IMG/VR virus record: IMGVR_UViG_3300043405_000007
Coordinates: 1 to 37,945 of that record
Length of the DNA: 37,945 nt
Direction: 5' to 3' (one strand)
Source: a virus
Taxonomy: Duplodnaviria; Caudoviricetes
Below the pieces are notes generated by a model. It had not been told where the DNA came from and ran no database searches. It saw only the letters and a program-made list of their open reading frames with translations. Shown here in pieces: positions 1-37,945 of this stretch (positions are counted from its first letter, which is position 1; every line of letters begins with the position of its first letter). The position numbers and the translations under genes are program-made.

Positions 1-127
1 GCCCTATGTGTCGCAACTCACACCACTTTGAACCCCTACTAATTTAATTAGGCTCTTGGTGACACAGCTATGTGCTTTCGGGCTAAAAATCGAAATTTGA
101 GCACTAAGATTAGTCCGCGATGTGACT
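1..127. repeat. Terminal direct repeat, copy 1 (circularisation overlap)
   Basis: Identical base for base to 37819-37945. A length of 127 matches a common assembler k-mer size. Confidence 0.95.
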
Positions 128-141
128 AATTGAATATCGTG

Positions 142-411
142 TTAAACTGGCGATTCAACCCATGTAATTGCTTTGACAGCCCACATCTGTGCTCCTTGCG
201 CCTCAGTGATGGCAATTGAAGCAAGCCGTTTTTGCTCGCCCCCTTTGCTGTGATGGCGTAGCTCATTTAATTGATTGATAAGCTCGGCATAGCCCTCTTT
301 ACACTTTTGCACTGCTGAATTACCCGATGGGTTGAATGAAAGTCCAATGGCTTTTTCACCAAACATTGGGTCAATAGAAAACTGCCCTTTGCAAACTGGA
401 ATTGGCTCCAT
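142..411 (-). CDS. Small helical-hairpin protein, candidate Acb2/Tad1-like nucleotide-signal sponge
   Basis: 89 aa with SD AAGGA upstream. The C-terminal KRLASIAITEAQGAQMWAVKAITW resembles the R-x-x-S-x-A-x-T...A-x-MW-x-x-KA pattern of Acb2/Tad1-type proteins. Confidence 0.55.
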   Translation of the reverse strand: MEPIPVCKGQFSIDPMFGEKAIGLSFNPSGNSAVQKCKEGYAELINQLNELRHHSKGGEQKRLASIAITEAQGAQMWAVKAITWVESPV

Positions 412-445
412 AAATATTCCTTGTTAAATTAAAAAATTACCTTAT

Positions 446-545
446 ATCGGATTATTGACATCGCTACACAGTAACTAGAGCGCCTTCTGCATCCTGTTTG
501 GCTTACTGACTTCGTATCGCTTGTCAGCTCTTTTCGTCTTCCGAT
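446..545 (-). ncRNA. Candidate structured leader RNA (multi-branch)
   Basis: Nested inverted repeats: 446-451/540-545, 457-459/536-538, 463-467/471-475, 477-481/527-531, 482-484/500-502, 506-510/523-527. It begins just downstream of the -10 at 552-557. Confidence 0.5.
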
Positions 546-551
546 GGTTGA

Positions 552-595
552 ATTATGCTACTGATTTTATTTTTTTGTATTAGGGTTTATACCTA
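552..595 (-). promoter_or_regulatory. Leftward early promoter with TAGG-N7-CCTA box
   Basis: -10 CATAAT (plus strand 552-557), 23 nt from the box TAGGGTTTATACCTA at 581-595. The -35 is poor. Confidence 0.55.
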
Positions 596-611
596 GATTT
601 GCAATTATTTT

Positions 612-797
612 TCACTTTTTTAGCACTGGCAAAGCCGCCCAATGAGTCCAAAATCCATGACTCAAACCCTTGTACACACCATAATGAGCGACGCCATCAC
701 CCAGTAGTTGCACCTTTACACCTATCGGACAAGTCTCTATTGGTTGCCAGTAATAATTAGGGTCAACTGCTGCCGCGCCTGTGCTATCAATTTTCAT
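612..797 (-). CDS. Hypothetical phage protein (DUF551-like)
   Basis: WQPIETCP...THWAALP motif pair; SD AAAAGGA upstream. Confidence 0.7.
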   Translation of the reverse strand: MKIDSTGAAAVDPNYYWQPIETCPIGVKVQLLGDGVAHYGVYKGLSHGFWTHWAALPVLKK

Positions 798-810
798 ACA
801 ATCCTTTTAA

Positions 811-1190
811 ACATAGCGAAACCACGAGAAGGTGATACCCCTTACTCTCAGCCATCAATCTAAATACATAAGATTGACTACTGCACACATAATGACCTAG
901 TTCTATTTCCACAGCACCCATTAAGTATGGGTCAGACTCCAATATCACCGAACTGCTGTGTTCCTGAGATGCCCTAGATAAGCTCTCGCGCCGTGGTTTC
1001 AATAAAGCGCATCACTATGTGGGTGCGGCGGTAACATCGCCCATTTGCTGCGTCAATATCCGCCCTGAGATTGAAAAGCAAAAACCCTTATGGTGTCTCA
1101 CTTCCCTCTTGGCAGAGCAACACGTTTTAAGTGTCAGGAAATAAGACCCCATAAGGGTTTAATTGTGTCGCTCTGCCAGATTGACGGGGC
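811..1190 (-). ncRNA. Candidate large structured non-coding RNA with switch-like 5' domain and pseudoknot
   Basis: At least ten complementary segment pairs (listed in findings). The imperfect pairs are G-U wobbles on the minus strand. A promoter lies directly upstream. Confidence 0.6.
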
Positions 1191-1192
1191 AA

Positions 1193-1222
1193 AGTTTATC
1201 ACATCAAACCCTAAATAGTCAA
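1193..1222 (-). promoter_or_regulatory. Sigma70-type promoter for the structured RNA
   Basis: Minus strand TTGACT-18 nt-TAAACT, with an extended -10 TG. Confidence 0.65.
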
Positions 1223-1426
1223 TCAATAATGAGATTTTTTCTCACCTTTTTGACCTGTATACGGGTTGTAGTTACCTAGACCGCCATAGTTATCCGTTTG
1301 CGTCTGATTAGGGGCGCTGCGATATGTTGGTGCGACATACGTACCATCTTGACGGAAATAGCCGTTTTGATGCACCTGAGCGTGTGCTGTGCCGATAAGT
1401 AAAAGTGATAGTGCTAGATATTTCAT
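1223..1426 (-). CDS. Small secreted/periplasmic protein
   Basis: True start probably the ATG at 1426 (SD AAGGA). Signal peptide MKYLALSLLLIGTAHA, then GYFRQDGTYVAPTYRSAPN...NYNPYTG, a motif typical of small bacterial exported hypotheticals. Confidence 0.7.
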   Translation of the reverse strand: MKYLALSLLLIGTAHAQVHQNGYFRQDGTYVAPTYRSAPNQTQTDNYGGLGNYNPYTGQKGEKKSHY

Positions 1427-1459
1427 GATTACATCCTTAAAAAAGTTATAGGGGCGCGA

Positions 1460-1533
1460 ATTGTAGCGATTAAAAATAGTTAGCGATATAGGGGTAAACA
1501 CCTATAAAATAATTCACATTTGTGTATTATGAT
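1460..1533. promoter_or_regulatory. Divergent promoter pair centred on palindromic box TAGGGGTAAACACCTA (1489-1504)
   Basis: Leftward -10 TACAAT (1460-1465) and rightward -10 TATGAT (1528-1533) are each exactly 23 nt from the box. Confidence 0.65.
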
Positions 1534-1564
1534 ACGTACATCAACAACAAAACGGAGTTAGAAA

Positions 1565-1756
1565 ATGACAAACGCAAAATTAGATCAAATGATTTCAATC
1601 GCAATTCAAGAGGCTGCCGACTCTTGGAAAGTTGCTCAATCATCAACGACACAGGTTCATGAGTGGATTTCAAAAAGGGCTGCTCAGGAAGCAAACCCTG
1701 GATTTAGTTTTACAGCTTTTTGCGAAAATAAACGCGGTAATTGGGTAATCGCTTAA
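1565..1756 (+). CDS. Hypothetical protein
   Basis: 63-aa ORF; leader GGAGTTAGAAAATG. Confidence 0.7.
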   Translation: MTNAKLDQMISIAIQEAADSWKVAQSSTTQVHEWISKRAAQEANPGFSFTAFCENKRGNWVIA

Positions 1757-1771
1757 TTAAGGAGTTAGAAA

Positions 1772-1951
1772 ATGGAAGTAAAACACACGCCATCAAATGA
1801 ATTATTAGATGCCTTAAAAGACGTGGCACAAACTCTAGCGTGGGTTCAGTATGGTCAATGTAGAGGTTTCAGTGAAAAATTATTATCAACAAATGATGCG
1901 CTTGACAAAGCTAGTGCCGCCATCAACCAATCAACTGGAGAACAAGAATGA
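1772..1951 (+). CDS. Hypothetical protein (59 aa, not in ORF track)
   Basis: MEVKHTPSNELLDALKD...AAINQSTGEQE. Same GGAGTTAGAAAATG leader as the previous gene; ATGA overlap with the next gene. Confidence 0.7.
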   Translation: MEVKHTPSNELLDALKDVAQTLAWVQYGQCRGFSEKLLSTNDALDKASAAINQSTGEQE

Positions 1952-2124
1952 CCGATATGGATTTACTAGACTTTATGGTGCGACAGTACCAAACCCAGAG
2001 CAAGATGGCAAACGCCTTAAAAATTGGCGACAGTGCCATTTCAAACTGGCGCAGTCGTGGCGAAGTGCCTAACGCTTGGAGAATGTATTTTATGGTTCAG
2101 TTTAACAAAGGAGAGAAAGCATGA
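1948..2124 (+). CDS. Cro-like helix-turn-helix regulator (58 aa, not in ORF track)
   Basis: TQSKMANALKIGDSAISNWRSRGEVP is a Cro/Xre-type HTH pattern. SD GGAG; ATGA overlaps at both ends. Confidence 0.75.
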   Translation: MTDMDLLDFMVRQYQTQSKMANALKIGDSAISNWRSRGEVPNAWRMYFMVQFNKGEKA

Positions 2125-2321
2125 GTAAATGGAAAGACGGTACACCTAAAAGCACAAACAATGCTTTTACAGGCGCAACTAATAACATCAACTGGACTGC
2201 GTTAAATAGCCCGATTGGTGCGGTTAAAGGCGGTTTAACGGCGGCAAAGCAACAAGGTTCGCCAGTGTACCTGCCAAACAGTGAACGGGTGCGGGCTTAT
2301 ACGAAGGCGGGCATTAAATGA
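2121..2321 (+). CDS. Hypothetical phage protein
   Basis: SD AAAGGAG; coupled by ATGA overlaps. Confidence 0.7.
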   Translation: MSKWKDGTPKSTNNAFTGATNNINWTALNSPIGAVKGGLTAAKQQGSPVYLPNSERVRAYTKAGIK

Positions 2322-2398
2322 CACCATGCGAGCAAGCTGGTGTTTGCAATCTAAAACACAAATGCAATAACTGCCCAAATAAACATGAAAAAGCCTGA
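2318..2398 (+). CDS. Tiny Cys-rich peptide (26 aa)
   Basis: MTPCEQAGVCNLKHKCNNCPNKHEKA; ATGA overlap with the upstream stop; four Cys. Confidence 0.45.
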   Translation: MTPCEQAGVCNLKHKCNNCPNKHEKA

Positions 2399-2486
2399 CA
2401 TTCTCACAATCATACTATCGGCATTTGTAACTATGTCAGTAGTCTTATCCTTCTTTTTTCTTTTATTTTATGGGGTGACAAAATGA
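2385..2486 (+). CDS. Small single-pass membrane protein (33 aa)
   Basis: MKKPDILTIILSAFVTMSVVLSFFFLLFYGVTK; stop overlaps the next ATG. Confidence 0.5.
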   Translation: MKKPDILTIILSAFVTMSVVLSFFFLLFYGVTK

Positions 2487-2740
2487 GTCTATTTACACGA
2501 ATCAAGACATTCTTTGCCAAAGACGAACCAAAGCTAACAGACCATAAAGTTCGCATTGTTACGCTACTCAAAACGGGTTGGTTTACACAAATGGATTGTG
2601 CAAAGCTAGGGTTAACACTAAACCTATCGAAGCGACTTGGAGAGCTTGAACTAGAGCTAGCGCCAAAGTGGAAAGTAGAGCGTAGGTGGAAAGAAACAGG
2701 GAAGACTAAGTGCAAGGAATATCGGATTGTGAAGGCTTGA
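2483..2740 (+). CDS. Winged helix-turn-helix protein (HTH_39-like)
   Basis: FTQMDCAKLGLTLNLSKRLGELE...VERRW...KEYRI pattern; lies just upstream of the replication gene. Confidence 0.6.
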   Translation: MSLFTRIKTFFAKDEPKLTDHKVRIVTLLKTGWFTQMDCAKLGLTLNLSKRLGELELELAPKWKVERRWKETGKTKCKEYRIVKA

Positions 2741-2766
2741 CACTAACACAAAAACAAGATTAAAAT
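2737..2766 (+). promoter_or_regulatory. Sigma70 promoter upstream of the replication gene
   Basis: TTGACA (2737-2742), 18-nt spacer, TAAAAT (2761-2766). Confidence 0.65.
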
Positions 2767-2775
2767 ATAGGCTCG

Positions 2776-2860
2776 ATCACGGCTAGGTTTAGCGACTGAA
2801 AAGCGGCTTTATCACCCGCCTGCCGATGATTTTTTTGTGATACAAACCTAATGATAAGGG
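2776..2860 (+). ncRNA. Structured cis-regulatory leader of the replication gene
   Basis: ATCA-CGGC-T-AGG pairs with CCT-GCCG-A-TGAT and encloses two small hairpins, followed by T7. The loop CTTTATCAC is complementary to downstream GTGATA and TGATAAGG. Confidence 0.55.
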
Positions 2861-2869
2861 GTTGCTTTT

Positions 2870-3652
2870 GTGCCAACACGTTATTTAAAATCAGGCATCC
2901 GAGACAGTGATGCGCTTGATTCATTATCTCCACTAACTGAAACGCTTTTTTATCGCTTACTTGTCACTGTTGATGATTTTGGTAGGTATGATGCACGTCC
3001 AGCAATGATTAAAGCCCAGTGCTTTCCAATTAAAGAATCTATAAAACAAAAAGATTGTGCTTCCATGCTTTGCGAGCTGGAAAAATCTGGGTTGATTATT
3101 ATTTATCATCATGAAGGAAAAGAGTATTTACAGATGTGTAAATGGGATAACGTGCCACGCGCAAAAGAAAGCAAATTTCCGCAACCGAATGCAGATGCTG
3201 TACAGTTGCATACAGATGTAAAGCGGCTGAATACAAATCTACCTTTAACCGTAACCGTAACCGAAACTGAAACCGTAACAAAAACCGAAAAAAAAGAACA
3301 GCGCGGCTCACGCCTCGCCAGCGATTGGGTTTTATCAAAATCATGGGGGGATTGGGCAACTAATGAGCGCCCAGATTTGGACATAAGGCGAACGGCTGAC
3401 GACTTTAGGGATTACTGGCACTCTGTTGCTGGCTCTAAGGGAATTAAACTTGATTGGCAGGCTACTTGGCGCGTATGGGTTCGAGGTCAGAGGGCTCCTG
3501 CAACTAAATTAGCTGATGTAGCGCGTCAAACAGTGCCTAGCAGCGGCGAACACGAAAAAACAAGGGAGACCATAGCAAAAACATTTGAGGGCGCTAAACC
3601 GCCCACTTTGGAACAATTAGCATTGTTAGCATCAATAAGGGGTTCAAAATGA
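2870..3652 (+). CDS. Phage replication initiator (replisome organiser-like)
   Basis: N-terminal LFYRLLVTVDDFGR domain, TVTVTETET linker, C-terminal RGSRL...FRDYW...KLDWQATWRVWVR domain. GTG start. Confidence 0.75.
   Translation: MPTRYLKSGIRDSDALDSLSPLTETLFYRLLVTVDDFGRYDARPAMIKAQCFPIKESIKQKDCASMLCELEKSGLIIIYHHEGKEYLQMCKWDNVPRAKESKFPQPNADAVQLHTDVKRLNTNLPLTVTVTETETVTKTEKKEQRGSRLASDWVLSKSWGDWATNERPDLDIRRTADDFRDYWHSVAGSKGIKLDWQATWRVWVRGQRAPATKLADVARQTVPSSGEHEKTRETIAKTFEGAKPPTLEQLALLASIRGSK
3248..3297 (+). repeat. Degenerate 6-bp tandem repeat (AACCGT/AACCGA) and A-tract inside the replication gene
   Basis: AACCGT AACCGT AACCGA AACTGA AACCGT AACAAA AACCGA AAAAAAA. Confidence 0.6.
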
Positions 3653-3759
3653 CACAAAAGGAATATGCACACAGCGTACTAAACGCAATCAAAGCTGGAA
3701 GCAACGAGTACACAGATCAGGATATTTTGACGGCGCTTCAAATAACGGGAGATATTTAA
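3649..3759 (+). CDS. Hypothetical protein (36 aa, not in ORF track)
   Basis: MTQKEYAHSVLNAIKAG...ILTALQITGDI; ATGA and TAATG overlaps at its ends. Confidence 0.6.
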   Translation: MTQKEYAHSVLNAIKAGSNEYTDQDILTALQITGDI

Positions 3760-4100
3760 TGGATGCAGGAACTAAACAAATTATTGAAAACAAAGAAAAA
3801 AAAGATAAAAAGTATCGTGATATGATAGATGAAAAGTCTATCGAGAATCGAATTCTAGAGTTGTGCGAGAAATATGAAAAAGCACCAGTAGAGGCGTTTA
3901 CTGGTGAAAACAGTGATTTTTATCAATTATTCATGTCTCGGTCATGGCTTGCAACTTTGTTAAGTGGATACATAAAAGAAAGTCAACAAATTGATAAAGA
4001 AAAATCAGTAAAACTAATGGATGCTTTGGTTTCAAGTGATGATTTGTATGAGACGCATTTATTTAATACAACAGGAAAGAAGCCTGTTAGATGGTTTTAG
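3759..4100 (+). CDS. Hypothetical protein
   Basis: 113-aa AT-rich ORF coupled by TAATG. Confidence 0.65.
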   Translation: MDAGTKQIIENKEKKDKKYRDMIDEKSIENRILELCEKYEKAPVEAFTGENSDFYQLFMSRSWLATLLSGYIKESQQIDKEKSVKLMDALVSSDDLYETHLFNTTGKKPVRWF

Positions 4101-4318
4101 GTTGTAACTCATGTTTAGCCAGAGAGAACATCAAAAATTGTGGCAGCTATACGATGAGTTGTATCGAGTGCATGACGACGATGATGATAATAGCCCCAGG
4201 CAAGGCACACAGGCAGTCATTGGCAGAGTTGGCGCATCGTTCATTCAAACGGGCAAAGACTACGCATTACTTTATGGATGAACTGAGAATGAAAGTAAGT
4301 GAAAGGATGAAAAAATGA
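4091..4318 (+). CDS. Hypothetical protein with two CxxC motifs
   Basis: CNSC...CIEC; overlaps its neighbours. Confidence 0.55.
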   Translation: MVLGCNSCLARENIKNCGSYTMSCIECMTTMMIIAPGKAHRQSLAELAHRSFKRAKTTHYFMDELRMKVSERMKK

Positions 4319-4542
4319 TTAAACCACCATATATATTAGCATGTCAACATGTTAGATTAGATTTGAAAGATAAGTCGTTGAAATTTAGCGATAAAGAACG
4401 CGAAAGATGCGGAAATGCAATTATTGCTGAGGTAGATTTGATTGAGGTAGATGGTAAGACCATTGCAAAGTGCAAACATGGTGATAAGGCACAAATATGG
4501 ATTATCAATGAGGATTTTTCGACGGAGAGATACTATGATTAA
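4315..4542 (+). CDS. Hypothetical protein
   Basis: SD AAGGA; ATGA overlap. Confidence 0.6.
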   Translation: MIKPPYILACQHVRLDLKDKSLKFSDKERERCGNAIIAEVDLIEVDGKTIAKCKHGDKAQIWIINEDFSTERYYD

Positions 4543-4645
4543 ACACAGATACATTGGAACAAAAAAGCTATGGGGGCACATTGGAATACTAAACGGATGG
4601 CAAATTAAAGAAAAATAGTATGGATGCAATAATACAAGCCCTTGC

Positions 4646-4674
4646 TTTACTTTTCTCTATATGTGTGATAGTAT
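4646..4674 (+). promoter_or_regulatory. Putative late-operon promoter
   Basis: TTTACT, 17-nt spacer, TAGTAT with an extended TG. Confidence 0.5.
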
Positions 4675-4710
4675 TGGCCTGTGAAATTCTCCTAGGTGAA
4701 TAACCTATTC

Positions 4711-4730
4711 AGCCCTTCGGGGCTTTTTTT
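4711..4730 (+). terminator. Intrinsic terminator upstream of the terminase genes
   Basis: AGCCC-TTCG-GGGCT followed by a T run. Confidence 0.85.
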
Positions 4731-4744
4731 CGTGAGGTGAGGCT

Positions 4745-5053
4745 GTGGATAACTCCAAAGTAAAGCCGAAAAGTACGGGACAATTCGGCAAAGGTAATAA
4801 GGGAAAACCAAAGGGCGCAGTCAATAAAACGACTGGACAGCTAAAGGACATGATCCTAAAGGCATTAGACCATGCTGGTGGTGCTGACTACTTGCTGGAG
4901 CGTGCTAATGACCCTAAGACGCAAAGTGCTTTCCTTCAATTGATTGGCAAGGTTCTACCTATGACGGTAGTGGGTGATGCTAATCAACCTGTTACGTTTG
5001 CGCTTGCAACGCCTTGGCTGAGTCAATCAATAGCTAAACGCAATGGGGATTAA
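4745..5053 (+). CDS. Terminase small subunit (putative)
   Basis: GQFGKGNKGKPKGAVNKTT...LKDMILKAL...FLQLIGKVLP; immediately upstream of TerL. Confidence 0.7.
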   Translation: MDNSKVKPKSTGQFGKGNKGKPKGAVNKTTGQLKDMILKALDHAGGADYLLERANDPKTQSAFLQLIGKVLPMTVVGDANQPVTFALATPWLSQSIAKRNGD

Positions 5054-6374
5054 CGAATACGATCCTCGCGATCAGTTTGTTAAATTCCACAATAGAGAAG
5101 AACGATGGGCGGTATTAGTTTGTCATCGAAGGGCTGGTAAGACGGTAGCATGTGTCGCTGATTTAGTTCTAAGCGCATTAGTTACATCAAAGCCAGATGC
5201 TAGATTCGCTTATGTTTGCCCGCAATACAATCAGGCAAAGGATGTAGCATGGACTTACATTAAGCGATTGACTGCCGACATACCCAATGTCCAATACAAC
5301 GAAAGCGAACTAAGAGCGGACTTGCCAAATGGTGCGCGGATTCGTTTATACGGTGCTGATAACCCTGATCGGCTACGTGGACTATATTTGGATGGTGTCG
5401 TGCTTGATGAGTTTGCTGATATGCGCTCTAGCGTATGGGGAGAGGTAATCCGCCCCATGCTGGCAGACCGCAAAGGCTGGGCGGTGTTTATCGGTACACC
5501 AAAAGGACACAACGAGTTTTATCAATGCTGGCAAGATGCTCAGGCTGATGATGCGTGGTTCAAGATGATGCTAAAAGCGTCAAATAGCGGATTGATTGAA
5601 GCTGACGAATTGAGGGACGCTGCTAAAGGCATGACTGATGACCAATATGCACAAGAGTTCGAATGCTCATTTGAAGCGGCGATAGCAGGGGCATACTATG
5701 CCAATGACTTTAAAGAGGATTGCGTGCGAGAAGTAGCATACGACCCTAAACTGCCGGTATTTACAGCCTGGGACATTGGATACTCTGACGATACGGCGAT
5801 ATGGTTCTGGCAAATGGCTGGCGGCGAAGTGCATGTTATTGACTTCTACGCGGCAAATGGTCACGGTGTGCCCCATTATGTTGACGTGCTAAACGAAAAG
5901 GGCTACAATTACGCGAAGTTAGGCAATAAACCTTTTCTATGGCTTCCACATGACGCAAGGGCTAAAACCTTTGCAAGCGGTGGAAAATCCAGTCAAGAGC
6001 AGTTTATGGCTTTGGGATATTCGAGTAGAATCGTGCCAGAATTGAGTTTACAGGATGGTATCAACGCACTGCGTATGATGCTACCAAAGGCTTATTTTGA
6101 CAGGGTTAAATGCTTTGACGGTGTAGAGGCGTTAAAGTTATACCGTAGAGAGTATGATGACGATAAGAAGGTATTTAGAGACAAGCCTTTGCATGATTGG
6201 ACAAGCCACGCAGCGGATGCGGCTAGATACATGGCAATAGCATATAGAGAAGCATCACCAGAAGCTCGGCGACCTGAGCCAAAGTTTGCGTTTCGAGGGA
6301 CAGATAACGGCATTACTTCACTTACAATGAACGAAATGTGGGCATTAACACCTAAACGAGATACACGCATATAA
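5043..6374 (+). CDS. terL: Terminase large subunit
   Basis: Walker A HRRAGKT, Walker B VVLDE, GTPKG, nuclease WDIGYSD and SHAADAARY. Confidence 0.95.
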   Translation: MGINEYDPRDQFVKFHNREERWAVLVCHRRAGKTVACVADLVLSALVTSKPDARFAYVCPQYNQAKDVAWTYIKRLTADIPNVQYNESELRADLPNGARIRLYGADNPDRLRGLYLDGVVLDEFADMRSSVWGEVIRPMLADRKGWAVFIGTPKGHNEFYQCWQDAQADDAWFKMMLKASNSGLIEADELRDAAKGMTDDQYAQEFECSFEAAIAGAYYANDFKEDCVREVAYDPKLPVFTAWDIGYSDDTAIWFWQMAGGEVHVIDFYAANGHGVPHYVDVLNEKGYNYAKLGNKPFLWLPHDARAKTFASGGKSSQEQFMALGYSSRIVPELSLQDGINALRMMLPKAYFDRVKCFDGVEALKLYRREYDDDKKVFRDKPLHDWTSHAADAARYMAIAYREASPEARRPEPKFAFRGTDNGITSLTMNEMWALTPKRDTRI

Positions 6375-8551
6375 TGGAAACATCAAAGAGCTGGTTAGAC
6401 AATCTGGAGTTTGCAAAGAAGGAACAAGAGTCTTGGGAAAAACGCGCTGAAAAAATTGTCAAGCGCTATCGTGATGACCGTAGCGAGATGGCTAACGGTA
6501 AAAAGTACAACATTCTATGGTCTAACGTACGTACTCTCGTTCCCGCCGTCTATTCAAAGAAACCAAAAGCATATTGCCAGCGCAGGAACAAAGATAGAGA
6601 CCCAGTAGCTCGCTGCGCGTCAACTTTGCTACAACGCGCCCTGCAATATGAGATTGACCAATACAGCGACTATGACGAAGCGCTAAAACACGCGGTATTA
6701 GACCGTATGCTTACAGGTCGTGGCACGGCATGGATACGCTTTCAATCCGATGCAGGCGAGGTAGAGACTGAAAATGAACAAGAACCTATTGAAATTACTG
6801 ATTCTACGGAGAGCAATGAGCTTTGCCCGACTGATTACGTTTTCTGGAAAGATTTTAGGCATAGCCCTGCTCGCACTTGGGATGAGGTTACTTGGGTCGC
6901 GCGGCGCGTTTATTTGTCGCGCGATGAGGGTGTTGAGAGATTCGGGGATGATTTCAAACAAGTCCCGTTAAGCCATGAGCCTATTGGTTTAGAGAAAATG
7001 AAGAACAACGGCGCCAATGTTGATGATATGAAAAAGGCGGTTGTTTGGGAAATATGGGATAAATCTAGCAAATCCGCTATTTGGGTAGCTGTGGGGTATG
7101 AGTATATCCTAGACCAGAAACCAGACCCACTAACACTAGAGGGTTTTTTCCCTTGTCCAAAACCATTGTTCAGCACAATGACAAGCGACACACTAATCCC
7201 CGTTCCTGATTACACACTTTATCAAGACCAAGCCAATGAGCTAGATGATATTACGGGTCGCATCGCTAAGTTAGTAGAGGCTGTCAAGGTTGTAGGTGTA
7301 TACGACGCAAGCCAATCAAATATTGCAAGGATGATGCAAGAAGGCTTCGACAATCAGCTAATCCCAGTAGACACGTGGGCTATGTTTAGCGAAAAAGGCG
7401 GTCTTAAGGGTGCGGTTGACTTTATGCCAGTGGAGATGGTTGTTAACGCGCTACAGCAGCTTTATGTAGCACGCGAGCAGGTTAAACAAGTCATTTATGA
7501 AGTGACTGGCATCTCTGATATTCTACGTGGTGCAAGCGTAGCAAGTGAGACGGCAACAGCGCAAAACATCAAAAGCCAATATGCAAGCCTCCGATTAAAG
7601 GATATGCAGTCAGATGTAGCAAGGTTCGCTAGTGACCTTCTACGCATGAAGGCGCAAGTTATGGCGCAGTTCTATTCGCCTCAGACATTGGTGGAAATGT
7701 CAGGCATGATGAATACGGACGATGCTCAATACTTAGAAGCTGCCATGCAATTGCTGAAAAACAACAGTTTGCGTGGTTATCGTATCGAAGTTGAAACCGA
7801 TTCAATGATTACATTGGATGAACAGCAAGAAAAGCAGGATAGGCTAGAGTTTTTAACGGCAACGGCTGGGTTCTTAGAAAAAGCTATCCAAGCTCCGCCT
7901 GAGCTAACACCTTTGCTTGGCGAGTTACTATTGTTTGGCGTTCGCTCATTCAAGGCTGGCGATCAAATGGAAGGTGCTATTGAGAACGCCGTCAAACAAC
8001 TAACCGCACCTAAACCACCACAACAGCCACAACCAGACCCGCAAATGATGGTTGAACAGGGTCGTATGCAGCTAGAGCAGGTAAAAATGCAAATAGCGCA
8101 GCAAGCTGAACAAGCCAAAGCACAGATGGAAGCGGCTAAGGCTCAATCTGATAGCCAATTAGCCTTTGCCAAAATGGAGCAGGAAAAAGAGATTAAAGCT
8201 GCTCAAATGGCGCATGAGGAACGTATGGCTGATCTAGCTCGTGCCCACGAGATGCAAATGGAGCAAATGAAGCAGCAAGGCGAAGACGGTCGCACCTCGG
8301 CTAAGTTGGAAGTTGATAGCCAAACCAAGATTCGGGTGGCTGAAATATCGTTAGAGCAGAAAGAAGCGCCTGAAGTTGTGGAAACTGGCGAGGAAAAGCT
8401 AGACCCAGTAAAAGTGATGGCTGATATGCACGGTGAAATGATGGGTCAAATAGGTGAATTGGCTAAAGTAATGGCTGCGCCTCGTACACGTAAACTAGTG
8501 CGTGGAAAAGATGGTAAGGCTGAAAGCATGATTGAAATCATTGGAGAATAA
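6374..8551 (+). CDS. Portal protein with long C-terminal coiled coil
   Basis: 725 aa directly after TerL (TAATG overlap). The Q/E/M-rich helical C-terminus resembles P22-type portal barrels. Confidence 0.85.
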   Translation: METSKSWLDNLEFAKKEQESWEKRAEKIVKRYRDDRSEMANGKKYNILWSNVRTLVPAVYSKKPKAYCQRRNKDRDPVARCASTLLQRALQYEIDQYSDYDEALKHAVLDRMLTGRGTAWIRFQSDAGEVETENEQEPIEITDSTESNELCPTDYVFWKDFRHSPARTWDEVTWVARRVYLSRDEGVERFGDDFKQVPLSHEPIGLEKMKNNGANVDDMKKAVVWEIWDKSSKSAIWVAVGYEYILDQKPDPLTLEGFFPCPKPLFSTMTSDTLIPVPDYTLYQDQANELDDITGRIAKLVEAVKVVGVYDASQSNIARMMQEGFDNQLIPVDTWAMFSEKGGLKGAVDFMPVEMVVNALQQLYVAREQVKQVIYEVTGISDILRGASVASETATAQNIKSQYASLRLKDMQSDVARFASDLLRMKAQVMAQFYSPQTLVEMSGMMNTDDAQYLEAAMQLLKNNSLRGYRIEVETDSMITLDEQQEKQDRLEFLTATAGFLEKAIQAPPELTPLLGELLLFGVRSFKAGDQMEGAIENAVKQLTAPKPPQQPQPDPQMMVEQGRMQLEQVKMQIAQQAEQAKAQMEAAKAQSDSQLAFAKMEQEKEIKAAQMAHEERMADLARAHEMQMEQMKQQGEDGRTSAKLEVDSQTKIRVAEISLEQKEAPEVVETGEEKLDPVKVMADMHGEMMGQIGELAKVMAAPRTRKLVRGKDGKAESMIEIIGE

Positions 8552-8756
8552 CTTGGAACAACCACTAATTCATACTTCTAAGGGCAATATGGCCGTAGAG
8601 GATTTAACGTACAAAAACGGCTTTGACTGGCAACCTAACGGGGTCGTATTTTGGGAGGAGCATTGGCTAGGCGACGAAATCGTTAAGCGCAGCGCTCATG
8701 CTTACGTCCTGCCAATTGGAACATCACTTCAATTAAGTGGTGGGAAAATTGGTTAA
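8532..8756 (+). CDS. Hypothetical protein (start uncertain)
   Basis: ORF overlapping the portal end and filling the gap to the next gene. Confidence 0.6.
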   Translation: MKSLENNLEQPLIHTSKGNMAVEDLTYKNGFDWQPNGVVFWEEHWLGDEIVKRSAHAYVLPIGTSLQLSGGKIG

Positions 8757-8781
8757 CTTTCATTTAATTTAAGGGGTTTTC

Positions 8782-9231
8782 ATGGCTAATACACAAGCGG
8801 TCGCTACATCATTCAAGGTTGAACAGCTAAGCGGCATTCACGCATTTTCGACAACGGTTGTTCGTGGTGCTACGACTGCCGACACATTTAAGGCTGCGCT
8901 TTATCTTGCTTCGGCAACGGTAAACGCTTCGACTACGGCATATTCTGCTACCAATGAGGTTTCAGGCGCAGGCTACACGGCTGGCGGCGTTACCTTCACA
9001 TGGGTTGCACCATCTAGCACGGGAACAACGGCGTTTACAACACCTAGCGCATCATTCTCGTGGACTGGTCTTACGGCTACGGCATTTGATTGCGTATTGT
9101 TATACAACTCTACACAATCTAACAAAGCGGTCGCTGCCTATACGTTCGGCTCACAAACCGTAACGGCTGGTAACTTCTCGCTGACTATGCCTACGAATGA
9201 CTCGACAAACGGCTTGCTCCGTATCGCGTAA
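8782..9231 (+). CDS. Putative virion fibre subunit
   Basis: Thr/Ala/Gly-rich beta-type protein with TFKAALY...NEVSGAGYTAGG; SD AAGGGG. Confidence 0.55.
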   Translation: MANTQAVATSFKVEQLSGIHAFSTTVVRGATTADTFKAALYLASATVNASTTAYSATNEVSGAGYTAGGVTFTWVAPSSTGTTAFTTPSASFSWTGLTATAFDCVLLYNSTQSNKAVAAYTFGSQTVTAGNFSLTMPTNDSTNGLLRIA

Positions 9232-9611
9232 TGAGTACATACGCTGATCGCGTACTTGAAACATCTACGACAACTGGCACGGGTGCTATCACCCTTGCTG
9301 GGGCTGTCACAGGTTTTCGCACTTTCAATACTGGTCTTGGTCTTAATATTCTCACAGACTACGTTATTGAGGGCGTAGATGCTAGTAACGTACCAACGGG
9401 CGAGTGGGAGACTGGGTTAGGGTATATCTCTAGCGCCACTAACTTAGTGAGACAAGTTCCAAAGGCTGGAAGTGCTGCCGTACCCGTTTCTTTCAGCGCT
9501 GGAACAAAAAGAGTATTTATTTCTCCTAATGCTTCATTTGCTTTTACCCGTGATAACAGCTTCACACTAGGTAAGCAAGTGGCATTGGACTCAAAAATGT
9601 ATCAAGGATAA
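9231..9611 (+). CDS. Putative fibre adaptor domain protein
   Basis: ADRVLETSTTTGTGAITL...GEWETGLG...FSAGTKRVF, a pattern seen at the N-terminus of phage fibre proteins. Confidence 0.55.
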   Translation: MSTYADRVLETSTTTGTGAITLAGAVTGFRTFNTGLGLNILTDYVIEGVDASNVPTGEWETGLGYISSATNLVRQVPKAGSAAVPVSFSAGTKRVFISPNASFAFTRDNSFTLGKQVALDSKMYQG

Positions 9612-9614
9612 AAC

Positions 9615-10064
9615 ATGAGTACAACGACAGGCAACGTACAACCGATATGGATTGCTAAGGGCGACCTATCAAACAACGGCACAACAGGCATGAACCAATT
9701 GATCACGGCTGCCGCTGCTGATTACACGGGTATTAGTGCAAACAACTCATTAGTGTTTACGGCTGGCGCTGATGGTGCTAGGCTTGAACGATTGAAGTTT
9801 ACGGCTGGCGGCACGAACGTTGCAAGCGTTGCGCGTATTTATATCAATAACGGCTCTGTTAACACTACAGCGACAAATAACACGCTAATTGGCGAAATAT
9901 CACTTCCCGCTACAACGGCAACAGCAACGGCTTCTGTAATTTCGCCTGAATACTTCTTCCCAGGCGGTGCTTTGGCTATTCCTGCAACTTTCCGCATTTA
10001 TGTTGGTTTAGGCACGGCTGTAGCTGCTGGCTGGGTAGTTGCAGCTATCGCAGGGCAATACTAA
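9615..10064 (+). CDS. Putative virion structural protein
   Basis: 149 aa, Thr/Ala/Gly-rich, beta-sandwich-like; SD AAGGA. Confidence 0.55.
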   Translation: MSTTTGNVQPIWIAKGDLSNNGTTGMNQLITAAAADYTGISANNSLVFTAGADGARLERLKFTAGGTNVASVARIYINNGSVNTTATNNTLIGEISLPATTATATASVISPEYFFPGGALAIPATFRIYVGLGTAVAAGWVVAAIAGQY

Positions 10065-10065
10065 T

Positions 10066-10950
10066 ATGTTTGGCACTCCAACTGGTGTTAATGTACAGCG
10101 GTTCTATGCAAACTCACAAACCGCTGGCGGATCTTGGCATGTTTGGCAAAAACCTAAAAACTGTTCATTTGTCCAAATATGGTTATTTGGTTGCGGTGGT
10201 AACGGTGGAAATGGTGCAGTAGGCGCAAATAGTACTGCCGCTGGTGGCGGTGGTGGCGGATCAGGTGGTCAAATTCAAATTATGATACCCGCTTGGATTG
10301 TTCCAGATAGATTGTTTATGACGCTGGCATTTGGTGGTACAGCCATATCATCTTATGTATCTTTTGATCAAACAACCACGGCGCAAAGCGTTTTACTTCA
10401 GGCATTCAACGGCGGTAATGGTGGTAATGCTGCTGGCGCAACTGCTGGCGCAGCGGGTGCTGCTGCTGGTGTTGCTGGTAACTCGACAATGATTCGTAAT
10501 GGTATGGGATTAGCCACAACTGTGGCTGGACAAGCTGGCATTGTCGGCGGTGTAGCAGTGGCTGGCGCTAATCAAACCGCTCCTATTACATCTCTAAACC
10601 TTGCAGGTGGTACAGGCGGAGGTGGTTTGCCTGCTGCTGCGGCTGTTGGCACTGCTGGTGGTTCATTCACTGGGTCTGGTGTGTGGCCTTCTATGGCTGG
10701 CGGCACATCTGCTGGCGCATCAAGTGCTGGAACAAAAGGAGCGGACGGACTAGAGTTCTATAACGGAATTTGGTTACCGACACCGGGATGCGGTGGCGCT
10801 TCAGGTGGTGGAACTACTGGCGCTGGCGGTAATGGTGGTGATGGTGCTACTGGATGTGGAGGCGGTGGTGGTGGTGGCGCTATCACAGGACAGGTCGCTG
10901 GTGTAGGCGGTAGAGGCGGTGGCGCTCATTGTATCGTTACATGGTGGTAA
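10066..10950 (+). CDS. Glycine-rich fibre/receptor-binding-like protein
   Basis: Likely start at the ATG at 10066. WQKPKNCSFVQIWLFGCGGNGG...GGRGGGAHCIVTWW is a glycine-rich domain architecture. Confidence 0.65.
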   Translation: MFGTPTGVNVQRFYANSQTAGGSWHVWQKPKNCSFVQIWLFGCGGNGGNGAVGANSTAAGGGGGGSGGQIQIMIPAWIVPDRLFMTLAFGGTAISSYVSFDQTTTAQSVLLQAFNGGNGGNAAGATAGAAGAAAGVAGNSTMIRNGMGLATTVAGQAGIVGGVAVAGANQTAPITSLNLAGGTGGGGLPAAAAVGTAGGSFTGSGVWPSMAGGTSAGASSAGTKGADGLEFYNGIWLPTPGCGGASGGGTTGAGGNGGDGATGCGGGGGGGAITGQVAGVGGRGGGAHCIVTWW

Positions 10951-10953
10951 CAC

Positions 10954-11415
10954 ATGAACTATTACAGTATCTTATTCGAGGATGGCACTCTTTGCCTAGA
11001 AGAAGTTTATAACGGCAATATACAGCGTTATTGTGATTTTCTAGGAAATACTATACCAACGCCAGCGGGTGGGTCTAGTGTTGTTTCTGAGTTTGTTCCC
11101 GCCTTTACACCTCCTCCCGACCCTGTTCCGTGTGTAGTTCCTGCCGATACATCTGGCGCGGTTGTTCCTGCTTCGCCAGTTACGACAGCACCTGCACCCG
11201 TTGAAATACTAGGCGCACCTATTCGCACTTTTGGTTACGACGATAAAGGTCAAATTGTACGGATTGACTATCCAAACACATCTGTCTATCAAATGCTTGA
11301 ATACACGGACGGACGTCTACGCAAGATTATCGAGATTGACCCTAGGGGCGTACAGTACGAACGACACTTCTATTATGACAATTGGGGACGATTCGTAGAG
11401 GAAACCCAGCTTTGA
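10954..11415 (+). CDS. Hypothetical protein with Pro-rich linker and YD/RHS-like C-terminal repeats
   Basis: FGYDDKGQIV, LEYTDGRLR, FYYDNWGRFV. Confidence 0.6.
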   Translation: MNYYSILFEDGTLCLEEVYNGNIQRYCDFLGNTIPTPAGGSSVVSEFVPAFTPPPDPVPCVVPADTSGAVVPASPVTTAPAPVEILGAPIRTFGYDDKGQIVRIDYPNTSVYQMLEYTDGRLRKIIEIDPRGVQYERHFYYDNWGRFVEETQL

Positions 11416-11588
11416 ACGACTTAGAGGAGAAACTTAAATGCGCCTTAACTGATGTTGGTACACAAGTGGGCGAGATTTTAAGTTGCATGATTCGGGCAGA
11501 GGTAGCGGCGCAAGTCGCAAAGATTCAGCAGTTGCAAGATATTCTCTCGGGTGTATCTTGTAGTGGTGACGTGATGCCTACTACGTAA
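11412..11588 (+). CDS. Small helical protein
   Basis: Probable TTG start at 11412 overlapping the upstream TGA; SD GAGGA. Confidence 0.55.
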   Translation: MNDLEEKLKCALTDVGTQVGEILSCMIRAEVAAQVAKIQQLQDILSGVSCSGDVMPTT

Positions 11589-11616
11589 ATGTAGGCGTTT
11601 AAGTAAAGGAAAACCT

Positions 11617-12501
11617 ATGTCATCACATGACTTTCACGACCCAGTTAACGGCGTTTACGCTGACGACTTATCATCTTTAGTTGCCTGTATTGCAACCTCC
11701 TTCGGTGACGAAGTAGGCCTTGCGGTTAACGAAAAGATTAACGCAGTACTTCAGCTTGAAGGTGTAGATATTGCCGCTGTAACGGCGCAAATCGCTACTC
11801 TCAATAGCTTGATGCAGTCTACAAATGCTTCTGACGCTGCCACGGCACAAGCGATTGTTAGCCAACTTACTAGCCTCTCTAGCCGCCTAACATCACTAGA
11901 ATCATCAACAGCCGTTGCAGCTTTAACCGCTGCCGTTGCCGCGATTCAAGATGCAGTAGCTACTGAGACAGCCGCTCGCGTTGCCGCTATTGCAGCTACA
12001 AACGCCGCTATCGCTGCCGTTGCCGCTAATGTAACCACTCTAACCACCACAATCACGACTTTGCAAGCTGAAGTCGCTGCTGGTGGCGCTGGTGGTTGTG
12101 ACTGCACTGCTATCAATACGGCTATCGCTGCCGTTGTTAGCGATGTAACATCACTCAAAGCAAGTGACTCTGCACAAGCAACTGCAATTGCTGACCTGAC
12201 TACACGCATCCAAGCGTTAGAAGTCAAGGGCGCCGATATTACCTCAGCTGTGGCTACTGCTACTGCCGCTGCCGCCGCCGCTGCCGCTGCTGGTGTAAAA
12301 GCTGACGCTGCTACTGCTGCTGCCGCTTCTGCAACTGCTGCCGCTAATGCTGCAAAGGCTGCCGTTAAAGAGTTGGATGACCGCAATGAAGAGCAACACG
12401 GTCACTTCATTCATAAGAACGAGATCAAAGACATTGACTGCGCGGCTATCGGCCACGCTTTCCGTGTCGCAATGCGATCAAAACTTAACTTAGCTGTCTA
12501 A
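11617..12501 (+). CDS. Ala/Thr-rich coiled-coil protein, putative fibre
   Basis: Heptad pattern (LTSLSSRLTSLE, IADLTTRIQALE); strong SD AAAGGA; followed by its own terminator. Confidence 0.7.
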   Translation: MSSHDFHDPVNGVYADDLSSLVACIATSFGDEVGLAVNEKINAVLQLEGVDIAAVTAQIATLNSLMQSTNASDAATAQAIVSQLTSLSSRLTSLESSTAVAALTAAVAAIQDAVATETAARVAAIAATNAAIAAVAANVTTLTTTITTLQAEVAAGGAGGCDCTAINTAIAAVVSDVTSLKASDSAQATAIADLTTRIQALEVKGADITSAVATATAAAAAAAAAGVKADAATAAAASATAAANAAKAAVKELDDRNEEQHGHFIHKNEIKDIDCAAIGHAFRVAMRSKLNLAV

Positions 12502-12507
12502 GAAACT

Positions 12508-12534
12508 GGGGGCGGGGAAACCTGCCTCCTTTTT
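12508..12534 (+). terminator. Intrinsic terminator
   Basis: GGGGGCGGG-GAAA-CCTGCCTCC followed by TTTTT. Confidence 0.75.
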
Positions 12535-12538
12535 AAGC

Positions 12539-12715
12539 ATGATTACTACCAAAGCGCAACGAGAGGAAAGACTGGCGGTCTGCAAAGATTGTCCGCATAA
12601 GGTTGTGCGTTTTGGTAGTGATGTATGCGGCATGTGTAAATGCCCTTTAGCTGGAAAAATCATACTATCGGCGGCAAAGTGTCCCGATAAACGCTGGGCG
12701 GTGCTTATATGTTAG
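12539..12715 (+). CDS. Small Cys-rich protein (DUF6171-like; not in ORF track)
   Basis: MITTKAQREERLAVCKDCPH...CGMCKCPLAGK...AKCPDKRW, 58 aa. Confidence 0.7.
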   Translation: MITTKAQREERLAVCKDCPHKVVRFGSDVCGMCKCPLAGKIILSAAKCPDKRWAVLIC

Positions 12716-14070
12716 GTCTATCGACAATTGGTCAATCCCCTATCGCATCGCTGCCAGCTAGAGCGGCTGCTTCAGGCGGGTTATCTATTGCGCTAACGGG
12801 TCAATCGGAAACCACGTCTGCGGGTGCGTTATCACCATCTTTAAGCCTAGCCATGGCTGGTATCGCTGCCGCTGTATCACAGGGCGCATTAGCTGCTGCA
12901 TTAGTCCTATCGGTAGTAGGTATCGGAGAGACGCAAGCAGCTGGCTCGCTAGGTGTAACTTCTAGCGCATCAATTACTACGCAGGTGGAAAACGCCTTAG
13001 CTGGATTGATGACGGCTAACAATAACGTCGCATTAGCTGGTCAATCGGAAACACAATCACAGGGAACGGTAACTCCTAGTGCTGGTGTCAACATAGCATT
13101 GACGGGACAGGCTGAGACATATAGCGCGGGCACATTAGTCGCCGCTCCGTCTATTGGTTTAACTGGGTTGCAGGAAGCTGGGAATCAGGGCTCACTAGGT
13201 ATTACGTCTAGCGTAGGCGTGACTGGGCAATCAGAAACCGAATCCGCTGGTATTGTAGCTGGAACATCATCCATTGGTCTAGCTGGACAAGCAGAAAGCT
13301 CTAGCACTGGGTCTCTAGGTGTTACATCTTCCGTTCCTTTGGTTGGTCAAACTGAGACACAATCGCAAGGCACGGTTACACCATCAACAGGCATTAATGT
13401 AGCGTTGACGGGTACGGTAGAGACGTATAGCGCTGGAACTATTGCGACCGACCTATCCGTGGCTATTACAGGGCAAACGGAAAGCGAGTCAACAGGAACA
13501 GTAACGCCTAACACTGGTGCAACGGTAGCGCTCACAGGCTCACAATATATCTACTCGCAAGGCTCTGTTAATGTAAACTCATCTATCGTTCTAACGGGTA
13601 ATTCTGAGACGCAGCCACAAGGGTCGCTAACGCCTTCGACTGGTTTATCTATCGCGCTAACAGGTCAGGGCGAGACAATCAATCAAGGCTCGATTAACCC
13701 ATCATATTTAATTGGATTACTAGGTCAGTCACAAACTGATAGTCAAGGACTATTAGTACCAACAACCGACACAGTAGCGACCGATACGCATGATGGTTTC
13801 TGGGACAAACAATGGAAAGAATTAGGCAAAAAGTCTAAGGCTGCCCACAAGTTAGAGAAAAAACGTCAGAAAGAGGCTGAACTTGCTGCTTTGGCTAAGT
13901 CAGAGGCTTTAGTCGCCGAAGTTAAAGAGATTGAAGTTACACCAGAATCGACGATAGTTCTATCAGAATCAGTTACTTACGATACTAATAATAAGCTGAT
14001 TGTTGACAGAGTGATAGAATCTAGCTATGATGCAAATGATGATGATGAAGATTTACTAATGCTATGGTAA
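12709..14070 (+). CDS. Repeat-containing virion protein (16 repeats of 20-22 aa) with charged C-terminal tail
   Basis: Consensus SIALTGQSETxSxGxLxxxx over residues 26-353; ends DTHDG...DDDEDLLMLW. Confidence 0.75.
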   Translation: MLGLSTIGQSPIASLPARAAASGGLSIALTGQSETTSAGALSPSLSLAMAGIAAAVSQGALAAALVLSVVGIGETQAAGSLGVTSSASITTQVENALAGLMTANNNVALAGQSETQSQGTVTPSAGVNIALTGQAETYSAGTLVAAPSIGLTGLQEAGNQGSLGITSSVGVTGQSETESAGIVAGTSSIGLAGQAESSSTGSLGVTSSVPLVGQTETQSQGTVTPSTGINVALTGTVETYSAGTIATDLSVAITGQTESESTGTVTPNTGATVALTGSQYIYSQGSVNVNSSIVLTGNSETQPQGSLTPSTGLSIALTGQGETINQGSINPSYLIGLLGQSQTDSQGLLVPTTDTVATDTHDGFWDKQWKELGKKSKAAHKLEKKRQKEAELAALAKSEALVAEVKEIEVTPESTIVLSESVTYDTNNKLIVDRVIESSYDANDDDEDLLMLW

Positions 14071-14074
14071 CAAA

Positions 14075-14416
14075 ATGTCTATTTTCACAGTAACAAACAA
14101 TCAAGCGGTGCTAACTAACGTGACTTCGGGCACGGATAATTACATCGGCGGTATGCGTTTTGCGCCTAATGGCTCGGCTATTGCAAACGCTACATTTACG
14201 GCTGGCACATGGGTGAATGGATTACAAATCAATCCGTCTGGCGCTGTATGCGTCGCAAACACAACTGCGGGGCTACCTGCAATCAATCAAACACTAAACG
14301 GCATGAGATTCGACGGTAACGGGTCAATTTGTGTATCACTCAATCCAATGGTTACCTATAACAATGGCTTGCCAATGGACGCTAACGGTTCAATTTCAGT
14401 TAACTTAATTCCATAA
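14075..14416 (+). CDS. Small beta-repeat structural protein
   Basis: Four (N/G)G(L/M)x(F/I/M)xx(N/S)Gx(I/V/A)x(V/A) repeats. Confidence 0.6.
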   Translation: MSIFTVTNNQAVLTNVTSGTDNYIGGMRFAPNGSAIANATFTAGTWVNGLQINPSGAVCVANTTAGLPAINQTLNGMRFDGNGSICVSLNPMVTYNNGLPMDANGSISVNLIP

Positions 14417-14424
14417 GGTGAAAT

Positions 14425-14787
14425 ATGAGTAAGGGAAGCGGACGCAGACCTGAGAGCGAAGGGTCGTTCAATGACAACTATGAGGGAATCTTTGGCGGGA
14501 AAAAGCCCACTAGGGGCTCTTTTGTTTACGACCCTGTTAGTAAGTCAATGATTAGCAAAGAAGATTACCATGAGCTAAAAGAAGTCAATGCGCCGATGGT
14601 AATGAATGACATCGCGGGATACAAGTCAATGCAAACGGGTGAATGGATTAGTTCACGCTCACATCATAGAGACCATTTGAAGCAACACCGACTGATTGAG
14701 TTAGGCAATGAGAAGATTCTAGCTCCAAAAGAGCATAAGTACGACTCCCAAGCTGTGAAGCGAGAGCTGGCACGGCATTTTAATTAA
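14425..14787 (+). CDS. Hypothetical phage protein upstream of the scaffold
   Basis: SD AAGGTG; DIAGYKSMQTGEWISSRSHHRDHLK motif. Confidence 0.7.
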   Translation: MSKGSGRRPESEGSFNDNYEGIFGGKKPTRGSFVYDPVSKSMISKEDYHELKEVNAPMVMNDIAGYKSMQTGEWISSRSHHRDHLKQHRLIELGNEKILAPKEHKYDSQAVKRELARHFN

Positions 14788-14805
14788 CCATAACAAGGAC
14801 TAAAA

Positions 14806-15810
14806 ATGTCAGAATTGGCTACCCAAGACGACACATCACTGCGCGACACATTAGAAGCTGCATTCACTGCGGCTGAAACACCTGCGGAAGTAGAAACTCC
14901 CGTTGCGGAGGAAAAACCCGCGCGAATCCGTGACGAATCTGGTAAGTTTGCGGCAAAAGAAGCGCCAGTAGAGGAAAAAGTAGAAGATAAGCCTGAGGTT
15001 AAACAAGAGGCGGCGGTTGATGTTCCCGTTGCTGAAGAGGTAAAAGAAGAGCCAGCTCGTCGCCCTCCTTCATCTTGGAAAAAAGAGACTCAGGCAGAAT
15101 GGGAAAAACTACCCGCACACGTACAGGAAGACGTACTGCGCCGTGAAGCTGATTTTCACAAAGGTATTGAGCAGTACAAAGGTCATGCACAACGTGCAGC
15201 CTCGTATGATGCGGCAATTGAGCCGTACAAGCCAATGCTTCAATCAATGGGTGTGGCGCCTGAAGCGGCTATCGGTGAGCTATTTAAAACATACACACTA
15301 CTACACAATGGTTCACAAGAAGAACGTGCGGCGGCGTTAGGACAATTAGCCCGAAGCGCAGGATTAGAACTAGACAAAATTCAAGAGGAGCAGATCGACC
15401 CTAGGTATCAAGAACTGCTTGCTCAGAATCGGTCTCTCCAGTACGATCAAGTACAACGAGAGCAGCAGCGACTCAGTCAACAACGATCAGAACTAAACAG
15501 TCAGATCGCAAAGTTTTCTGAGGGTAAAGAGTATTTTAACGCCGTCCGCGATGACATGGCTGTATTCCTTGAAACAGGGAAAGCGGCAGATTTAGAGTCG
15601 GCGTATGACATGGCGATATGGGCACGACCCGACCTTCGCAGTAGTTTGCTAGAACAACAAACTAAGGCAGCAGAAGAGAGAGCACGTGCAGCAATGCAGC
15701 AACAAAAAGCGAAAACCGCTTCTGTGTCTGTGAGAGGTTCATCGCCTGTAAGTGGCACTAGTGCCGCACCAACTGGCTTAAGGGCACTCCTTGAGTCACA
15801 ATTTAACTAA
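14806..15810 (+). CDS. Capsid scaffolding protein
   Basis: Acidic, Pro/Glu-rich N-terminus, RDESGKF and PPSSWKKE motifs, coiled coil; directly upstream of the MCP. Confidence 0.75.
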   Translation: MSELATQDDTSLRDTLEAAFTAAETPAEVETPVAEEKPARIRDESGKFAAKEAPVEEKVEDKPEVKQEAAVDVPVAEEVKEEPARRPPSSWKKETQAEWEKLPAHVQEDVLRREADFHKGIEQYKGHAQRAASYDAAIEPYKPMLQSMGVAPEAAIGELFKTYTLLHNGSQEERAAALGQLARSAGLELDKIQEEQIDPRYQELLAQNRSLQYDQVQREQQRLSQQRSELNSQIAKFSEGKEYFNAVRDDMAVFLETGKAADLESAYDMAIWARPDLRSSLLEQQTKAAEERARAAMQQQKAKTASVSVRGSSPVSGTSAAPTGLRALLESQFN

Positions 15811-15828
15811 TTTTTTAAAGGAATAGAA

Positions 15829-16821
15829 ATGGCAGCATTTCCCAATTTAACCGATATCGTCACATCGACGATTCAATCCCGTAGCGGCGCTCTTGCCGAC
15901 AACGTTTTGAAGCAAAATGCTCTTTTGGCACGTTTGCAACAAAAAGGTAACGTAAAACCGTTTAGCGGTGGTAACGTGATTTTGCAAGAAATCATGTACA
16001 ACGACCCTAACACGATTAACGCTGGCTCGTACAGCGGTTATGACGTTGTTGATATTACGCCTAACAGCCCAATCACTTCTGCACAATTTGACATCAAGCA
16101 ATATGCGGCAGCGGTAACCATCTCTGGTCTCGACCAATTGATGAATAGCGGCAAAGAGGCAATTATCGACCTGCTAGAAGGACGTATTCAAATCGCTGAA
16201 AAGCAATTGATGAACTCCTTGTCTGCTGGTTTGTATTCTGCTGGTACGGGTAACAGTGGTAAAGACATTACAGGTTTGCAAGCCGCAATCGCTGATGCTC
16301 CTAGCTCTGGCACTTACGGCGGTATTAACCGTGCAACATGGTCGTTCTGGCGTAACGTAGCCTTTAGTTCTGCAACTGACGGCGGCGCGGCTGCTACATC
16401 GGCAAACATTCAATCGTACATGAACCGTGTGGCTATTCAGTTAGTTCGCGGTAATGATGCGGCAGATTTGTGCGTTGCTGATACTAACTACTATCGCTTG
16501 TACCTTGAGTCCCTGCAATCCATCCAACGTATCGCATCTGAAGATATGGCTGGCTTAGGCTTCACTGCGCTCAAATACTTCGGTGCTGGTAAGTCTATGG
16601 ATGTGGTGCTTGATGGCGGTATCGGTGGTGCAATCGGTTCTAACCGTATGTACATGCTCAATACTGATTACATCTTCTTGCGTACACATCGTGACCGCAA
16701 CATGGTGCCAATCGGTGGCGAACGTCAATCGATCAACCAAGACGCTATCGTTAAACTTATCGGCTGGGCTGGTAACTTGACATCTAATGGACCGCAGTTC
16801 TCTGCTGTCCTCAAAGCCTAA
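15829..16821 (+). CDS. Major capsid protein
   Basis: 330 aa, strong SD AAAGGA, LADNV...NALL...SGG...YSGYD pattern, expected position. Confidence 0.88.
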   Translation: MAAFPNLTDIVTSTIQSRSGALADNVLKQNALLARLQQKGNVKPFSGGNVILQEIMYNDPNTINAGSYSGYDVVDITPNSPITSAQFDIKQYAAAVTISGLDQLMNSGKEAIIDLLEGRIQIAEKQLMNSLSAGLYSAGTGNSGKDITGLQAAIADAPSSGTYGGINRATWSFWRNVAFSSATDGGAAATSANIQSYMNRVAIQLVRGNDAADLCVADTNYYRLYLESLQSIQRIASEDMAGLGFTALKYFGAGKSMDVVLDGGIGGAIGSNRMYMLNTDYIFLRTHRDRNMVPIGGERQSINQDAIVKLIGWAGNLTSNGPQFSAVLKA

Positions 16822-16840
16822 TTTTAAGGAGTAACACAAT

Positions 16841-17140
16841 ATGGCAACACCATTCACAATCAGCGACGTAGCTGGCGCAGACCTTGTCTCCATTATCCCT
16901 ACTGCTGACATTACTAGCGGTGCACAGCGTCCTGCTGCTCGCCTAGGCACTCAGACATGGGGCTCTGACGGCAAGCAATACGTATATGCACAAGCTAATG
17001 CGGCTATTACAGCCTCGACAGCAGTGTGTACAGTTAACGCTTCGACCTTCCTAGCAACCGCATCGGGCGGCTCTTATACATCACCTGCCACCACAATGGC
17101 AAGTGGTGATTATGGCTGGTTCGCTAAAGCATCTGTGTAA
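16841..17140 (+). CDS. Putative capsid decoration/cement protein
   Basis: 99 aa after the MCP; SD AAGGAG; LGTQTWGSDGKQYVYAQA...GDYGWF. Confidence 0.6.
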   Translation: MATPFTISDVAGADLVSIIPTADITSGAQRPAARLGTQTWGSDGKQYVYAQANAAITASTAVCTVNASTFLATASGGSYTSPATTMASGDYGWFAKASV

Positions 17141-17152
17141 TAGGAATAGATT

Positions 17153-17521
17153 ATGTCTATCCCATCACGTTTGCTTGGTTCGGGTTTATCGCCTTTGGCG
17201 GCTACTAATATCTGTGGTGATGTGGCTACGGCTCTTACTGCTACGGGTACTACTAACGCTGATGCATTAGCCTTATCCGCTACTATCAATCTAGTATCCA
17301 CAACCGCAGCTTCAACAGGCGTACGCCTGATGTTGCCTGAGTCTGGTTCTGGTGTCGTGGTTATTAATAGCGGTGCAAACGCCTTGCTGGTTTATCCTGG
17401 CACGGGCGCACAAATCAACGCATTGACGGCAACTACTGGCGGCTTCTCAGTCGCCGCTGGTGGTCGTGCATTGTTTGTTGGTACAGGCTCGGCAAACTGG
17501 TTCGCCATTTTGTCAGCTTAA
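17153..17521 (+). CDS. Putative virion structural protein
   Basis: Ala/Thr/Gly-rich; cotranscribed with the MCP ahead of the terminator. Confidence 0.6.
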   Translation: MSIPSRLLGSGLSPLAATNICGDVATALTATGTTNADALALSATINLVSTTAASTGVRLMLPESGSGVVVINSGANALLVYPGTGAQINALTATTGGFSVAAGGRALFVGTGSANWFAILSA

Positions 17522-17526
17522 TCGGT

Positions 17527-17556
17527 GGGGGAGGGTTAACGCTCTCCCCTATTTTT
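17527..17556 (+). terminator. Intrinsic terminator after the capsid genes
   Basis: GGGGAGGG-TTAACG-CTCTCCCC followed by TATTTTT. Confidence 0.75.
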
Positions 17557-17582
17557 CATTTAATCCAAAAGGGTAACCCCAA

Positions 17583-18104
17583 ATGGCTAATTTAGCAGTT
17601 CGTTTTTATCAAGATAAATTATTACTCGGTTTCGCATCGGAACAAGCTGGACACCCAGTTTATGAAGACCGCGATTTTATCGAAATCAATGTCCCAGGGG
17701 ATATGAACAATGTCATTAACCGTGAAGTTACGGAAAAGGACAAAAAGGAATTTGCGGCATCGTATGCGCGTTATAAAGAAGGTTTAGAACCTAGCGTAGA
17801 TGGCATCCCGTTGGAAATGTGGGCGCGTTTAACAGCGGCTTCGGCAGCTAATTACAAGGCGCTGGGAGTTAAAACAGTAGAACAATTGTCGGAAATGTCA
17901 GACCAAACTTGCAATAAAATTGCAATGGGTGCAATGGCAGATAGAACGGCGGCAAAGGCTTACTTAGCCTTGGCGAAAGACAGTGCGTTAGCACAAAAGC
18001 AGGCTTTGGAAATTGAGCGACAAAACAATTTAATCGCTGATTTACAAAGACAGATTAACGAGCTTGCGGTTGAAAAGCCAAAGCGTAAAAGCAAAGAAGA
18101 GTAA
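17583..18104 (+). CDS. Hypothetical phage protein
   Basis: 173-aa ORF; GIPLEMW...LGVKTVEQLSEMSD and a C-terminal coiled coil. Confidence 0.7.
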   Translation: MANLAVRFYQDKLLLGFASEQAGHPVYEDRDFIEINVPGDMNNVINREVTEKDKKEFAASYARYKEGLEPSVDGIPLEMWARLTAASAANYKALGVKTVEQLSEMSDQTCNKIAMGAMADRTAAKAYLALAKDSALAQKQALEIERQNNLIADLQRQINELAVEKPKRKSKEE

Positions 18105-18107
18105 AAA

Positions 18108-19001
18108 ATGACATTACTAGAGCTTGTCCAAAATATGTGTTTAGAGGTGGGTATACCATCTCCGACACAGGTAGTCACATCACAGGATACGCAAATCAAT
18201 CAGATTTTTGCGTTGGCTAACAGGCTCGGTAATGACATTACACGAACATTTGAATGGCAAAAACTCGATAAAGAGTACATCCTTCAAACTGTCTCAACAA
18301 CGCTTAGAGGAACTACTACAAGTGGTTCTAAAATAATTACGGGTATTTCTAGTACAACTGGTCTTACCACTAATTATGGTATTACGGGGTCTGGAATAGC
18401 GCCATTCTCTCAAATTGTTAGTGTTGACAGTGCCACGCAAGTGACAATGAACTTACCCGCAACGGCATCGGATACGGTTAGTCTAGTATTTGGACAAGTC
18501 AACTATCCTTTGCCTAGCGACTGGTCTAAACAAATCCCGCAAACGGAATGGGATAGGTCAAACCGATGGCCATTACTCGGGCCAAATAGCCCACAAGATT
18601 GGCAGTCGTTCAAATCTGGCATTGTTTATGCTGGCCCTCGTTTGCGTTTCCGTATCCAAGGCAACACTATCGCTATCAATCCCCCACCCTCGGCTAACCT
18701 TAATTTAGCATTTGAGTACATCTCAAAATCATGGGTGTTGGCTGCTGATGGCGTGACGTACAAAAACAAATTCACAGCAGATACAGATACGTTTGTATTT
18801 GATGATTCATTGATGACAATCGGGTTAAAACTTCGCTGGCTACAAACCAAAGGCTTTGAGTACGATTACGCACAAAGAGAATTTGACAGCTTATTAAACC
18901 TATGCATGGGACAAGATAAATCCGCACCCAAGCTATCATTAGCGCCAGAAACAGGCAGTGTTTTACTGACTAACCGCAACATTAAAGACGGGAACTGGTA
19001 A
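18108..19001 (+). CDS. Head-tail adaptor / tail tubular A-like protein
   Basis: MTLLELVQ...WQKL...YPLPSDW...LKLRWLQTKG pattern with an inserted Thr/Ser-rich domain; expected position. Confidence 0.65.
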   Translation: MTLLELVQNMCLEVGIPSPTQVVTSQDTQINQIFALANRLGNDITRTFEWQKLDKEYILQTVSTTLRGTTTSGSKIITGISSTTGLTTNYGITGSGIAPFSQIVSVDSATQVTMNLPATASDTVSLVFGQVNYPLPSDWSKQIPQTEWDRSNRWPLLGPNSPQDWQSFKSGIVYAGPRLRFRIQGNTIAINPPPSANLNLAFEYISKSWVLAADGVTYKNKFTADTDTFVFDDSLMTIGLKLRWLQTKGFEYDYAQREFDSLLNLCMGQDKSAPKLSLAPETGSVLLTNRNIKDGNW

Positions 19002-20539
19002 TGGCTAAAGGACGCAGAATAGCAAGCACGGTAACCTATCCTGCGCCTGTGGGTGGGTGGAATGCGCGAGACTCACTTGCTGACATGGGTAAGTCTGATG
19101 CGGTTATTTTGGATAACTTTGTTCCAAAAACAACCGAAGTTGTACTGAGACCCGGCTCGACTAATCATGTAACAGGTATTACGGGAACAGTAGAAACCCT
19201 AGCGGTTTATGCAAAGCCGGGCGGGTCTTATTCAATGTTTGGCGCTGCCAACACATCTATTTATGATGTAACAACGGCTGGCGCAGTAGGCGCGGCGGTA
19301 CAAACGGGATTGTCTAATGCTAGGTTTCAATCGGTAAACTTTGCCACGACAGGCGGTAATTTTCTCTATATGGTCAACGGTGCTGATAGCCCTAGACTAT
19401 GGGATGGAACAACATGGACAGCTGTTACGGGCGCATCAACTCCAGCCATTACGGGCGTTACTACGGCTAATCTTGTCCACATTAACGTATTCCAGCGCCG
19501 ATTGTGGTTCGTTGAAAAGAACTCCATGAAGGTGTGGTACCTGCCCGTTCAATCCATTGGCGGCGCGGCGCAATCCTTTGATTTATCCTCTCTATTTGGT
19601 CAAGGCGGCTATCTTCAGGCTATGGGCACTATGTCTATGGATTCGGGTAATGGTATGGATGACCATGCCGTGTTTATCTCTAGTGAAGGTGAGATAGCTA
19701 TCTATAAAGGATATGACCCTTCTAGCGCGGCAACATGGTATCTCGTTGGTGTATTCTCGGTGGGTTCGCCCGTGGGTCGTCGTTGCTTTGCACAGTTTGG
19801 CGCTGATGTGCTTATTATCAGCAAAGACGGATTATTGCCAATGTCAAAAGCATTGTTAACAGCGCGGTCTAACTCCAGCATCGCTATTAGCGACAAAATA
19901 CAGCAAGCGATTAGCCAATCAACAAGTGATTATGGTACACAGTTTGGGTGGGAGACTACTATTTTCCCCGAGGAGAATCTATTAGTTTTGAATGTCCCTG
20001 CTGGTGGCGGAACGTCGTACCAATACGTCATGTACACCTTAAATGGCTCATGGTGTAGGTTTACTAATTGGAACGCATCAACATTTATCAGAATGGGTGC
20101 TGGTTTATATATGGGTGTTAATGGCGCAGTTGTAAAGGTTTACACGGGCGTAAGCGATAACGGCAATCAAATAAACGGCGAAGCTCTAGCTTCTTTTCAG
20201 TATCACGGCGGCATGAAATTAAAGCGCTATACAATGATGCGACCCGTTTATTCAGTAGAAAGTAGTACGGCAGGAATTATCCTAGGCTTAAATTTAGACT
20301 TTAATCAAACAGCACCAACAGGCATTCCTACATCATCGACTTCAACAGCTGGGGTATGGGGGACGGGTGTATGGGGAACGTTTGCATGGGGTGGAGGTTA
20401 TCAGGTCAATACTAAATGGCAATCCGTTGGCGGTGTTGGTTATTGCGCGGCGGCTCATATTAAAGTAGGTAGTAAGTCGTCAGGTTTTAAATGGCAATCT
20501 GTGGACTATGTATTTGAATCAGGACAAGGATTATCTTGA
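19001..20539 (+). CDS. Tail nozzle / DNA stabilisation protein (P22 gp10 or T7 gp12-like)
   Basis: 512 aa, beta-rich, PAPVGGWNARD N-terminus; lies between the adaptor and the GNAT gene. Confidence 0.7.
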   Translation: MAKGRRIASTVTYPAPVGGWNARDSLADMGKSDAVILDNFVPKTTEVVLRPGSTNHVTGITGTVETLAVYAKPGGSYSMFGAANTSIYDVTTAGAVGAAVQTGLSNARFQSVNFATTGGNFLYMVNGADSPRLWDGTTWTAVTGASTPAITGVTTANLVHINVFQRRLWFVEKNSMKVWYLPVQSIGGAAQSFDLSSLFGQGGYLQAMGTMSMDSGNGMDDHAVFISSEGEIAIYKGYDPSSAATWYLVGVFSVGSPVGRRCFAQFGADVLIISKDGLLPMSKALLTARSNSSIAISDKIQQAISQSTSDYGTQFGWETTIFPEENLLVLNVPAGGGTSYQYVMYTLNGSWCRFTNWNASTFIRMGAGLYMGVNGAVVKVYTGVSDNGNQINGEALASFQYHGGMKLKRYTMMRPVYSVESSTAGIILGLNLDFNQTAPTGIPTSSTSTAGVWGTGVWGTFAWGGGYQVNTKWQSVGGVGYCAAAHIKVGSKSSGFKWQSVDYVFESGQGLS

Positions 20540-20937
20540 TAACTATCGGTGAACACGTTTGTTTATGGGTAGCCGATAACATCGGTAAAAAGTATTTTGC
20601 AGGTTCTGGTCAAGGGATAGGGATAGAGAAAAACGGCGAAATAGTTTGTGGCGTGTTATTTGAAGACTATAACGGGCAATCTATTCAAATTCACGTAGCT
20701 TTAAAAGAAGGCGCGAGAATGACACGGGAATGGTTTAACACACTATTTGGATATGCGTTTAACCAATTAAAGGTGAAAAAAATTATGGGTGTAGTTGATT
20801 CTACGAACAAAAAAGCGCTACAATTCGATACACATATTGGTTTTGTAGTTGAAGCCACTATCAAGGATGCTGGAAAACACGGTGACTTGATTATTTTGAC
20901 AATGACGCGGCAACAATGTCGCTTCTTGAAGGACTAA
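20536..20937 (+). CDS. GNAT-fold protein
   Basis: FGYAFNQLKVKKIMGVVDSTNKKALQFDTHIGFVVE, in the usual podoviral position before the ejection genes. Confidence 0.75.
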   Translation: MITIGEHVCLWVADNIGKKYFAGSGQGIGIEKNGEIVCGVLFEDYNGQSIQIHVALKEGARMTREWFNTLFGYAFNQLKVKKIMGVVDSTNKKALQFDTHIGFVVEATIKDAGKHGDLIILTMTRQQCRFLKD

Positions 20938-20940
20938 ATC

Positions 20941-21741
20941 ATGGGAATCGGTAAAGCATCAGCACCTCCAGCGCCAGATTATGCAGGCGCTGCACAACAA
21001 ACAGCAGCAGGCAATTTACAAGCCGCACGTTCAGCAACACAGGCTAATCGAGCTAATCAATATACGCCTTACGGCTCACTAACTTGGGCGCATGACGCTA
21101 ATAATCCCGATAGCTGGACTCAATCAATAAACCTAAATGACACTGGTCAAAAGCTATTAGATGCAAGTAATCGATCTAGTCTAGGCTTGGCTGGTTTACA
21201 AGATAATGCCACTCAAAGAGTCGCAGATATGCAAGGAACGCCATTTGACTATGGCTCGGTAAAAGACACGCAAGACGCAGCTTACAAGGGCTATACATCA
21301 CGCCTAGACCCTATGTGGAATCAGGCATCACAATCTAACGATGCAAAACTAGCAAACCAAGGCATTGTGCAAGGCTCTGAGGCTTATAACAACGCTATGC
21401 GAACCTTCAACCAAGGTAAGAATGACGCATATCAGCAAGCTATGACTGGCGCAATAAACACAGCGCCGCAAACGCTACAAATGGCGCAGGCACTACGTAG
21501 CCAACCATTGAACGAACTAAACGCGCTTCGCAGTGGCTCACAAGTGCAAAACCCGCAATTTAGCAACTATTCAAATCAAGGGCAAACCGCTGGCGCTGAT
21601 TACATGGGCGCGGCAAATGCTGGATATGGTGCGGCTAATGATGCGGTCAATGCTAATAATGCAATGACAGGTGGATTTTTTAACGGATTAACTAGAATGG
21701 GCGCTGGCGCTCTTGCTGGTGGCTGGAAGCCTTGGGGTTAA
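20941..21741 (+). CDS. Putative DNA ejection/pilot protein 1
   Basis: MGIGKASAPPAPDY N-terminus, NQYTPYGS, Gln/Asn/Ala-rich, Gly-rich amphipathic C-terminus. Confidence 0.65.
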   Translation: MGIGKASAPPAPDYAGAAQQTAAGNLQAARSATQANRANQYTPYGSLTWAHDANNPDSWTQSINLNDTGQKLLDASNRSSLGLAGLQDNATQRVADMQGTPFDYGSVKDTQDAAYKGYTSRLDPMWNQASQSNDAKLANQGIVQGSEAYNNAMRTFNQGKNDAYQQAMTGAINTAPQTLQMAQALRSQPLNELNALRSGSQVQNPQFSNYSNQGQTAGADYMGAANAGYGAANDAVNANNAMTGGFFNGLTRMGAGALAGGWKPWG

Positions 21742-21744
21742 ATC

Positions 21745-23082
21745 ATGGCAGCACCTAGCATCGGAAACGACTTAGAACTAGCGCAGATTGATTATCAGCG
21801 CAAACAGCAATTGGCTGACGCTTTGCGTAAACAATCAATGGAGTCGCCACAAGGTCAAATGATTGGGCGTAGGTATGTCGCACCTAGTTGGACGCAAGGA
21901 ATCGCTCAATTGATGGAGGGCTACCAATCAGGCGAAATGGGTAGACAAGGATTGGACGAACTGCGTAACGCACGTCAAGCCTACGACACGCGCAATCAAG
22001 GTGAGATGCAGAATTTCATGTCCGCCATGCGCGGTACACCTGCGTCTGAAAGTCAAAACGTAGTCCCTGACGAATACGGGCAAATGGCTAATCAACCAAT
22101 TCAAAACCCAGCGCAAGATCCTAATCAAGCTAAAGCGCTAGCACTTGCTTTGCAATCTAAAAACCCAATGCTTCAAAGTATGGGTGGGACAATGCTTAAA
22201 GAAGAGATGTTCCCAGAAACAAAGGTCGTCGGAAGGTCTATTCTTACAAATAAAGGTAAGCTAATTGGAGTTGATCCAACGGTAGAGGCTGAAAGACTTG
22301 CAAAGACAGAAGAAGCGCAAAGAGCGCAAAAAGATAAGATTGACGCAGCAAGAGAACTCGCGGCACAAAGATCAATTGATGCCAAAGAGCGTCAAGCGGC
22401 AGAAATCGCCCTACGCCGTGAATTAGCAGGGCAAAGCAATGAGACTAGACGCGCAATAATGGCGGCTGGTCGTCAATCTGACATTCCAAAACTCAAACAA
22501 GGCGAAATTTGGAATCCAGCAGAACAGCGAGTAGATGCCGTAAAAGGTAGTGATACCTACATCAAACAAAGTGGTTTACATGGTAAAGACTATGCGGCTT
22601 TGAACGGTATCGACACTAAACTAGATAACGCAATCGAAACAATTGATAAGATTCTTGACCCTAAAAATAAAGATGCTTTCAATTCTAATTTTGGCGGTTA
22701 TAACGCGCTTATTTCTAATAAATTCCCCGGCAAAACGCAAGATACTCGATTAGCCATCGAGAGCTTAAAGTCAAACATGAAAAATGCAGGCTTAGAGATG
22801 ATGCGCTCGGGTGGTGCTATTGGTGCTATGACTGAAAAAGAATGGCCTATCGTAGAAGGCATGATTTCACGCATTGACCCAACACTAAGCGAAAGCGAGG
22901 CTCGCGCTGAACTACAAAAAGTAGCGGCTTACATGGGTAAGATTAAATCTAATGCCCGTGAAGCATATAACACCGAGTGGGGTAGCACTCAATATGTTAA
23001 ACCTCAATTAGGCGGCGCCAAACCTGACCAAACAAAGTCATCATCGCCAAAAGGCGGCGCTAAATTTTTAGGGTTTGAATAA
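21745..23082 (+). CDS. Putative DNA ejection protein 2
   Basis: Helical and Q/A-rich, lacks Cys, GAIGAMTEKEW motif; expected position. Confidence 0.6.
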   Translation: MAAPSIGNDLELAQIDYQRKQQLADALRKQSMESPQGQMIGRRYVAPSWTQGIAQLMEGYQSGEMGRQGLDELRNARQAYDTRNQGEMQNFMSAMRGTPASESQNVVPDEYGQMANQPIQNPAQDPNQAKALALALQSKNPMLQSMGGTMLKEEMFPETKVVGRSILTNKGKLIGVDPTVEAERLAKTEEAQRAQKDKIDAARELAAQRSIDAKERQAAEIALRRELAGQSNETRRAIMAAGRQSDIPKLKQGEIWNPAEQRVDAVKGSDTYIKQSGLHGKDYAALNGIDTKLDNAIETIDKILDPKNKDAFNSNFGGYNALISNKFPGKTQDTRLAIESLKSNMKNAGLEMMRSGGAIGAMTEKEWPIVEGMISRIDPTLSESEARAELQKVAAYMGKIKSNAREAYNTEWGSTQYVKPQLGGAKPDQTKSSSPKGGAKFLGFE

Positions 23083-24773
23083 TGCCTATCGCACGTTTTC
23101 AACTAGAAGATGGTCGTGTAGCGCGGTTTGAAGTGCCAGAAGGAACTTCGCCTGAACAAGCTCAATCTATGATGATGGAGCATTTTGCACCAACGCAAGC
23201 AACGCCTGAAATCAAGCCATTGTCAAAAATGGACAAAGTATTAAAAGGTGTAATAGACCCAATCGAAGGCGGCGCACAGTTACTAACCGAAATGCTACCA
23301 AAAAGCGTAGTAAATGCTGGCGATGCGGCTCAAAACTGGATAGCTGAAAAAACAGGCTTGATGAATAAACTTCCACGAGGTGGATCGCCTGAATTATTCA
23401 AGCAAAACGAAGCAGAATATCAGGCTAGGCGCGGTGGAGATACGGGCATGGATTGGGCGCGTATTGCTGGCAATGTAGTGAGCCCTGCAAACCTAGCTTT
23501 AGCGGCTAAATTACCAATGGCGGCTAAAGGCGCTGGCATGGCTGCTAAAACGGCTATTGGCGCTCTAGGCGGTGGTCTTAGCGCTCTAACTGCTCCAGTC
23601 ACAGAAGGTGAATTTTGGAATGAAAAAGCTAAACAGGTTGGCACTGGCGCATTATTTGGTGGAGCGACTCCTGCGGTAATGAACGGCGTTTCTCGGGTAA
23701 TCAATCCAAATGCTTCAAATAATGAAAAACTTGCTTTATTGTTAAAAGAAGGCGTTAAACCTACTATCGGACAAACATTAGGCGGATGGGCTAATCGGGC
23801 AGAAGAAGCGGCAACAAGCCTTCCATTTATTGGTGATGCAATTGGCGCGGCTAGAAATCGGGCAAAAGAACAATTTAATCAAGCGGCGGTTAACCGTGCA
23901 ACAGCCCCGATAGGTGCAAAAGTTGAAGGTATGGGAACGCAAGCGGTAAACGAAGCGAGTAATCTAATTGGAGATGCTCTTAATAAAGCTGAAAAAGCGC
24001 TTGTCGGTTTCTCTATTGATAAACAAGCAAAGACGGAACTTGATAGCCTAAAAGCCTTAGCATCTAGTGGGTTAGAAGGGCGAGAGCGGAACACGGTAAA
24101 AAAATACTTTAGCGATTACCTTAGCAAGCCCGCGTTAACTGCGGAGACATACACAGAATTAAATAGCAAACTTGGCGCAGATATTGCTAGATTTAAAGCT
24201 GGCGATGCTTATCAACAAAAGGTAGGCGATGCACTTGCAGAAGTGAAAGACATCCTTTCAAATAATGCCATGCGAGCTAATCCATCGGCAGCTGAAGATT
24301 TACACAAAGCAAGAGAAGCCTACGCTAATCTAGTTCGTTTAGAAGGCGCTTCAAAGGGCGCAAAATCAACCGATGGCGTATTTACCCCAGGACAGCTTTT
24401 AACTGCCGTACAAGGCGCTGATAGGAGCGTAAGGGATAGAGCAACAAGTCATGGTACGGCATTAATGCAAGACTTAGCAAGTGCGGGACAATCTGTTTTA
24501 GGTAATAAATTGCCAAATAGCGGAACGGCTGACCGCATGATTTATGGCGGCGGCATTCTTGGACTTGGCGCAGGTGGCATGGCTAGTTTGCCAGCCACAG
24601 CCGCATTAGTTGGTAGTGGTGTAGCGGCTTATACGCCACTTGGTCAATCTTTGCTTCGTGGCGCAGTAAGTGTGAGACCAGAAAACGCCCAAGCGATAGC
24701 CCAAGCGCTCCGCAATCGTAGCATTATGTTCGCTCCTGCGGCTGGCGCTGCTGGCGCGGAGTTTTTGAAATAG
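23082..24773 (+). CDS. Putative DNA ejection protein 3
   Basis: Ala/Gly-rich with hydrophobic GA stretches, PTIGQ and PNSGTADR motifs; expected position. Confidence 0.6.
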   Translation: MPIARFQLEDGRVARFEVPEGTSPEQAQSMMMEHFAPTQATPEIKPLSKMDKVLKGVIDPIEGGAQLLTEMLPKSVVNAGDAAQNWIAEKTGLMNKLPRGGSPELFKQNEAEYQARRGGDTGMDWARIAGNVVSPANLALAAKLPMAAKGAGMAAKTAIGALGGGLSALTAPVTEGEFWNEKAKQVGTGALFGGATPAVMNGVSRVINPNASNNEKLALLLKEGVKPTIGQTLGGWANRAEEAATSLPFIGDAIGAARNRAKEQFNQAAVNRATAPIGAKVEGMGTQAVNEASNLIGDALNKAEKALVGFSIDKQAKTELDSLKALASSGLEGRERNTVKKYFSDYLSKPALTAETYTELNSKLGADIARFKAGDAYQQKVGDALAEVKDILSNNAMRANPSAAEDLHKAREAYANLVRLEGASKGAKSTDGVFTPGQLLTAVQGADRSVRDRATSHGTALMQDLASAGQSVLGNKLPNSGTADRMIYGGGILGLGAGGMASLPATAALVGSGVAAYTPLGQSLLRGAVSVRPENAQAIAQALRNRSIMFAPAAGAAGAEFLK

Positions 24774-24847
24774 CGCGGCAAAGAGTACGGTAGAAACAGA
24801 AGTAATTGAAATACTTAATAATTGATTGTCAGTCATAGGGGAAAATT

Positions 24848-26224
24848 ATGCCTTTTAACGGTTCAGGAACATTTACAGTATATACGCCAGGCAATCCAAT
24901 TGCCAATGGCGATACAAGCAACGCTGTCTACTTTAATAATACGATGACAGATTTTGCTACGGGGCTTTCTAACACAATGACGAAAGATGGTCAAGGTGTA
25001 CCAACGGCAAATATACCAATGGGTAATAATAAGCTCACGGGTTTAGCCAACGGAACAATCTCAACCGATGCGGCGGCTTATGGTCAAGTCACAGCGGCAA
25101 TTACAACAGCGGCGGCAGCGGCACAAAATGGCTCGCAAACCTATTTAACATCAGTATCTGGTACTAACACTATCACGGCTACGCTTACAGGTTTAACCGC
25201 TTACACGGCAGGTTTAACGGTACGGTTTACAGCGGCAGGCGCTAACACAGGCGCAGTCACACTAAATATTGGCTCACTAGGTGCTATCAATTTAGTACGT
25301 GCCGATGGTGTCGCATTGGTTACAGGCGATATTTTGTCTGCTGGAACTTATGAGGCGGTTTATGACGGAACTTCATTTAAATTGCAGGGCTCGGTAGCGG
25401 CAAGTCAAATAGCAGGATTTTCAGCTCCTATACCTATTCCTGTAAGACAAACCGTATTATCAGGGCCAGTAGATTCTAGTGGTTTTTCTGCTTTTGGAGG
25501 ATCAACAGGATCAGCAACTGTAACGGCAGCAGGAACTTTAGTATCAGCCGCAGCAAATGGATTTGGATCAAGCGGACAGGTTGATAGGATTGGTTCTATC
25601 GTCAATCCGTCATGGGCTGGCTTATCAACAAACGGAACAATGTACCTTTATCTTGATATTGCATCTAATGGTACATGTACAACAGGAAGTACAACGCTTG
25701 CACCTACATACCAATGGGGTGGTGCATATAGCACGACAAATAATCAATTCACATTCAATATCCAAGAAATGGTTGGTAAGGTTGGGAATGGGGCAACATC
25801 AGCTCAAACTTATCGAGTATTTGTTGGTGAAGTTACGGTAGCTGGCGGTGTTGTTGCGGCGATTGTTTGGTATGCGCTTATGGGGCGATATACTAGCGCA
25901 ACGACAAACACATTGCCCGCGGCTAATACACAAACATCGTTCAACCATAATATCGGCGTTATTCCGAAAAGAACAAATTTAATTATTACATGTATCACCG
26001 CCCAATCTGGGTATGTGGCTGGTGAACAAGTTGGACAAGTAAGTACAGTAGATACTGTTGGCGGATCTAATCCATACTCATCTCTTAGGGCAACTAGAAA
26101 TGTGATGTCAATATCAACATCGGATAATCAGGCTTTTAGAACTAATCCTACGGCTGGCGGTGTTGGAGTAGCTCTTACAGCAGCTAATTTTTCATATCGT
26201 GCAGAAGCTGAAAGGGGCTGGTAA
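24848..26224 (+). CDS. Tail fibre protein
   Basis: MPFNGSGTF...DFATGLSNTMTKDGQ...MGNNKLTGLANGT...DAA anchor pattern followed by Thr/Gly/Ser-rich beta domains. Confidence 0.75.
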   Translation: MPFNGSGTFTVYTPGNPIANGDTSNAVYFNNTMTDFATGLSNTMTKDGQGVPTANIPMGNNKLTGLANGTISTDAAAYGQVTAAITTAAAAAQNGSQTYLTSVSGTNTITATLTGLTAYTAGLTVRFTAAGANTGAVTLNIGSLGAINLVRADGVALVTGDILSAGTYEAVYDGTSFKLQGSVAASQIAGFSAPIPIPVRQTVLSGPVDSSGFSAFGGSTGSATVTAAGTLVSAAANGFGSSGQVDRIGSIVNPSWAGLSTNGTMYLYLDIASNGTCTTGSTTLAPTYQWGGAYSTTNNQFTFNIQEMVGKVGNGATSAQTYRVFVGEVTVAGGVVAAIVWYALMGRYTSATTNTLPAANTQTSFNHNIGVIPKRTNLIITCITAQSGYVAGEQVGQVSTVDTVGGSNPYSSLRATRNVMSISTSDNQAFRTNPTAGGVGVALTAANFSYRAEAERGW

Positions 26225-26520
26225 TGTATATCAATAAACAGGGCAATCTATATCAAGGCGACTGTGTTATAGGTGACCGCGAGGCTACGCAAGCTGAGAT
26301 TTCGGCTTACGTTGCGGCACGAACGCCTGACCCAAAAGACGCAATCCGCGCTCAAATTAAAAAGCTAGAGCAGGATCAGCTTATGCCTAGGGCTACACGC
26401 GAGTTTATGATTCTATTCATGGAAACATCATTCACACCTGCACAGCTTGCACAAAACATTGGATACGTTGGCATTAAAGCCTTCGATAACTCAATTAAAG
26501 CGCTACGCGACCAGTTGTAA
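26224..26520 (+). CDS. Putative tail fibre assembly chaperone
   Basis: TAATG-coupled to the fibre gene; QIKKLE...PRATRE...IKALRDQL. Confidence 0.55.
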   Translation: MYINKQGNLYQGDCVIGDREATQAEISAYVAARTPDPKDAIRAQIKKLEQDQLMPRATREFMILFMETSFTPAQLAQNIGYVGIKAFDNSIKALRDQL

Positions 26521-26807
26521 TGTCGTTACTGCTAATCATTTTTTACTGCGTAGGTATTCAATACGAGCGAGGCGGTCTCTGGTATATCTGTCTCCCTATC
26601 GCTTTAATCGGATTAGTCGTTGACGTGATTGCAAACTATACGGAATTAGCTTTAATCACTTTAGATTTCCCTAAATGGGGTGAATGGACTTTTAGTAAAA
26701 GGCTATCACGGCTACAATATAACGAAGGCTGGCGGGGTTATTTTGCGCGATACCTAGCCAAATGTCTAAACACAATTGCGCCTAGTGGAAAACATATAAA
26801 TGAGTGA
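26520..26807 (+). CDS. Hypothetical membrane protein
   Basis: Hydrophobic N-terminal half; DVIAN...EWTFSKRL...LNTIAPSGKH. Confidence 0.6.
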   Translation: MSLLLIIFYCVGIQYERGGLWYICLPIALIGLVVDVIANYTELALITLDFPKWGEWTFSKRLSRLQYNEGWRGYFARYLAKCLNTIAPSGKHINE

Positions 26808-27093
26808 TCCGACGAACTTTTTAGACATAGCGGCTCTTAAAATCGCTGGCGTAGTTGGTGCATTATGCTCACTTAGATACATCAAAGGGGCATGGCATGA
26901 ACGGCTCACAATGGTCGTTTTTGCTTGCTTTGCTGCTTATCATGGCGCTGCGCCTCTTTCTGAAAAGTTTGGACTTCCTGAAGGTGTTTGTGGGCTTTTA
27001 ATCGGCTTCCTTGCTGCTGCGGTAGCTGAGAAACTGCTAGACCTTGTTCAAAGCAATGAATTATGGGCAAAAGTTAAAGCTAAATTATCATGA
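26800..27093 (+). CDS. Putative holin
   Basis: 97 aa, 2-3 hydrophobic segments, AGVVGALCSLRY, basic C-terminus. Confidence 0.55.
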   Translation: MSDPTNFLDIAALKIAGVVGALCSLRYIKGAWHERLTMVVFACFAAYHGAAPLSEKFGLPEGVCGLLIGFLAAAVAEKLLDLVQSNELWAKVKAKLS

Positions 27094-27350
27094 ATATCTT
27101 GTATGTAATTGCATCTCTTGTTTTGGTTGCGCTATGTTTAATTGGCATAGTGAGCGATAAGTTTCACGATAACATTGTGCAGCGTATCGCCATGAGTGGC
27201 ATGGTTTTGTCATGCGTGGGTTTTGTCTATCAAATGTACCTCGGTAATTTGCCGACTAATTTTGAATTATTCGTGATCTCTGTATCACTTTATGCAATAG
27301 CTACAACATGGAAACTACGCGATGGACGAGATCAAAACATCAAAGAATGA
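27090..27350 (+). CDS. Small three-TM membrane protein (holin/antiholin-like)
   Basis: Three hydrophobic stretches; ATGA-coupled to the putative holin. Confidence 0.55.
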   Translation: MNILYVIASLVLVALCLIGIVSDKFHDNIVQRIAMSGMVLSCVGFVYQMYLGNLPTNFELFVISVSLYAIATTWKLRDGRDQNIKE

Positions 27351-29478
27351 CTTAGCAAGTTTATTGCGAGACTTTGCCCAAGGCGCTAGTAATAGCGTAG
27401 CGGGTAACGTAGCCGTTCCCGTTGATGCAATTGCATGGTTATTGCGTAAAGGCGGTGTAAATGTGCCTACAAACCCTGTCATGGGTAGTGATTGGATGGC
27501 AGAAAAAGGATTGACCCGCGAACCACAAAACAAACTTGCTGGCTTTGTAGGTGACATGGCGGGCATGGTTGCACCTTTTGCGGCTGCATCAAAAGCGCCA
27601 CAAATAGCAAGGGGATTATTGGCTGGTAGTGAAGGAGCGGCAACGGCAGGAAAATGGTTAGGAAAAGAAGCTCTTAGACCTGTTAATGACGCTATTTTGT
27701 ATGGCGAAGGCCCGCTAAGAAAAATTCTTCCTGAATCACCTAAAATTTTTATAGGGCAAAATGCTCAAAACTTTGATAAAAATAGTTTGGCGCAAGCCTT
27801 AAAAATGGAAAAAGAAGGCGTAGACCCTAAACAAATATGGTCCGAAACAGGTAGCATGAGAGCGCCTTGGGATAAGCAGTGGCGTCAGGAAATTGATGAT
27901 AGTGCTGCAAGCATTCCTTATTCTGCTGACAGGACTGGCCGCGCTGATATGTTTGTCAAACATCCTGAGTTATTTAATGGCTACCCAGATATGGCTGGAA
28001 TGGGTTTTAAAGTTGATAGTGAATTACTAAAACCATTAAACGGCAGTTATATTCCACAAAAAGACTTAATTAGTTTAGGATCTGGCAACACATCAACTGG
28101 GCTACATGAGATACAACACGCCATTCAACGTCGTGAAGGTTTTGCTAAAGGCGGGAGTCCTAGTATGTTCGATAAGCCACCTATGGATATTGCTAGGCAA
28201 AATATAGCGAGCACTGTTCATTTTGCGTCAGATTGGACAGCCACACATCCCGGAACACATATAGACGACATTTTAGACGATCTTCTTGATATTATTACAG
28301 AGCCGAAAAAAGGATTTAAGCATGAAGGTAATTATACTAATAACGACTTGGGCGCATTAATAGAGTTAATGAATACAAAAGATAAAAATGCTTTTGTAAA
28401 AAAATGGGTTGAAGAAAGTCATAAACCCGTAAAGGACAGTGTAGATCAATATAAAAAACTTGCAGGCGAAGCTGAAGCTCGTGCCGTACAAACACGTATG
28501 AACATGAATGAAGCGCAACGTCGCGCAACTTATCCGCTTGATAGCTTTGATGTGCCAGTTGACCAGCTTATAACAAGATACGGTGATGCGCCTGCAATGT
28601 CGCAAGGCAACGAACGCCTATTAAAAATACTAGAGCGTAATGGCGAGGGTTTAGCGCCTAAATATCCACAATCACAAGCATTAGAACTAGCACAGCAACG
28701 TGCAGCACTGCCAGTTAGCGAAGGTGGTTTAGGATTGCCTGCTAATAATACGGCTATGGATAGGGCTAATGTGATGGGTTTTGACACGCCAGCTTATCAT
28801 GGAACATCAAATGATTTCACGTCTATGAAAATGGGAGGCGAAGGAAAAACTTATAATGCTGGGGCTTTTTCTACAAATAATCCAGCCTTAGCAGCAACAT
28901 ACGCAAGTTCTGAAGGCGGCAATGTTTTACCTCTTTTGCTAAAAGAAGGTAGTGCCGTTAATGTTGAAGGCAAAGGGGCTAACTGGAATTGGCTGAATGA
29001 TAAAACAAAAATATCAGCTCCAAAAATATCTGTTGCAGATGTCGAGGGTGATAAACTGATGGCTGATTTATTTGGAAAACAAAATTCCATGCCGTCAATA
29101 ATTAACAGAAGTGCTTTTTCAAAATCTCTTGGGAAAAAATTTCCAGATGATTTTAGATGGAATGATGCAATGTCAACTGACGATATTGCAAGATGGGCTA
29201 ATGAGCAAGGCTATTCTGGTGTAAATTTTAATGCTGTGAGGGATAGGGGCCCAAATGGAGTATTCCATACTTCGGAGGCATCTGAACCTAGTAATATTTT
29301 TGCAACATTCAATCCCGACGATATTCGCTCACGCTTTGCAGCCTTCGACCCCTGGAGACGTAATGCAGCAATAGCCGCGACAATGGGCGTAGCTGCACCT
29401 GATTTACTAGCTAACCCGTTAGACGATAAAAATAATCGACTGATTGAGATTTTGAAGCGTAACGGACAAAAACCATAA
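27322..29478 (+). CDS. Polyvalent protein: LPD23-like + zincin metallopeptidase + ADP-ribosyltransferase-like (ART-PolyVal-like) domains
   Basis: IWSETG...WRQEIDDS (aa about 172-194); HEIQH (aa 262) with downstream GEAEAR; AYHGTS...GAFSTNNPALAATYA...GGNVLPLLL...FNPDDIRSRFAAFDP (from aa 491). Confidence 0.7.
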   Translation: MDEIKTSKNDLASLLRDFAQGASNSVAGNVAVPVDAIAWLLRKGGVNVPTNPVMGSDWMAEKGLTREPQNKLAGFVGDMAGMVAPFAAASKAPQIARGLLAGSEGAATAGKWLGKEALRPVNDAILYGEGPLRKILPESPKIFIGQNAQNFDKNSLAQALKMEKEGVDPKQIWSETGSMRAPWDKQWRQEIDDSAASIPYSADRTGRADMFVKHPELFNGYPDMAGMGFKVDSELLKPLNGSYIPQKDLISLGSGNTSTGLHEIQHAIQRREGFAKGGSPSMFDKPPMDIARQNIASTVHFASDWTATHPGTHIDDILDDLLDIITEPKKGFKHEGNYTNNDLGALIELMNTKDKNAFVKKWVEESHKPVKDSVDQYKKLAGEAEARAVQTRMNMNEAQRRATYPLDSFDVPVDQLITRYGDAPAMSQGNERLLKILERNGEGLAPKYPQSQALELAQQRAALPVSEGGLGLPANNTAMDRANVMGFDTPAYHGTSNDFTSMKMGGEGKTYNAGAFSTNNPALAATYASSEGGNVLPLLLKEGSAVNVEGKGANWNWLNDKTKISAPKISVADVEGDKLMADLFGKQNSMPSIINRSAFSKSLGKKFPDDFRWNDAMSTDDIARWANEQGYSGVNFNAVRDRGPNGVFHTSEASEPSNIFATFNPDDIRSRFAAFDPWRRNAAIAATMGVAAPDLLANPLDDKNNRLIEILKRNGQKP

Positions 29479-29487
29479 GGGCAAATC

Positions 29488-30009
29488 ATGGATTTAAAAG
29501 ATATTGTTAATTTTCTTAGAAGTGAAAACTCTTATCCATCTTTTAAAAATGGAACGAAATCCCCTGAGTTGTTAGGCGAATATTCTCCTTTTAGAAATAC
29601 TGTAAGTATAAAAAATGGCTTAACTGGAGAGAAATTTAATTCTGTTAAAACGCATGAGTTAGCACATGCACTTGCAACAAAAGTTAAAAATGAGGCTGAT
29701 AATGCTTTATATAATCCTCTTGTTGGAAATGTTGAAAGAACCCAATTGCAAGATGGCGTTAATAAGTTATGGAATAATCAATTCCCATCATCGATACAAG
29801 AAGATTATTATAGAAATAATCCTCAAGAATCTTTTGCTTTTGGCGTATCCAATACTCTTAATCCAAACAATAAAACGTTACCATCAAAAAACCCACATCA
29901 AGACCCAACACGAGCGACTGAGTTAGCAGTGTTATTAGATTTAGCAAATAGGACAAGAGAGTCTAGTGCTCAAAATAAACTCAGGTCTTTTTTTGGTTTT
30001 AAGGAATAA
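29488..30009 (+). CDS. Putative zincin metallopeptidase
   Basis: LGEYSP...THELAHA with downstream PQESFA; AT-rich gene. Confidence 0.6.
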   Translation: MDLKDIVNFLRSENSYPSFKNGTKSPELLGEYSPFRNTVSIKNGLTGEKFNSVKTHELAHALATKVKNEADNALYNPLVGNVERTQLQDGVNKLWNNQFPSSIQEDYYRNNPQESFAFGVSNTLNPNNKTLPSKNPHQDPTRATELAVLLDLANRTRESSAQNKLRSFFGFKE

Positions 30010-30012
30010 ATA

Positions 30013-30513
30013 ATGCCACCATTCATAGTAACCATGTTAGCCCAAGGCTTAGGCATATTGGGTAATGCTGTATTAGCTAAGGGTAAAGACGTTATCGAGG
30101 AAAAGCTAGGAATAGACCTAGAAAAAGCCACGCAAACGCCTGAAGGCTTGCAAAAGCTAAAACAGCTAGAGATTGACCACGAGGAGTTTTTACTAAGCAA
30201 TGCGCTAGAAAATCGCAAGATTGACCTGCAAGATAAGGCGTTAGACATTGGTAATACGACTAATGCGCGGGACATGAATACACGCGTACAGGAAAGCCAA
30301 TACGCGAGCTTTATGTCTAAAAATATCGCGCCTATCTTAGCCCTTGTCGTCGTCGTTGGCGGTGGTGCTATGCTGTGGACAAGTCAAAATGCTGATGTGC
30401 GTACGGCGGCGGTTGGATTGATTACCTTAGTCCTCGGCTTTTACTTTGGTTCAACGAACTCTAGCCAACGAAAAGATGCAACTATCGCAAGCCTTACAGG
30501 GGCTACAAAATGA
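30013..30513 (+). CDS. Lysis-associated membrane protein (holin-like)
   Basis: Two C-terminal TM segments ending VLGFYFGS; ARDMN motif; ATGA-coupled to the endolysin. Confidence 0.6.
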   Translation: MPPFIVTMLAQGLGILGNAVLAKGKDVIEEKLGIDLEKATQTPEGLQKLKQLEIDHEEFLLSNALENRKIDLQDKALDIGNTTNARDMNTRVQESQYASFMSKNIAPILALVVVVGGGAMLWTSQNADVRTAAVGLITLVLGFYFGSTNSSQRKDATIASLTGATK

Positions 30514-30869
30514 CACTAGGACAGTCACAAGAAGCGTTCGCGCATGACGTTGTTAGCCTACTATCAAAAGCATGGGAACTAGGCTTCTCGGTGCGTTTAG
30601 GCGAAGTACAGCGACCTATTGAAATGCAACAGCTTTATGTCAAAACGGGGCGCTCTAAAACAATGGATTCGATGCATCTTAAAAAGTGCGCGATTGACCT
30701 AGTTTTATTGATTGACGGACAAGTATGTACACGCGCACAAATTAAGCCATTGGGTGACTGGTGGGAATCACTTTCGCCTATTCATCAATGGGGCGGTAAT
30801 TGGCGCGGGGCTGTGGATAGTGGAAAATCTTCATTCGTTGATGCGCCACACTTTCAAATTACCTGCTAA
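30510..30869 (+). CDS. Endolysin, peptidase M15 family (L-Ala-D-Glu type)
   Basis: SMHLKKCAID (SxHxxxxAxD), WGGNW, DAPHFQ. Confidence 0.85.
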   Translation: MTLGQSQEAFAHDVVSLLSKAWELGFSVRLGEVQRPIEMQQLYVKTGRSKTMDSMHLKKCAIDLVLLIDGQVCTRAQIKPLGDWWESLSPIHQWGGNWRGAVDSGKSSFVDAPHFQITC

Positions 30870-30940
30870 TAGCCTTTGTAAATAACATAGACAAAAGCGC
30901 AAAAAGCACCTACTAGAAACCCTGTAATAAATAGTGTCAT
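30866..30940 (-). CDS. Tiny hydrophobic peptide (24 aa)
   Basis: MTLFITGFLVGAFCAFVYVIYKGY; its ATG overlaps the ninG stop. Confidence 0.45.
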   Translation of the reverse strand: MTLFITGFLVGAFCAFVYVIYKGY

Positions 30941-31488
30941 TTAAGTTCTTTCGTTAGTTTTTTGTAGTCACTTGTTAGCATTTGCAAGCCTTCGATTGTG
31001 TATTTCCTAACACATTGGTCAGCCTCTAAGCGGTCAAGGGCTACTTGCCCGATTCGGTGTGATAAATGACGGCGATATTCGGTAACATTACCCGATAGAT
31101 AACGGTTGCATTTTTTGCATTGTCCGTGAGCATTTTGGTCGTCAAATCGAAGATGTGGAGCGCTGCCAACAGAACGGAAGTGACCGCAATCGTAACCGCC
31201 TCCTAACGCCTCTTTTTTTAACGGTACACCACACGATATACAAGGCTTATCAGCGTCTCTAGCCCTGATATAAGCGTTAAATGCTTTTTGAGCATCCTTC
31301 ATGTAATCTGAGCGTGTTTTCAATGCTTCTTTTCGTGCTTTGGTTTCTTTGTGTTCAGTTTTTTTATTTCTGGAGTCAACTAATATTGCTGCACACTTTA
31401 AATTACAAACGGACTGCCACGGCGAGCGTTTAACAAATGGCTCTTTGCATACGGCGCATTTGTAAGTTTTATCTTTTTTGCTAATCAT
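30937..31488 (-). CDS. ninG: NinG/Rap-family recombination endonuclease
   Basis: CAVC...CNLKCA; AFNAYIRARD; CISCG; DCGHFRSVGSAPHLRF; HGQCKKCN. Confidence 0.9.
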   Translation of the reverse strand: MISKKDKTYKCAVCKEPFVKRSPWQSVCNLKCAAILVDSRNKKTEHKETKARKEALKTRSDYMKDAQKAFNAYIRARDADKPCISCGVPLKKEALGGGYDCGHFRSVGSAPHLRFDDQNAHGQCKKCNRYLSGNVTEYRRHLSHRIGQVALDRLEADQCVRKYTIEGLQMLTSDYKKLTKELK

Positions 31489-31894
31489 TCAATTTATACT
31501 CATTCAAAGTAGCCCAAGCCGTTGCATATTCAATCAGGCTAGAGCTACGTTTTACACTCATTAAAGCAGTAGATTCTCGAAGGTTGATAAATTCACCCTC
31601 TAACCCAGCGACGACTTCTACACCTTCGCCAGTAGCGATAGCATGACCTGATACCAGTAAGACCTTCACTTGCTCTGCATTTCGTTTTTTGCCATGCCAT
31701 ACAAATCCCGCCTTTGCTATATCTTCACAAATGCTATGAAATTTCGCATTTTGCTCTAGTGTGCGGTTTATATCACCTATTGATATTTTTAGCACGTGAC
31801 CAGCCATTAGCATGGATTTAATGTAAGGCCATACCTGCTCGGTTAGAACTTTATGCGCTTGTACGGGTTCACGGAAAACGAAGGTCTTTTTCAT
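31481..31894 (-). CDS. ninB: NinB/Orf-family recombination protein
   Basis: RTLEQNAKFHSICEDIAK...GLEGEFINLRESTALMS...LIEY. Confidence 0.8.
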   Translation of the reverse strand: MKKTFVFREPVQAHKVLTEQVWPYIKSMLMAGHVLKISIGDINRTLEQNAKFHSICEDIAKAGFVWHGKKRNAEQVKVLLVSGHAIATGEGVEVVAGLEGEFINLRESTALMSVKRSSSLIEYATAWATLNEYKLND

Positions 31895-32349
31895 TTAATT
31901 CCGTGATGTGCTTCGATAGCGCGGGCAAAGGATAACTCATCAAAAACCAAGTCAAACTCACCAGTAGACCAATGATCTGGCGCTTGTCTCAATGATTCAA
32001 TCTCATCTTCACTCATTGGCTCTCGTGATTGAGGCTCTGATCCAATAGAGTTGAGCGCCTCTACATATTTATCATAATCATCATCATCAAGGTTATTCCG
32101 CAAATAATGATTTATCATGTCATAACCCCAAGCAACAGGCTCTTGCACTGGCTTTGCTAGGTAGGCTTCGATTTCGTTACCTATTTTGATAGCGTCTTCG
32201 GCTTCTTTGCGGTACGACTCCAATCGCTCGGGGCGATACTTCTCCCCGTAGGCGTTTTTGTAGTCGTTAAAAAGCTCATGCGCATTGTCAGCCGCGTTAT
32301 CCGCCATGACTTTGCACCGCTCCAATAGTTCTCGTTCGGTTGTGTTCAT
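31891..32349 (-). CDS. Hypothetical phage protein
   Basis: QEPVAW and PMSEDEI...FARAIEAHHGI motifs; ATGA coupling. Confidence 0.7.
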   Translation of the reverse strand: MNTTERELLERCKVMADNAADNAHELFNDYKNAYGEKYRPERLESYRKEAEDAIKIGNEIEAYLAKPVQEPVAWGYDMINHYLRNNLDDDDYDKYVEALNSIGSEPQSREPMSEDEIESLRQAPDHWSTGEFDLVFDELSFARAIEAHHGIK

Positions 32350-32567
32350 CGAACCTCCTGCGCAATTGATGTTTCTTGAATGTGTAGATCAACCTCTGGT
32401 GAGATTAAATAGTCGGGTATCTCAACCGTGAAAGATAGCCGTTTGCCGTGTAAAAACTTGTCCCATTGCGGGTTTGCGTAAGCGCTGCAATTAAGTGGAT
32501 CCCACCCTTGCCATACGTCTAAGTAAAGTTTTAGTTTCATGTTATTTCCTTGCTCTGATTGCTTCAA
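32346..32567 (-). CDS. Hypothetical protein (may start at 32540)
   Basis: In operon; the internal ATG has SD AAGGA. Confidence 0.6.
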   Translation of the reverse strand: MKQSEQGNNMKLKLYLDVWQGWDPLNCSAYANPQWDKFLHGKRLSFTVEIPDYLISPEVDLHIQETSIAQEVR

Positions 32568-32788
32568 TGTTGATACTGTGGAATAGTATTGTTAATACGG
32601 TCTTTTTCCTGCTGTATGCCCTGCGCTACACCTAATACAAAGGCTGCGTTGGCAAAAGAAGTTAATTCTTCTAAAGAAAATTCGTATGATGTCCATTCAG
32701 GGTAAGGGCGGTTATCGGAATGGTGGTTACATTCGGCATCATATTTTTTAGCCAGTTCACGCGCCTGCTCTTGTGTTAGTGTGTTCAT
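32564..32788 (-). CDS. Hypothetical protein
   Basis: SD AAGGA; in operon. Confidence 0.65.
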   Translation of the reverse strand: MNTLTQEQARELAKKYDAECNHHSDNRPYPEWTSYEFSLEELTSFANAAFVLGVAQGIQQEKDRINNTIPQYQH

Positions 32789-32797
32789 TTAGATTCC

Positions 32798-33055
32798 TTA
32801 ATTTTGCATTACAGAGGCAATAACTTTCATCACATCGCCACGTTGAACCTTGCCGCGCCATTGATATTTTTTACGACTAGGCCAATAATCCAACCGCTCT
32901 CCAGTAACCATGCGCGACCAATGATGCGGGGTGTGTTTGACCCATTCGCCATCATCAACTCTTATAGCGTTGGCTAAAAACGAGGCGCGATCAGCATCAA
33001 ACTTTTCTTTTGCATTGCTCTTTAAAGCATCCCAAATTGGGTCTCGTTCGCTCAT
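32798..33055 (-). CDS. Hypothetical phage protein
   Basis: Trp-rich LDYWPSRKKYQWRGK; SD GGAG. Confidence 0.7.
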   Translation of the reverse strand: MSERDPIWDALKSNAKEKFDADRASFLANAIRVDDGEWVKHTPHHWSRMVTGERLDYWPSRKKYQWRGKVQRGDVMKVIASVMQN

Positions 33056-33083
33056 TGTTTACTCTCCCAAATAGTTAGTGTGT

Positions 33084-33722
33084 TCATTTAATCTCTCCAA
33101 TCTCAAACTTATCACGTGCCAATTTAGCCTTGATATAGGCTTTTGCATCGGCTTCTGTGCGCCAGCAGTTGTAGTTTTTAAGCAATATCTCATCAAACGA
33201 TTCATCACTCCATAAAAATGGGTGTGTATATCCTTGTATACCAATACCCCAGTATTCGGCGCCATTTTTAGGCGCACTCATATAAGGCAAATTAAGCGTG
33301 AGCACTTCGCCGTTGCCAACATTGAATTGGAAGGTTGTTGGCTCTACGTATTCTTTGATTATTTTGTAGTGGGTAATATCTGTCCTATCACCTTCTTTTT
33401 CCCATCGTAAATACTTGGCAATCTTTTTGCGGTTCTGGCTGTCAAGAAGGTTTTGTTTCTTCATAATCCAGCCCACCTCAGTCATCTCATGAACAGGGCA
33501 AACATCACCAGTATGCCTAATCCATCCATCGTCTAGCAGGTGTTGGTCTTGGTCGGCTATGCGCCACGTGTTGCCATCTTGAAAATCTGGTAATTCATCA
33601 CCTTTTGTCTTAAACCAATCTCCAAGGGCTTTAAACTCAAACTTGCCGGCTAACGACTCGCCTTTCTCAGCAAGGTCAGCAGCATGGCGCAATAGCTCGG
33701 GTAGTGTATTTGGTTGTTTCAT
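33084..33722 (-). CDS. Hypothetical multi-module phage protein
   Basis: 212 aa; WIRHTGDVCPV...DITHYKII and CWRTEADAKA modules. Confidence 0.7.
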   Translation of the reverse strand: MKQPNTLPELLRHAADLAEKGESLAGKFEFKALGDWFKTKGDELPDFQDGNTWRIADQDQHLLDDGWIRHTGDVCPVHEMTEVGWIMKKQNLLDSQNRKKIAKYLRWEKEGDRTDITHYKIIKEYVEPTTFQFNVGNGEVLTLNLPYMSAPKNGAEYWGIGIQGYTHPFLWSDESFDEILLKNYNCWRTEADAKAYIKAKLARDKFEIGEIK

Positions 33723-33764
33723 AAAAATCCTACAAATGTTTCTAAAGAATCAATTAGCACGCCA

Positions 33765-34028
33765 TCAATTTTTTGATGGATGTGCCCCCATGCCGCAATC
33801 AAGTTCAAACCAACGCATAAATAGACCGTATTCGCCAGCCTCATAGTCACCTATTAACATGGCGGTTGTAATGGTCAATTGATCGAACGTATCCCAAAGA
33901 GCTTTATAGATAGCGCTATCGTGCGGAATATCGCCAATCAACTCACGTAATGGTTTGGTAGCCAACTCATTACGGTCGTATGCATCTTTCCATTGCTGGA
34001 GTAGCGTTAGTTTTTGTTCTTTGTTCAT
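33765..34028 (-). CDS. Hypothetical protein (possibly leaderless mRNA)
   Basis: ATG 6 nt after a putative -10 GACAAT; no SD. Confidence 0.6.
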   Translation of the reverse strand: MNKEQKLTLLQQWKDAYDRNELATKPLRELIGDIPHDSAIYKALWDTFDQLTITTAMLIGDYEAGEYGLFMRWFELDCGMGAHPSKN

Positions 34029-34034
34029 GGTTTT

Positions 34035-34080
34035 ATTGTCGTTTTATTTTTACAAATGTACATAGGTGTTTACCCCTATA
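34035..34080 (-). promoter_or_regulatory. Leftward promoter with second copy of the TAGGGGTAAACACCTA box
   Basis: 34062-34080 is the exact reverse complement of 1487-1505 (19/19); -10-like GACAAT lies 22 nt downstream of the box. Confidence 0.6.
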
Positions 34081-34309
34081 CCTTTCGCGTAAACTTTAAA
34101 ATATAGATATGATTTTGCACCATTGATGGCGGTATAGCCACATAAGACGAACAACCGATAATCATCCCCAAATCCAATAAACTCTTACGCCTAGCAAGCT
34201 GCATCAATCCGTCAAAATCGACTTTCTCACATTCGATGATGTAAGACTCACCTTTTTCTAATGCGTGTAATGCGTCAAGGTGCTTTTTGTTTTTTGTGTT
34301 GTATCTCAT
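34076..34309 (-). CDS. Hypothetical protein
   Basis: ATGA-coupled ORF in the early operon. Confidence 0.55.
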   Translation of the reverse strand: MRYNTKNKKHLDALHALEKGESYIIECEKVDFDGLMQLARRKSLLDLGMIIGCSSYVAIPPSMVQNHIYILKFTRKV

Positions 34310-34476
34310 AATGCTTCAGCGCAAAGCAGTAAAAAGATTGACTCTTCTAGTCTTGTCATATCTGGTGGATTTTCTTTTACGCTGCAAAATCCAAACAAAA
34401 CAATAGCAGTAGCCATGCCAGATAGCGGCTCATTTGTATGCTCTGCACAAAACCTTAATTCGTCACGGATACTCAT
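34306..34476 (-). CDS. Hypothetical protein (56 aa, not in ORF track)
   Basis: MSIRDELRFCAEH...IFLLLCAEAL; ATGA overlaps at both ends. Confidence 0.6.
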   Translation of the reverse strand: MSIRDELRFCAEHTNEPLSGMATAIVLFGFCSVKENPPDMTRLEESIFLLLCAEAL

Positions 34477-34808
34477 AATCTTACCTTTTCTATTGCTTTT
34501 TGTGCTTCTTGTTCTGTTTTAAATAGGCCGATATATTTATTGCAAAGATACGCCTGAAATTTATTACATCGTTTTATTTTTACAATTGATCCAAATGAAT
34601 ATTTATCGTGATTCTTTCGTCGTTTTAAAATTAAATCACTTGTATCGCATTCATTGTTTGTGAATGTTTTTATGCAATCAATCATAAATTTAGATGTCGG
34701 TCTTTTGTGATTTATCACGTAAGACATGTGAACGTGATGAACGCCAATTGATTTACATGCAGATTTAATTGTTATTCCTTTTATATTTAACCATTCTTTG
34801 AAATTCAT
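34473..34808 (-). CDS. HTH + AP2-like DNA-binding protein
   Basis: N-terminal Cro/Xre-like helix pattern; C-terminal GSI...KFQAY...KYIGLFKTEQEA. Confidence 0.55.
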   Translation of the reverse strand: MNFKEWLNIKGITIKSACKSIGVHHVHMSYVINHKRPTSKFMIDCIKTFTNNECDTSDLILKRRKNHDKYSFGSIVKIKRCNKFQAYLCNKYIGLFKTEQEAQKAIEKVRL

Positions 34809-35113
34809 TTCACATCTTTCACAAAAGTGCCATTAGCTAAAAGCGTACCAGTTCTATCCTTAATCTCCTCATAAGCCAATTCAAGGCACTGTGATAGGTC
34901 TATATCACGCAAAGCACAATAGATGATTAGACATGCCAGTACATCGCCTACGCCGTCCTTAATCTTTGTCATATCCCATTTAATCTCGGCATCGGCTAAC
35001 TCGCCCATTTCCGATACGGCTTTCAATAGCTGCGTGTGTGGCTTGGAATTAGGAATAATCTTTCTCGCCTCTGCCCAGCGTATAACGTCAATCTCTAGTT
35101 TTTTAAAGTTCAT
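34805..35113 (-). CDS. MazG-like nucleotide pyrophosphohydrolase
   Basis: WAEARKI...QLLKAVSEMGELA...DGVGD...CLELAYEEIKDRTG...GTFVK. Confidence 0.85.
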   Translation of the reverse strand: MNFKKLEIDVIRWAEARKIIPNSKPHTQLLKAVSEMGELADAEIKWDMTKIKDGVGDVLACLIIYCALRDIDLSQCLELAYEEIKDRTGTLLANGTFVKDVK

Positions 35114-35265
35114 TATTTGCTTTCTAATACTTCATTTGTTAGCAACTCGACTGCATTACAAAGTTTTTCATATAAGTAATCAGGAAAATGAGGCTGAACC
35201 GAAAAGCTCCACGACTCCATTGCTGACAAAAGCATGATTAGGTCTATTTTTTCTTTTTGTGTCAT
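35113..35265 (-). CDS. Hypothetical protein (50 aa, not in ORF track)
   Basis: MTQKEKIDLIMLLSAMESWSF...; TAATG overlaps at both ends. Confidence 0.6.
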   Translation of the reverse strand: MTQKEKIDLIMLLSAMESWSFSVQPHFPDYLYEKLCNAVELLTNEVLESK

Positions 35266-35609
35266 TATTTAACCTTTTTCTTTTTTTCTACAAATTCCAT
35301 CTTTGGCAGGCTTTCTAGCAAATCAATGTACTCTCTCAATTCTTCCGCATACCATGACCAATAAATAGCATCTTCTAAACTTAGAATTTCATCTGGTGAC
35401 TTTGCTGGCAAATATGATTTATAAAATTGCACCTTACCCCAAGGTAGTGGTAGATTTTCATCTTTTAGTTTTTCTCTAATTTCTATCACATGACGGGCTG
35501 CCATGTGTGCAAGGTATCGCTCTAGAAACAAATTTTTCTCATCTTCTGAATATCCAAAATCTTTATTTAATTGACTCATTGCTTCATAGAATAGCTTTTC
35601 CTGCATCAT
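35265..35609 (-). CDS. Hypothetical protein
   Basis: 114-aa AT-rich ORF in the operon. Confidence 0.6.
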   Translation of the reverse strand: MMQEKLFYEAMSQLNKDFGYSEDEKNLFLERYLAHMAARHVIEIREKLKDENLPLPWGKVQFYKSYLPAKSPDEILSLEDAIYWSWYAEELREYIDLLESLPKMEFVEKKKKVK

Positions 35610-35618
35610 TTTTTACTT

Positions 35619-36044
35619 TCAAAATGGCAGATCGTCTGGCATATCATCAAACCCGCTGCCTGTTGGCTTTTGTGCTGGCTGACTAGACGCTGGCTTTGCG
35701 CCACCCTGCTCACGACTTCCAAGCAATTGCATCTCACTAACCAATACATCCGTGGTTTGACGTTTTACACCATCTTTGTCGGTATACTCGCCGTACTTCA
35801 AGCGACCCTCGACATAAATCTGACCACCTTTTTTGACGTATTGACCTGCGACTTCTGCGAGCTTGTCAAAAAAGTTTAGTCTATGCCACTGGGTTTCCTC
35901 GACGTACTCTCCGCTAGACTTGTCTTTTCGCTTAGTTGACGTTGCAAGGCTAACGCTGCACATTGCCATGCCACTAGATGCATATCGCAATTCTGGGTCT
36001 TTGCCAACATTTCCCATGAGGATGATTTTGTTTACTGATGCCAT
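35619..36044 (-). CDS. ssb: Single-stranded DNA-binding protein
   Basis: MASVNKIILMGNVGKDPELRY...WHR...YVEGRL; acidic tail DDLPF. Confidence 0.95.
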   Translation of the reverse strand: MASVNKIILMGNVGKDPELRYASSGMAMCSVSLATSTKRKDKSSGEYVEETQWHRLNFFDKLAEVAGQYVKKGGQIYVEGRLKYGEYTDKDGVKRQTTDVLVSEMQLLGSREQGGAKPASSQPAQKPTGSGFDDMPDDLPF

Positions 36045-36685
36045 TATTTTTTAGCCTTTCGTGCTTCATTTTCTGCTTTTAATGCAGAGCGGGTTTTAGA
36101 ATCTAACATGTTATTTAGTGCTATTCGTTGTGGCTCTTCTAGCTTTGCATCTAGCACAATGTTTAAAGCGCCTTCTGCATCACCATCGGATACCATGTCT
36201 TTTAATGCTTGCGCCATGTCTGTGATGTGGCTTAGTTCGCTATCGTTCAAGCCTAACGTTTCTGTTTTAGGACTTGCTGGGATGATTGTTGTGGGTGTTT
36301 TCTTTTGTAACGGTTCACTGGAATCAAGCGCATCATGCTCTACAATTTCAAGCGCTGTAACCCATAAATAACGACGAAGGTACGTCTGCACTGCACCGAG
36401 ATTTTGCACATCGTGACAGCCTTTTAAAGCTGCGCTAGACATGGGTGATGTAATGGTTATAGTTCCCTCTGATGTTGAAATATCCACGATTGTCATCGTA
36501 GCCAAGTCAGCGCCAAAAGAGATATAAGCGCAAAGCCCAGATTCATTCATAATGCGAAGCGCTGGGATAAGAAAATCAGCAAGCTCAAAATACTTGTATC
36601 CTGCAAACTTGTTCAAGCCTGTTTTTTCCAGTTTTAACTGGTGAAAAGCTGTACGCGCATCGTTTAGTTTTGTGTAAACACTCAT
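36044..36685 (-). CDS. erf: ERF-family ssDNA annealing protein
   Basis: KTGLNKFAGYKYFELADF...QNLGAVQTYLRRYLW...EHDALD; adjacent to ssb. Confidence 0.85.
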   Translation of the reverse strand: MSVYTKLNDARTAFHQLKLEKTGLNKFAGYKYFELADFLIPALRIMNESGLCAYISFGADLATMTIVDISTSEGTITITSPMSSAALKGCHDVQNLGAVQTYLRRYLWVTALEIVEHDALDSSEPLQKKTPTTIIPASPKTETLGLNDSELSHITDMAQALKDMVSDGDAEGALNIVLDAKLEEPQRIALNNMLDSKTRSALKAENEARKAKK

Positions 36686-36780
36686 TTTTTGCTTTCGTAT
36701 TGTTGTTTGCTTAATTCTTTCGCTTCGTCTGACTTAGCGCTATCGCACTGCTCTTGTTCATATTGTTCTCTTTCACTCAT
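36682..36780 (-). CDS. Small charged hypothetical protein (32 aa)
   Basis: MSEREQYEQEQ...; ATGA overlaps. Confidence 0.45.
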   Translation of the reverse strand: MSEREQYEQEQCDSAKSDEAKELSKQQYESKK

Positions 36781-36884
36781 AGCATTACCTTTTTAATTGA
36801 TTTGTAAAACGACTTAACTACACTAACATTTAACGAGCGATAAAGTCCATAGTAGTATTTGAAAACCTCAATTGTTTTAATCAT
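36777..36884 (-). CDS. Small hypothetical protein (35 aa)
   Basis: MIKTIEVFKYYYGLYRS...; TAATG and ATGA overlaps. Confidence 0.45.
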   Translation of the reverse strand: MIKTIEVFKYYYGLYRSLNVSVVKSFYKSIKKVML

Positions 36885-37081
36885 TACGCATACCATCTTG
36901 AAAAACTTATATTTTTAGTAACCAAAATAGCCTTCGCCATTTCACCAATACCATCATTTCTTTGGGATACAAAACGGATAAAGTATTCATAGAGATCATC
37001 CTCTTTTATGTGTGCAGCTTCAGGATCTCCTTTGCATAATCGAATATCATGAATTAAGTTTTTTATTTCTAGTAAAGTCAT
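36884..37081 (-). CDS. Hypothetical phage protein
   Basis: GDPEAAHIKEDDLY...FSRWYA motif. Confidence 0.7.
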   Translation of the reverse strand: MTLLEIKNLIHDIRLCKGDPEAAHIKEDDLYEYFIRFVSQRNDGIGEMAKAILVTKNISFSRWYA

Positions 37082-37266
37082 TGCTTTCTACCTTTTTTAT
37101 CGTAAACAAAACCGTCAATCACCACACAGTTATTAGTCTTACTGGTTGCTGATTGATAAGAGTCATACTGCTGGCGCTTGCACAAAACCCAATCGCTTAC
37201 ATCTTGTCCAAACAAAAGCATTAAGGCTAAAAATACGACTGGCAACCACATAAAAATTGTTTTCAT
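37078..37266 (-). CDS. Small membrane-anchored protein
   Basis: N-terminal hydrophobic helix; ATGA coupling. Confidence 0.6.
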   Translation of the reverse strand: MKTIFMWLPVVFLALMLLFGQDVSDWVLCKRQQYDSYQSATSKTNNCVVIDGFVYDKKGRKQ

Positions 37267-37577
37267 TTAGCTCTCCAAATAAACTGGTCTGCCATTGCCT
37301 CTAACATGGCATAGGCCTCGTCATCACACTTTGACCATTCGGCTAAAAAAGAAAACAAAGTAGCCAATGTCACACCGCCTTTGGTGTTTAGGGCAAACTC
37401 CATCATGTCGCAAACAGTGGCGCCTTTGTGACCATAGTTAAACGGTGCTTTTTCCCACATATCACCACGGGCAGCATCAATAAATGCTTTAACGTCAAAC
37501 TCATGCGACTCTTCTTCGCTCATTGGTTTGTAGAACTCTTCCACGGCTCTTGCGTTTGCAATTGATTCATCACACAT
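37263..37577 (-). CDS. Hypothetical protein
   Basis: 104-aa ORF in the early operon. Confidence 0.65.
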   Translation of the reverse strand: MCDESIANARAVEEFYKPMSEEESHEFDVKAFIDAARGDMWEKAPFNYGHKGATVCDMMEFALNTKGGVTLATLFSFLAEWSKCDDEAYAMLEAMADQFIWRAK

Positions 37578-37579
37578 GA

Positions 37580-37798
37580 TTATTTACTCGCAATCGCTTG
37601 GGCGCATAACACTGCATCAAGGCTTCCATTAACGCCTAAAGAACAAGATGCCGCCATTGGGTCTGCACCATTTTTTACCATTTCGGTTACTACGCGCCTA
37701 TCATTTGCCACGCACCCAGATATTGAAATAATCAGTACGCAAACTGTAACTGCGACTAATTTCCAAATTGAATACCAGAACTTTTGATCGTCATTCAT
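37580..37798 (-). CDS. Membrane protein, possible lipoprotein
   Basis: Hydrophobic segment ending ISGC (lipobox-like); SD AGGA. Confidence 0.6.
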   Translation of the reverse strand: MNDDQKFWYSIWKLVAVTVCVLIISISGCVANDRRVVTEMVKNGADPMAASCSLGVNGSLDAVLCAQAIASK

Positions 37799-37818
37799 GT
37801 CTATTTCCTAAAAAAAGC

Positions 37819-37945
37819 GCCCTATGTGTCGCAACTCACACCACTTTGAACCCCTACTAATTTAATTAGGCTCTTGGTGACACAGCTATGTGCTTTCGGG
37901 CTAAAAATCGAAATTTGAGCACTAAGATTAGTCCGCGATGTGACT
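37819..37945. repeat. Terminal direct repeat, copy 2
   Basis: GCCCTATGTG...GATGTGACT, identical to 1-127. Confidence 0.95.

Follow-up and report, generated by a model that had tools for sequence, protein, structure and literature searches.

The element at approximately 1186-811 on the minus strand of the window (the whole 37,945-nt stretch that we analyzed, a complete circular phage genome of 37.8 kb with a 127-nt terminal repeat) is a non-coding RNA gene that is conserved across many aquatic phages and stands outside the RNA catalogs. It consists of a promoter-like site, a hypervariable leader and a core of ~260 nt in which covariation supports six pseudoknots. We are practically certain that it represents a structured RNA class and fairly confident that it is a stand-alone gene rather than a UTR, with the core likely transcribed from its own promoter. 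The preliminary description of this region as a minus-strand, pseudoknotted, non-coding RNA is borne out by the covariation and by the broken reading frame across it, although it missed nine core helices, four of them pseudoknots, as well as the whole leader (1082-1186), and the element reaches ~120 nt further 5′ than was described.

Genome setting and non-coding character

The RNA element heads a leftward early operon, in which it lies between a 67-aa ORF and a 61-aa ORF.

1223-1426 (-), 67-aa ORF, accompanying the RNA unit in this lineage only
1193-1222 (-), sigma70-like promoter (TTGACT, 18 nt, TAAACT, extended TG), a consensus match only
612-797 (-), 61-aa ORF, the first downstream gene, which also occurs without the RNA
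142-411 (-), Acb2/Tad1-type anti-defense gene (PF24729, E 3e-10), second in the operon behind the RNA

The minus-strand promoter proposed earlier at 1193-1222 is indeed present as a site, but six such sites occur in the region against 5.5 expected, so a promoter-like site alone is no evidence. A similar site occupies the same position in L089, a close relative in which the core is almost unchanged. Distant relatives of the 67-aa ORF have no RNA nearby. The ORF at 787-1002, described earlier as having a TTG start and no SD, is not conserved: in the three nearest homologs, which carry 11-13 nt indels across the core, stops interrupt all three frames, and the frame that is open across the core in 5/15 homologs is not one common frame. 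Between the window and L089 the core is more conserved (9/271 differences) than the flanking genes (20/176; p 0.0013).

Several other features of the genome deserve mention. The Acb2/Tad1 hairpin-domain gene (142-411, -) is a likely sponge of immune signaling nucleotides, and a 718-aa protein (27322-29478, +) carries LPD23 and polyvalent ADP-ribosyltransferase domains. The window encodes an initiator, ERF, SSB, NinB/G and one small Cro-like gene; searches of it for an integrase and a full-length repressor found neither, ARAGORN reported 0 tRNA/tmRNA genes, and reverse transcriptase, sought as a sign of retron or DGR RNA, is absent among its 63 ORFs and 76 neighboring ORFs. Just 5′ of the replication initiator gene, a short, possibly structured stretch (2775-2830, +) looks by eye like another small regulatory RNA.

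Structure of the core

The core has the following elements.

1070-1068/1061-1059 (-), helix H1, 44/45 cells paired in 15 homologs
1065-1063/1023-1021 (-), pseudoknot PK1, 45/45 cells paired in 15 homologs
1042-1038/1030-1025 (-), helix H2 with bulged G1026, 75/75 cells paired in 15 homologs
1035-1031/1015-1011 (-), PK2, 75/75 cells paired in 15 homologs
1010-1007/991-988 (-), H3, whose loop (1000-992) pairs with 826-818 (PK3)
987-984/969-966 (-), H4
983-981/973-971 (-), H4b
979-974/900-895 (-), PK4, from a loop, 72/75 cells paired in 15 homologs with 53 two-sided changes
960-954/916-910 (-), H5, whose loop holds the PK6 5′ strand and a subfamily hairpin
949-941/839-831 (-), PK6, 5′ strand in the H5 loop
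932-927/921-916 (-), subfamily hairpin within the H5 loop
894-893/887-886 (-), H6
892-890/880-878 (-), PK5
883-881/851-849 (-), H7
877-871/861-855 (-), H8, a variable hairpin
811-839 (-), 3′ tail, threading two loops (PK6, then PK3), with a predicted protected 3′ end

The stretch 1011-1070 (-), comprising H1, PK1, H2 and PK2, is a 5′ domain common to the superfamily, and the pairs of H6, PK5, H7 and H8 (849-894) also covary in a 64-member sister class. In the three nearest homologs 137 of the 138 cells in 14 family-guided helices pair, with 36 two-sided changes, a count that omits one mis-indexed row, P6base (3/9). PK3 occurs as 7-11 bp of different sequences in 17/17 rows, and H4, H5, PK3 and PK6 were each recovered per sequence in 17/17 rows, with differing letters, by a best-helix search without a shuffle control. 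In the 17-row alignment these four elements are out of register in the 12 farther homologs, where by-column pairing is 26/60 for H4 and 37/90 for H5. PK4 takes at least 16 sequences (16 different ones in 46/88 loci), so few bases are invariant across the superfamily. PK6 and PK3 together would protect the 3′ end of the RNA; a further candidate helix, in which the J2/3 linker would pair with the 3′ tail, was rejected as it had no covariation. To our knowledge, few natural RNAs of ~260 nt have six covarying pseudoknots.

How does this fold compare with the one drawn from the window alone? All ten helices listed in the preliminary description can pair, and their wobbles are, as it said, all G-U on the minus strand, but homologs support only five. 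Compensatory changes sustain 818-826/992-1000, 831-839/941-949, 910-916/954-960 and 855-861/871-877, and in 916-921/927-932 they sustain the base. The rest gave way in the three nearest homologs: 811-818/1013-1020 (13/24 cells paired), 846-851/964-969 (12/18) and 1034-1039/1054-1059 (10/14) have 0 two-sided changes each, 1027-1031/1060-1064 (10/15) has one, and 841-845/978-982 (10/13), with two, clashes with better supported helices, although a CUU/AAG pairing of 3-4 bp, noted by eye, is possible in that area. On folding energy the proposal fared only modestly, with a z of -2.1, 6/200 shuffles as good and a minimum-energy fold that differs from the one proposed; a single sequence therefore does not fix the structure.

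The leader

The leader (1082-1186) consists of two long crossing helices that end in a U-tract, and the stretch 1075-1190 folds at z -5.6.

1180-1186 (-), predicted transcript 5′ end and strand of helix P0, pairing over 7 bp with 1057-1051 inside the core
1178-1165/1123-1110 (-), leader helix A, 14 bp, crossing helix B
1160-1136/1106-1082 (-), leader helix B, 24 bp; terminator-like, with A′ in the loop and a U-tract behind it that runs to ~1074

The crossing helices are found in 16/16 subfamily loci versus 15/320 shuffles, with the U-tract in 14/16, and in the sister class they are found in 29/49 loci versus 4 control stretches. The leader sequence is rewritten in L089 with both helices kept, the sequence of helix B differs widely among close relatives, and combinations of leader and core reassort in contigs from sequencing runs. 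P0 reaches at least five Watson-Crick pairs in 16/26 loci that have the core insertion versus 16/79 control stretches. Since the transcript 5′ end thus pairs with the core insertion, with matched changes (e.g., GTCAA/TTGAC, GTCAG/CTGAC, GTCGA/TCGAC), leader and core fold together.

We think it rather probable that the leader is an RNA-controlled attenuator of the P4 type. In phage P4 the leader-derived CI RNA pairs with seqA and seqC, which ends transcription early (PMC4825925, in part). Like the P4 leader (seqA, CI RNA, seqC) and the P1 C4 antisense RNA, the leader described here is promoter-proximal, lies before a likely termination point, varies in sequence among relatives while its pairing is kept, and has a long hairpin loop that pairs with an upstream segment, the seqA-like complementarity being the 14-bp helix A in 16/16 subfamily loci. 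Unlike them, it has no Rfam match, an intrinsic-type U-tract end and no clear seqC (the best candidate for a second target downstream of the leader is 8 bp with G-U, at 1067-1060), and it is followed by a 260-nt non-coding core where P4 and P1 have small ORFs and replication genes. The leader would be a variant of the already known P4/P1 type; the core RNA class is new.

L232, L241 and L254 have a leader that shares 92% identity with the L260 leader; behind it come a different, structured-looking non-coding region of ~400 nt, for which an Rfam search gave no match, and then a DNA methylase gene. These three loci were rejected as core homologs because the core alignment fails, 50/200 shuffles being as good.

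Homologs and superfamily

Pattern scans of IMG/VR place at least ~170 loci, not reduced to species, in the superfamily, and the relatives of the window come from freshwater, leaf-litter and unlabeled sequencing runs. The public run that matches the window best carries a freshwater label and may be where it came from. A scan with the leader tail returned 36 loci, among them L242, a distant core homolog (1/200 shuffles as good), and the pattern derived from L242 in turn returned at least 120 loci (~230 estimated). Filtering these and L242, 121 loci in total, on motifs that the pattern does not contain retained 102 and set aside 19, including two true members. At an 88% identity cut-off the resulting sister class has 65 distinct loci; all of them except L341, which carries a long insertion, were aligned (64 loci). 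The 15 helices scored in this alignment comprise 56 pairs, with 93.5% pairing and two-sided changes in 34 of the pairs; 0/500 shuffles reach the covariation score. The structure itself was derived from the covariation of the same alignment after weak positions were dropped and with 20 columns fixed by the pattern.

The subfamily of the window was delimited through the 5′ domain, a scan for which returned 112 loci, 88 of them with the domain and enough flank. When these are clustered by their 3′ part, one cluster of 17 includes the contig of L089. With the window and L089 both left out, profiles recover the window at E 6.6e-35 from the three near homologs and at E 4.5e-22 from the 12 others, and model R2, also built without either, matches 1009-1073 at E 5.7e-4; its one match on 41 control phage records was false, lying inside coding sequence. 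In the clusters the same 5′ double pseudoknot is also attached to other 3′ domains, at least eight in number (L453/L490/L510, L456/L498, L433/L476, L446/L471, L457/L520, L428/L524, L451/L497 and L474/L518), and G100 (L538, L546) carries two different RNA classes.

Are the two classes related? The AGCGA sister-class model R1 has no match on the RNA in the window or L089, and the sister-class HMM likewise misses the window. No one model covers both classes; what connects them is their topology, the common 5′ domain and a weak similarity in sequence. A descriptor of the PK1-PK6 topology, written with the window already known, matches the window and 41/64 sister members but 0/3000 shuffles and 0/538 genome tiles, and the mean alignment score of the window to the 64 sister members beats 200/200 shuffles and 182/182 genome tiles, the best tile narrowly. 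When the window was added to the sister alignment by MAFFT, 16/56 pairs formed versus 20.6 for shuffles, a test that is uninformative because the window was misaligned.

BLAST searches of cultured phages and plasmids returned no match for the region or for L425, and BLAST of L291 found leader fragments only, in two uncultured records. Two metagenome scans yielded no homolog of the RNA, and of the 87 loci from the first pattern scan L011 alone was real. Three RNA-labeled sequencing runs contained 6-7% of the words, and we draw no evidence from them. The class belongs to phages that have not been cultured, and bacterial genomes almost lack it (in GTDB the sister-class pattern occurs on 3 short MAG contigs only), a likely reason for its not being listed by genome-based RNA screens.

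Genomic context and mobility

The RNA unit is an accessory gene that moves freely among neighbors. It is absent from the close relatives L093 (99% complete) and L108. The 38 co-oriented downstream ORFs include eight ParB-like and five major head genes and two each for PAPS reductase, terminase small subunit, methylase and the C-terminal half of an initiator. A common protein partner was not found, no protein cluster occurring in more than 9/17 records, and a conserved mini-ORF after the core was looked for and rejected. Behind the core there is a promoter-like site in 21/65 sister loci versus 0/180 controls, and a terminator-like hairpin in 1/65.

Some records show more particular arrangements. 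In one phage group (L265, L273, L291, L297, L327) the RNA is flanked by a head-assembly-like gene and the major head gene, and a promoter-like site often follows it. In 3/4 integrase-bearing records an RNA copy lies within ~1.1 kb of the integrase (G100, G092 and G094 were noted). In G018, G028, G030, G031 and G039 a stand-alone C-terminal half of the initiator (frames of 126-155 aa) is close behind the RNA, and three profiles did not find the N-terminal half there.

Relation to known RNAs

The preliminary description could not assign the RNA to a known family, and the Rfam 15 covariance models at the gathering threshold gave no match for the window, and none for 37 related loci (17 sister loci and 20 more) except one tRNA among the 20. 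We found no description of the RNA in the literature compared, most subscription journals lying outside the search; that literature included the accessible parts of bioRxiv 10.64898/2026.09.22.753630 and PMC10085705. Nor does the available text of bioRxiv 10.64898/2026.10.21.760802 describe it, though the 5.14 million clusters of that study might include it. The candidate structured RNAs of Fremin 2023 come from the same database (IMG/VR) and the same intergenic phage setting, but the models in the part of that work available are 29-151 nt long and so could be at most fragments of this RNA; the portion of the supplement searched for motifs gave no match, and the remainder may hold such fragments (PMC10690425).

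Like ROOL and GOLLD, the RNA is phage-associated, protein-free by context and rich in pseudoknots. It differs from them in having no Rfam match, a switch leader and a 5′ domain that can be swapped, in showing no association with tRNAs (one tRNA in 20 loci) and in being less than half as long as ROOL (581 nt with three pseudoknots; PMC5737381, in part). With the RNA-based origins of cluster A mycobacterial prophages (PMC7157519, in part) and ColE1 RNA II it shares being non-coding and, as predicted, transcribed and under RNA control, and sometimes lying beside ParB-like genes; in contrast to these, it replaces neither integrase nor initiator and its 3′ end folds back.

Possible functions

A major question arising from these observations is “What does the core do?” Our preferred reading, which we offer tentatively, is a stand-alone RNA gene with a P4-type attenuator leader and a stable, compact core that acts in trans on a host target; that the core does so by binding a protein or ligand, and thereby helps infection, is a suggestion of equally guarded standing. 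Attenuation, stability and host target are all things that we infer. On closure of helix B, transcripts would stop at the U-tract and leave a short hairpin RNA with A′ in its loop. By pairing with strand A of newly made transcripts, this RNA would determine how much read-through occurs, and the hypervariable A sequence would make the control phage-specific, as CI RNA does in P4. Read-through would yield the core, whose 3′ tail would lock into two loops and resist trimming without a terminator, and the folded core could then act on, for example, a defense sensor, a nuclease or a signaling nucleotide. The choice of such a target is pure conjecture, the neighboring Acb2/Tad1 gene being a single case.

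Could the unit instead be an RNA-based replicon, the core serving as initiator or primer RNA and the leader as copy-number and incompatibility control? There is precedent in RNA-based prophage origins beside parABS (PMC7157519, in part). ParB-like genes follow the RNA in the eight loci noted above and are themselves followed, in two records, by apparent helicase and primase ORFs named from their sequence only; replication genes adjoin about a quarter of sister-class loci; 5/23 RNA-bearing records have the C-terminal half of the initiator only, 0-1.5 kb behind the RNA; and the core has no terminator behind it. We nevertheless think a replicon unlikely, because an initiator N-terminal match coexists in 8/23 records, including the window, integrases are not depleted (5/37 versus 9/37, p 0.37), the unit is also found ahead of capsid genes and behind lysis-like, terminase-like or portal-like ones, pseudoknots lock the 3′ end so that it is not free to hybridize with DNA, and GTDB has the sister pattern on those three short contigs only. 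A new ribozyme class, in which the core or the 60-nt double-pseudoknot 5′ domain cuts itself from the leader or acts on another RNA, would suit the compact double pseudoknot common to ~10 different 3′ domains, and also the unpaired positions outside the search pattern, which are invariant or nearly so in 64 sequences. That no Rfam ribozyme matches even at E 10, and that P0 joins leader and core into one folded molecule, make self-cutting or related catalysis quite improbable in our view. The core topology presumably differs from that of HDV-like and pistol ribozymes, and likenesses to pistol ribozymes, the fluoride riboswitch and RNase P were set aside on what we take to be their topologies.

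In the window the element heads its operon and no terminator precedes 612-797, an arrangement that might instead suggest cis action on the genes downstream, by a riboswitch-like or put-like switch or antiterminator. In the window and L089 a six-codon ORF (795-815, -) has a stop that overlaps the start of 612-797, and in 22/65 sister loci a GGGG run lying 5 nt ahead of an ATG falls within PK3. However, that ATG is absent in most loci and its ORFs mostly have 2-20 codons, a new promoter-like site follows the core in the 21/65 loci given above, and the next ORF is on the opposite strand in 19/47 by a rough ORF call. The downstream genes are unrelated from homolog to homolog and gene 612-797 also occurs without the RNA, which disfavors the cis translational regulation of this gene that was among the initial suggestions, and we give cis action in general little credence. 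It is highly improbable that the element works as single-stranded DNA, be it a primase signal or a packaging signal, or that the core is a selfish passenger: the G-U/G-T strand bias cannot separate RNA from single-stranded DNA and the sister class has one copy per record (46/46), but a promoter-like site and a U-tract leader lie on the same strand and the loci have no mobility protein in common.

Conclusions

If a stand-alone RNA acting in trans is the right reading, what kind of work might it do? Pseudoknots and invariant bases have been associated with demanding biochemistry (Weinberg 2017; PMC5737381, in part), and by that study's criteria RNAs of this kind are usually ribozymes, ligand binders or protein mimics. 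The alignment, the pairing model and the matched variants enable cleavage assays, probing and cryo-EM at once. We tentatively picture a modular superfamily in which one double-pseudoknot 5′ domain and a P4-like leader have been joined to ~10 knotted 3′ domains that may do a protein-type job, be it new catalysis, RNA-initiated DNA replication or an immunity sponge. The leader, for its part, would extend RNA control of the P4/P1 type from small protein genes to a non-coding product.
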